A stretch of 52,142 nt of DNA, counting the filler, from Dirinaria sp. TL-2023a (lineage: Eukaryota), in the NCBI GenBank assembly GCA_051941275.1. It is 2 parts of 2 records of this genome, joined end to end, with 100 filler letters (N's around TTAATTAATTAA, not from the genome) between each part and the next. Parts side by side here need not be neighbours in the genome. Positions count along the whole stretch, not along the records: positions 26,170 to 52,142 come from JAVEBF010000166.1; 1 more part is not named here. One strand, 5' to 3'. The position numbers were made by a program, and so were the translations under genes. This document shows, piece by piece, positions 1 through 52,142 of the stretch (within the stretch, counting starts at the first letter, position 1; each line of letters starts with the position of its first letter). Under the pieces are notes generated by a model that worked only from the letters and a program-made list of their open reading frames with translations, did not search any database and was not told the origin of the DNA.

Positions 1-801
1 CCCAAATCTTCCAATACTTTTCCCAACCACAAATATATATTCCCTAGAAACGCCTGCTTCGCTACTACCTCAAATCTTCCTTCCTACCTGAATGAAGCTT
101 CTTCGTCGGTCGGTTGGGAATAACAATTCTAAAGATTACGGAACGTTCGTAGTTAGAAGCTTGTTTCGTTTGGATTACCTCTCCAAACTTGATATGCAAC
201 CGGCTAAGCTAGAGCGGTGGTTTAGGGGATATGTTTATGCTGCTGCTGCTCATTATTGAAAGAGAGAGGATACGTTTGGTTGGGGTGATGCTGGTTATGG
301 GGTAAGGGATTGGTGGTATTATATCTTTGTCTATATATATAAGGTAGAAACTGGGGAGGTGGATATGGGCTTGAAGAGGGTTTAGATAAGATTGAGATGA
401 TTTATTACCTACATCCTATGGGCCTTGTATTCATTTGTAGGTCGGAGGGGTGCTTTGATGATATAGCAATTCATTGGTAGCGCAGCACATCATATAGATT
501 ATAGGAATTGCAGATGTTGTATAGTAGTAGCTCACGGTATCACCACCACCTTCACGCATTCAGAGAGTGATTTATAATGGTATCACTCGGGTTGTGAGTG
601 GCAGATATGAAGTATGGTATAGCATTTCTTTTGAGCCTCGAGAGCATTTAGTTGGCCACTGGTGTCTAGCTGCTCGACCGTGTTCAAGTGGTGATTGCTG
701 AGCGATTGGAGCTGACATATCGACCCCGGACACCGCCCTTTGACAGGACCACCGAGCTTCCGAATGAGCCAGCATACAAGCCACTGGGCTACCCTCCCAA
801 T

Positions 802-1824
802 TCATCCTTTCTTATTCGTGCCTCCAGAAAGAGCGATTTTACTCTCCTCGTATACCAGGAACGTGACCCAGGTGCTCGGCAGAACCCTCAACAGGTTCGG
901 GCCTAAGCCCTTGTAGAAGCCACTGAACCCTTCTCGCCTCCAGGTTTGAGCAATGACATCCCTCGCGCTCTTGTACGTCCGGTCGGCGTCGTAGGTTTGC
1001 AGCCTTGCTCTGACCACTTGGTACGGATACGTCGTGCTGCCGGCGAAAACCTTCGCCAGTCCACTCAGGACGAGGAAATCCACAGCATTAAGAGCATGCT
1101 GACCTTCTGGCTTTGAGCGAGCTCGATATATCTTAAGCTGTTCGTAGGCCATGAATTGTAGCGCTCCGTGGGATACGCCAAAAAGAGAGGGCGAGAGGCC
1201 GCGATAGAAGCCGCGAATGCCATCCGATTTATATATCTGTCGCGTGCCATCGACGATAGAAGTGTATGCGCCGGGATGTGAAGAAGGTGTCGAGAGCATG
1301 CGCGTCTTGATTACCCATATCGGATTGGTACAGATGGTGGTTAGTGCTCCTGTAACGCACATTAGTGACAATCTTCCAATGCGCGATCGAACTTGATATC
1401 TTTTTACGTACCTGCTGTAGCGGAACCTAGGAAATAGTCATAGGATAGCAGTGGATGGTGGTCTCCGTGCAAATATTGGAGCCCATCCTTGAGCCTCCCA
1501 TACCACAAAAAGTACAATGACCAGCTCACGGAATTGCCGATTATGTTGGGAGTGAGACCGCGGTAGAAGCCCGTCAAGAGGCCTTCATTTCGAGCGATAT
1601 CACGAGTAATCCGGAGAGAGCTTCCAAGCGCAGATGATGAAGTCCGGTCAACTACGAATTATCAACCTTTCGTCTTGCGATAGCTCGAGCTTGGTGACAT
1701 TCGTACCTTGTAACCTTGTTTTGATTAGATCTAGAGGATGAGCTACTAATGTTGACGCTATGCCAGCTGCGAATCCTGCGAGCGTCTCAACAAGTGGCTG
1801 AGGAAGCGCTTCGCTATTGTTCAT
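802..1824 (-). CDS. FLX1: Mitochondrial carrier (SLC25), FAD/folate carrier type; 3 exons (1824-1707, 1651-1412, 1349-802)
   Basis: Three carrier repeats with PxD/W/QxxK/RxR signatures (HPLDLIKTRLQ, NPIWVIKTRM, YPYQVVRARLQ). GFYRGLSPSLFGVSHGALQFMAYEQLK is typical of the Flx1/SLC25A32 group. GT-AG introns join the frames. Confidence 0.85.
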
Positions 1825-2847
1825 CGCATGATGACTTTCATGTCGGAAGGGTGGGAAAACAGAACAGCGAAATCGATACAATTTAATTTCTGTGATGTCA
1901 TTTGACTAAATATTCACATTGAGTAAATTATTTTACAAGGCTAAAAACCCCAGCAACACAGTCAGCAACGGGAGTTTGTGCACCGGTCACTATTGCTTTC
2001 ATATATGCACCATTCCCTCTCTGGCGTTTTCCGGAATCCCACACCTTGCCTTACTCTGGAGCTGGATGAATATTGTTCACCCAGGTATCTCTATTGAGCC
2101 TCTTGAGACGTATGAGCGGCGATGCAGATATTGTACCGGTGCTGTAATGCCCAAACCCCCACAGTCCTTCTCCAATGGACCGAGCAACTTGCACACACAG
2201 ACCTCTCCGAACAGCATGGGCTATGCCAACGGTGATAGTAGTCTATTTTCCATCAGTAAATCGAAAGCAGCAACCAAACATAGTACCACATACCTGATAA
2301 ATGGTGGCTTAGGATCGCTCCGAGTGTACCCTTCAACAATAAGTCTTGAACTTCTCTCGTAAGCATTGCTTCATGCATTCGTACCAATATATATGATCAA
2401 GGGTAGGTAGCCACTAGGAAGATCAGTGCATGTATAGGATGATGAGTCGCGTGAAAGCATACTAATGGATAGCGACTCGTGAGATTTCAATGACCTTCGT
2501 GATTCTCTCCTGGATGATATATTAGTGCAGGCAGTTGGGTATGGTAATAATGATTGGACACTACCTTTGTCTCCTCTGACAGTGAGAACATCATTGCAGT
2601 ATAGGTAGCTCGGTGTACAGACTTTGCTTATTGGCGTGAATTGACGAGGAGCATCTGTATCGAATGTCGTGCTTGGGCTGCGAGTTATGTGAGCTTTTCT
2701 TTAGGTACATACAGTATGATAGTAGTAAGCTCCGAAGTCCCAAGCTTGCAAAAGGCCGAGGTTCAGCCGGACTACCTTCTAGCGGCACGAGCTATCATCA
2801 TACGAAAGGGCAGCATTAATATTGACATCTCATCGCACTAGTTGAGC

Positions 2848-3975
2848 ATGGCGCATATTGTAGGCGTCCAAACTTCAATGCTGCAACTGCTTGGGTCGCA
2901 AGCATGGTGTCAAAGAGGTCGTGCATTCATTTCTGCGCTACCTACACGACATAGACCGCGCGTATCGAGAACCTCCCCATTCACCAGTAGGCCGAGCTTT
3001 GCTACCGATCGGAGGCTGCAAGATCAAGATGAATATCAATCTTATGAAGCACGACTGTGAGCACGACGCAAGCATTGCAGCCTGGCGGTCGATAGCTAAC
3101 CAGCCAAGGCCTAAACCACCCACATATCCGCCACGGGACCAGCAGCAACAGACATCATCGTAGGACTGAAGCTTATCTTGACTCGTCACACAGCTTACAT
3201 AAATGCAGGCAAGCTCTAGAGACGCCGCCATCAATCGCTACTGGTGATGTGACTGGAAGTGAAGAGCCAACCTCTGCAAGTCTCCAGGAACGGAAAACCG
3301 AAAATGACACCGAAGATGAGACCGAAGACGAGGACCAAGACGGAGTTCGTATGCCCCGAAGTGTTCAAGCAATCTACCTCAAGCCGTTACGGAGAACGGC
3401 AAAGTACAACCTGCCAGTGTGTGATTTACAAATACGTTCCTACAGCGTCCTGAACGTCGAATTTATGGCCGACTTCGCACTCAGAGCTGCATACTTCCTG
3501 CATCTACCCGCTAGAGGACCGGTGCCTTTACCACGTATCACGGAGCGGTGGACTGTGCCTCGGAGTCATTTTGTGCACAAGAAAAGCCAGGAAAACTTTG
3601 AACGGATTACTATGAGGCGGCTGATACAAATCCACGATGGGCATCCGGAGACTGTTCAACTGTGGCTGGCCTTTATACGAAAGCACTCGTACTATGGAGT
3701 CGGTATGAAAGCTAACGTCTGGGAATACGAAAAGCTAGGTATGTTCGCCATTCTCCTCTGTGGTTCTCGTGCTAAGCAATCGTTCAGGAGTCGGCAAGAC
3801 AATGGACGTCAGCCTGGAGAACCTGAAGAAGACGCTTGAGCCGAAATGGGCGCATTTTGGAAGGCGAAAGAATCTAGATACATCAGAGAAGGTGTACCAG
3901 ATGATGACCAGTGATACATTTCGGCAAACTTCTGACGCTCCATTGAGGGACGATGGTATTACTCCTCAAACCTGA
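2848..3975 (+). CDS. RSM10: Mitochondrial small-subunit ribosomal protein S10 (uS10m); multi-exon, 5' exons approximate
   Basis: ORF 3249-3839 contains the S10 core (GPVPLPRITERWTVPRSHFVHKKSQENFERITMRRLIQI). An intron starting at 3739 (GTATGT...GCTAAG...CAG) leads into the last exon, ending TGA 3975. The start codon is uncertain (2848 or 2878). Confidence 0.85.
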
Positions 3976-4297
3976 GAAGGGGTTCCATCGAACATTGCAT
4001 TACACGGTGTTTCTGTGCACATTCAGCGTATTTAAGTCACATATCTTGCATAGCGAGCAATTAGTTCCTGTACTCTAATTAGCCTTGGCCAACGGATATT
4101 CTAGACTTAGATAGCTGACCTAAAGCACCATATGAATAAATACAGAATTGTGAAATAACGCCCCTTTTTATGTATCGCCATTGGGTGGCGGAAAGGAGAA
4201 AATGATCACGTGCGCTCGGGCAACTAGTAAAGCGCGCTACTGAAAATCATTCCCGGGCCAGCAATCTGATGCATACAACCCATGCTAGAGGTCAGCG

Positions 4298-5727
4298 ATG
4301 ACCTCGTGTGCTAATGTTGCCCGCAAAAGTCATGCTGTATCGCTTGCTGCCTGTATCAGGCCTGCTGTCGCACCTCGAGGGCTGAGATGTTTTCCTCAGA
4401 CTCGCCACTTTGCCAACCCCAGCATCAGAGAACTGTCCAGAAGAACAATCTTTTCGGGCATACAGCCGACAGGAGTCCCTCACATAGGCAACTATTTGGG
4501 TGCTCTGCAACAATGGGTGAAAATGCAGCACGAAAGCGGCCCAGAATGTAACCTTATCTTTTCCGTTGTGGATCTACATGCAATCACTCTCCAACAAGAC
4601 GCCGAGCAACTGAGGAAGTGGAAGAAAGAATCTCTTGCGGCTCTTCTAGCCGCTGGGTTGGATCCTGAACGTTGTACGATCTTCTTTCAATCAGATGTAC
4701 GAGCAGAAAATTGTTTTGGTTGACAAAGTTCTTCGTTACTAAGGGAAGTACGATCAGGTACCGTATCACGCGGAGTTGATGTGGATCTTGGGGTGTACTG
4801 CGTCTGTTGGATATCTCTCACGGATGACACAGTGGAAGGTACGATGGCCTAATGTGTACGCTCGCTGGCGAGTCTTGTCATCGTTTTGTTTATTTGGTTT
4901 TAGAGTAAGCTCGCGTTACCAGAAAAAACATCAGTTCACGAATCTGCCGCGAGAGCAAAATTGAAGCTTGGGCTTTTCTCTTATCCCGTGCTTCAGGCTG
5001 CAGATATCCTGCTATATGGGTAAGGCATTCCTTTGCGTCTCAAGTTATATGTCTGCTACACCCACGACTTTCCGAGCATAAATTTATTGAATTTTAGAAC
5101 CACACACGTCCCTGTCGGTGAGGATCAAATCCAGCACTTGGAATTTGCTAGAGAGTGCGCGGGAAATTTCAATGCGGCTTATGGCGAGGTTCTCATCCGT
5201 CCCGAAACCCTTCTCTGTAAGTGGCTTCGTGAGCTATTCCTGCGTATAAGGCCAACCTTCATGCAGCACCGGCCAAGCGTATCATGTCACTCAAGGAGCC
5301 GACGGCAAAGATGTCCAAATCTCATGCCGATCCTCGCTCTCGTATTCTAATCAGTGACAGCACTGAGGAGATAGCAATGAAGATTAGGCTTGCTCTGACC
5401 GACTCCCTCGCAGGCATCACATATGAGCCAGAGAAGCGTCCAGGCATAGCAAATCTACTGTCGATCATGAGTTATCTAGACAGCAAGGGCAGATCCTGCG
5501 AAGAGCTCGTCCAACTGCATAAGGACACGAGTATGCGCGGATTCAAGGACGAGGTTGTAAGGACTCTTGATCGTGCACTTGGCTGTATGAGGGAGCGGTA
5601 CACCTACCTCATGAAGGATGCGCAGAGCGACTACCTAGAAGAGGTTGCTCGGAATGGGGCGCTTAGCGCAAGGACGGTGGCAGAACGCACTATGTTGGCC
5701 ATCAGGCGGGCAGTGGGTCTCTCCTAG
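4298..5727 (+). CDS. MSW1: Mitochondrial tryptophanyl-tRNA synthetase; multi-exon
   Basis: IFSGIQPTGVPHIGNYLGA (HIGH motif), YPVLQAADILLY, VPVGEDQIQHLEFARE and KMSKS. The N-terminus resembles an Arg-rich mitochondrial presequence. Confidence 0.93.
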
Positions 5728-7168
5728 CCCTCTGCTAGGGCATCCACTGTGATTGCAAATGGAACGGTTCAGGCTTCCACAGCTCCCCCATGCCGTCCAG
5801 ATCCCACCAAGGAAGAGGTTGAACTCGTCGAAAACAGAAACGACATCACCATCAGCCATGGAGAATGGCCAATGAACAAGCAGTGGTGCCATTGTCAGGT
5901 ACCTTGATCCTTCAATGCTTACCTCCAGGTTCGAATACCAGTACTTGCCTTTCGAAAGCCGAGGCGACGGCCTCCCGGCGCGCACAATAGAGTGACTTGG
6001 CAGAGAACAGGACCAGGTTCGTGTGGAGCTTGTTGTTGCTGTCCGGGGCAAGCTTGGGCGATTTGACAGAGATTGTGGGTCAAAGGATCCTCCTCCCTCG
6101 CTCAAGACTCAGCATGCATGCATTTTGTTATCTCCACTGTACACGACAAGGGACAGAAAATAAAAGGATTGCTGCCGTGTATGTAGAGTGGTTCAAGGCG
6201 GGTGGTACGTACGTCGGCAAGCTCATGGCACAGTTCTGCGGGTGAACCTAGCGAAGGTGCCTGAATCGCTAACGATCACACGTAGCTTTTGCGATCGATG
6301 GTCGCCAGGGACACACCAATGATGATAGGGTATATTTCTCCATCTGCAAGTTCGCCCAAGCTGCCGCTCTACTTTCACAAAAGACCATAGCAGTGCCTTG
6401 TTATAGATGATTCTCAATCCCGCACCGTTTCTTCGAGAGAAAAAGGACTTGCGCGAAGGGCCATCGCCGAAAGGGCAGCCAATCCCCCACCCTTTGGGCG
6501 CGAAGGTTCTCGAAATAGGTGTGCTGCAGAACACGTAGACCCTTGGGCATTCCCATTCGTCGCGGTGATGATGCATGTCGTGCAGCTTTCCGATTCTGCA
6601 ACTAGCTTAATAGTCGACTTATTGCGAATCTACCCAAAAACCCAAAAAAGTATATATAATAGAAGCATACATAGAAAGCGTTTTCTGCCCTTGGCACATT
6701 ACATATAATGTACGTCAGCGCTGTTGCTTTCATGAGGAAAACATCCGTAATCTGAAAGAGAGAGAGTAACTTCAATTATTGCCTACCAAAACAATCCTAT
6801 AAATCAATTAAAAAACAGAAAACACGAAACACATCCATCCTCGAGAATCCCAAACCCGGCGCCAACGCCTAAAACTGCCCTACCCACCGGCCGCTTACAC
6901 CCCACCCTGATCTACCCGCGCCTGCCCAGCCCAGCCCAGTGAGCCATTGTCCATTGAGAAACTCTTAAAGTCTTCAACCCTCCCCCACCAGGGCAAGAAA
7001 AGCCTTACATCCCTAAATCCCTATTCGCTCCCCCCCAGCGCGCGCGCCGCACAAAATATCTGGATCCCATCCAAATCGAGAAAAGGGAAAAAGTGTTGAA
7101 GAAGTGGGAAAAAAAACAAGAAAGGCGCACACCACACAAAACAAAAACAACCCAACATCCTTACAGTG

Positions 7169-7186
7169 CATACATACATACATACA
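7169..7186. repeat. (CATA)n microsatellite in the A-rich region upstream of HAP5
   Basis: catacatacatacataca read directly. Confidence 0.7.
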
Positions 7187-7691
7187 GTACATTACAAAAT
7201 TATCCACACCAACAAACAAGCGCTCCAGTCATACGCGGCTGTCTGCAAACGCGATTTCGATTTTGGTGTGGGCACATTATTATTATTATTGATCCCATCA
7301 TCTCTCTTGCACCGTTCATAGGTGGTTACTACGCGGTCTCTTCGCACCAGCCCTAGGTACATACAGTACATACAGGACCTTCCTACAACCTACTTACAGT
7401 ATCTGCTCATTTCACCCACCTTACCTAACCTCACCTTTTCTCCGAACACCGTCGCCCACCACACAAAAAAAAAGTCGCTCGCTCGATCGAATTGCAGGAT
7501 TATTTTTCTCCAGCCATTCTTTTCAGCAAGCCCACTGTTTGCTTACGAAATCAAGTTACTTGATTGTTCAGATCAATTGCGCGCGTGCCGGGAACAAGAA
7601 AGAAAGAGAGAGCGTGTGTGTATATGAGATAACCGCGCGGAGAGAAGAAAGGAAAAAAGAGGGAGAATCACAAAATAACAGAGAAGAAAGC

Positions 7692-9057
7692 ATGGAGCAG
7701 AAACCACCTGGCGCCGTCGCTGGGGCCACGCAGGCACCGCAGGCAGGACGTCAGCAACCGGTTTACGATCCGAATAATGGCGGCCATTTCGGTATGTTCC
7801 TCTTTTTTTTTTTTTTGAGCTACTAGATGTCTTACTCTTATGGATATAATTGGTCAAGGTTTTTTGGAGTGGAGGGGGGAAACAAAGGGAGAGTTGATGG
7901 CTAATTGAAGTGGTGCTGTAGGCGCAAGCCAAGCTGTATGTATAATACCTCCAAAGACAGGTCAATTGAAGGGCGATGGGATTACACGGAGCTGACAATA
8001 GCTGCAGATGGCGACTCAAGGGTTCGCGCCTGTACCGGAGCTGTATCAGGGTACATGGGCCAATGTACGTTAATCGCATCCCCAGCAATTACCTAGATGA
8101 AGTAGAGCCGGGTTCCATTGACAGATGATTGCATATAGGTCAACCAAGGCCTGGTAGGCAACTACCGCGACATCCTGACCACCTATTGGCAACACACCAT
8201 TAGCCAACTCGAGACCGAAGCCCACGACTACAAGCTACACCAACTACCTCTCGCGCGCATCAAAAAAGTCATGAAAGCCGACCCTGACGTCAAGATGATT
8301 TCCGCCGAAGCGCCGATCCTGTTCGCCAAAGGCTGCGATATTTTCATCACCGAGCTCACGATGCGCGCTTGGATCCACGCGGAAGAGAATAAGAGACGGA
8401 CGCTGCAGCGATCCGATATCGCGTCGGCGCTGGCAAGGAGCGATATGTTCGATTTCTTGATCGACATCGTGCCGAGGGAGGAGGCGGCGACGAAGCGGAC
8501 GAGTGGGCCAGGTGGTGGCGCAACGCCAGCCGCTGGGGCCGGGTCAGGGATGATGCCGCCACAACCTCAATCTATGGCCCAGCCAGGCCAGGCGCCAGGC
8601 GGTGCTGGCCAGCAACAGCATCACATGGGCGGCCACGAAAGCTATGGGTTGGCGAGCGGCCAGATGCAGCAAGAGCCAGAGTACGGCCGACCACAGCCGG
8701 GGATGTACGCACCACCAGTGCCGAACGATCCGTCATACGGGCAGCACCAAAACCAGATCTTCGAGGGCATGTACGGGTATCCGTCCATGAACACTCAGCC
8801 GGTGAGTCGAGTCCCCGACCCCTATTAAGGGCTTGAGAGCGGCCTAGCCGGCGCGGTTCTCTGCTGCGAGAGTCATCAAGTGCTCATCAACCCGACCAAA
8901 CAGACTCACTGACCGGTATTGCCGCACGCAGATGTATGGTGTGAACCAGAGGGGGCAGGTTCCACCAGGAGGCCAGGATCCAGGACATACTTACCAGAGA
9001 CATGACGGGGAAGGCGATGCGGATGCGGAAGGTGATAGGGATTACGAAGTTGGCTGA
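7692..9057 (+). CDS. HAP5: CCAAT-binding complex subunit Hap5/HapE (NF-YC); 5 exons including a 14-nt micro-exon (7922-7935)
   Basis: Histone-fold [45 protein letters not shown]...[10 protein letters not shown]...[12 protein letters not shown]. The spliced N-terminus reads MEQ...[40 protein letters not shown]. The last exon is 8932-9057. Confidence 0.93.
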
Positions 9058-9479
9058 CCTTAACGATTGATGATGCTTGCATGTACACCTTGTTTAGATC
9101 CATAGTGCCGGCCGTCTATAGTCGAGTCATGTGTAGCGAACATCATGCTATGTAGCTAGCGAGCATCTGGATGCTTCAGATACCCCAATCTTGCACCATT
9201 ACTTGTTCCAACTTTTCGCATCGTATGGCGTGAGACCACTCTGTAGGTCTAGCATAGATGTGAGAGAATCTCGTCTGGGTTTGGGGTTGCGGCTAGTTGA
9301 GAGTTGACTGCCCATGTGCAGCCCGTCAAGCTTGCGCGCTCGGAGCCGAGATATATTGCAGACCTCAGAGACCTGTTATGCCTGAGGCATGCAGGGCTCT
9401 GGACTGTTAGATCATTGCCAAGAGTCTGACTGCTAGAATGGGTTTTCGAGGAGGGAGCAAAATCTTCCGATGAACTATT

Positions 9480-12029
9480 TCACTTGATGCCGAACCGCGA
9501 CGATAGTGTGGAGTATTTGTCCGTCTTTGCCGGACTTTGCACAGAGTGAGTGAGTCTGCCATGCGTCAGCAAAGTCTGCATCTGGCCGAGAAGCAGTTCC
9601 CAATGCCTACTTCTCAAGCAACACCGGCCCGTTCATTGCATCTACTCTGCCGTATTTCTTATTTCTCGTCGAGACGTCGTAGAATTCCTCGGAATTCTCG
9701 GCTTGCATCAGGGCAACTGTCTGCTGCAGCTCCTCCAAGTTCTGCCCCAAGATCGGGTTCCCGAGCGTATCCACGAACTCAGTGAGATAACGGACGTCTC
9801 TGGCTAGAGCGCTGACGCCATTGGGATTAATTCGTTTTACATCGGGTGATAGAGGTAGTCCCTGTTGTTGAACATTTAGCAAATGGCAGACGCCAAAAGG
9901 AGGGGGCGAGCCCGGACCAGTATCATCGTAGCTGCATGGCTCAAAGCATCAAAGTATATCAGCTCTTTGATTTCAGTCGGGAGGCCCAAGAGCACGGAGC
10001 CCATGATATTCGAAAGATATGTGGTCAACGTGGACATATATTCGCTAGGTTTGCTACTATCGTAACCGGGAGCCAGCCTACAAGAACGGTCATCAGCGTT
10101 AGTGGCCGGGCTGTAACACCTACAATAAAAACACAAAATAAGGGTTTAAAGAGCCTACCAGTCATACTCCGCCGTCTCGATTAGATCATCGATCTTGGAG
10201 TTAACCAATTCAAATATTCGCTTTTCTGCTGTCTTCTTATGACCGCGGAAGTCCTCGGTAGCTCTCAATACAATGTTTGCGCCGGCAGATGCTGTTGATC
10301 TGGCAGCAATAAGTAGCTGTTCAAGCTCTTGACATGCGATCTCAAAATGTTCGAGGTTGATTAGGATCTGAACAATTTGACCAAGGTACTGAGAGCTCAG
10401 GCGTTCGACCAAGGAAAAACAAACTTTCTCGGATAATAATTCATCTAGCGAAGCATGCAATGTCTCGTCGATGACACGAGGATGCTGGAAATGATCGTCA
10501 GAGAAGAAGTAGAATTGGTTTAGGAAATTCCGAATATCGATACAGCACAGCGGATACATCTGGGAGAAAGGCAAAACTAAGGGGAAATTCAGCTCTTCCC
10601 GTGGCCTGTCGGGCGTATACCAGCTGACATTGACCACCTTGTCGTACTCATCAGGCTTATTGATCGGCATGGGCATGTAATCGTCAGTCGATACGATCTC
10701 GTGGAAGTCATCGCTAAATCTCTTCTTCAGGAGCTCTGCGTATTTTTTGAAGAGCGTCAGGAGGAAAGCGTCAAGAGCGCCGACCGAGTATCCCCAGGAG
10801 TCCATAGTTTGGACAAACAAGGCAATGACACCTTTGATGCGAAGTACCATCTCAGCATTATCCACTTCGTGCAAAGCATTGGAGATGAGCGTAATGGCCG
10901 TTTGGCACATCGAGTCCCAAAGCTCATCGACATCCGCAGCGGAACGTAATTGAGGCGCTCGTTCCATTGTTGCCTTCTCCACGATCGCAAAGCCAGCTAT
11001 ACCTTCTAGAAGTTCATTCAGGCTTGCTCCTTCAGCATCTACCAAGGTCACAGAAGCTGGCATGAGGAGCTCTTTCTGCTGTCTTCGAGTCGCAGCATAC
11101 TCGGTCCGGAATTTATTAGTTTCGCCAAGAGCATCATGGATATGAATACATTCGAACAGAGGCGTGAAGTCAACCTGCACCTCCTCGTTATCAAGCACGC
11201 TGAACTCCTCTGTCTCATCGGATACGAGCTCGATGGCCGAATTGAGCTTGAAATTGCCCAGATACTCTTTCGCTTCTGTGCGCTCTCTGTGCCTTGTCCT
11301 CCTCTGCTCTGTATGGTAGAAAGCTACTTCACCGAGAAATTGAGAGCTCTCACGAATACGGTATAGCCAGGTATTGAGATCAGTCATGACTGCCTCAGCA
11401 ATAAGCTTCTTTGTCGCAGGTACAGACTTCTGAATCATGTCCGCGATCTTGTACTGGGTAACCTCCTTCAGGTGGACATTCTGAAGCTCATCAAGCGCTC
11501 TCAAAGCCGAGTAGTAATTTGTCTTGCCCAGTAGGTCGTGGACCTGGTTGGCCAAGCGCAGAACTTCCAGACAATCCTTGAGCGCCTGCGTGGCCTCATC
11601 AATATTCTGTCGCACTCCTCGCGACTCCACCAGAGCTTTTTTCTGTTCCGCAAGCTTTTCGGTGCTGGATTGGATGGATTGGTTAAGATTCAAAATTTCT
11701 GAAGTCAGACTGACAGTGCCCTCCCGGACCTGGAGAAGCTGATTGACGGATGTGACGAAGCCTTGATGATTTGTATTACATATTTTCTCAATTTCGGCTT
11801 CGCGATCGCTGGAATAGTGGGTAAGGGATTGCAGTAGCTGCTGCCCGCGACCGCCTTTGCTTGCATCTCGAATCGCTGGAATTAGTTGGTTTAGATACTC
11901 GTTGTCTGAGGGGGACTGGACTGTCTACAAATTGACTACATCAGCATTGCGAAGCAAATGCTTTGTTGCTCTCATTACCTGCTGTACAACATAATCGAGC
12001 TCACTGCGAGGATCAATGACGGAAGGCAT
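9480..12029 (-). CDS. SEC15: Exocyst complex component Sec15; 4 exons
   Basis: The 512-aa ORF has the Sec15 motifs VDFTPLFECIHIH, LPFSQMYPLCCIDIRNF and KIDDLIETAEYDW. The first exon is MPSVIDPRSELDYVVQQ at 12029. The last exon ends SSRFGIK* at 9480. Confidence 0.92.
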
Positions 12030-12566
12030 TCCGAGGAACTACACAGTGCAAGAATGGGTTTTATGCTCGGCTGTAGCACTTCATTCTTGGATGGAAGTGG
12101 TGTCTAAGGGTATATCGAGGGCTAATTTTGGTTAACCCAGCCGTGCTCATCCATGGTCTGAGGATGGATGAGATGTAAGGTAATGTATGGAATAAAATGA
12201 TACTTACATGTACGTAAGATAGCTATCAGGCAGGCAATTGAAGCACACAAACCGCTTTCTCTCCTCTGGCGTCTAATCTGGAGCTAAAAGTCTTGGCTGA
12301 TTTGGCGCCAAGACACGGTCTAAGCATGTGACTGCTTTTTCGCTCCAGCTCTTCAGCTTCATACTACTTACTGCGTGTATCGACAATATGAAAAATAATC
12401 GGAAGCAACCCTTCATATCGCTCCTTCCAAAGTGAGTGTACAGCTGCTTCATAACCCATGTGCATGTAATCTCCTTGCAAAACAGAATTCCAGCTAGATC
12501 TTCACAGCTCAGCGCGCTCCCCATTCATCACCTCATGTCTTTACCAGACATATCAGTGGTTTCCTT

Positions 12567-13322
12567 CACGATCACCGCTTTGCAACCACTCGTCCGTTGA
12601 TCTGGTAGATGGTATGCATCCTTCCCTGGCTGTGGCCAAAGGATCACAGGCTGCGGACACGGAAGTCGAGGTAGTACACGTCCCCCCCTCTGCCCCGGTG
12701 GACTAGGTGAGGTATTCACGATCACCGCTTTTCAACTGCTCCCCAAATGATCTCATAGACTGTATGGATCCTTTCCTGGCTCTGGCCAAAAGATCACAGG
12801 TTGCGGACACGGAAATCAAGGTAGTACACGTCCCCCTTGCCCGGGTTGAATAGCTGAGGTATTTTCTCCACGATCACCGCTTTCCAACTGCTCGCCAGTT
12901 GATCTCATAGACTGTATCCATCCTTCCCTGGCTCTGACCAAAGGAGCACGGGCTGCGGACATGGAAATCGAGGTAGGACACGTCCCCCATGCCCGGGTTG
13001 ATTAGCTGAGGTATTACTTCACGATCACCGCTTTTCAACCGTTTGCCGATTGATCTCATAGACTGTATGGATCCTCACCTGCCGCTGACCAAGGGAGCAC
13101 AAGCTCCGGACATGGAGATTAGGGTAGTACGCGTCCGTATGTGCTCGGGCTGTCTGGCTGAGGTATTTTCTTCACGATCACCGATTTTCAACTTCTTGCC
13201 CGTTGATCTCATAGACTGTATGCCGTATGGATCCTCACCTGCCGCTGACCAAGGGAGTACAAGCTCCGGACATAGACATCAAGGTGGTACGCGTTCGTAT
13301 GTGCCCGGGCTGTCTGGCTGAG
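12567..13322 (+). repeat. Tandem array of five diverged ~150-153 bp units
   Basis: The anchor CACGATCACCG starts at 12567, 12717, 12869, 13020 and 13173. Shared blocks: TGATCTCATAGACTGTAT, GGACA(C/T)(G/A)GA and TGAGGTATT. Confidence 0.95.
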
Positions 13323-13783
13323 TTCTTGCCGTCGTGACGACAAAAACTTAGGGCATGGGTCCACCGTCCGGCCGAATTCGTCGATGGTGATGATGGGAAT
13401 TTGCGGTGATCAGGTGAATAGTGGGTCTGGGCTGGATGCTGGAGGGGGTTGTGGTTGGTCCAGGCAGAAAGCCACTTTAGCAGATTCCCATTTCTTCCAG
13501 AGATAAAGTGACAAACCTTCATCCTCGTTTCCTTTCCCTTCTCTTCTTCCATTCCCTTCCCACTGCCACCCTCCACTGTACAAAAGCCAAACCGGTTCGA
13601 CACTTCTGTCGAATTGTGTCTGTGTTGATCCTCTCTTCCAGTGAAGGCAGCAGTCCCAGCTGCATTCATTATCACCTGCTTCGACTGCCGATTCAGGGTT
13701 CTTCGTCCCGCTCCACGATCTACACCGCTTCGTTTTTGTTCCAAGTTCGCCTTGTCAAAGATACTTCGTCCTCGCTAATCAAC

Positions 13784-16705
13784 ATGACGAGGGACACCAA
13801 CTATCGCCGCATTCTTGTAGGCAGCCCTAGTTCTTCGGACCCTGTTCCTGGATCTTTCCAGAACACTCCAGAGACTCAACCAACAGCCATCTCTCCCGAG
13901 GAGGTTCGTTCAGAGCAGCGTGTACCCAAGGCCGGCATTTCCAGACAGAGTGTGCCACCGGCCTTCGGTCTCCATGTTTACCCTATGCCAGGCCCTGGCA
14001 ACCATGTTAGTAATATCTCTGCTTCGAATTCCTTAGACCCGTTTGTTGTATCTTCTCGTGCTGCTGCAGCTGGGTACCAAGCCACCGGGCTGCCTAAGCC
14101 TTCTCCTTCTGCTAGCAGCTTCACTCCTTCAACTGGAGTTCAACCTGTGAACTTGCCTGCCTCTGCTGGTAACAAGCACGGCGAGGACAACAGCGATCAT
14201 CATTCTGCTACGCCTAGGCCACGCGCTACTTTAAGCAGCTTCTTGCCTTCCCAAGTGGGATCTTCGGCTGCCGTTGAGGCAGCAGCGTCTGCAAATGCGC
14301 AGCCTCATCCTGTTGGCTCGTCGGAATCGAATGCTTTTGATAAGGTAGGGCACTTCTCCTCGGATTGTAACACGTCGAGGTACCTCATGCTGGGCCGTGT
14401 TCCGCGAAATATCTCCTTAGCAGAGCTCGAGTCATTGATCGGGGTAAGCTGTTGTCCCATAGCCCCCAGCAGCTGGTCACTTACTAAATGAGCTCAGCAA
14501 AACTTCTTTCCCTCGTTGAAACACCTGGGACTCAACGAGCTCGCCGTTACTGAGACGGTCTACGCCAGCTTCTCCGATATTCGAGATACCTTGAACGCGT
14601 ACACCAAAGTACAGGCAGCTCGACCCGGGTGGACCTTGGGTCTCATTGGCACTATTCGGTACTTCGAGAAGTATTATCCAGGTTTGACGCTCCCTCCCTT
14701 GGTTTACGAAGGCCAAGTGTCTGTCAAAGTTGAGTACGGTGGGCCGGACTCTTGCTTCGATGTTGCCAGCATTGGCGTCATCGTGAAAGAGATCCTGGAA
14801 AACTACGGAGATGTCAACGCCATGGAGGTAACTGAGATTAACTCTCCAGCTGTAACGTTCCGTGCGGAGTATTATGATAGCGTTGCGGTCAATAGTGCAT
14901 TGACGTCGCTCCAAGGGTTCAGAATTGCGGTTAGTTCTAGTGGCATGCTAAATTACTAGAGAAGACTAATAAGGTATGAGTAGGGCTGCACAATTGGCAT
15001 CACAAATTATGGGACGGGAGATGCCGGCCTCATCTCTCCATATGGAGGTCAAGCCCCTTTGATCGTAGGTCACGATGGCACGGGACTCGAGCATGCAATG
15101 GGGAACATGAACCTGGGTGTTGGTCAAGCTACGTATGGTCAAGCTACGTATGGTCATAACTATGTGGCCTCACCCCTAGTCTCGCCTTACTTCACGCCTC
15201 CAGCGGCCAATCGTTCTTTCGGCTATCATAGGGAGCTAAATAGCCAGCAAGTGCCCTCACCTCTGGTACTCCAGAAGACAAACTTCAACGAGCCAGGATC
15301 CGCCGAGAGCTCGCCATGGAGCCCCTTTTTCAGCCCGTACGGGGATTATGGACTACAATCTCCACTCTGGACCCCGTACACCCCTGGTACTATTGGCCAA
15401 GAGCGTGGAACTCCCGTGATGTCACCATACCCCCCGATCTACCCATATCAACAGCGTACACCAGTGAGATTCGTTGGCCGCTCTCCCAACGAATACCCAT
15501 CGAGCCACCATAATTTTGTCGACGTTGAACGTATCCGCCAGGGCTTGGATGTTCGAACAACTGTATGTTACCAAACACGTGTGGCCGAGAAGCCTACTGA
15601 ATCCCACTTTTATAGATTATGCTGCGCAACATTCCAAACAAAATCGACCAGGTAAGTCTTCTCCTTCCGCTCTCGGGAACCAACCTAACGGCGCCAAAGA
15701 CCATGCTTAAGGAGATCGTCGACGAGACGAGCCATGGTAAATATGATTTCATGTACTTGCGTATTGGTAAGTCTCATCTGCGACGAATGAGAATTGGACT
15801 ATACAACTAACTATTGGCAGACTTCGCCAACAATTGCAAGTAAGGAGCTCCTAGGAAATCGGGCATAGGATTTGCCGGGACTAACGCGGACAGTGTTGGC
15901 TATGCCTTCATCAATTTCGAGGACGTGAGTAGAGCTCTCGCCGGGGCCAGCTTCAGACGCTAACTCACAATAGCCTTACTTCGTCATTGATGTCAGTCAA
16001 ACGTGTTAGAAGTGTGCAGCCTCATGCTGACAGTCTAACAGTTCATGAACGCTAGAGCAGGTCAACGCTGGTAAGAATCGTTCCTAGTCGCTGTGCCAAA
16101 GAACTCGCGTTGACTTGAAGAAGGAACCGTTTTAGTAGCGACAAGGTTGCGGAGATCTCTTACGCAAGTAAGACATCGTCTCGGCACCTTTTTGCTGATT
16201 GGCTAACGTGTTACAGCTATCCAAGGTAAGGATTGTTTAGTCCAGAAGTTCCGTAATAGCTCTGTGATGCTCGAGCATCCATCTTTCCGGCCAAAGGTAT
16301 GGACCGCTTATTGATGCGTCGAAGATGTGGCTTATATGCGCAGATCTTTCACACCGGCACTGGTCCGTTGGCAGGGACGGAAGACTCCTTTCCCGGTCCG
16401 GACAATCCATCCAAGATGCGTAGGTCCGTGGAGAATGCTGAGCATATTGGTAAGATATCATCCCCTAGCGACGCAAGTGCAATCTCTAATGGATGGGTAT
16501 ATAAGGCCTGTTCGCACCACGTGTTGGTCAGTCCTACCGCGACGAGCAACGTCGTCGGCGTTCCCAGTGGGACCGTGGTACGCGCATGGCTGCAATGGAT
16601 GATGCGTATGACCTCGCACATCCTACTCACTACTATCCGGGCCCGACTCTACGGTACCGACGCTCTACGCCATACCTTCCCACCTTTGCAGAGTACCATT
16701 CGTAA
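13784..16705 (+). CDS. mei2: Mei2-like RNA-binding protein (C-terminal Mei2-type RRM); about 13 exons
   Basis: The spliced C-terminus reads DVRTTIMLRNIPNKIDQTMLKEIVDETSHGKYDFMYLRIDFANNCNVGYAFINFEDP...WNRFSSDKVAEISYATIQGKDCLVQKFRNSSVM, the Mei2 RRM3 signature. Degenerate RRMs lie upstream. Stop TAA at 16703-16705. Confidence 0.88.
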
Positions 16706-17199
16706 CACCACCTCCGCCAAAACTGTTTCCCTATTGTTTCTTGATAAGCATGGGCCTTTGTGCATATGATATTGGAGTGGCGGCCAGGCTTGGTCGCCCC
16801 CTTATCGTATTACTTTCGACAATCTTATGGGTCTTTACGGAAAATGGGTAACAGGAAAGCGATGGAGGCGGTCTTTGTAGGTCATGGGTCCCGGTTGTCT
16901 TAAAATCCAACGCGAAGTGTGGCATTTGGTGCTATCATGTGGAATGCTGGCTCGATAGCTTCAACTGGACTATTGGCTGTAGCTAGTGTATGGCACCTTC
17001 GCTGTGAGATTTCGAATTCGTTAGGTAGAATGGTAGCCAGTAGCAGTCCACTTTGACGGACATCTCGCTTAGCAGAACAATGCAAATTTGCGCTTCTTAA
17101 CATCATCTTCTGCCATTGACCGTTTCCAGAAAAAGATTTATGTACAAGCAAACTGTAGAGACCAACACCCTTCCCGACCATTATCCAACAAAGCTCGAC

Positions 17200-17939
17200 A
17201 TGGACTTGGATATCCCAAAATTGCAAGAGTGCTCGAAAATCCTGCATCTAGTATTTCATCGAAACAAGAATCAGCACCGCCAGGCTAAGTGGTGGAAAAA
17301 TCTATCGATGCTCAAACGATGCCTAACGAAGTTGATTACTGAGTTAAATCATGTCGATTGTATGAGGTTCTGTGCAAGGCTGAGATACATGGAAACCCAT
17401 CTCCTTCCTGAATGCTACGTGTACGAAAATCTCCAGCCTCGTCATCCATGGCCTTCTTGAACTGTGCTGAAGACGTTGCCAGATCATTCAGCCATGTCAT
17501 TCAAGATAACCAGTTTGCCGCTCTTGGTCTGGTCTTATTCGCTGAGCTAGCCAAAATTTCTCGCCTGGTTGGCGCCAAAATTGATAACCACCAGGATGCT
17601 GGGGAGCCAACGATAGATCCCCAAAAGGCTCTGCAAGCACCTGTTCTTCGGTTGTTTGAGGATTTTGGCGAAGCCGTAGAGAGGAAAAATAGTACAGAAA
17701 CCCTTACACATCTCCTGAGAGGGTCTGTCGAGCGTTCTGATCTCGGCAGAGGATTACACTCTACTCCAACTCCTGAAAACACTGAAAAGCACCCTTTCTG
17801 TGTCCAGCCAACGCGTTCGGTGGCAATGCAGTCTGGTAAGACTAGCGTGAATGCGCATGACACGCCTCCCAAACGTCCCAAAAAGCGAAAGCGTAAAGGC
17901 ACAAATGCCATAGATGATCTCTTCCAGGCCCTTGAGTGA
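17200..17939 (+). CDS. RMP1: RNase MRP protein subunit Rmp1-like; 2 exons
   Basis: ILHLVFHRNKNQHRQAKWWKNL, followed after the intron by FSHVIQDNQFAALGLVLFAELAK, and a C-terminal KKRKRKGTNAIDDLF. These match my recollection of Rmp1 family features. Confidence 0.8.
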
Positions 17940-18058
17940 TGAGCTGGTTCCCAAGAGATGACGCAAAATTTTCGGATCAGAAAGGATTTATATTTCGGGC
18001 AGTATTCACCGAAGGCTATGAGATCACTGGTCTCTACCTAATCTAGGCTATTCCTACA

Positions 18059-21029
18059 CTACGACAGGAGACTGAACAAGACGCTTCCATACAAGATATC
18101 TATACATAGATGCTGTCCAATACTCCATGCCATGCTAAACAGATATTTCGGTGAGAATACCGTCCAGATAAACAGATGGGTTCTTAATGCTGTGCATGCC
18201 AACATGACGAAAAGAACAGAGCTCGCTACGAATGCCGTTAATAGTGATAGATGCTGGATCCAAGCCTCATAACGCCCCTGCAGCTTTTCTGACAGGAGCA
18301 GCACTGTCGCTGATGTCCACCAGAGGGGTCCAGCCCAGTTGGAGCAGAAGGTTAGAAGGCCGACCGCAGCGGCATTGTAGCCACTTATGCCGTTATATGC
18401 GTTTGAAAGATCCACTGAGGATATTGCATTGGAACCACCGAATGCGAAGAACGAAGAGTGTTGGAATAGAATCGAAGTCAGTGTCAGCTCGTAAATTGAG
18501 AGGTCCAAGGATTGTACGGCATGGAACTGCATTTCGAACAGGAGGAAGATGGGTATGTTCGTAACCCGAGATTCTGTCACCAGGAACAGTGTCAACAGAT
18601 CGTGGAGCGACGGAAGCAGGTCTAGACAGCATGTCAGTTTTTATTGTGAGTCCTGAAAATGTCGACATATACCTTGACTATTTACAATGTCGTCGAAGGG
18701 CTTGGAGACTTTTGCACCAGCTGTGAAGAAGCCGATCAATGCTATTCCTATGAATACCGCTCTGGCTTGAGAAACCAGCGATGCCTCCTCCATCGGCTTC
18801 AGCACGAACCAGTCAAGCCCGAGTAAAAGCTCCGGTGCATCTTCTTTGGTGAAGGCTACTTTGAATCCAAGCGCTCCGAGACAAAGAGCTATCGAAGATG
18901 CGGCAGCTATTGTCCGAGGAGCTTTCGGTAGACTTCTACCGGCGAGACGTTGAGCGACGTCCAGATACGCTGCGAGCACAAAAATCCACAAAGCAAAATT
19001 GTGCGAAGGAAGGAAGCTCTTCGCTACGTCTGGCTCTCCAGCACGTTTTTGGCCGGTCTGGTTCCACGAGCGGACCACTCGAAGGACGCCAAGCAGTACT
19101 GCTGCAGATGAAATGCCCGAAAATCCCTTCAGACCTTCGGATGATCGCCTAGGAGACATTAATCCTGGTGCCTCTTGGAACACAGTCTTGGGAACTGACC
19201 TCTTCAGTATCAACCAGCCGAGCCAACCAGAGAGTACCCAATACCAGAAGTGGTGCTCTTCCTCGACATAGCTGCTAGCGAACATCATCACACCATATGA
19301 AATACTAACAAAAAGCGACCATAACCCGGCAAAGCGTACCTTGATTAAAATAGGTCCAGTGGTCAAGAAAGCGAAAGTAGAGGCCACTGCCGCGAGCGCA
19401 ATACCGCCGTAAAGTCTACCGATATTGTAATTGCTTGCTGTGCTGCTAAGGACATCTTGAGCCCTTTTCGAGAACTACTTTGGCATTAGATCGATCTTCT
19501 TGACTCAATAAACGTCAAGCTTACATCGACTAATGCTGACAATGCCTTTGGCTGGCTCTCATCCTCCGCAGCTTGCATGGCTTTCGACCAAAGGCAGCTC
19601 AACAATTCGGCGTCCGACCGCAATTCCCCACAGTGCTGCGCTGGCTGTCTATTGAATAGAAAGTCAGGAAATGTCTCCTTTACGATTGCCAAAATCTGCT
19701 CGGCATTTTGTCTCATTATTTGGATCTTATGCTCTGCGCACACATCAGCATGATTGACTACCCCTATCCGAACTTGTTCAGGCAACTCACTAGCCTCCCA
19801 AAAGTTCAGCATCTCTGGAATGAAGACACCCAGATTGTTAAGGGGGACTGGAAATCCTAGCATCCCAGCGACAGTGGGCGCGATGTCGGACTGCTCTACC
19901 AAGCGGTAGTAATGGAAACCCTCCCCTGACAACGTGGTTGGGCACATGACACCCTTTGATACCGTCCGAAGCCTGGGCGACAGAAACACTAATGCCGGAG
20001 ATGTTTCGCTTTCTGCAGAACCTCCGTGATTGCCAGCGTCGTTCATTCCATGATCGCCGCAGAGGACGAGTAACGTGGATTGAAGATGGTCTTTCGTCTC
20101 AATTGCGGTATATATTTCTCTAACAATACCATCCATCTCGGTTTGCTTGGGGATCATATGAGGGCTATGACTAAGTTCAGTACCGCATATGCTAAACGAG
20201 TTGAGATCTCATCACCTCTTTGGTCCAAGCTTATGGCCGATGTGGTCGAGGCCGAGGTAGTGCATGAACATGCCATTCCAATCGCTCTGACTGAGTTCGT
20301 GAGAGAGATGCCTAGTCACATTATTGTCTACTTCAGTAAAATCCTGATACACGCATGATTTAGTCTCTACTTCTACATTACATGAACTTTGCAAAGTACC
20401 ACTGACCGAGACGAAAAAGCTCGACGTTCCATCCGCACGAGAAAAAGTATCAGGGAACAGCTTTAGCCATGTGTCATCTCCATACATAAGTAAACTTCCC
20501 CCCGGCTTGTCTCGCAACTGTGCCAACCATGTGTCTTGGAGAGCCAAGTTGGATGTTGTGTCCGATTCGGCGAAATTCAAGATTACATCCAAGAATGAAG
20601 GCACCGAACCTGTAGTGATTGCTTTGATGCGAGGCATCGTTATCGTAGGAGACGTCGCATGCGCCGTGAAAGGCATGGCCGTCCCATTGCGGATCAAACT
20701 GGCGGAGAGAAGTCAGTGTTGGGTCTGTGACATTCGAAACCGGTACTGACCCCTGAGTGAATTTGAAGCCGGAATCCGGAGCATACACAAAGTCACTATA
20801 CTCTTCAGCTTGGGCGGAAAGTTATCCGTGGAGCTTCAGACCTTCTCAGCGCATCCACGACCATGAAAATGATCCTGTCGAAAGGGGCCACTTGGACATC
20901 GCCAGTTTTGAAGGAAGCCTTGCCCGGTAGAAAAGGCTTGTAGGGGAAGAACCCTGTAGCAAAGAGCAAGATGGCCGAAGGTATCAGTAGATTAGCAATA
21001 ACCAAGTACAGGGAGCGTTGCAAAGCCAT
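18059..21029 (-). CDS. GPI7: GPI ethanolamine phosphate transferase 2 (PIG-G); multi-exon
   Basis: GFFPYKP, FMVVDALR, PTITMPRIKAITTGSVPSFLDVILN, GDDTWLKLFP, HYLGLDHIGH, CGDHGMNDAGNHGG, SSYVEEEHHFWYW and LRTHLFIWTVFSPKYLF. Confidence 0.93.
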
Positions 21030-21698
21030 GCCGAAGGGTCTCCTTGAACATCAGTAGCAGCCTCAACCGGCCTCACTCTACCATCACAGAAAGTAAACCC
21101 ATTGACTTGGTGCATGGAGATGATAACTCGAGTCGCTTCAACGCGGCATCACCCAGATACCGCGGAATTGATTGAGGTTCTTTACGCCGCTCATCACGGA
21201 ACAGTTATCTATCTAAGGTAAGGTGCAGTTGGCCGAGCTTGGTGCCAAGCCTCATCCGCCGCAGTCGCCACTTTTGGGTTTCTGCCATCTACCTACATGT
21301 ACGTAACTACGCAATCAGATATATCGTTCCCAAACGGTATTTCATGCAGACGCCTCGGACTATCAATCCCCAGATCACGGTTGGATGGTGGGAGATGAGC
21401 AGGCACGCGTCATTCAGCGCGGAGCCTCTGGTGACGGTTCTGTAGAGCGCCAGGCAAATTCTACCGTGCTAAAGCACCTTGGGCATCTTGCAAGAATGTA
21501 GTGCTGTAGGCACCGGCCAAGCGTTACTCTGGGAGACCTGGATTGCTTCGATAGTCACTTCAAGAGAGCTTGCGATATGACGCTTGATGCGCCATGATGT
21601 ATGGTATCGCCTCAAATATGCTAATTGAAAGACCTGTCCATGTCTCTGGGTATCGTGCAAAAGAAACGGATTGGGAGTCTCCACGTGCGGCTGTTGTT

Positions 21699-22237
21699 CT
21701 AAACCCTCGGCTTGGTGTGTGCTCTGGGCCTTCTCCCCTTCTTGTAAACCGGGAATACCATGCTTGACCTCGCCTTGTGCCTTCCTCGTTTCTGTATCCG
21801 GTCTGAATTTTTCGTTTGTTTCCTGGAAGCGGCCTCTTGATGAGGATCTAGATCCATTCCTGCAGAATCTATGTAAAGTATCGTGAGCCTTCGAAACATG
21901 ACTATAGAGTATTTTCTGCCTGAGACTCTCATGGAGCGCACCCTCTTCTTGCGGTTTCGTCCGGGCTGCCATGTCCACCTCGCTCTTTTTTGCAGTGTCC
22001 ACTGATCCTCGGTCAATATTACAGGAGCATCGAAGCCATTCATTGTGATATAATCGAACCTTCGTCGTCGACTTGCATCCTTGTGTCCTCTTCAGTAGCC
22101 GGTCGGGGCTTCGATGCAAGCTTGAGAAGCTTTGCGGAGAGTCGCTCTTTCCGCGCATTTTCCGCAGGGCCGAAGACTTTGGCTCTCAGCCTGGCTTTGT
22201 TGACTTTATTTCTGGTGGCTCTTAAGCCTTTCGCCAT
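21699..22237 (-). CDS. Small basic protein, DUF2423 (YBL028C-like); 3 exons
   Basis: The N-terminus MAKGLRATRNKVNKARLRAKVFGPAENARKERLSAKL is characteristic of the family. The spliced C-terminus RIQKRGRHKARSSMVFPVYKKG ends at TAG 21699. Confidence 0.75.
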
Positions 22238-22609
22238 GTCCGATCAGAATGGATTGCGATGGGGGACTAGCGGGGTCTTGAATAGTGAGGATGCTGGCTC
22301 GCTGGGTTTGTTGAGCGGAATAAGGTGTAGATTCCCCGTCCCAAGTGTTTCGTACAGACCCATGTCACATTGATGCCTTCTTTCAACCTCACCTCACTTT
22401 CTTTGATATCTACATCCCATGACTTGCACAATTCACTCCATACCACCTTACTGAGTCCAGTGTTTGTCCTCCAGTGAATGCGTCGCTTGCTCATCAAGTG
22501 ATTCTTCACTTCGGACTTGATGGCTTTCTCCAACGCATCCAAAGTACTACCTTGGAGCTGTCTAGATGCCCACAAGGACTAGCTGTGACGTCTTAGTCCT
22601 GCCTGCAAG

Positions 22610-24637
22610 ATGGCCTCTGATAGCCTGATCAATCCGCAGTCCCTTATTGCGAAGGTGAAATTGCTTACGAATGCACAACTCAAGGATGTCTTGAAACGAG
22701 AAGGCCTTCCAGTATCGGGTGTAAAGTCACTCTTGCAAGAGCGGCTGATTGCGCGTAAGTTCGAATCTTGTAACCTTGGACGTTTGGTTCAACTGTGTAG
22801 ATAATGGGCCTCCGGGGGATGTTAGCTGTGTTGTAAACTGATCTGAAAATCCGCTCATTTAGCAATAAATGACTATGCAAGCACCGGAAACTACGAGGCA
22901 TTCAACCGGATGCGAGCTCTTGTCAATGATCCTAAAGGCAGCCTCACGCCTTCACCAGCAGCAAGTTCTCGATCTATCCAGACTAATACGTTACCACCGC
23001 TCGATCCTATGTTCTCCCTTCCAAATGGACACAATAGACCTCCGGCACAATATGCACCTAAAATGAACATGCAATCCTTTGGATCAGGTATGAACGCCCT
23101 TGAATTCAGTGATGACTTTAATTGATTGCCAATCAGCCCGGCCAAATTTCAAGGATAGCCCCTTTTACACCATTTTAGAGCCATTGACTGCAGTGCTCGA
23201 ATGCAAAGGTATTTCATCCAGTTTCCGATTCTTGCATGACGCTGTCTTTTAACTTCAGTGCCACTCACCCAAAGCCTTAGTCCGCGAAGCAACAAGAGAT
23301 CATGTCGAAGCGAAGATCATCTTTAAGCCAGATGTAGCAGACAGACTTATGAACGAGCCCAATCTCAAGGTCATGGTCTACTGTGCGGCCGATCCTATCT
23401 CGCCCTTTACAAAAGTAGATATTGCCTTCCCGTACCAAGTAGAGATCCGAGTCAACGGAGACGAGGTAAAATCGAACCTCAGAGGTCTCAAAAACAAGCC
23501 AGGTTCGACCAGGCCTGCAGACATTACAAACTTGGTGCGCAAGCGAGCCGGGTATGAGAATATGATGACCTGCACATACGCACTCACACAAAAGGTTAGT
23601 ATTTTCCATCTATACCCTGTCTAGGTGTTACTGCCAGTGGGACAGTTGCATTAGATCTTCTCGAGCATGTGCTGAGACTACCAAGAAATTCTATATCGTC
23701 ATCAATCTGGTCAAACAGCATCCAGTAGAAGAGCTGGTAGCAAGACTCAAGGCCGGCAAAATTATTTCAAAGGAACAAGTCATCCGAGAAAGTACGTATA
23801 CTCGCCACTACCCCATTCCACAAATGGCATACTGATTTGCGAGTAGTGGCTAGCAAGGCTCAAGACGCCGACATTGAGGCCACTTCGTCCATCATGTCTT
23901 TGAAATGCCCGATCTCTACCTTACGAATAGATGTCCCATGTCGCTCAACAGTCTGCCTTCATAACCAATGTTACGATGCACCGTCCTTTCTACAATTGCA
24001 AGAGCAGGCACCAACGTGGACGTGCCCTGTGTGCGGTAAAATTGTCTCTTTTGAAGCATTGACTATCGATAAGTAAGTCGGCGAACACGCATATCCGCCC
24101 ATTCTTTTCTAACATCCACTTTGTAGATACGTGGATAACATTTTGAAGTCTACTGCAAGATCTGTGGAGCAAGTCACTATTGAACCGAGTGGACAGTGGC
24201 GGAAGACCTCAGATGAGGATGAATCCTCGAAGCCTGGAGGCGGGCAAGCAAGCGACAGTGATCAGGATCTCGTGGAGATCAAAGATATGCCTAGGATGGC
24301 AGCTGTCAAGAATGAGTCTTTGAACGACAGCACATCATCCCTAATGAGGACTCCGCCAACATCATCACGAGAACCCTCGGCCTCGTCTGGGAGACCTTCT
24401 TCAAAAAGGCCTGCTCCTGAGGTCATTGATCTGAGTAGCGATGACGATCAACCACCACAACCGCCGCCGAAACGGCAAGCGGGAAGCAATTCCCAAAGCA
24501 ACGGACTGACCAATTTCATTCTTGAAGGTGCTCGGCCACAGTATCCGGGTGGGACGAGCTTTCCATTGCCCAGGCCTGCGCAACCAAACGCACGTGCAAC
24601 ATCTAATCCGATGACGCCAAATTACCGACATCCTTGA
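22610..24637 (+). CDS. SIZ1: PIAS-type SUMO E3 ligase (SAP, PINIT, SP-RING/zf-MIZ, SIM); multi-exon
   Basis: SAP domain LTNAQLKDVLKREGLPVSGVKSLLQERL; PINIT-like NLRGLKNKPGSTRPADIT; SP-RING SLKCPISTLRIDVPCRSTVCLHNQCYDA...WTCPVC; SIM VIDLSSDDD. Confidence 0.9.
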
Positions 24638-25485
24638 CCAAGAAGGATACATAGTCCTTGTTCTCATCTTCATATCTGCGCTGGGGACCAGTGCAAGGCA
24701 GTGGGAGGTTTAGTATACGGAGAAGCATCATTTCATCGGCGTCACTACGGACATGAGGGTAGTGTTTCATTATGGCAAAGGTCTCGGAGTGTCAGCGTGA
24801 TCGCAAGCAAGGCGCTAGGTCTGGGTATGTGCCATGAGGCAAACGAGGAGCGATGCTTTGTGGCTTTTGCATTATAGACATGCGTATTGCGCTGGAATAA
24901 TACCCTGGGGGCGCATGGGCTTGCTGTGCCGAGCGAGCAACCGTACATTAAATATTTGTGGGAAGTGAAGCTAAAAAAATCCGTGTCCGTGGACTTTCTA
25001 CATTTTTCAAGAATTAAATCTTTTCAAGATTTTTCTCATGCATTCGCTCAGAAATTGCTAAGAAAATATGACTTAGTATGATAGCCCATCCCACCACATT
25101 GAAACACTAAAAGTGATCCACATGTCTCCCCTCCATACGCCAATACATACACCTTCGTCACCTACCTTACTTTGAACTATCGCGCCTCTAGATAACGCAA
25201 CCTTCACCTTCAACGAAATAACAAATAAGAAAGAAAGAAGAGAAAAATAAAAGGAAAAAAGGGAGGGAAAAAACAAAACCAAAAAACAAAATGCCACACC
25301 CCACCAAGCTCCAAGCAGCTCCTGCCACCTCCTAAACTATTCATTAATTCATTCACCTTTCCCACCCGGGACCACCAAAAGAATCCTCAATCTGCCCAAT
25401 CCCCTGCCCCTCATCCCTCCTCCATCAAAAGGCGCGCCCTTCCTCTCCCTCCCAAGAAAAAAACCCAACCCTCAAAAAAAACAAT

Positions 25486-26055
25486 ATGTCCTTCGACACG
25501 CCCCTTGCCCCCTACAACGCCTCGGACCCGCACGCGACCTTCCTAAACGCCTCGTGCCTCGATCTGCTCCTGATAGAAATGGTTCCCATGGCGTATCGCA
25601 TCGCCGAGGACCTGACGCTCCCAACAACAACCCCTACCACTACCGCTACCGCGACTGCATCGATTGTCAACGGGAGCAAGAAGCAGCAGGGTGTAGTGGG
25701 GGGAGGGGAAGATGAGGAAGGGAGGGAGGAGAAGCGGAAAGAGATTGCGCAGAGCAGGTTGGAAGCGTTGGGATGGAGGGTCGGGGTTGGGGTTGTGGAA
25801 AGGTTTGTTTCCCTCCTTCCTCCCTTCCCCTTTTTTTTTTCGGTTTTTCTACGTTTAGAGCACAGATGAAGTATTGAGCAGGGAGAAAAGAAGCTGATTC
25901 GAAGATTGGGGCGGGTTTCCCTTTGGGGATGGATCAGATTCTCCCGCGACAGAGCACGCTTCACGGATACGCTCGACATGATCAAGTTCCTGTGCAAAGA
26001 TCTCTGGACCCTGCTGTTCAGGAAGCAGATCGATAATCTGAAGACGAATCATCGG
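25486..26055 (+). CDS. TRS33: TRAPP complex subunit Trs33 (TRAPPC6), 5' part only, truncated by the contig end
   Basis: [70 protein letters not shown]. It ends at a GTATGT donor just before the N gap. Confidence 0.9.
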
Positions 26056-26069
26056 GTATGTCCCAGTGC

Positions 26070-26169
26070 NNNNNNNNNNNNNNNNNNNNNNNNNNNNNNN
26101 NNNNNNNNNNNNNTTAATTAATTAANNNNNNNNNNNNNNNNNNNNNNNNNNNNNNNNNNNNNNNNNNNN
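26070..26169. other. Artificial contig spacer: 44 N + TTAATTAATTAA + 44 N
   Basis: The 12-mer at 26114-26125 has stop codons in all six frames and is centred in exactly 100 nt. Confidence 0.97.
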
Positions 26170-26709
26170 GCGAAAGTGCCGGAAGGAACCGCTCATTGCA
26201 TGTTATCAAATACAGAAACCGTCATAGATAGATTTTTTCAGTGGCCGCATAGCTAGTCTTGGTAGAAGACGGGCTCCGAGTGCCGAATGAGATTACCTAC
26301 CTACCTACCACATGTCCGGGTAGAGTAGAGTACAGCCCAGAATTGGTACGCACACATGCGACATCTACAAGCGCTTGGCGATAGGTTACCCCCGCTTGAA
26401 CTTGTGAGATGTAAAGTGAGATCTTACTATACTTGCTCAACCATATAAGCCTGCCCAGTTTCCAGGGTTCTAGCTCTTCCGCTATCCTACTCCACATGAA
26501 GATTCATATCGATTATGCGCAATTTCAATCTTCTTCTTTTCTAATTAAATAAGTCACTTTTTACCACATAAATGTTTCATTAGTCAGTGATCGCGGTTCA
26601 CTCCGCTTGAAGCGCGCGTATTCTTCTCTTTCATAAATTCGTCCTCAAGCACATCACCTGCTTCTGACTCGAAGCGCTGCGAGGTTTTGGCCAGAGAGAG
26701 TGAAGGCTG

Positions 26710-27539
26710 ATGGACCGGCCAGAATCTGACAATGAGGAACAAGACTCCTCAAACAACGAAAACAATGAGAGAGAGGCTACCGAGTTACATAGGTGGGAGG
26801 GCGAGCATGATAATCCTCCCACCAATCCAGCTGCTAGCTCTATGAGGCAGTCCAGATCGAAATACAAGTGCATCTGGGCCAAAACATCATTTCCGTTCAG
26901 GAAGTTCTGGAAACAGCAAGTCTGCGTGTCCGTCCCTCATGACGCTAGCCGAGATCATCTTGGTACGTATCAACCTCTCCAAGCATCATCCAAAGATACC
27001 GTGCCCCGCCTAGCGGAGTGGTCGTGAGGATTAAGTTCGAGAACGATTTCAGAATCCCCCTAGTTTCCTTAGATTCCACTCATTGAAGCTCCATGAGTAA
27101 GTGGCAAGATCCCGGTCTCTGCTGATGTGGTTGTTTTGCCTGGGAACTCGCAGCTCTCGAACGCACATATCTCGGGTACGTTCGAACATCGATGGCATTG
27201 GTGATGCTCGGTACCATTGTTGCACAATTGTTCAGACTTCAGCACACGGAAAACCCGAATCTACACATAGGGTACTTCGTTGCTGGGACACCTCTGGCAG
27301 CAGTACTCATTATCACAGGCATGGCCGTTCTCCTATTCGGTGCTTACCGGACGTGGCGTCAGCAGAACGCTATGCTGCGTGGTAAAATACATGCGGGAGG
27401 TTGGGAGATGAACGCTATAGGGGCTGTTTGCTTGCTGGTACGTGGATTTCGTAAGCTCAAAGCCCAAGTGCTAATGGTGGACTAGGTTACACTAGCTTTG
27501 TTTCTGCTTCTAGTAGTGATTGATGCTGACAAAGGATGA
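26710..27539 (+). CDS. DUF202 family small membrane protein; 3 exons
   Basis: VPHDASRDHL|ALERTYLGYVRTSMALVMLGTIVAQLFRL (RDHLAxERT motif). A further hydrophobic helix is followed by RTWRQQNAMLRGKIHAGGWE. Confidence 0.85.
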
Positions 27540-27940
27540 TTGATGCTGGCTTATTCTATGGGAATAAATACTACCGGCGCTACCAAGGAAATTGGCAAAG
27601 CCTAATTGATTGTCTTGCAACAACCCCAATTAAGGCTCCCATAAAAGTCTTCAATGCCTTTAGCAGAGGGAGTTGAGGTGTTGGTGCGTAGGCCGTTAAG
27701 CGCCGACTTTGGGCTTTGAGATCGGAGGCCAGCGAAGGGAACTCAGTACGGCGACTTTTAGAGGATACAATATGCCTTCCATGAACCTCGACTTGGCGAA
27801 ACCTGTACAGGCGCTACTCCTAGGCTTAAAGCAGCTTCTATTTGTAAGATTTCGGCATTAACGTATGCCTAATCGTACTGGTACATCCGAGATTTCGCGC
27901 CTCCAAAGCACTTTTGTTACCAGCCAAAGGGTGATTTGGG

Positions 27941-29827
27941 TCATCTTCGAGCCTCTTCATCCATTTTAGATGCCTCGACGGTGGCCGGATCACAGCATTG
28001 CTCGGATCCGTCTCCACACTCTTCCCCACAAGCTAGAAGACAGGTCTCGAGTCCGCTTCTCATGCTCGCTGCCCTGCTGTTGCTCGGCCTCGGCCCATCC
28101 AGGCCTTCATCCCTCTCACTACCTTCGCTATCACTCACTGCACGGCTTGCGTGATGATGACCTTCTACTAGACAGAACTCTGGCTGAATTGTTGATGAAG
28201 ATGAATGAATACCGTGCTTGTGGAGACGGCGCTGGACTTCTCGAGCTAATTGCATGTACCTTGACACGCCTTCGCCCTTGAAATCGAATTCGATCTGGAT
28301 GTGTAGCGACGCAACCGGCTTTGTGTCGCTAAGCTGCCAGACATGCAAATGATGACAGCTTAGCACGCCAGACAGACCTTCGATGTCGTGTCTGATCTTG
28401 TCCACATTGATGCCGGTGGGAACGGCCTGAAGAAGAATACGGGATGCAGCTTTACAAAGAGGGATTGCAGAGCCAAGGATGATGAGGGTGATTACGAGAG
28501 AGATTGCAGGATCAGAATAGTATCTCCAGGAATAATTCGTAAGCCAGATCAACAGCGCTGACAGAATTACGCCGATGTTGCCAAGCGCATCGCCCATGAC
28601 GTGTAGGAAGACGCCACGCATGTTGAGGTCGGAATGTGAATGGCTGCCAGTAGATGGTTCCTTGGGCTGAGAGTGCTTATCCAATGTATGCTGGGAGCTA
28701 CCTTGTGAAGGCGTAGGTTTCTGTTCGGAATTACTTCGATGTTGCTTTTGTTGGATGGAGCCATTGCTTTTGGGGGCCGCCAGAAGTGGCGTCGTTTCAG
28801 TTTCTTCGTCTTCATCAATGGCTTCATCACCGCTTGAGTCAGAAGCGGTGATGGATTCCAACTCGCGAGCAATAAGAGGGTGTCTGTTCAAGGAGGCGCT
28901 CGCGTGCTGACGGTGCTTTCTGGGAGCACTACCTATTTGTGATGGTCGTATTGAGAGAGGGGAAGTCGAGCCTCCGGCTGTAGTGTCGTCCTCGTCGCTT
29001 TTGGTAAAGCTTTTAGACACTGAGGTCCGTTCCCCCTGAGGGGCGTCCCCGGTCTTCGGCCACCCAGCGATTGTATTTTGGGGCAAGACGTCTGCCACAT
29101 TCCCACTTTCGTCAAGTATTGCATTGGTATGAGCGTCTCTTCCATCCACCTGCTCTACGGCTCGGGGCATCGCACGGCTGTGTCCTTCCTCCACATGAGC
29201 TGGATTCTCCGATTGCGCAGACTCGTGGCCCTTTTCATGGCTATGACCATGCTCGTGAAAGAGGAACAGACCAAGGATGTTGGAAGCAAGCCCCAAGCAA
29301 CCTACTATCAAGACTAGCTTTGGCCTCAATACCGTCTGTGGTTCCACGATTCTCTGTATGGCGTCTAAGAAGATTGACAAACAAAGTGCCACAAGAAACA
29401 CTCCATTGACAAGAGCTCCAAGTGTCTCAGCTCGTTGCCACTATCAAATTGCGTTAGCGCTCAATATTTGCATAGCACTTGGTGACCTACTCCATAGGTA
29501 TACATCTTGGAAGCCGTTTTCTGATTGGCGACCCGAACCGCCCAAAGGCCGACACATAATGAGAGAATATCATTGAGCTATCCACGGGGGTAAATGAGCT
29601 CGATTCAGCCTGCAAATAACCACGAACGCCCTTGGAGGCACGTACCATGTGGAAGGAGTCTGCCACCAGCGCAAGTGAATGTACGCTGTAACCTTTCAAG
29701 CTTTTAGCTACTCCGGCCGACATACGATACGTGTTGAGGGGCACTCACCGACTATCAGTTCTAGCAGGAAGAATGCAGTGTCTATCGCCAAAAGGATCAT
29801 AATCCTGTTCGACTTTGAGAAACCCAT
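27941..29827 (-). CDS. ZRC1: Cation diffusion facilitator, vacuolar Zn/Co transporter; 4 exons
   Basis: SLALVADSFHMLND and NMRGVFLHVMGDALG (paired HxxxD metal sites), YTYGWQRAETLGALVNGVFL, a His-rich loop, HHLHVWQL and a Cys-rich tail. Confidence 0.92.
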
Positions 29828-31253
29828 GGCTAGCACAAGCGAGACCTTGCTAGGAAATTATGGGGGAGCGCGAATGATTGAAGGGATAATCTCGCAGTGC
29901 GCTAGATTATATCAAAGCTGGCGAAGCCATGTATATGCTTCTAGAGATTTCGCTGTCATACCATAATAATGATGCCCGATTCTTGTGTCATACGCCTTAC
30001 AAATGATCGGAATTGAAATTCGGCAAAATGACAGATTCGGAAACACCAGCCACTGTGGCTAAATCCTAGCCTGACACGTGACGTATCTTATCCAGGTGTT
30101 GCTTCGCAAGCCAATCTTATCAATCCAGAGATGCTATTACATTAGGGTTGGAGCAGGGCCATCGGCTCTTGCTAAGGTACCTTACTTTAAGGTAAGCACC
30201 ATTTATACACTAAGGGGAGCTACTTTAGGTACCTTCCACCCTCTTCCATCATCTGTACCATTCGCACCTTCTACATCTATCATCGAGTCTCATGATTTCA
30301 ATACCATCTTCTTCCACCATTAGGAGTATGTGTCCTCAGTATCTGCTTTGATTATGCAGCCGCGCACGCGGGGTATGCGATCGATGGGACTCCTTCATGC
30401 AGTTGATCTCTGCTGTACATTAGAAAGCATTGGTCATGCCATCATCATCAAAAGCTCTGCAAAGTAATCTAAGGAAGTGGAGATCTACATACGTACTGCT
30501 GCAACCCAGAATCTTCATGCTCATGCAAGCAAGCGCGCATTCGTGCAGATAGCCGATTCAATGACTTGCCCGTTTCGCGCCGTAGCCAGACTAACCAACG
30601 GTGATATGTGAAAATTTACCTAGATACCGCGTTCGAAGCATGTGTTATCATGAAGATGTTAATGAGGGCTCTCATGCTAATTGAGGGCGTTACTTCATGA
30701 CTGAGGAGGTGCTCGATATTATGAGAGATCAACATGACAGACGATTTTCTCACTTATATTCGCGATCAGGTACAACGTGTGAGCAGATCTGGCGGCAGAA
30801 GGACGACGTTATGCATAGTTCTGCATTCGATATCGGCAGCGAGATGGAAACGAAGACACCAGACACAGCATCCTGAATTTGTCATGGCGCATTGTCATGC
30901 ATGTTGCTCGTATAGTATAGAAATCAAAACTGGATCTGTGGCCAGACGCATGGCTATGAAGACATGCAATGACAATTTGGCGGCTGATGTTATGATGCTT
31001 GCTCAATGCATTTGGCAATTCTTCGTGCCCTGGTATCCCGGGACGCACCAAATTTATCTTCCCCTCCCCTACACAAGTACGTATAGTAGGTGCGGATAAT
31101 GTGCCGCAACTTCGCGAAAGTTTGCGTCGATGTCATTTCAGCATTTCAGTACTCATACCTACATACTCGCGTTTGAAAGTAGAAGTGCTTATTGTCAGAA
31201 GCGCCTACGAGGATTAAATCCTCCGAGGATTTCATCTCCAGCTAACGTAGCCC

Positions 31254-34200
31254 TCACATTATCTGGAAGCATATGAGCGCGGTAGGCAAGACGCAACAGG
31301 TTTGGCACTCACCAAGCAGTTCTCTTCAACGACAATTGGGCCACCTTCGTCCTCCCCATCATCTGCATCCATTCCGCCTGACCTCGCTCTCAGCGTTGCC
31401 GCCATCCGTGCCAACATTCCTCTCTACAGAACATCAGCCGCAATTCCCTCTTCAACCTTGAAACCATGAGATCCATTCCCGAAAGGCTACCTCCACAGTC
31501 CTAATCCGTATGAAGGGGCCCTCTCTACGTACCGTAAGGAAAGCGTCTCTCATGCCGCTTTGTCTCTCGGCATCATTTTGGCTGGTGATCTGATAGCTCT
31601 CGTTCATGCGTTTGCGGCTTCGAAGGCCGTGGTGTGATTCATCGTCAGGAGCCGTTCGTTGAGCGCGACGGTGGCGTCCTGAGATAGAAGAGGAGCCAGA
31701 AGAACCACGTGGCATAGTTCCGTTAATGCCTAGTCGTGCATCTTCCTGAGCGTGGCTATCAGGAGAGAAGATCTTGATCGTATGATCTATGCCAGAAACT
31801 GCAATTACGGGCTCGTAAGGGTGGCCTAGCATAGGTTAGCGCCTATGCGCATACGGAATCCGTATAGTTCGTAAGAAGGCGCTGTTAATTGCTAACGCAC
31901 CTTGAACAACGTTCACGACCTCTCCGTCGCCCTCAAGGATGTTCACGAGCTCCGATGTATACTTGTCCTGGAAACGTATTTTAGTAAGCATTCACAGTAC
32001 CGTGTGACGAAGATCTACCCATATGAACAGGTGGCCTGAGTCGCTGCCGCTGACCACATACTCATCCTGCAGGCCAAAGAAATTGCAATCCTTCACAGTT
32101 CGCACATTGCAGTGCCCGTGATACCGCCGGGAATGCGAGTAACATGGGACGTCTGCTTCGACTGACGGTCTCATATTGCCCCGATCAGCAGCCGATTGAA
32201 ACATAAAATGACGCTCTTCGGCCGTAATGTCAGCATCCTCATCATCATCACTGTCGTAATCATCCTCGTCCGTGGACTCCTGCCCGTCGCTCTCCGGATT
32301 GTCATTTCCCGCCAACTGCTCGGTTATTTCGTCGCGTAAGTCTTCTACCGGGACTACTTCCGATGCTGAATCGGCTGCTTCCGACTCAGTAGCTGTTTCC
32401 CGAGATAATCTAAAGGTAGAGGAGCTCTCGTGCACAGGCACATCATTGTCGCCTCTACGGGTACGGCTCATTGACAATGTTTTAGAAGATTCTATGGTTG
32501 GGCTGGCACTCTCCTTTGCATTTGACTGTCGGACGACACTGACACTGTCGATGAGTTCTTCTTTCTCATCTGGGTTTATGTCTTGCTGTTCTCGGCCCTC
32601 GTCAGCTTGAGGCGTTCCAAGACCACCGAATGCGGTGTCGACGAATTGAAAGTTGACTCCTTCGCCAGCGTTTAACAGTACACCACGAGCGACCTTGAAA
32701 GCCCAAAAGTTCAGCGCTGCCGTTCTGTCTTGCGTGGCTGGCACCGGTCTAGTACCAGGATCGGCACCATGAATGTTTTCTAGTGGAGCTGGTACAACAG
32801 CTCTGGATAAGTCTTGAACAGGCATTCTGATGGCGTTGCTGAACGCAATGACTGCGCTGGATTCCGATTTGAAGGCTTTCCGACGTTCATCGACTTCAAA
32901 TCGAGAGGCATCGACGTTAGGTATTGGGGTTTCGCGCGACAATCGAAGCAGATATGGAATGAGATAGTTGTGAATATCGGAAAGAACCCCATCATTTGGA
33001 ATTGGAAGCCTGGGATCCTCATTTCGCTGATTTGACGGCCGCTTGAAAGCTTGCAGCAACGCGCGTGGGCCGCCTTCTAACCAGACACTGATTGCTTTTA
33101 GAAAATCGTAGCCGAATATCTCTCTCGGCGAAGAGTGTGGACCCTCCTGTGGAGCAGGGTTTATCTGCTCGAAAAGTTGAAGGGCAGGATGTGCTCCTCG
33201 CCCTGCAGTCTGAAGCTTGCCGCCAAGAAGACGAGAAATTGTGCCAGCAGCCTGGACAAACCTTCGAGAGGAATCTCGATTGGCACGCAAGGTTTGCTGC
33301 AGAACGACTTCTTCTTCGTCTGGATTTATAGGGTATCTCCAGTGTCTGATAATCTCGTCCATTTCTGGCAGACAAGCAGCTGCGAGGCCAAGTACTGACG
33401 TAAATGAAGCTTTATGGGCTGTCAGATTCGTTGGATTCCTGTCAATCGAGCGCTGAGATACATCTAGAGAGAATAAGTGCTGTCGAATCTTGACCAGGCT
33501 TTTAGCTATCTGCATGCTACGTTTTTGAGCTTCATTGAGCATGGATTCTCTAGCCCCCTCCAATATAGACGGTGGAGCAACCACTGGCTCGGTCATTGCT
33601 ATATCCTCACTTCGTCCACTCTCATATCGGACACGTACGGCGAGATGGCTAGCGTCGTCCGCCTGGTCTGTGGCTCGCCTTGGCCTAGGTACTTCCATTC
33701 TTGCGTCTTTGGTAGAGACCGGTGAGTCTGCCTTCTTCCGCTTCCGTTTTCTGTCTTTCGAGTCTTTGACTCTGGCTTTATGACTAAAGTTCGCGGCGGT
33801 GTCATCCTTTACGTGCTCTTCTTGCATTGCGTCAGGGGACCTGATGAGATCGAAGCTGTAAATATGCTCGCCTGACCAACTCGCGATCATTTCATTAGGG
33901 TTGGCATCGCTGATTTTGCAGGCAGTTATATGCCAATTATCCCGACGTCGTAATTTTCTTCGGCCGTTGGGGGCAAATTTCCTAACGCATTGCGTCGCTT
34001 GGTTCATGGAATCGTTTTCACGTGAGCTTGTACTTCCGGTGGGAGATACATTACCTGGCCTGCCACGCTCTGCCAGTCGATCTCGACCAAGCATCCTCCT
34101 ATCGTGCAAAAAGCAATGGAGATGCGCACCACCCAACGCAATGTAGTGTGGCTGACTGCCCGAACAGGAAATCGTGTTGAGATCGAGATTGAACTTCTTG

Positions 34201-35095
34201 TATGATATCAGGGGTGGAGGTACGTTAGAGCTATCGTGGCGTGCCCTCCGAGCGAACAGACCACGACCACCCCGCGGAGCTGGATACGCGGAAGATGGTA
34301 ATCGTAGGTCGAATTGCCTAACCTGTCATGTGCCTCAGTGTCCGCTTCTCTAATTCATTTTGATATAAGTATTCTTTAAAAGCAGGTAAATAGAAAAATT
34401 CTAGATGGTCAAGGACTTTTGAAATCGCCGCAAATAAAGAATGATGCTGACCTCGCCATCTTCGGAGCACGTAAGGAAGACGTTAGGAGATGACTCCGTC
34501 ACAATCCTTTTTACACGATCGGCGTGGGACCTGTAGACTCTCGCATTTGTGTTGCCGTCGCTCAAGTACCTCACTCCGTCGAATAGATTGCTGAATCGCT
34601 GGCCGCGGACGGAGGAAGCCAGGCCCGAGCGTTCTGATGGAGTCGAGGTGTCGCCGCTATATTCAATATCGAAAACCCTAACTTCGGCATCCCCTGCACA
34701 GGTAATCAAGGTTTTGTCATTCGAGTGGGGCATGAACTTGACAGAGAAGATATTCTGAGTATGGCCTGTTGATACCGTAGTAGTGAGTGCGAAAGGAGAG
34801 TTGGATGACTCCGGTTGGTAAGAGTGGACATTCAGATGCTGGTCATCACTCCCGGACGCCAGAAGCCTGCCTGAGGTCGACCAACTACATTCAAAGGTCA
34901 GTAAGCTACGTCAGCTTTTGATGCCGATTGGACTTGCCTAAGGGCATTAACGCATCCTGAATGCCCACCCAGCTCGCAGACTATGTCTAGCTCATCAACC
35001 CAAGCTCTGTCCCCATAAAGGCCACCAATACTAGAAGCCCTTGAGCCAGTCCCGATTTCTCGCCTGAGAAGGCGGCTATGGACTGAAGGTTTCAT
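31254..35095 (-). CDS. WD40-repeat protein of the DCAF8/WDR42A/DCAF6 family; multi-exon, predicted C-terminal CaaX (CLIM)
   Basis: ELGGHSGCVNAL, ASGSDDQHL, TGHTQNIFSVKFMP, HADRVKRI, FLTCSEDGEV, YHGHCNVRTVKDCNFFG...YVVSGSDSGHLFIW and HPYEPVIAVSGIDHTIKIFSP. Confidence 0.85.
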
Positions 35096-35771
35096 GGCAG
35101 AGGACTTCCTTTACCACACATCACTGAGATTTGAAGATTTGAACGAACAGTGGCAAGCCTTGCGGAGATGACGTGATGGGTGCACATAACTCCTGCATTG
35201 TATTCATGCGCCTCACAGTGGACTGAGATGAACCGCACTTGTTCGGGGAGAAGTTGAATCCTTTTAGTCGCGGCTTTGGTGAAAGATGGTATGTATGCGA
35301 CGAAGTACACGCACAGAAACGATCATCAAAGATATGACGATGCTTTGGGTGCGGCAAAATTCCGCTATCTGGAAAGTGCTACATGACCTGCATCCTGCTA
35401 CGCAATATGAAAGTAGCGGAAGAAGCGGACCGGTGCTCTATGTATTAATCCAAATCTAGAAAACTTGACCGAGTGTATCATAGATCAAAATGAGTCCTTT
35501 GATTGCTGCTTTAGCTTACATTGAGCAGTATCTTACGGAGCAAGTTCAGCTATCGAATCAATCACAGAATACCTACAATAATATTGAATAGAGTTGGGGC
35601 ACCTTTGACGCTCGCATTCAGCGTATTAGATCGCTTTCTAACTTGATGTTCTTGATCGAGACTGCAATGTGCTCACATAGCGTTGATCTCGCTGTAAATG
35701 CTCTGGCAGGAGCGGAAGACGGAAAGATTGGTAAAAGGCGTTCACGAATACCGATGCTTACCCTCGAATGA

Positions 35772-36398
35772 TCATTGCTGAGGAATGCTTTCCTTCGAAT
35801 CCTTCTCTTTACTCCTTTCTACTTCAGCAAGGAATGCTGAAGCCTTCTTCCACAATTCCGCTTCCATCTCCTTCTCCACGTTGTCGTTCCGACTATTGAG
35901 CCAACCAACGTCAAGATTACCAAGGCCACCATTTATGACGTCGCTTCTGATGCTACCTGGTGGTTTAGCCCCTGCTCCTGCTCCTGCTCCTGCACTGGAG
36001 GCCGGTAACGGATCTGAATCTACTTGATTTTCTCTGACCGCGGCTTCGATCGGAAGAATATCGGCCTCCTCAAGCGCATGGATTTGTTGCCGAAGTTCGA
36101 TGTCGATCGAAGACAACAAGTCGAAGTACTGAGTTGTAGCTTCTGTGAATTCCTTCTTCTGGATTTGTGTGGATGGAAGCTCTTGAGACTCATTGCCACG
36201 CTCCAAGGATGAGGGTTTTGTGAGAGCTTTCACTGCCAAGCCAGCGCATTGGAGGAGTTTGGCAACATTCTGTCAGACCATAAGTTTTGAAAGTCCAGAT
36301 TAGCCAGCCAGCTGCATTGGGAATACCTGGTCGATGCCATTGAGCTGCTTTATATGGTCAGTGTGTGTTAAGACTGCTTCCTCAGAATGTGCCGCCAT
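35772..36398 (-). CDS. MED11: Mediator subunit Med11; 2 exons
   Basis: HIKQLNGIDQ|NVAKLLQCAGLAVKALT...FTEATTQYFDLLSSIDIELRQQIHALEEA...LGNLDVGWLNSRNDNVEKEMEAELW matches the fungal Med11 pattern. Confidence 0.85.
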
Positions 36399-36870
36399 TG
36401 TGGCTGTTCAAAGTGTGAGTTTTATAAGATGGCCATGGTTCGCATCCATGATAACAGAAAATACAGCTGTTGTTCATGTGATGTGACACGCTTAAATTGT
36501 GTTGAATTAACTTAGAAGATTGACTGTGATGGTGAGAGCAAATACTGTGCATACAATAATACTGTATGCCAAGCTTTTTTTTTTTCAATACTTAGGTAAT
36601 ATCAAATGAGCCTCAGATAAGGCTGAACATTGAATCCCATTTCGGTTAAGACTCCCGTCCGAAGTCACTCAAGTTGAAACCACAGCATGCCCATGTATCT
36701 TGCATATCAAGTAAATACCTGCCTACCCTGAGGACCTGATTCCAAGCTGCAATCCGGAAGTCACGATAGCTCTGATGAGCAGTATGCACCGGCGTTTTAT
36801 GTCAGCGATTTTTCCATTTTTGGGGCTTCCTTCCTGCCTACCATTCATTTAGATACCCTCAATTCTAAGA

Positions 36871-39800
36871 ATGGCTGGGCAGCCTCCCAACAGCGCTGGT
36901 GCTACAGCCTCTAGGCCCACCACCAATGGAAACACAAATGGGAATATCACAGCAACACCACAGCAGAGAAGCAATGAGCCTCAAATTGGCGGCAGTGCCA
37001 ATGCGCAGAGTGGTGGTATGTCCCAATCAAACCTCAACAGTATTGTAAGAGAATACCTTTCCTTCGATTTAGACTCCTAAGTAAAGCACATGATTTTTTT
37101 TTGAGTTGCCCATTACCCTCTAGCCTCATTTTCTCTTACAGCAGTATGACTTTGATTTCTTTGCTCGGAGCACCTACTGTGGGCAGGGTGTTTGAGCACC
37201 GAGCATCACTGGCTTCCCAAGGATAGGTCTTGTGAACCGCATCGCTTCACTGTTGTGCCAGAATGTTGATGCTCCAATCACTGGGTATCGTACACCGCAC
37301 CTCTTGGCGATGGAATCAGTGGAACATATCTAACGGTGAACATCCACGTGTGTGATATGATCGAAGTGCGAATTTGCGGCCTGTTTCTCATACCAGGAAG
37401 AATTGCACAGCCAGAATTAAAGCAGAAGCTGGAGATTTAGCTTGCAGGCAGGCCATGAGTTCTGCAACAGAATCCCCGCTTACTGATTAAGTCCGCGAGT
37501 CTCCTCAGAAGGATGTTTGTGGTTGGAGACATCTCCGTCTTCAGATATTTTCGAGAGCCGGGCTTGATGTGGCTTAGCTCTGCGCCTGCTCTTCATCTCT
37601 GTCTTCCCTATCTTGTGAGGGAAACACGAACAGACCATATTCAAAGTAGCAAGTTTCCGGGAACCGACATCAACGGGTTGTGATCCGGCCAACATGATTT
37701 AGGCCTTATGGTCAGAGGCAGACACATGACATCATATCCCAGGTCGGTTTCGGAGAATCTTGACTATTTGGACTCTTACACTTCGGTACCTGTACATGAC
37801 CCGGACGCTATTAGAGCCCAGGCATCTCGGACCATTTCATTCATCTTAGTACTCTCTAAAGGATGATAGCCCATCCAAAACTTGCGCAGTAGTGGGCTGT
37901 CTCGACACATCGTGAGTGGACGGCCTAGTCTATACTCACCGCATCTGGCCTTGCGAGAGAAAACGTGGCATGAGTGCGTGGTGCAAGACGCGTGCTAGAT
38001 ACAGTTTTCTTATCTTGTCGTTATGGTTGTGCCTATCGAGTTGAAATAAAGTGATCACATCAAGTCTTACAGCCGTTCGCAACACTTGATCTGCAGCTTG
38101 TGAGCTTACTAGGCCTCAACACCTGACTTGTGAAATTATGTGTATTTCTATAGAACTTCTCTGGCTATTTAGACTGATATAGACCTACAGGTGCTTGAAT
38201 ATCTCTCCAAGAAAGGCTATTCAAAGTCTGAAGCTATGCTGCGCGCTGAATCCGCCGCAAGAGATGTTGAAGGAAGGTCAATCAACGCTAGGATAGAAGA
38301 GCCTCTCGGGGCTAGATACTCCAAAGCTTTCAGTAAGTTTAGCACTTGCGGGTTTCGGAAATCTCGACCTGATCCGGTTTCAGACCTCATGAGAACCTGG
38401 ATCGAAGACAATCTAGACATTTACAAGGTCATGCCGTTGTCCTCGTGGGAGCTCAATGGTCTGACTATCTTTAGGCTGACGCCAGGCGACTGCAATGGCC
38501 AGTCTTTGTCTATTCGTTTCTAAAAATTGTTTCCGAAGATGACACTCAAGAGAGCCGACGATACTTCCAAAGCTATAAAGAGTTATTCGAGTCAGAGCAC
38601 CCGGATGATCTACGCGCACTTGAGCCAGTTTCCCTCAAGCTGCATTTGGAAACCAATGAAACAGCCAAACTCTATCTGAGTAACAAATATCGACTACGCA
38701 TGAGCTCTATGGCATTCAATAATTTCATTGTGTTTCTCGAAAGTAAGGAAAAAGAAGGTTCTGGTCTCTTGCTGGCAATCGTGCAAACGAACCTCCATGT
38801 CGTCACCTTCGAACGTTCTGCAGATACTCAATACAGCCTTGCTAAACTACTTGGGCGCGCACAGACGGTTGAAGATTATCCGGCAGAAGATGAAGGCATC
38901 CCAGGTCACAATCCAGGGTCGGCGAACACGGAACAAGTCGTCGGTTCCAGTGTGCTTACCAGGGTCAAACTCGGGCCACTGCCAATGGACCCGGATTTTA
39001 TGGCGGATGTACGCGCCGACTTGGAAGAAGAGGACTCGAAAAGCCCACCAGCGGAAGGTCAGCTTTCGCTTGCACAAAACTTTGAGCAACAAATCAAGCG
39101 TGAGGAAAGTGAAGATGCCCCAACCCGCGCTGAAGTACCCCTTCCAGTACCCACCGCTCGAGACGTGGCCATGGAGGTTCAGAAAGTCAAAGAAAACCGT
39201 GAGAGATTCAGGATTGAAGGCAGGACCGGGGGTGTCGCTCCCGGAGTTAGTGTGGTTATGTTCACATTCCACAATACTTTCGATAGGTATTGTAGCTCAT
39301 ACCTTCTTTGATATAATTTCTCACTGTTCGCTGTAATAGCATCACATGTCTAGACTTCTCTCAAGACAACGCTCTCGTTGCGGCAGGCACAGATCAATCT
39401 TATATTCGCGTCTGGACCTTGAACGGCGAGGCACTGCCACCATCAGAAGACTCGAGCTCTGCGGAGTTACACCCATCTGCGTCACGACGATTGATTGGTC
39501 ACTCTAGCTGTGTCTACTCATTATCATTTTCGCCATCGACCACTCCTTCAAGTGCCTCCAGCTCCGCGACCGCCTCAACTGCCTCCAAATATCTCTTGTC
39601 CTGCTCTGCAGATAAAACCGTACGGTTATGGTCGCTCGCGACATGGACTTGTCTCGTAGTCTACAGAGGGCATGATGATATCGTTTGGGACGTCAAGTGG
39701 GGCCCGTTCGGGCATTATTTCCTCACCGGATCTCATGACAAAACCGCGCGGTTATGGGCTACGAATGAAGTTTCTTGGTTACGAGTCTTTGTGGGTCATG

Positions 39801-40384
39801 ACAAAGATGTTGACACTGTCTGCTTCCACCCTAACAATGCATACGTCTTTACTGGAAGCTGCGATCGAATGGTCCGGATGTGGAAGGTAACCGACGGAGT
39901 TCCAGTACGTATGTTTACAGGACATGCGGGCAATGTCACTAGTCTGGCTTGTAGCCCGAGCGGCAAGCTTCTGGCTTCGGCAGACGATGCTGGGACAATC
40001 ATCATTTGGGACTTGGCTCCAGGAAAGTTACTGAAGAGAATGCGAGGTCATGGTAAGGGTGGTATTTGGTCGCTAAGTTGGAGTGTGGAATCGACCGTCT
40101 TGGCTTCTAGTGGTATGGACGGTACTGTAAGAATATGGGACATCGCAGTACCCAACGATGCCAATGGACAGGGACGAGTGATCAGTGAAGGTGCTACTGA
40201 ACACAGAATCGACGGCACTTCACAGACACAGGTTCCGGGCGCAGCTGGAGCAAAGAAGAGGGGCAAAGAAGTAGTGGTGACTTCTGATCAGATCAGTGCC
40301 TTCCCTACAAAAAAGAGCCCTGTTTACAAGGTTCAATTTACCCGCCAGAACCTGGTTGTGGCTGGTGGAGCGTATATGCCCTAA
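36871..40384 (+). CDS. TAF5: TFIID/SAGA subunit Taf5 (LisH, NTD2, WD40); first intron is 1146 nt (37045-38190)
   Basis: LNSI|VLEYLSKKGYSKSEAMLRAE (LisH), WIEDNLDIYK, and WD40 repeats (WDVKWGPFGHYFLTGSHDKTARLW, FHPNNAYVFTGSCDRMVRMW). The C-terminus is FPTKKSPVYKVQFTRQNLVVAGG. Confidence 0.95.
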
Positions 40385-40635
40385 CAACATGGTATCACCT
40401 TGCGATACGATACCTGCCACGTCTTCAGCGCTGAGTTTGCTGGAGCAAAGATTCATCAAACGAATTCTGGCTGATGGTATCTAAAAGAAGGTAGACGATA
40501 TCCAGGAAAATGCATAGGAGATGGGAAAGAGAAGCTTCGGGCACGCTTCGAAGTACGGCGTCAGTCGAAAACGCTCAATAAATAGTTCAAGAGCAGGTGT
40601 GTTTAAAAGACGCCAAGAATACATTGATTCCTCTA

Positions 40636-41525
40636 TCATTTCTTCTCCTTTTCCTCGCTTGTGTTCCTTCGGGTGAGTATCTCGTCTACAATGCCCAGCT
40701 CCAAAGCTTCTTCCGCGCCCATGAATTTGTCTCTTTCCATGAGCCTTTCTATTTCCTCCAAGGTATGCGGCTTTGTCAAATGCTTCATGTAGATCCCATT
40801 CAACTGCTCCCGTACCCTCAGTATCTCCTTTGCATGGATTGCAATGTCGCTTGCTTGCCCGAAATACCCGCCACTCGGCTGATGCACCATGATGCTGCTG
40901 TGGGGCAAGCAGAAGCGCTTTTTGGGCGCCCCACCGCAGAGCAGCAAGGATCCCATAGAGGCCGCTTGGCCTACACAGGTCGTCGTGACTGGAGATGAGA
41001 TATAGGTCATGGTATCGTATATGGCCAGACCAGCCGTCACTGAGCCGCCGGGGGTATTGATGTAGAGACTGATGGGCTTTTCGGGGGCATCGGCTTCGAG
41101 GAAGAGGAGCTGCGCGACGATGGAGGCGGAGACTGACTCGTCCACGGGGCCATTGAGGCAGACAATACGTTCCTACGTAGTGTACTTGCTTAAAAAGCTG
41201 CGTCGGTGGACGGCATGGGGTAGCCATACCATTAGTAGACGCGAGAAAATGTCATCTTCGAACCGTTAGTCTTCACCGCCTCTTCAAGGCTTTCGTAAAG
41301 GGTCCTACGTGTCCGCCAGCCACCTCCCTAGAGGGTCAGTAAAGTTTAGAGAACCGCATATATAGAGCATACCACGGTCTCGGTCACATAGGGTGTCGGC
41401 ACCCATCCTTTCGGTCGTAGTGCATTCGGAGCCTCAGAGAAACGCCGTTGACCAAGCTTTGAAGCATTGCAGAGGCCCACTCTAGTCAGGACCGGCTTCG
41501 TCAAAGGAGATAGTAAACTGAACAT
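40636..41525 (-). CDS. clpP: Mitochondrial ATP-dependent Clp protease proteolytic subunit; 4 exons including 19-nt (41327-41309) and 26-nt (41255-41230) micro-exons
   Basis: [36 protein letters not shown]..., [20 protein letters not shown], catalytic GQAASMG and MVHQP, and MERDKFM. Confidence 0.95.
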
Positions 41526-41695
41526 TGGTAGGAGCTGCTGAACCAAGTGACTGCAGTAAAGCGTTCTATCCAACGATGCTCAGAGCTTCACTAGCGCGGG
41601 AGCTCTGGACGGCGCGCGCCAAGCCATGCGGTTCTCCTTTAAATTTCCCCCATGACTGCCACTATTGCCCATTCTACCTACAGCTCGGATGGGTG

Positions 41696-43010
41696 ATGTG
41701 GAGATGTTTACTGGCGCGAGGGTGTCAGACAAAGCTATGGCTGCATCAAGAACTACATGTACTAAGCAGATGCCGCCCTCAATATCTGTCTACCAAACAG
41801 TCTAATTGTCAAGCTCCCTCCGGGTCTCCAGATAGCGGGGCTGCTTCTTCGCTCGAGGGACAGGATTGGTTGGGAGCCTACGAAGATGAAGAAGTCCAAG
41901 ATGGCCTACAGTCATCTTCTCCGGAGCTGGATCTACCAATATCGCCATTGATAGATCCTAAGCTTATTGCTGCCCGTGAGCGTCACCGGACCCCAAAGCC
42001 GGCACCTGGTGAGAACGTGTCCGAGTTCTCGCAAAAATTACGGAACAATCCATATGGTGAGCATACTAGCACTCAACCTCTAGGCTAAAGTCGTGCGCCG
42101 GCTGACATCTGCTGCAGCTCTAGCCATGGCAACTCCAGTGCGGACTTGCAGCCTTACGGGCTTCAGGCTCCCGGCGTACTTCCACCTGCGCTTTGGTCTC
42201 CAAACCCATCCTGTGACCGGGGCACCTTGGCATCTACCCCGAATGGCTGCGAACAAAGTTCTCAAGCCTTCTAAAAAGAGGCAGGCACTGGAAGACAAAA
42301 ACCCCCCCCCAACAACATCTGCAGATCACGAGGAACCTTCCGATCCACAAACGCATCGCCAGCCCGCAGTTTCCGGACCAAAGTCTGTGCGGACTTTATC
42401 CGGCTCGTATCTCCCAGCGCGGGCGACCGCGCTCCGCTACGTTTCGAAGTTGAAGCGCAAGTATTATATACGCATCATCCCTAACCTGTGGAAAGAAGGC
42501 ACCACGATAAAGACCGACAACATCGTTTGGCGCGAGGACATGGAATCGTATGTGCTCGCGCTGATGCGCACGGAGGTCATCCATCACCTCTCATACCTGA
42601 GCTCGTTGCCGTCGGGATACATTGTCCGTTGCGACGACTGGGACCGCATCGACCAGCACCACCAAGTCGGCGCGATCCTGTGGCTGGGAGATCTCGAGCC
42701 GCCGCGGCGGAAGGAAGACTCCCTTCTTGGTGCGGGGGGCTCTGCTGACACAGCGGATGACGACGAGCGGCAACCGCGTGCCTCGGAAAAGGATCAAGGC
42801 CCGCCCCCGTACGCGATGGTGTATTATCGACGACACCATATCCCCGTGTATAATGCTCCGGTTTTGCTCGGAAACGACCGTCTGCATTCGTTGTGCAAAG
42901 ACACCGTTGCCCTGCGGGGCAACCTTGCAATCATCAAGCGGAAGCACAATACCGTGGACTTGCAAATGGCGCTCTGGAAATTGATGGGGTACCTTGCGCC
43001 GGATGACTGA
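41696..43010 (+). CDS. Conserved hypothetical protein, probably mitochondrial (RRG8-like N-terminal motif); 2 exons
   Basis: Intron 42057-42117 joins KLRNNPY|ALAMATPVRTCSLTGFRLPAYF. The long open second exon ends LQMALWKLMGYL. The N-terminus is presequence-like. The family assignment is from memory only. Confidence 0.65.
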
Positions 43011-43597
43011 AAGGTTTCGGAGTTGGGAGAGCGAAACATATTTAGTTAGCTGGGGCGTTGTGGCCTGCAGCAGCCAGCAACCCTACATACTTTTCCTACG
43101 GATGCACTCATCAGAGCTTAGTGGCTAGAGATAGTCGAGTCGCATCAAAGGTTTGCCCCCGTAAGAAGGCCCTTGGCGGCGCAATATAAGAGCCAGGTTT
43201 GGCTCTGGCCTAGCATTGTAGGCCTCCAACGTCACAGCGGCAGGTCGAAAGTACTCCGTATCAATCACGGACACAGAAGGCTCTTTCAGGAGCTCGTCAG
43301 GGAATCAAGCGATTTGCATGTTTAATGCTATCACATATATACTATCTCCACTATTTGTGCATACCTTCCAAAGCCTGTGACCAACTACAATAAGTAGAAG
43401 AAGAAGAAGATACAGAGGGGAAAAAAAGGCCTGCCCATAAAAAAAAACAATGCAAGTAATGCTCTCCCACCTTTTAACACCGCCGCTTTATGTACGTTTT
43501 GTTCTCAAGTAACCCGCACCAAAATAAAAAAAAAAGAAAAAGAAAAGAAACCGCACCTTTTACGAGACTTTTGGACCGGCATCACAAGCCCCTTAAC

Positions 43598-45249
43598 CTA
43601 CTTACCTCTCACCAGCTGGCCCAACCTCTTCTCCAGCACAGTCCTACCCTCCAAAGTCCGCCACACCTCATGCGGTGCACGATTGACGACGTCCCAAGCT
43701 TTCAAGTTATCCGTAAGCTTGGTCAGATCTTTCTGCTTCTTCTCCCACTCTCGGTCTCTTCTGACTTCGATGCCCGAGCTCACCACCACGAACGGCGTGT
43801 GCTCCTTCTCCTCCAGAACGCGAGCCTGCAAGACCTCGTTCTTGGTCAAAGAGTCCGCCACCAAATTCTCCTGTAGCTTCGCTTTGATGAATTTGCCGCC
43901 CTGATACGCGGATCTGCCGTAGACCCGATCTTGCCTCGTGCGCCCTTTGAAGATCGCTCCGGCGAGCCGGTCATACCCGAGCGGTGATATGATCCCTCGA
44001 GCCCAGAGGACGAACCCGCGGCCTGGCGATGCGATGCGATGGAGGAGATCTTCGTGCAGGGTGTCGATCAAGAGAAGCCCTGCAATTCCGCCGGGGTTTC
44101 TGCTGGAGAAGATCCGGCTGTAAATCCCCCCCACACCTTGTGATACGACAACCCAAGGCGCTTCCTCGCCGGCGCGGGCTAGTGCTTCCGCAAGAGCTCC
44201 GGCCGTCATACCAGCGGAGTGGGGAGAAGGTGCGTTGTCCGACCATCCAAGGCCGGGGCGGTCATAGTAGCAGAAGCGGTCAATGGTGCCGTTCATGTAT
44301 GCATTGTAAATCCAGTCATAGAATGTATCTTCAACAGGGTTCTCGCCACCTTCGACAAGGACAGTAGGAGTGCTGGTCTTGTTACCCTGGCATGCCAGGT
44401 GAAGCTGGTACTTATCGCCGTCGACGTAATAACGCGTCCCTGGTGGTGCGAGGGTTGCATCGCGGGAGCGTAGAATGAGCGTTGCTGTAAGCAGTATCAC
44501 GATGATGGTCATGACCACCATGATGACAGTAGCTGTAAGTACGGCGCACCATTCACGAAGTGTCCGGCGAGTCTCTTGACGCCCAGTCAAGCGCTCTTCT
44601 TCCTCTTTCTTGCCCCACGCTACCACTCGATCTGTCATAACGTTGTATAACGCCACCAAGGCCGCCCAGATGACGGATGCTATGCCAACCCAGCCTTCTT
44701 CGATCCGCAGTCTCGGCACAGCCAGAATAATTATCATGTCGATGAGCAGGAATGCCGAAACGATCAGTGTCAGAATCTCCATAGGTTTCGACGGTACGGT
44801 GAAGAACAAGATGGCGATGAGGAGGTTTCCGATGGTAAGTGTGGTGTATGAAAAGTCGAAAAAGCCGGATCCTCGAGAGTGCATCATCGGCGGGCTGACG
44901 AAGGTGGAGACCAGCAATAGAACCCACCACAGGAAGCTGATGATAATGAAGATCACGGACAAGTATCGCAAGGCCCTGACGCTCCACAGGTTGTAGGGAG
45001 ATACCTGCAGAAGAGCTGTCAGTGAGCGGGAAGGGCACCACGACAGCGCGCACTTACGGCGGGATCGTCTGGGTCAAGGTAGCCATCGTTGCGAGGTGGC
45101 AGCAGTCTCGTCCGCTCGTCGGCATCATGCCCTCCTCTGCGATCACCAGCGTGGGACGGCTGCCTGCTGTTGTCGCCATCTGTGGATGCAGCTCCGTCTC
45201 CATCTACGTTATTTTCGCCGCCGTTTTTCGAACCCCATAAGGAGACCAT
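43598..45249 (-). CDS. Integral membrane protein with DUF2417 N-terminus and alpha/beta-hydrolase-fold C-terminus; 2 exons
   Basis: DERTRLLP...YLDPDDPA|VSPYNLWSVR, five hydrophobic helices, and CYYDRPGLGWSDNAPSPHSAGM. Confidence 0.85.
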
Positions 45250-45927
45250 TCTGACTCCGCGAAAGGGTAACTCTGCAGTTCAAGAATTGCCCGCCGAGTA
45301 GGAAGCGCTGGGAGCTTGGGCGGTTTGGAGTGTGGCTCGGAGATGGGGTAAGAGCTTGGCAGGTCAACCGTAGCAGGAGTAGCAACTAGCGAAGCGCAAA
45401 AGCAAGCGCCCCTCGGCCGTGTCTGGGCTCTGACGTCAGGTGGCACTGAGCGGGATCTCTATCCTGCCCTGTTTGCGTGATTGAAGAGGCGAGTAGTGTA
45501 TGCATGCAAATGGAAAGCCGAGTAGAAGCGATGCGAGCTAAAAGAAACCTTACGACAAGAAGAAACGGAGGAGAAAGGGGGGGAAATGGGGACAATGAAG
45601 GAGAGGGGGAGAGTGGGGGGGAGACGATCCCCGCGTCAAGAGAGAAGAGATTGTTATTATCACGTTATTGAAATGCTGTCACATGCTCATGGATGTCCTG
45701 CTGTCCTAAGGTAGGTACTTTAGATAGTAGACTTAGTAGTACTGTACAGTACAGTACAGCACCTTGGTACCTTACTGTATCTGGCATACCTCAGTAGTCT
45801 CGCTTTCCGATCCCCCAATCACTCATACTTTATCTCGTTCCAAGATATCCAGATCGTGCATACGGTGCGCTCTGGATTGGCTACACTAAGATCAATCCAT
45901 TGGTACTCGGTCTTCCAATTCGCTGCT

Positions 45928-47475
45928 ATGAGCGAGCTGCAGCGCTCATTTGCCAAAGCCAAGCTTGCTGGACTTCCCTTCCAACCTCCCCTACCCCAGA
46001 CCACCGCTCACGGCTTCGACGGGGAGGAGGGAGAGGAAGATGTCGACGAGGACCCCAGAGATGATCTGAAACCCTTGCCCGATCGGAGATCTACCGACGA
46101 CGATTCTTCATCCTCCGCCTCCTCGGCTTCATCCGCCTCTTCCACTGGCACCATCAAGCCATCGCCCAGTAAGCATCTCTTTGCTAGGCCCAAGGGGTTG
46201 GTGATTCCTTCTTACCAGTGTTTGTTCCTGGGTTGACTGTTGGGTGTTGTTGAATGCTGCCTCTCGTTGCATGCTGTGCCGATATCTGTTTCTATATACG
46301 TTGCCACTAGAGGTCAGGAAGTGTTTGTGTCTGATCATAGTTCTTCACCGTCTAGCGCTGCCAATGGGAAGAGACCCTTGGATCCACTACCCTGGAACGA
46401 TTTCTTCGCTCAAGAACTCTATCTGGACAGCCAGCGAGTCGACCATGACATCACGCATCATGTCTACTTCACCCCACCACAGGCGAAAGGGCCACTGTTC
46501 GTGACGCACCATGGAGCTGGTTCGTCCGGATTATCGTTCGCATTGTTTGCTTCTGCAATTCGCAAAGCTTTACCAGATGCTGGTGTACTTTCCGTCGACG
46601 CTCGAGGTCATGGGGAGACCGTAGTCAGGAAAGAAGGTGAACCAGCTGCGAATGATCTCCTGGATCTACGCCTCGAGAGCTTGAGCCAGGACCTCCTAGA
46701 CGTCCTTGCGCTGATCCAGAAAAAATTGGAGTGGCCGGAACTCCCAGGACTAGTGCTCATTGGCCACAGTCTTGGGGGTGCCGTCGTGACCGACGTAGCG
46801 GCAAGTGGACAACTGGGCACTGCAGTGCTGGGTTATGGTGTCCTTGACGTAGTTGAAGGCTCTGCAATCGACGCACTCCAAAGCATGCAGTCATATCTCT
46901 CTGGAAGGCCGAAGGCTTTCCCATCGCTCGCTTCAGGGATCGAGTGGCAGTAAGTCAATTTCAAAGAGCTAAGTTTACCTCCTTACACTTTCTAGCATCC
47001 GTTCGCGGACGATCCGGAATCCCACATCCGCTCGAATTTCCGTTCCCTCACTTCTGCGCGAAGTGCACTTTTCACAATCCTCTGCCACGGAGGATCCGTT
47101 CTGGACGTGGAGGACTGATCTTGCGGCAACTGAACCATTCTGGGAGCACTGGTTTGTCGGACTAAGCAAGAAGTTCCTAGGAGCGAAAGGAGGGAAGCTA
47201 CTGTTGCTCGCTGGGACTGACAGATTAGACAAGGAACTGATGATCGGGCAGATGCAAGGTATTAACACCTCTCGTCGAACCGTCCTCTACGAGCGCAGTA
47301 CTAACAGTGAACAGGCAAATATCAACTTCAAGTTTTCCCGGAAGCTGGCCATTTCATTCACGAGGACCAAGCAGAGAAGACTGCTATGGTTGTAGCGGAC
47401 TTTTACAGGAGGAATGATCGAAGTGCATTAGTCTTGCCACCTAAGGTAGGAGACATGCTTCAGAATCATAAATGA
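45928..47475 (+). CDS. PPE1: Protein phosphatase methylesterase 1 (PME-1); 4 exons
   Basis: HHGAGSSGLSFA, DARGHGET, GHSLGG nucleophile elbow, VLDVVEGSA, LLLAGTDRLDKELMIGQMQG|KYQLQVFPEAGHFIHED. Confidence 0.93.
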
Positions 47476-48317
47476 AATACCTTTCTCGCTTTGCAGATTG
47501 GGAACGACAGGCCAGTGCCAGGTATCGCAGATGATGTAAAGATGAAAGCTTTTCTATCCAGTTTTACATTACCAGCAGCCCTGCCTCGGAATATTCCTAC
47601 GGTGCCATGCCCGAAAAGATGTAGAGCGGACACAAGCCCTATACTAGCGTCGCTTGTACTCACGCTGATTGTACAACAAGACTATCAATAGATGAACCGA
47701 TACTGCAAATGTGAGGCTATCAGGGCTGAGCGTTCTGTTCCCAAGCACACTGAGCTCCCAAAGGTACCAATGAGCTAATAAAGTTTATTGTAATTGGACC
47801 GAAGATCCGGGCGACGATCACGTTGGGCTCTGGTGGTCAAATGATGCCAGTAATGTTCTTGAAACTCTGGTTGGGTGCAAATTGATCTCCATGAGCTATT
47901 TTGTATGCAAGCACCACGATTCTCCTTTTCCTACAAAGCCTTCAAGATTGAGTGTAGCCTGTCCTTGCCCTCTTGCTGCGACTTCTCCTCACACAAGGTT
48001 GCGTCGCTGAGGCCAGACATCACTGGCATGTCGCCGCTGACTGGGTCTCCGCCTTCTCTTTACTTTAAGTTGCTTGCTTAAAAAGGATAGTCTTGTCCAA
48101 GGGTTGTTTGGTAGTCACATGTACATAGAAGGCTTGCAACCCACCCATTATCATGATACGATGTCATAACAATGACCCTCTATCTCCTTCCAAGCCCTGA
48201 TTTAATGATCCTAGTCCTGAGTGTTGTGCAGGTTCTCCAAGACGGTAAAGGGGTTTGAATAAAAACCCTAGAAACAATAACATATGACGGAGAAAAAGAC
48301 CCGATTTCCCAACCAAG

Positions 48318-48658
48318 GCCGTTACGGTCGAGCGGATAAATTCGAGTGCACAACTCCCTAAACCCCCCAGGGCTCAGTGTTCGAATCCCGCCCGACTGCT
48401 AACATTGTGGCCACCTAGCGGTTGCATTCTTCTGCCCCAAAGTCCCCTGGCCAGCCCCAGCCAGAACGCGGACACAGAAGAAGCGTGGGTCCGTTTCCTA
48501 ACGAGGAAAACCTGCAAATACCGCTAGCTTCGGACCGTGCAAACCAGGTGGTGCTGGTTTCATTACCCTCAACGCCCTCCAAAGGACACCGCCAGCTGGC
48601 CTTGGAGCGCAGAGGGGAACTTTTGCACTTTTGGGGTAAGGAATTTTTTTTTTTTTTT
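48318..48658 (+). ncRNA. Candidate Pol III transcription unit: tRNA-like A/B-box leader, structured ~230-nt RNA and T15 terminator; identity unknown
   Basis: A-box-like CGGTCGAGCGG at 48325-48335, perfect B box GTTCGAATCC at 48379-48388, at least eight complementary segment pairs between 48415 and 48638, and a T run at 48644-48658. Confidence 0.55.
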
Positions 48659-48855
48659 ATATGGGAATGATTTTTCTTTGATTGATATAGCTCTACAATT
48701 AATTGTGTCTGCTTTGGAAGATGGATGATGGGGTGCTGTGGTGGTTCCTTCAAGTGATCGCAAAAAGGGGCTTCTTGCACGTGACTTTGTCTTTTTGCAA
48801 GTCGCGGATATCATGAGGACTGATATCATAAGGATATCATGAGGCTACTAAGTAC

Positions 48856-49240
48856 ATGTATCTTGACAAACCCTTTAACTTTGTTTTGCTTTTACTGCTT
48901 CACGCCGCTATCATTGCTTCCTCGCGGCTTTCTCTAATCGAGAAGAACATCGTTAATGCTGTACGTGCCCTTGACCCAGTGAAGTCGATCACTGTAGTGG
49001 AACATACCTGTAGTAGCTTGCTACTCTTTCAATCATTGTTTCATTCTCTACTAAAATCTACAGCTTTCGCAAACCTTCGCGCTGACGAGATTGATGATCT
49101 CCAAAATCGACGAGTTCAAATTGACTGATTTAATTAAAGGCTTCTCATCATTATGTTTTCCTGACATGCATTGCTCTCAGGTATCAGGATCGAAATCTGA
49201 GTGTCTATTGCTACTTATGTTCACGCGTACCAGTATCTCC
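48856..49240 (+). CDS. Possible orphan small secreted protein; 3' end uncertain
   Basis: Signal-peptide-like MYLDKPFNFVLLLLLHAAIIASS. A GTACGT donor at 48961 and TACTAAAATCTACAG acceptor splice in frame to LSQTFALTRLMISKIDEFKLTDLIKGFSSLCFPDMHCSQ. No recognised family. Confidence 0.3.
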
Positions 49241-50109
49241 CATTATGGCACGTAAGATACTTTCTCATCAACGTTCAAGCCGGCAACCAGACATCTTTTT
49301 TGCCCAAATTGGTGGCTCGCGACAATGACTATAACCTTGCACATCGACCGCATTCAGTCGTAAGAAGCTGTGCTATATACTCAGCACGAACGCCCTCGCT
49401 TGACTATTACTTTTGAACGGGCCACAATTCAAAGTATTTGCACTCGTCCTTGACTCTCATTGCAACCTTGAGAAAGCCATTGACAGAAGCTGTCAAATTG
49501 CAGTCTCAAAGTGGTGCCTTAAAGCGAAGTCACATGGACACCTGACCAGTCATCGCTTCTTCTTTGATCACGTTGCTAGTTGTATGCGCGAGGCAAGAAG
49601 GACAGTGGAAGCCCCAGCTAAATGCCCAGCTATCTGATATACTCCATGAGTTTTCGGTGTAGGGAGTACTCATCCTTAATGAACCTATGGGCAAACCTCA
49701 AAGGCTACGCTCGAGCATTAATCACCAAGTGATAGTGAATCTGCTAGAATAGTGAGCAAGTGAAATGACTGATTTTGACCGGTTATCCAACAGATCTGAA
49801 GGAAACGAGGGTGCATTGTTAGTGTGCAGTTCCCTTTTGCCCTCTTAAGACCTTGATAGGTGACCATGGACGATCGTCCGTAACACTAGCCTCGTCGGAC
49901 TCAAATATTCCCATCTTCTTCTCTTGCTTGGAAGCGTATCAGACGTTATCCTACTACGCTAGCCCCTTTTCCTTGGCGCGATTCCGCGCTTCGCGTTAGC
50001 TTCATGACGCGACGTCGACCTATCGCCATATACGAGCTTGGAGGAAGCTTTTATTTCTGAATTGCGATGTGAATACATTTTGTATTCTGCAAACTAAGGC
50101 AGTCGGTCT

Positions 50110-51475
50110 ATGGCGAACTTCTTCAACAATAAAGCTCGTGCGGCTGCTGCAGCCGCGACTGCTGCGAGTGGGGCATCTTCGTCGAAGGCTACAGCGCCCA
50201 AAGACGATCGAGGATTGCAACCATGGGTCGAGAAATAGTGCGTTAAGTTCTGATATCCACGCAACCACCCCATACTAATCATCTTCGTAGTCGGCCCAAA
50301 ACCTTGAAAGATGTCACGGCTCAAGACCACACAGTCACCGTCCTGCAGAGGACCTTGCAAGCGTCTAATGTTGTACCTAGTGGCTCAATTACTATCTCAA
50401 TCGCTAATTTCTTGTTCCAAGCTCCCCCACATGCTTTTCTACGGTCCACCAGGTACTGGCAAAACATCAACGATCCTTGCTCTAGCCAAAGAGCTATATG
50501 GCCCGGAGATGTTCAAGACCCGCGTGCTTGAACTGAACGCTTCGGATGAACGAGGTATTTCAATAGTCCGTGAGAAAATCAAAGACTTTGCCAGGATGCA
50601 GCTTTCGAATCCGCCAATGAACTATGAGAAGAAGTATCCATGTCCACCATATAAGATCATTATCCTCGATGAAGCAGATAGCATGACGCAGGATGCACAG
50701 AGCGCGCTTAGAAGAACCATGGAGACGTATAGCAAAATAACCCGGTTCTGCCTCATTTGCAACTATGTCACCCGGATCATTGATCCATTGGCGAGTAGGT
50801 GTAGCAAGTTTCGCTTCAAAACTTTAGATCAGGGAAACGCGAAGAAACGATTAAGCGATATTGCCACGAACGAGAACGTAAAGCTCGAAGACGGTGTCAT
50901 CGATACATTGATCAAGTGCAGCGAAGGGGATCTTCGGAAAGCTATTACTTTCCTACAAAGTGCTTCTCGCCTCGTCGGAGCAATCAAGATTCCTGTCAGC
51001 AAACTCAATGGCCAGTCCAAAAAGAAGAACACAGTGAATGGCGATGATGGAGACCCCATGGACCTGGACGAAGCGGACGGTTCTCTGGTGACCGTTAGAA
51101 GCGTTGAAGAGATAGCAGGTGTGATCCCGGGCAATGTTGTGGGTAATTTAATCCAAGCTATGCAGCCAAAAGCCAGAGGCTCGGTGTACGAGGCTATATC
51201 TCAGGCTGTCACCAACATGGTCGCCGATGGCTGGAGTGCTACGCAAGTCGTAACACAGGTAAAGGAACATCTATAAGTTATGGCTTGTATGGAGACTGAT
51301 CCTTTGTTAGATGTATCAAGAACTCGTTTTCAATGATACCATACCCGACAAGCAAAAGGCTAAGATCGTTCTGATCTTCTCCGAAGTGGACAAGAGGCTC
51401 GTCGATGGAGCCGATGAGCATCTGACCATCCTCGACCTCGCTCTGCAGATTTCTAGCATACTGGCGCAAACCTGA
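50110..51475 (+). CDS. RFC2: Replication factor C small subunit (yeast Rfc2 / human RFC4 type); 4 exons
   Basis: QPWVEKY|RPK, Walker [52 protein letters not shown] motif and C-terminal [17 protein letters not shown]. Confidence 0.95.
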
Positions 51476-52142
51476 ACGGGGTTTCATTCGCTTACACGGT
51501 TATTCTGCTCGATTATAGATAAACTTATTGTGCTCGTGCTCGGTTGTGACTATTGGACTTGGGACTCCTCAGAAGAGCGATCGCTAGCCGGAAAAGCCAG
51601 CCCTCAGAAGCACGACCCTCCCTCTGCCAGGGAGAAGCTCCGCCCGTCGATTGTCCCTCAAGCTCAGTTCTCAGCCAAGAGCAGAGGATTGTGGGACATA
51701 TTGCGGTCTGTACCATAAATGGCTCAGAGAGGCCGTCCCTCCCTTCGGGTGATGGACGTTGATCCTACATACACTGCCAAAGAACATCGAAATAGCTCAA
51801 CATTTACCAATACCGTATTGACGTGGATCTGCGTGGGGATTGTTGTGATTCGCAAAAGGGGAAGATAACCATCAGGCGCTGTCGGGCCTCTCAATATGGA
51901 TGCGACTTGACAATATGTATAGTGCCGCGAGCACGAAAGATATGAAAATCCATCAATGCAACTTTGTTCGATTCCTCGTTGCTCCTGGGTTCTACGATAA
52001 TCCGCAAGTCAAGGAACCATACTGCTGTTGAAACTGACCCACTCCACACGTACATCCTCAACTCGTAAATGAAACTCCCCATCAAAAGCCGCCACCCATC
52101 CAATTCCCACTACAACAAACCCCCCATCACCTAAATAAACCC

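Follow-up and report, generated by a model that had tools for sequence, protein, structure and literature searches.

The gain of introns through expansion of an intron-containing DNA repeat has been described in Cryptococcus neoformans, in the gene CNN00420 (Sharpton et al., 2008; PMC2395259). Introner-like elements of fungi are near-identical short spliceosomal introns that multiply by duplication and are dispersed among unrelated genes (PMC4457414), and in the tandem genomic duplication model the duplication itself makes one new intron out of exon sequence (PMC4974935). Budding yeast, in turn, produces long undecoded transcript isoforms, or LUTIs (PMC8153250, PMC8829799). Within the Mei2 family, the mei2 gene of S. 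pombe has a long 5′ UTR on which coverage by scanning subunits is high (PMC9825154), and MEI2 of Histoplasma shows a low translation efficiency in vegetative cells (PMC4503680).

The DNA analysed here, referred to as the window, is a 52,142-nt stretch of fungal DNA from Dirinaria sp. TL-2023a (GCA_051941275.1). A repeat array lies within the 1.75 kb that separate the start codons of a Sec15 exocyst gene and a Mei2-like gene. What is new here is that the array region is covered by RNA contigs, which hold two junctions. We consider, with moderate confidence, that the array arose by tandem expansion of a repeat with an intron inside it, that it belongs to a mostly non-coding upstream or leader RNA transcribed in the sense direction, and that its open reading frames (ORFs) are incidental; the locus may in addition have two promoters, the distal one giving an undecoded isoform.

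The Sec15 gene is located on the minus strand and was matched by PF04091 and PF20651. The first exon of the Mei2-like gene is 100% identical over 187 aa to P0001, a protein of 538 aa which is labelled in its source as a hypothetical protein from the metagenome-assembled genome of a lichen-fungus (Dirinaria sp.). Membership of the Mei2 family follows from the C-terminal RRM type PF04059, which is present in P0001. On the window fragment itself, PF04059 scored 24.7 bits against a cut-off of 25, just under the threshold because introns split the domain. The coordinates of all features are listed in Table 1.

Table 1. Features of the region between the Sec15 and Mei2-like genes, with positions counted along the window.
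Feature	Position	Strand	Description
Sec15 first exon and 5′ UTR	11979..12207	-	divergent from the Mei2-like gene
Unique stretch 5′ of the array	12381..12540	+	RNA contig present; the contig itself gives no strand
Tandem array	12553..13337	+	five units of ~151 bp; Tandem Repeats Finder and repeat search
Exon-like 1	12609..12711	+	103 nt, with a short ORF
ORF of unit 1	12614..12706	+	30 aa
Intron-like 1	12712..12758	+	47 nt, GTATTC...CATAG; unspliced only in RNA contigs
Exon-like 2	12759..12858	+	100 nt, with a short ORF
ORF of unit 2	12764..12853	+	29 aa
Intron-like 2	12859..12910	+	52 nt; unspliced only in RNA contigs
Exon-like 3	12911..13010	+	100 nt; start position 12916 holds ATC; TAG stop at 13003-13005
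Intron 3	13011..13061	+	51 nt, GT..AG; junction 13010/13062 in a contig of run X2
Alternative intron, same donor as intron 3	13011..13103	+	93 nt; spliced out of the 838-nt X1 contig
Exon-like 4	13062..13162	+	101 nt; ATG at 13067; first CxxC
ORF of unit 4	13067..13321	+	84 aa, unspliced
Intron-like 4 (intron of the original prediction)	13163..13214	+	52 nt; unspliced only in RNA contigs
Exon-like 5	13215..13337	+	7-nt insertion at 13218-13224; second CxxC
ORF of unit 5	13227..13337	+	36 aa
ATG-free stretch before the Mei2-like ATG	13439..13783	+	345 nt; candidate proximal promoter and leader
Mei2-like first coding exon	13784..14344	+	matches P0001, PF04059

The units of the array are arranged head to tail. 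Tandem Repeats Finder reported a period of 152, with 4.4–4.5 copies and 79–80% matches over 12560–13322, and the repeat search recovered an 80-nt core five times at spacings of 150, 152, 151 and 153. No further copy of the unit was found elsewhere in the 52-kb window, nor any look-alike in the index of other DNA windows compared. Unit 1 begins within the intron-like part, and unit 5 passes into unique sequence after 13322. Each repeat unit includes a complete intron with a donor, a branch-like site and an acceptor: units 1–4 all close with GAG/GTATT (the slash marks the boundary), the next unit opens after CATAG, and TTGAT stands 12 nt from the 3′ end in introns 2–4, that is in three of the four introns. 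The donor GT is gone in unit 5 (GAG/TTCT). None of the lengths of exon-like segments 1–4 is a multiple of three.

The two parts of the unit have not been conserved to the same degree. Exon-like segments are 87–88% alike among units 1–3 and 92% alike between units 4 and 5, with 69–74% identity between these two groups, whereas intron-like segments share 78–89% across all unit pairs. Between the consensuses of the two groups, agreement extends to 42 of 45 columns in the intron-like part and to 76 of 97 in the exon-like part (Fisher P = 0.03), which shows that the intron, and not the supposed coding part, is the best-kept part of the unit. Every unit contains the 11-mer CACGATCACCG without change, and the rest of the window lacks it; the five matches compare with 0.73 expected, and none of 100 shuffles reached five.

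RNA evidence was obtained from two runs (X1 and X2) of one lichen sample from one study, in which 7–8% of the sampled words were present. Assembled contigs, and not raw reads, were aligned on 11900–16900 at a likeness of at least 90%. The contigs were 90–97% like the window and therefore come from a relative (~93% identical) and not from the window's own strain. The first intron of Sec15 (11925–11978) was removed in the contigs of both runs, which demonstrates that the sample contained genuine RNA. Near the array, the contigs cover 12381–12540 and 12552–13488; they do not reveal where a transcript starts or stops, its strand or its abundance. No contig covered 13570–16900, a stretch that takes in the Mei2 coding region, and none connected the array with that region; we attach no weight to this gap, either on continuity between the upstream RNA and the Mei2 mRNA or on silence of Mei2.

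The 838-nt contig of run X1 aligned with 12552–13001 and, after seven letters, with 13102–13488. This join was first listed as a skip of 100 with the seven letters between; when the relative's variant of the exon end is allowed, we read it as the junction 13010/13104, with 93 nt removed as GT..AG. The acceptor AG of this alternative intron (13102–13103) is preceded by CTGAC at 13085. In a contig of run X2, a 28-letter loose end before 13060 matched 12981–13008 at 23 of 28 positions, and we read it as the junction 13010/13062, by which exactly the 51-nt intron-like segment 3 is taken out. Another X2 contig (13024–13089) keeps intron 3 unspliced. A single sample thus holds one unspliced and two spliced forms, with a common donor at the site that the repeat predicts. 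Only on the plus strand are both junctions canonical, and their GT..AG orientation, which is the one basis for the strand, points to sense transcription.

Deletions in the DNA of some members of a mixed lichen population might in principle mimic these junctions, and pre-mRNA or DNA contamination might account for the unspliced parts. We conclude that in a relative, and in at least one unit, the intron-like part appears to function as an intron; introns 1, 2 and 4 were seen unspliced only, which leaves junction support for one of the four repeated introns. A further joint, from 12688 to 12838 in a 201-nt contig (149 nt skipped, TC..CT, 29 nt on one side), was rejected as splicing and is taken as repeat-register or mapping ambiguity or as a variant shorter by one unit.

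Conserved-peptide upstream ORFs (uORFs), for example that of the fungal arginine attenuator peptide, have the conservation of their peptide sequence as a defining feature. The original prediction for this locus was that the five units encode related peptides of ~30 aa in the same relative frame. Exact agreement was obtained for four of the five peptides, while the tail of the unit 1 peptide reads VHVPPSAPVD before its stop and not PPLPRWTR as had been given. An ATG stands at the unit start, in the same relative frame, in four of the five units, unit 3 being the exception. The prediction had further joined units 4 and 5 by splicing. At the level of sequence, removal of 13163–13214 does produce a 72-aa ORF with two CxxC motifs, the seven extra bases of unit 5 bringing units 4 and 5 into one frame, and this is also the longest ORF of the fully spliced form. 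The homologous intron of unit 3 was indeed spliced, whereas the proposed intron itself was present only unspliced in the contigs, and the relative is without the 7-nt insertion, so that units 4 and 5 would not be fused in frame there. A repeat protein arising from full splicing was rejected, given exon-like lengths indivisible by three and stops in all frames. At position −3, every repeat ATG has T and the Mei2-like ATG (13784) has A.

The openness of the frames is not beyond chance. In the predicted frame, the exon-like segments of ~100 nt contain only their terminal stop, with none in unit 4; per segment, frame +2 contains 0–2 stops, frames −0, −1 and −2 contain 0–1 each, and frame +1 contains 2–3. 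Only frame +1 is clearly closed, and four of the five other frames are about as open as the predicted one. Neutral evolution was simulated in 20,000 substitution-only runs that started from an open ancestor and used branch lengths equal to the observed divergence. An ATG in at least four of the five units, together with all five units stop-free over 24 codons, was obtained in 24% of these runs. Shared descent, which the original prediction had itself raised as a caveat, is the better reading of the open frames.

Codon comparisons indicate that the amino-acid sequence of the ORFs is probably not under selection. In the predicted frame, synonymous changes made up 0 of 7, 0 of 8 and 0 of 11 differences in unit pairs 1–2, 1–3 and 2–3, all differences among units 1–3 being non-synonymous where the prediction had cautioned that most were. 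The pN/pS ratio was 0.66–0.83 between the unit groups and 0.45 for units 4–5, and the two other frames gave similar near-neutral values. The codon count reported for units 4 and 5 was reproduced, with three synonymous and four non-synonymous differences over the first 24 codons and S/P at codon 27 in addition. Between the window and the relative, 25 codons were changed in the five ORFs, 17 of them non-synonymously and 8 synonymously (binomial P = 0.30 against neutrality), in a partial test that drew on 32 of the 53 differences of the X1 contig. Among the differences listed, four of the five ATGs and both CxxC motifs are kept in the relative, and four of the nine changes in unit 1 are synonymous. 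The counts for units 4–5 and for unit 1, which are small samples, lean towards a weak constraint that may act on the peptides. The dN/dS-type check that had been proposed, carried out across the units and one relative, revealed no purifying selection. Frame-disrupting changes in a relative, named beforehand as a sign against the prediction, were found: besides the absent 7-nt insertion, an extra T after 12834 shifts the frame of the unit 2 ORF, and the relative has TCA at 13003–13005 where unit 3 of the window has its TAG stop.

No homologue of the 84-aa ORF was found in a word-based search among proteins of 46–147 aa, and Pfam returned no family for it. A profile of the five peptides, compared with 1.84 billion representative proteins, gave no true homologue and two borderline matches, P0002 and P0003 (E = 1.5e-4 and 5.7e-4). 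These were rejected as unrelated repetitive proteins, their scores being sums over 8 and 5 identical short repeats. An ESM Atlas search gave a best score of 0.78 and no homologue. With no homologue in three protein searches and no purifying selection between the units or against the relative, the claim of peptide coding was not borne out.

A gene on the minus strand (144-aa ORF, 13235–13669) was also considered and rejected, as it had no Pfam match and no homologue among proteins of 79–252 aa, and the junctions are non-canonical on that strand. Rfam gave no match within the array at E up to 5. The consensus fold of the units had a covariation term of +3 and a compensatory change in 1 of 40 pairs, and no covariation supporting an RNA structure of the unit was seen. 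A structured RNA or snoRNA host was rejected on the grounds of this lack of Rfam match and covariation, and introns of 47–52 nt were judged too short for an intronic snoRNA. Metagenome matches to a 20-nt core (containing two N) were spread over 24 loci with a single match each; a BLAST search of 12381–13800 recovered only the seed of 20–31 nt, and the matches were attributed to chance.

In filamentous fungi, the proximal core promoter and 5′ UTR typically show a pyrimidine tract and, after it, a leader free of ATGs. The stretch directly before the Mei2-like start codon (13439–13783) contains no ATG where 3.8 would be expected (P = 0.019 in a single test), and a tract of 88% pyrimidine is located inside it at 13515–13574. 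By comparison, 12381–13438 contains 21 ATGs against 14.9 expected from shuffles. We infer that 13439–13783 may be the proximal promoter together with the canonical Mei2-like leader.

The favoured account would proceed from a cassette, consisting of a ~100-nt exon-like segment and a ~51-nt weak GT..AG intron, that was copied head to tail five times. The RNA of the array would be mostly non-coding and sense, made between the divergent Sec15 and Mei2-like genes of a lichen-forming ascomycete, and the ORFs of 29–36 aa would be passengers by descent from one ancestral open frame. This upstream RNA might start at a distal promoter near that of Sec15, and the canonical Mei2 mRNA might start later, at the pyrimidine-rich tract before the ATG-free 345-nt leader; the ATG depletion and the tract are the basis of this putative two-promoter picture. 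Any RNA from the distal promoter that extended as far as the Mei2 ATG would bear ~21 upstream ATGs and poorly spliced introns; poor translation and instability would follow, irrespective of the peptide sequences. Such a barrier would be generic and LUTI-like, not peptide-based.

A bolder version of this account can be drawn up, in which the array forms the main part of a LUTI-like RNA from a distal promoter. In the vegetative lichen thallus this RNA would block translation of the Mei2-like meiotic regulator and silence its proximal promoter, and expansion of the cassette of upstream ATG and weak intron would serve as an evolutionary dial of repression. We regard this version as quite unlikely. 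If it were true, the locus would hold a repeat-built barrier to translation and stability that is not described for LUTIs or mei2 genes; to our knowledge, LUTIs are not made of tandem exon–intron cassettes. Should transcription of the upstream RNA continue into the Mei2-like gene, one would have a natural system for relating the number of upstream ATGs and weak introns to the output of a developmental regulator.

The array could be transcribed and yet inert, that is a neutrally drifting minisatellite in a divergent promoter-upstream transcript of Sec15 that ends before the Mei2 promoter, its RNA and ORFs being without influence on Mei2. Drift of this kind agrees with the divergence from the relative, which is greater in the array (53 of 837 positions) than in the first exon and 5′ UTR of Sec15 (5 of 198; P = 0.04), with the random frequency of ATGs in 12381–13438, and with ORFs that show no selection and units that show neither covariation nor an Rfam family. 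We nevertheless hold it to be unlikely, as the five-unit layout stays in register in the relative's 838-nt contig, the intron-like part with its invariant 11-mer is better conserved than the rest, and splice signals are used, although none of these points is strong. The reading of the original prediction was that selected uORFs tune Mei2 translation or nonsense-mediated decay, or else that a recently arisen micro-protein gene with a double CxxC is made up of units 4 and 5. This appears very unlikely to us. The relative lacks the insertion behind the 72-aa fusion and carries a frameshift and a lost stop, 17 of the 25 codons changed against it are non-synonymous, and so are all differences among units 1–3; the repeat ATGs stand in a poor start context, intron 4 was seen only unspliced, and the 1.84 billion representative proteins contain no homologue except two repetitive chance matches. 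The ATG that keeps its relative frame in four of five units, despite a divergence of 26–31% between the groups, would speak for selection, but the pattern arises in 24% of neutral simulations. Three synonymous and four conservative changes between units 4 and 5, sense transcription with splicing of a homologous intron type, and the long leader (PMC9825154) or low translation efficiency (PMC4503680) of other fungal Mei2 genes are the remaining points in its favour.

The conservation of CACGATCACCG might alternatively reflect a DNA element, the array being a promoter minisatellite with five evenly spaced putative factor sites for Mei2 and/or Sec15, and its transcription being secondary. The location between two divergent genes would suit such a function, as would a core that is invariant in the five units, absent from the rest of the window, unmatched in number by any of 100 shuffles and contained in the best-kept segment of the unit. 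However, the five matches are copies of one ancestor and not independent, the relative alters the first two bases of the core in unit 3 (12869–12870), and the core lies inside the segment that is removed as an intron, where splicing alone explains the extra conservation. We know of no factor that binds this site, and we consider the explanation highly improbable. The expansion of an intron-containing repeat in a mostly non-coding sense RNA is retained as the favoured account, and the locus carries a lesson for annotators, namely that open frames which recur because a block has been duplicated do not count as evidence of coding.

Compared with known systems, the locus resembles conserved-peptide uORFs in having short ATG-initiated ORFs upstream of the main ORF of a regulator, but their hallmark, conservation of the peptide, was not found in the present array. 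It resembles LUTIs in its ATG-rich 5′ extension ahead of an ATG-free proximal leader, a layout found here, and in the meiosis-related nature of the gene; repression of the proximal promoter is a feature of LUTIs (PMC8153250, PMC8829799), to which the present locus is likened by its sequence layout. The mei2 genes of S. pombe and Histoplasma belong to the same family (PF04059) and have in common with the present idea that Mei2 is restrained at the post-transcriptional level when cells are not developing sexually, whereas the portions of the two accounts used here describe no tandem repeat or repeated introns in their leaders (PMC9825154, PMC4503680). Introner-like elements are dispersed (PMC4457414), while the present copies are all adjacent, with none elsewhere in the 52-kb window, and tandem genomic duplication creates an intron (PMC4974935), while the present array apparently copied a pre-existing one.

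The process behind the array is of a known kind, namely the expansion of an intron-containing repeat, and CNN00420 is its closest counterpart. As in the present array, the unit of CNN00420 holds a whole small intron, and near-identical introns have been multiplied within one transcribed region, probably by unequal crossing-over or replication slippage (PMC2395259). The repeat of CNN00420 lies in a protein-coding gene and its copy number varies between strains (PMC2395259), whereas the present array is located 5′ of a coding region, in what is apparently a non-coding RNA, and no variation in copy number was seen, the same five-unit register being found in the one relative; junction support extends here to one of the four introns. 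The array can therefore be placed beside CNN00420 as a partly RNA-supported case of small introns multiplied by tandem repeat expansion, outside a coding region.

All five intron-like segments of the tandem array upstream of the Mei2-like gene carry an identical 11-mer, which was observed five times in the window against an expected 0.73 and occurred nowhere in the window outside these segments. In the relative that is the source of the RNA contigs, the first two bases of the unit 3 copy differ from those of the window. A stretch located 143 nt upstream of the Mei2 start codon is similar to the 3' part of the repeated introns, with their branch and acceptor (GTTGATCTCATAG). It may serve as the acceptor of a putative leader intron, for which one of the donors in the repeat units is a candidate.

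Coordinates of the sequence features along the window
Feature	Position	Strand	Sequence
C/D-box-like stretch, 56 nt	12480-12535	minus	boxes GUGAUGA, CUGA, UGUGAAGA
Identical 11-mer, five copies	12567, 12717, 12869, 13020, 13173		CACGATCACCG
G-to-A cluster, unit 5	13287-13297		
CpG sites in the cluster	13291, 13293, 13297		
Candidate leader-intron acceptor	13618-13641		GTTGATCCTCTCTTCCAG
Splice in the P0001 model	14344 to about 14498		
Open frame within 14345-14497	up to 14443		…SRYLMLGRVPRNISLAELESLIG
Alternative donor	14444		GTAAGC

Within the interval that the database model of the Mei2-like protein P0001 removes, the reading frame stays open and is directly followed by a better donor than that of the model; therefore, the gene model may lack 33 residues of an RRM-like stretch. 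Searched alone against Pfam, this 33-residue piece matched no family.

The C/D-box-like stretch, which falls inside a region covered by an RNA contig (12381-12540), weakly matched archaeal-type C/D-box models (sR2, 25.1 bits vs a gathering threshold of 42; E 0.005 for a search of 1.6 kb). The final box reads CUGU, not CUGA, and the model match is probably due to chance.

The profile search with the five unit peptides returned P0003, a protein of 132 residues with five copies of ...SIHPYLAITSGHQS..., a repeat similar to the N-terminal residues, IHPSLALTKG, of the peptides encoded by the units. The period in P0003 is 14 residues, and its score is a sum across identical repeats. P0003 was rejected as a relative; the likeness of this unrelated protein was taken as chance.

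In unit 5, the window and the relative differ by four clustered G-to-A changes inside 11 nt. Three of the four are at CpG sites, as would be expected if methylated cytosines in repeated DNA had been deaminated.

Follow-up and report, generated by a model that had tools for sequence, protein, structure and literature searches.

A five-unit tandem array of intron- and exon-like sequence in the spacer upstream of a mei2-like gene in the lichen fungus Dirinaria

Introner-like elements of fungi are near-identical introns of one genome, which lie dispersed and are flanked by unrelated exons. Unlike these elements, the array described here occupies one locus and has exons that were copied together with the introns; it consists of five tandem intron+exon-like units of ~151 bp upstream of a mei2-like gene, in a 52,142-nt stretch of DNA from Dirinaria sp. 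TL-2023a (hereafter the window; assembly GCA_051941275.1). With tandem exon duplication and intron gain by tandem genomic duplication, as described in the available part of one account (PMC3443670), it shares local head-to-tail copies, new splice junctions and an AG|GT at each junction; in the AGGT model set out there the whole duplicated unit is removed as an intron, whereas here an intron of ~51 nt is copied along with its exon, and the host is non-coding. Apart from the splicing of all copies, the array has the testable features of tandem exon duplication: homologous units arranged head to tail, each with a donor, a branch-like site and an acceptor.

A second group of described systems concerns RNAs at genes of sexual development. 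IRT1 upstream of IME1 in S. cerevisiae, and nam1/byr2, rse1 and rce1/ste11 in S. pombe, are sense-strand non-coding RNAs just upstream of such a gene (PMC12566771, in the part available), and a sense-strand non-coding transcript is likewise found here directly upstream of the inferred mei2 promoter. Unlike these cases, as far as that part of the source goes, the array RNA is spliced, carries lineage-specific tandem cassettes and comes from a spacer that also borders a housekeeping gene. LUTIs (long undecoded transcript isoforms), in the portion of PMC8153250 available, resemble the locus in that ATG-rich upstream sequence is transcribed before a meiotic gene which probably has a proximal promoter, but a LUTI runs through the coding sequence, and no such span occurs among the array contigs. 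The S. pombe RNAs meiRNA and mamRNA/snR107 are also non-coding, contain repeated motifs or an intron and are tied to Mei2, although the available parts of PMC9486875 and bioRxiv 10.1101/2024.10.03.615557 describe them as binding the Mei2 protein from other loci; snR107 is a 107-nt intronic C/D snoRNA, whereas the array introns measure 47-93 nt and lack C/D boxes. The role of Mei2 in S. pombe is covered in the accessible part of PMC13321354. Our literature search, which left most subscription journals outside, returned nothing on the array or on RNA upstream of mei2 in lichens.

The array spans 12559-13322 on the plus strand. An initial annotation made from the sequence had described five tandem units starting at 12567, 12717, 12869, 13020 and 13173, with spacings of 150, 152, 151 and 153; a repeat-family search reproduced starts and spacings, and Tandem Repeats Finder, proposed there as a check, reported a period of 152 with 4.4-4.5 copies (scores 778 and 633). 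The GAG|GTATT donors at 12712, 12859, 13011 and 13163 and the CATAG| acceptors at 12758, 12910, 13061 and 13214 were all found at those places, with introns of 47, 52, 51 and 52 nt and inner exons of 100, 100 and 101 nt, as claimed; for unit 1 itself there is a doubtful donor only (CA|GTGGTT at 12556). The annotation was right that units 4 and 5 are the closest pair, while its gradient towards a most diverged unit 1 is not the main pattern. The units instead form two blocks, namely block A (12559-13010), made up of units 1-3 (12559-12711, 12712-12858 and 12859-13010; 82-87% alike), and block B (13011-13322), made up of units 4 and 5 (13011-13162 and 13163-13322; 90% alike). The blocks are 73-79% alike, with a tree support of 1.0 for the pair 4-5, and divergence between units amounts to 10-27% overall. 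Unit 5 carries a 7-nt duplication that is missing from the RNA sample of a close relative, in which the five-unit order is that of the window. A sixth unit in the flanks was rejected, as the score of the upstream flank was reached by 74-233 of 300 shuffles and that of the downstream flank by 13-129 of 300. Only positions 1-26069 belong to the contig with the array (C165), followed by an N-run at 26070-26169 with short AT-rich ends, so that different DNA makes up the right half of the window.

The mei2-like gene (13784-16705, plus strand; 12-intron model, 766 aa) matches protein P0003 of a relative at 68.5% identity over 391 aa, and its best protein match belongs to the lichen fungus genus Dirinaria. 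Its C-terminal RRM3 matches PF04059 (E 7.8e-14) and S. pombe Mei2 in the PDB (E 3.4e-18), in line with its earlier naming as a Mei2 homologue, and its ATG at 13784 lies 462 nt after the array end at 13322, close to the roughly 460 bp given before. The database protein P0001 (538 aa) ends within RRM3 and omits 14345-14443, a coding stretch with conservation among relatives (57% to L007). The mei2 coding sequence also holds a 15-bp in-frame duplication at 15121-15156 that is lacking in X4, a DNA run described below. On the other side of the array, the 5' part of sec15, which encodes an exocyst subunit, was identified by Pfam on the minus strand (10155-12029), divergent from mei2; its intron at 11925-11978 is spliced in all three RNA runs. 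For comparison we used sec15 loci on metagenome contigs, taking the best 80 of 168 confirmed ones; many of the 80 are near-duplicates and hence not independent. At least 4 kb of upstream sequence was available at 48 of the 80; 38 of these 48 have a mei2 match, divergent in 36, and judged from these sequences the divergent sec15/mei2 pair is old.

CT tracts mark transcription starts in filamentous fungi. At 13503-13564 on the plus strand, an ATAAAG and, right behind it, a CT-rich tract with 45 of 50 pyrimidines form the likely core promoter of mei2. This ATAAAG, at 13503, is the only one in 12000-13800, and ATAAAGT together with the CT tract aligns in L007, L009 and L047, all of them array-less; at eight more distant loci the CT tract is present with ATAAA far off or missing, and the ATAAAG element is clear only in the closest group. 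Of the 21 upstream ATGs in 12381-13783, 12 lie in the array and none in 13510-13783. The lack of ATGs in this last stretch, together with the conserved ATAAAG/CT element, suggests an ordinary short-leader mei2 mRNA that is independent of the array, and that mei2 has its own promoter downstream of it.

RNA evidence came from three runs (X1, X2 and X3) of one lichen sample, a close relative ~97% identical in sec15, while X4 is one probable DNA run from a more distant relative, ~85-89% alike at the locus. All run data are contigs, which carry neither strand, start nor end, and the RNA depth is 2-11. RNA-library contigs of the close relative cover 12381-13488, these limits being those of the contigs and not of the RNA, and GT..AG joints point to the plus strand. 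In an X1 contig the end of exon 3 is joined to AG|ACTG, corresponding to intron 3 (13011-13061, 51 nt, GT..AG); the acceptor may instead be that of unit 5 at 13214, since the same 30 nt follow both acceptors in the RNA sample. An X3 contig matches 12552-13001, continues with seven different letters and resumes at 13102. These letters stand in place of 13002-13008, and an AG occupies 13009-13010 as well as 13102-13103, so the contig joins the end of exon 3 to 13104 and lacks an alternative intron of 93 nt (13011-13103, plus strand) that has an AAG acceptor within exon 4 and a GCTGAC branch (13084-13089) 16 nt from its end. The joined piece agrees with the end of unit 3 in 23/28, with that of unit 2 in 22 and with the other units in 14-17, and contigs 4 and 14 place it at unit 3; the RNA sample's intron 3 sequence itself is absent from the contigs. 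Two different GT..AG joints from one donor (13011) to two AGs are best explained by plus-strand splicing, and at least one unit junction, the one that forms the boundary of blocks A and B, is spliced on the plus strand in the close relative. The earlier description of the array as spliced cassettes on the mei2 strand therefore holds for donor 13011 (X1 and X3), but predicted introns 1 (12712-12758, 47 nt), 2 (12859-12910, 52 nt) and 4 (13163-13214, 52 nt), all on the plus strand, appear only unspliced in the RNA contigs; as contigs drop rare forms, low-level splicing of these three is possible.

Some further candidates for splicing evidence were set aside. Contigs that start exactly at the acceptors (13060 and 13213) are explained by a 30-nt word common to units 4 and 5, and X1 record 5 (13024-13089), considered as retained intron 3, shows three differences that are those of the sample's intron 4, leaving intron 3 retention unsupported. 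None of the contigs shows a joint in which exactly one unit is missing between two AG|GT sites. Further upstream, intron-like stretches lie on the plus strand at 12432-12485 (GTGAGT..CAG) and 12556-12608 (GTGGTT..TAG), both unspliced in the RNA contigs; read by eye, their splicing would open a frame of ~59 codons from an ATG at 12388 into unit 1. As to the signals of the array introns, donor position +5 is T in 4/4, compared with G in 12/12 mei2 donors, a CTRAY branch occurs in 0/4 versus 8/12 mei2 introns, and the branch-like A stands just 9 nt from the intron end. By the standard of this genome these splice signals are weak.

Copy number in related species, the comparison that the annotation had called for, is five units in the close relative, two in X4 and none in the 80 sec15 loci. 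A single X4 contig runs across the whole locus and has 304 nt there against 756 in the window, which equals two units. The unit profile was found in none of the 80 loci at E up to 10, and 15 spacers searched alone gave only E values of 0.9 or more. At the four closest loci (88-89% Sec15 identity) the sec15-mei2 distance is 714-740 nt shorter, a difference close to the array length; over 27 loci this distance ranges from 2667 to 6504, and with 3638 the spacer of the window is not unusually long. The simplest history, read from unit similarity, would be that one unit gave A+B, after which A came to be present three times and B twice, and the A/B junction, the one seen spliced, would be the oldest. 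Loss in the X4 lineage is possible too, since block A units diverge from each other about as much as X4 does from the window.

Divergence from the RNA sample was set against synonymous sites of sec15, of which 24/257 differ (9.3%). In block A 36 of 450 sites differ (8.0%; Fisher p=0.58 against sec15 synonymous), in the stretch before it 13 of 160, and in block B with the downstream flank 17/380 (4.5%, p=0.02) and 7/183 (p=0.036), the last two in overlapping stretches and uncorrected tests. Block A thus diverges at the synonymous rate and looks neutral, whereas the promoter-proximal part, block B plus flank, with roughly half that rate, may be mildly constrained.

We consider it probable, with moderate confidence, that the array arose by near-neutral tandem amplification of an intron+exon piece inside a weakly spliced, upstream non-coding RNA. 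The sec15-mei2 spacer would give rise to such an RNA, transcribed on the strand of mei2 and probably launched outward from the promoter region of sec15, its start and end being putative; it would be separate from the ordinary mei2 mRNA, which would start at its own putative promoter near 13503-13560. In this RNA a piece of ~151 bp, one weak intron and the next exon, would have duplicated once into types A and B, followed by a second round that brought A to three copies and B to two, presumably in this order and by unequal crossing-over or slippage. Most of the copied introns would splice poorly, and we propose that the copies were tolerated because the RNA encodes nothing, which would leave them near-neutral. 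The array, its two blocks, the two versus five units between lineages and the plus-strand splicing at donor 13011 in the relative are direct observations. Counting against near-neutrality are the divergence of block B below the synonymous level and the junctions, since GAG|GT and CATAG are intact at 4/4 of them despite the divergence of the units; weak splicing is also challenged by the +5 T donor of a sec15 intron (GTAATG), which works in all three RNA runs. Two further points count against this account: its RNA contigs stem from one sample of a relative, and the ATAAAG element is clear in the closest group only.

The same RNA might have a function in cis. Transcription over the mei2 core promoter could shut mei2 off in the vegetative thallus, as IRT1 does with IME1, the repeats lengthening the RNA or adding splice sites that tune its processing; we regard this as unlikely, if worth keeping in mind. 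Position and strand match the IRT1 layout as given in the available part of PMC12566771, the neighbour is a Mei2 homologue, the RNA contigs reach 13424-13488, beside the promoter-like element at 13503, and it is the promoter-proximal block B that is less diverged than synonymous sites. Nevertheless, the array is absent from all 80 other sec15 loci though the gene pair is kept (36/48), interference needs no repeats, and the literature found does not establish what Mei2 homologues do in lichens.

The initial annotation had proposed that the array forms a spliced 5' leader of mei2 or else a separate transcript, and of these the second fits better. As a leader, the array would be part of a long spliced mei2 isoform that its 21 upstream ATGs render poorly translated, in the manner of a LUTI, beside a short-leader mRNA. 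The array is on the same strand, 462 nt from the ATG, with one donor spliced, and an ATG-rich stretch followed by an ATG-free one is what a repressed long isoform and a translated short one would be expected to show (PMC8153250, in its available part). On the other hand, a contig that joins the array to mei2 exon 1 was not found in the three RNA runs, where at a depth of 2-11 a contig gap proves nothing, only unspliced forms of three of the four predicted introns occur in the contigs, the uORFs do not encode conserved peptides, and the promoter-like element lies downstream of the array. The array-side contigs listed stop at 13424, 13463 and 13488; bins in 13614-15221 are without a contig in all three runs, and mei2 cover consists of 165 nt (15398-15562, X2). 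We do not count this sparse cover against a leader, as it stems from a single sample whose contigs cannot show ends or absence; at most it suggests that there is little DNA in the libraries. The leader is as doubtful to us as interference at the promoter. A broader proposal, that a spliced upstream RNA, newly evolved, keeps mei2 off and either enters the promoter (IRT1-like) or continues through the gene as an ATG-loaded isoform (LUTI-like), with the increase of cassettes from two to five acting as a repression dial, seems slightly more doubtful still.

That the units encode a repeated small peptide or a peptide precursor is very improbable. An ATG stands at the same place in four of the five exons, with ORFs of 29-84 aa, and between units 1 and 2 one other frame, of 22 codons, shows five synonymous and two replacement changes; this candidate was rejected by a six-frame null (P=0.91), under which the array has no coding signal in any of the six frames and no frame is open in all units with a synonymous excess. 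In the ATG frame of block A pN exceeds pS, exons of 100-101 nt shift the reading frame, the RNA sample has lost the unit 3 stop, and none of eight short array ORFs has a Pfam match. Taken together, these results largely refute a peptide.

We give equally little credence to the units being structured RNAs, snoRNA- or miRNA-like, or a multimerised decoy that binds Mei2 as meiRNA does. U-rich and UUC words occur in every intron, and UUC(U) is bound by the RRM3 of S. pombe Mei2 (PMC9486875, available part), but it can be found in any polypyrimidine tract. No exon had a fold better than that of shuffled sequence (z-scores from -0.5 to +2.0 in 10 of 10), a covariation test gave a two-sided change in 1 of 40 consensus pairs, C and D boxes were not found in the units, and Rfam has no match at gathering level over the array, the sole weak hit being sR17 (E 6.2) on the opposite strand. 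The DSR words TTAAAC and TCAAAC do not occur in 12381-13500. Outside the units, a C/D-box-like motif at 12480-12535 on the minus strand matches Rfam sR2 (E 0.0064) far below gathering and at chance level (7 of 100 shuffles); it was not found in the spacers of the closest relatives.

As for copies elsewhere, a profile search of the window returned exactly five units (E 1e-45 to 1e-49; next match E 1.9), and when the entire array and unit 3 were searched by BLAST in the own genome, one of the checks proposed at the outset, this locus alone was returned, such counts being lower bounds. The unit motif had 0 matches in metagenome contigs, and the array did not match phage records. A transposon remnant, a dispersed minisatellite family or an assembly artefact is the least credible account: the assembly is fragmented into 3105 short contigs, yet an independent sample has the same unit order, BLAST gave no dispersed match, the profile found no units in the 600 kb searched with it, a terminal inverted repeat was not found at the array, and the longest word common to any two units is 33 nt.

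Direct repeats were sought in 80 stretches of the own genome, 800 kb or 2.9% of 27.7 Mb. Of 12 clusters of nearby direct repeats, one has many copies with a unit of at least 80 nt over ~700 bp. It is a second intron+exon array, at L114:1458-2169 (G000:C2:31458-32169), with seven 52-nt introns that are 88-98% alike and exons of 32-75 nt. Its introns carry strong signals (GTAAGC..ACTGAT..TTAG) and are unrelated in sequence to the array at mei2; it lies in a small multi-exon transcript whose spliced ORFs reach at most 96 aa, and a diverged two-copy relative is located ~2 kb off (C2:29177-29412). Other local direct repeats with intron-like matches were noted at L093:4263-4751, L113:9168-9392, L123:923-1501 and L114:5928-6772. 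One array per 800 kb scales to ~35 per genome (95% range ~1 to 190), and with a second array in the sample, the one upstream of mei2 is uncommon but not unique in kind.

Together, the two arrays suggest that new introns arise by this route repeatedly in the present lichen genome. On its likeliest reading, the array upstream of mei2 offers a clean and datable case in which a spliced, non-coding unit of exon and intron multiplied in tandem, with none, two and five copies at three levels of relatedness. If, on the other hand, the unlikely proposal of a repression dial were true, the number of cassettes could affect the readiness with which a lineage forms apothecia in place of vegetative reproduction.

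Follow-up and report, generated by a model that had tools for sequence, protein, structure and literature searches.

In budding yeast, RPR1 and SNR52 are leader-driven Pol III genes, with the A and B boxes placed in a 5' segment. The candidate unit described here lies at 48318..48658 on the plus strand of a 52,142-nt stretch of DNA from Dirinaria sp. TL-2023a, the whole of which we call the window. It resembles the two yeast genes in having A and B boxes in a non-tRNA 5' segment, followed by a predicted structured RNA of unrelated sequence and a putative oligo(T) terminator. It differs from them in its body, which is no RNase P RNA (no Rfam match) and no C/D snoRNA (no RUGAUGA or CUGA). Rodent BC1, a neuronal Pol III noncoding RNA of 152 nt from a single locus, has an A-rich center and a tRNA-derived 5' part with A and B boxes. 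The candidate, known from its sequence alone, shares with BC1 a 5' part with internal A and B boxes that is predicted to fold as a hairpin rather than a cloverleaf, but the two have no sequence relation. The fungal tRNA-5S rRNA arrangement is comparable in that a tRNA-type internal promoter drives an unrelated downstream RNA, as it would here; that arrangement, however, consists of a functional tRNA gene and a 5S rRNA, whereas the candidate matches neither.

Two mobile elements are also built on tRNA-like promoters. AfuSINE2 of Aspergillus fumigatus is a low-copy, tRNA-related, SINE-like element of 140-493 bp with degenerate A and B boxes and an extended 3' part unrelated to tRNA, which is followed by an oligothymidine tract; it was identified starting from predicted tRNA-related structures and has target-site duplications of 4-14 bp (PMC5063351). 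The candidate fits this operational definition through its A and B boxes, its tRNA-unrelated 3' part, its oligo(T) and its size, but it has neither a tRNA-model match nor a duplication (PMC5063351). In Helenus/TRIMp3, the tRNA-like promoter lies in the LTRs, is conserved around boxes A and B only and cannot be folded as a tRNA (PMC10886601). The candidate likewise has tRNA-like boxes embedded in a longer noncoding element, but it shows no TG...CA termini, 5-bp duplication or nearby second LTR, and the reported fungal hosts of Helenus are Basidiomycota (PMC10886601).

Set against these systems, the locus is an unproven candidate for a Pol III-type RNA gene, one that is probably lineage-specific. 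The reading that we tentatively prefer is a lineage-restricted, tRNA-gene-derived Pol III unit consisting of a head, an unrelated body and an oligo(T) end.

The locus and its promoter signals

The unit sits inside a 2.6-kb interval flanked by two plus-strand genes, the 5' one encoding an alpha/beta-hydrolase (Pfam Abhydrolase_6, E 7.8e-12; called PPE1 in the first-pass annotation) and the 3' one an RFC small subunit with AAA plus RFC lid domains. The window looks fungal, with short introns in its genes. Its 88 N form two equal runs of 44, at positions 26070-26113 and 26126-26169. The features of the unit and its immediate surroundings are as follows.

48258..48317, plus strand: upstream AT-rich region with CAAC/CAAG words 2-10 nt 5' of the head, by sequence inspection
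48318..48400, plus strand: tRNA-length head, or leader, with an A-box-like word and a B box, folding as a hairpin
48325-48335, plus strand: A-box-like CGGTCGAGCGG, 2 mismatches to TRGCNNAGYGG
48328-48331 / 48342-48345, plus strand: D-arm-like stem TCGA/TCGA with a GG-containing loop, inside the head
48378-48388, plus strand: B box TGTTCGAATCC, 1 mismatch to GGTTCGANNCC
48415..48527, plus strand: domain 1, Y-shaped three-way junction
48425..48642, plus strand: alternative closing rod, in which 5' ATTCTTCTGCCCCAAAG pairs with 3' CTTTTGGGGTAAGGAAT
48537..48628, plus strand: domain 2
48621-48624 and 48629-48632, plus strand: two T4 runs in the 3' end of the unit
48644..48658, plus strand: T15 run, putative Pol III terminator
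48671-48675, plus strand: T5 run beyond T15

A coordinate check located all 20 motif strings quoted in the first-pass annotation where it had placed them. Its GC-rich body corresponds to a GC island (0.575-0.59 over 48300-48599) with flanks at 0.40-0.48 (0.415 across 48100-48299) and sharp edges, the head on one side and the T run on the other, and the 15 Ts that it described after the body are present. Its B box is there as well, with one mismatch to the consensus rather than perfect as claimed. No T run of at least 5 nt interrupts the unit before T15. On its plus strand, the window holds four T runs of at least 10 nt, T15 included, plus one A10 run.

The consensus strings used for the promoter were TRGCNNAGYGG for the A box and GGTTCGANNCC for the B box. 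The A-box-like word and the start of the B box are 53 nt apart, and T15 lies 256 nt past the B box. On sequence criteria, the locus has the elements of a putative type 2 Pol III promoter, namely, A and B boxes spaced as in tRNA genes and an oligo(T) tract 3' of them. The AT-rich region upstream of the head would, by analogy with the upstream motifs of yeast tRNA genes, be where TFIIIB lands and transcription starts.

How often such signals arise by chance was estimated with a scan allowing 2 mismatches in the A box and 1 in the B box, the latter starting 35-65 nt 3' of the former, with a T run within 400 nt. The window holds one A+B pair versus a mean of 1.17 per dinucleotide shuffle (n = 60), which is chance level. 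Pairs followed by a run of at least 6 Ts occurred at 0.15 per shuffled window (one or more in 9 of the 60 shuffles) and pairs followed by at least 10 Ts in none of the 60, figures that run low for the T runs since dinucleotide shuffles under-represent homopolymers. By our own estimate from the five real runs of at least 10 nt in the window, the expectation for A+B with such a run is ~0.02 per window. In related fungal DNA (42 loci and 698,360 strand-bases, with many near-duplicates among them), five A+B pairs were found, none of them accompanied by a run of at least 5 Ts. Overall, the signal statistics are only moderate, and the full signature of promoter, GC island and T15 is rarer than chance.

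Downstream of the unit, GGATATCATGAGG is directly repeated three times at window 48806-48844, twice exactly and once at 85%, with spacings of 15 and 11 nt, and a CACGTG word stands just 5' of it at window 48779-48784. Located 120-190 nt 3' of T15, these repeats and CACGTG have the look of a Pol II promoter with its transcription-factor sites.

Folding of the head and the body

The predicted fold of the head is a single long hairpin (-28.4 kcal/mol, z -3.42, equaled by none of 200 shuffles) that joins the A-box segment to the stretch immediately 3' of the B box, and no cloverleaf forms; a longer segment, 48305-48410, gives a z of -3.27. ARAGORN found no tRNA gene in the window, none either at thresholds lowered to 80%, and only nonsensical folds at 70%. 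A cmscan of 126 nt at E<=10 gave no match to the Rfam tRNA model (RF00005). Since no tRNA model detects the head, the case for the proposed decayed tRNA leader is carried only by the box motifs and the D-arm-like stem.

The apical part of the head hairpin contains CCCTAAACCC (window 48356-48365), which matches the complement of a TTTAGGG-type telomere repeat over 1.4 units. A reading of this word as a telomerase template was rejected: it occurs once in the window, and a related locus (L035, ~9719) has TTAGGG twice instead. In addition, the telomerase RNAs of fungi are long and made by Pol II. The resemblance is probably due to chance.

For statistics, the body was taken as 48405-48643 (239 nt), and its complementary words were counted against 1,000 shuffles. 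Perfect complementary words of at least 6 nt numbered 22 versus 10.9+-4.2 expected (p 0.011), those of at least 7 nt 8 versus 2.8 (p 0.038), and those of at least 8 nt 2 versus 0.8 (p 0.20). The minimum free energy (MFE) of the body is ordinary (-84.9 kcal/mol, z -0.84), as 39 of 200 shuffles did equally well. Six of the eight stems listed in the first-pass annotation, with CCCTC..TCCAA/TTGGA..GAGGG counted as one stem, have an ensemble probability of at least 0.47, and the two crossing ones have 0.03.

Domain 1 has a closing stem CTAGCGGT/ACCGCTAG, an arm TTCTTCTG/CAGAAGAA, a hairpin TTTCCT-AACG-AGGAAA and an unpaired internal loop, CCCCAAA (48435-48441). Its predicted stability is -43.2 kcal/mol, with no shuffle of 200 as stable and a z of -4.67 that is inflated because the ends of the domain were selected on an 8-bp complement. 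In the nested ensemble, competition with the terminal stem lowers the probability of its closing stems to 0.03. In domain 2 (-34.1 kcal/mol, z -1.42, 19 of 200 shuffles; stem probabilities 0.47-0.96), GTGCAAA/TTTGCAC encloses a hairpin, AAACCAG-GTGGTG-CTGGTTT, and a two-tier stem, CCCTC..TCCAA/TTGGA..GAGGG. The stem of this domain is capped by a 10-nt perfect palindrome, GCCAGCTGGC (48591-48600). Many alternative pairings result from the CCAG/CTGG words that recur across the body.

Two of these arrangements are nearly isoenergetic: the global MFE fold, which uses the terminal rod (-84.9 kcal/mol), and the two-domain fold (-82.7 kcal/mol without a pseudoknot). In the latter, TGCCCCAAA (48433-48441) would instead pair with TTTGGGGTA (48630-48638) as a loop-tail pseudoknot, the duplex alone contributing -14.0 kcal/mol. 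This pairing of the free CCCCAAA loop with the TTTGGGG tail would be the pseudoknot suspected from the first reading.

The leading alternative to a Pol III unit is that no stable RNA is made and that four elements have come together by chance in Pol II promoter or intergenic DNA: a 10-mer resembling a B box, a weak A-box-like word, a spacer rich in GC and a poly(dT) tract that excludes nucleosomes. A+B pairs are as frequent in shuffles, the body MFE is unremarkable, the head matches no tRNA model and 65 related loci hold no homolog, all of which speaks for this alternative. Also in its favor are the promoter-like GGATATCATGAGG repeats and CACGTG directly 3' and the eight homopolymer A or T runs of at least 9 nt in the window. 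However, a window should hold the combined signature only ~0.02-0.15 times, the 698,360 strand-bases of related DNA do not show it, the limits of the GC island coincide with the head and the T run, the head hairpin reaches z -3.4 and complementary words are in excess (p 0.01-0.04). We consider chance juxtaposition somewhat unlikely.

Homologs, copy number and known families

Relatives of the locus were collected in one metagenome scan with the hydrolase exon as the query, which returned 65 loci (469,699 nt). The RFC gene is also found on nine of them, downstream and in the order of the window in five (L002, L003, L004, L007 and L008); in another four (L015, L016, L017 and L026) it lies upstream of the hydrolase gene, i.e., in a rearranged order. 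Across the five syntenic loci, the coding flanks are 69-72% identical at the nucleotide level, the stretch from window position 47457 to 50105 is without any alignment, and the intervals contain no plus-strand T run of at least 6 nt. The closest relative, L038, is 75% identical in the last exon, and its 1.4 kb of downstream DNA shows neither an alignment nor a T run. An additional minus-strand gene, with ORFs of 276 and 137 aa, is present at 7323-8361 of L002 and in the same place in L003, L004, L007 and L008; tblastx found no counterpart of it in the 52-kb window.

The element itself was found in none of the 65 loci by blastn (word 7, E<=0.01) or nhmmer (E<=10). A covariance model of domain 1 matched only itself in 401,322 nt, and with filters off on the six syntenic or closest loci its best score was 12.3 bits (E 0.41, at ~10205-10290 of L002/L008), where inspection revealed nothing similar. 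A B-box word 5' of the hydrolase gene in L014-type loci was discarded as part of a coding exon. Furthermore, an exact 19-mer of the body had three matches in a genome contig collection, all in bacterial MAGs and against ~4 expected by chance by our arithmetic, and none in a viral contig collection. The first-pass annotation had counted a lack of conserved or covarying homologs against its own reading, and within these 65 loci, which include the five syntenic ones and the closest relative, none was found. Since the relatives are distant, with coding flanks only ~70% identical in nucleotides, the negative result counts only weakly against function.

The same comparisons bear on whether the unit is a dispersed copy of a tRNA-derived retroposon, either a SINE or a solo LTR left by a TRIM with a tRNA promoter (Helenus, for example), which would have many genomic copies and no cellular function. 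A head joined to an unrelated body is compatible with this origin, an insertion would be missing in syntenic relatives as observed here, and both fungal SINE-like elements so built (PMC5063351) and fungal TRIM LTRs with tRNA-like promoters (PMC10886601) are described. Against the tRNA-derived SINE proposed as an option at first reading stand the single copy in the 52,142-nt window, the lack of a match in the 65 fungal loci (469,699 nt of related fungal DNA) and the lack of a flanking duplication. No direct repeat of at least 6 nt, as a target-site duplication would leave, surrounds the unit, and none of the 11 x 17 TG/CA combinations has a matching 5- or 6-bp flank as a sign of a solo LTR, so that TG...CA ends bordered by a duplication of 4-6 bp are lacking. 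On the sense strand the unit ends in T15 rather than in an A-rich, simple-repeat or LINE-derived tail. Additionally, the reported hosts of Helenus are Basidiomycota, animals and one plant, not fungi of this kind (PMC10886601). Retroposon origin is unlikely in our assessment.

As judged against Rfam models, the locus belongs to no described RNA family. Rfam 15 gave no match at the gathering score in the whole window and none at E<=1 across 3 kb. Relaxing the threshold to E<=10 for stretches of 371 and 126 nt revealed no tRNA, RNase P, RNase MRP, SRP, 5S, U6, snoRNA or Afu family, and the matches returned (HOXB13-AS1, CRISPR-DR30, RUF6-5, CC3664, NEAT1 and NPPA-AS1) are noise. By reading the sequence, both the C box RUGAUGA and the D box CUGA, as defined in PMC5640933, are absent from 48401-48643 on the plus strand.

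If the unit were a very divergent or reduced RNase P or MRP RNA, AAAGTCCCC (48439-48447) would serve as the CR-I strand of P4 and GGGGAACTTT (48614-48623) as its CR-V partner, with the 5'/3' rod in the place of P1. The two words form a duplex of -12.9 kcal/mol with one bulged A, GGCCAGC at 48449 and GCTGGCC at 48595 could close an inner domain directly after the P4-like helix, and yeast RPR1 is itself a leader-driven Pol III gene. Against this, the 371 nt had no match at E<=10 to RNaseP_nuc, RNase_MRP or bacterial or archaeal RNase P, including the nuclear RNase P (RF00009) and RNase MRP (RF00030) models. Moreover, the ensemble probabilities are 0.015 for the P4-like pair and 0.005 for GGCCAGC/GCTGGCC. 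The defining features given in PMC13184271 are the P3 helix-loop-helix and, for MRP, a GARAR pentaloop in P8, together with a CR-IV of 8 nt in RNase P and 6 nt in MRP, CR-II/III in RNase P and a 3-bp P5 beside CR-I in MRP. The P1-like rod leaves no space for a P3 ahead of the CR-I-like word, and by eye the body shows no P3, no AGNNNNAN CR-IV, no AGNNAN before the 3' strand and no GARAR pentaloop hairpin (features from PMC13184271), the sole GARAR word being GAAAA at ~48506-48510, which is not a stem-borne pentaloop. Membership of AAAGTCCCC in an RNase P or MRP RNA was consequently rejected for want of a model match, P3, GARAR pentaloop or CR-IV, and we regard this reading as very improbable. 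That the unit belongs to a fast-evolving protein-coding gene, as an exon or as a remnant, is scarcely credible: stop-free frames of 83 aa (plus) and 131 aa (minus) do traverse the body and the relatives have a minus-strand gene within the same flanks, but there is no Pfam match at E<=1, a phmmer search of the plus frame against 1.84 billion representatives gave a single, spurious match (a tandem-repeat protein over 23 residues), a word-indexed search of the minus frame limited to lengths of 66-212 aa gave none, and tblastx of the interval against that of the relatives is empty over the element, so that coding readings were rejected on both strands with no Pfam domain and no genuine protein homolog.

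A candidate leader-driven unit and its meaning

In the preferred reading of a lineage-restricted Pol III unit, the head would have lost the cloverleaf and retained the A-box-like and B-box motifs, through which TFIIIC and then TFIIIB would be recruited. Pol III would start near 48305-48315, a position that we infer from the upstream region, proceed through the GC-rich body of ~240 nt, which has no relation to tRNA, and terminate in T15. The resulting primary transcript would be ~330-350 nt long and carry oligo(U) at its 3' end. Its body may form either a rod closed by its own 5' and 3' ends or two domains joined by the loop-tail pseudoknot.

Several observations favor such a unit: the motifs and their spacing, the rare A+B+T signature, the bounded GC island, the head hairpin, the excess of complementary words, the lack of an interruption by at least 5 Ts, the lack of a protein homolog or Pfam domain on either strand and the AfuSINE2-like build. 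The opposing ones are A+B pairs at chance level, a head without a tRNA-model match, an ordinary body MFE and no counterpart in relatives. Opposing it too, promoters commonly contain long T runs, and promoter-like repeats lie just downstream. The first-pass proposal of a structured Pol III RNA of unknown function is partly supported: it keeps its rare full signature, its separation from Rfam families and its lack of a coding explanation, and loses ground on the fold energy of the body, on homologs and on the tRNA origin of the head, which no tRNA model detects.

A more specific version of the proposal is a functional, undescribed Pol III RNA of filamentous fungi, confined to one fungal lineage. 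It would have a cleavable A/B-box leader of the RPR1 or SNR52 kind and a mature RNA of ~225 nt, in which the Y-shaped domain and the second stem domain are locked by the pseudoknot CCCCAAA/UUUGGGG, and would serve as an RNP scaffold or guide. We think this version decidedly unlikely.

The locus is an unverified candidate. It carries the lesson that A/B-box words and a T run are insufficient by themselves for a gene call, and that expression or conservation is needed alongside them. To our knowledge, the fungal Pol III transcriptome is poorly charted beyond budding yeast, where the leader-driven genes RPR1 and SNR52 are exceptions. If verified, the candidate would be a new structured RNA of a filamentous fungus, transcribed from a leader, and it would provide a natural leader promoter useful in guide-RNA expression.
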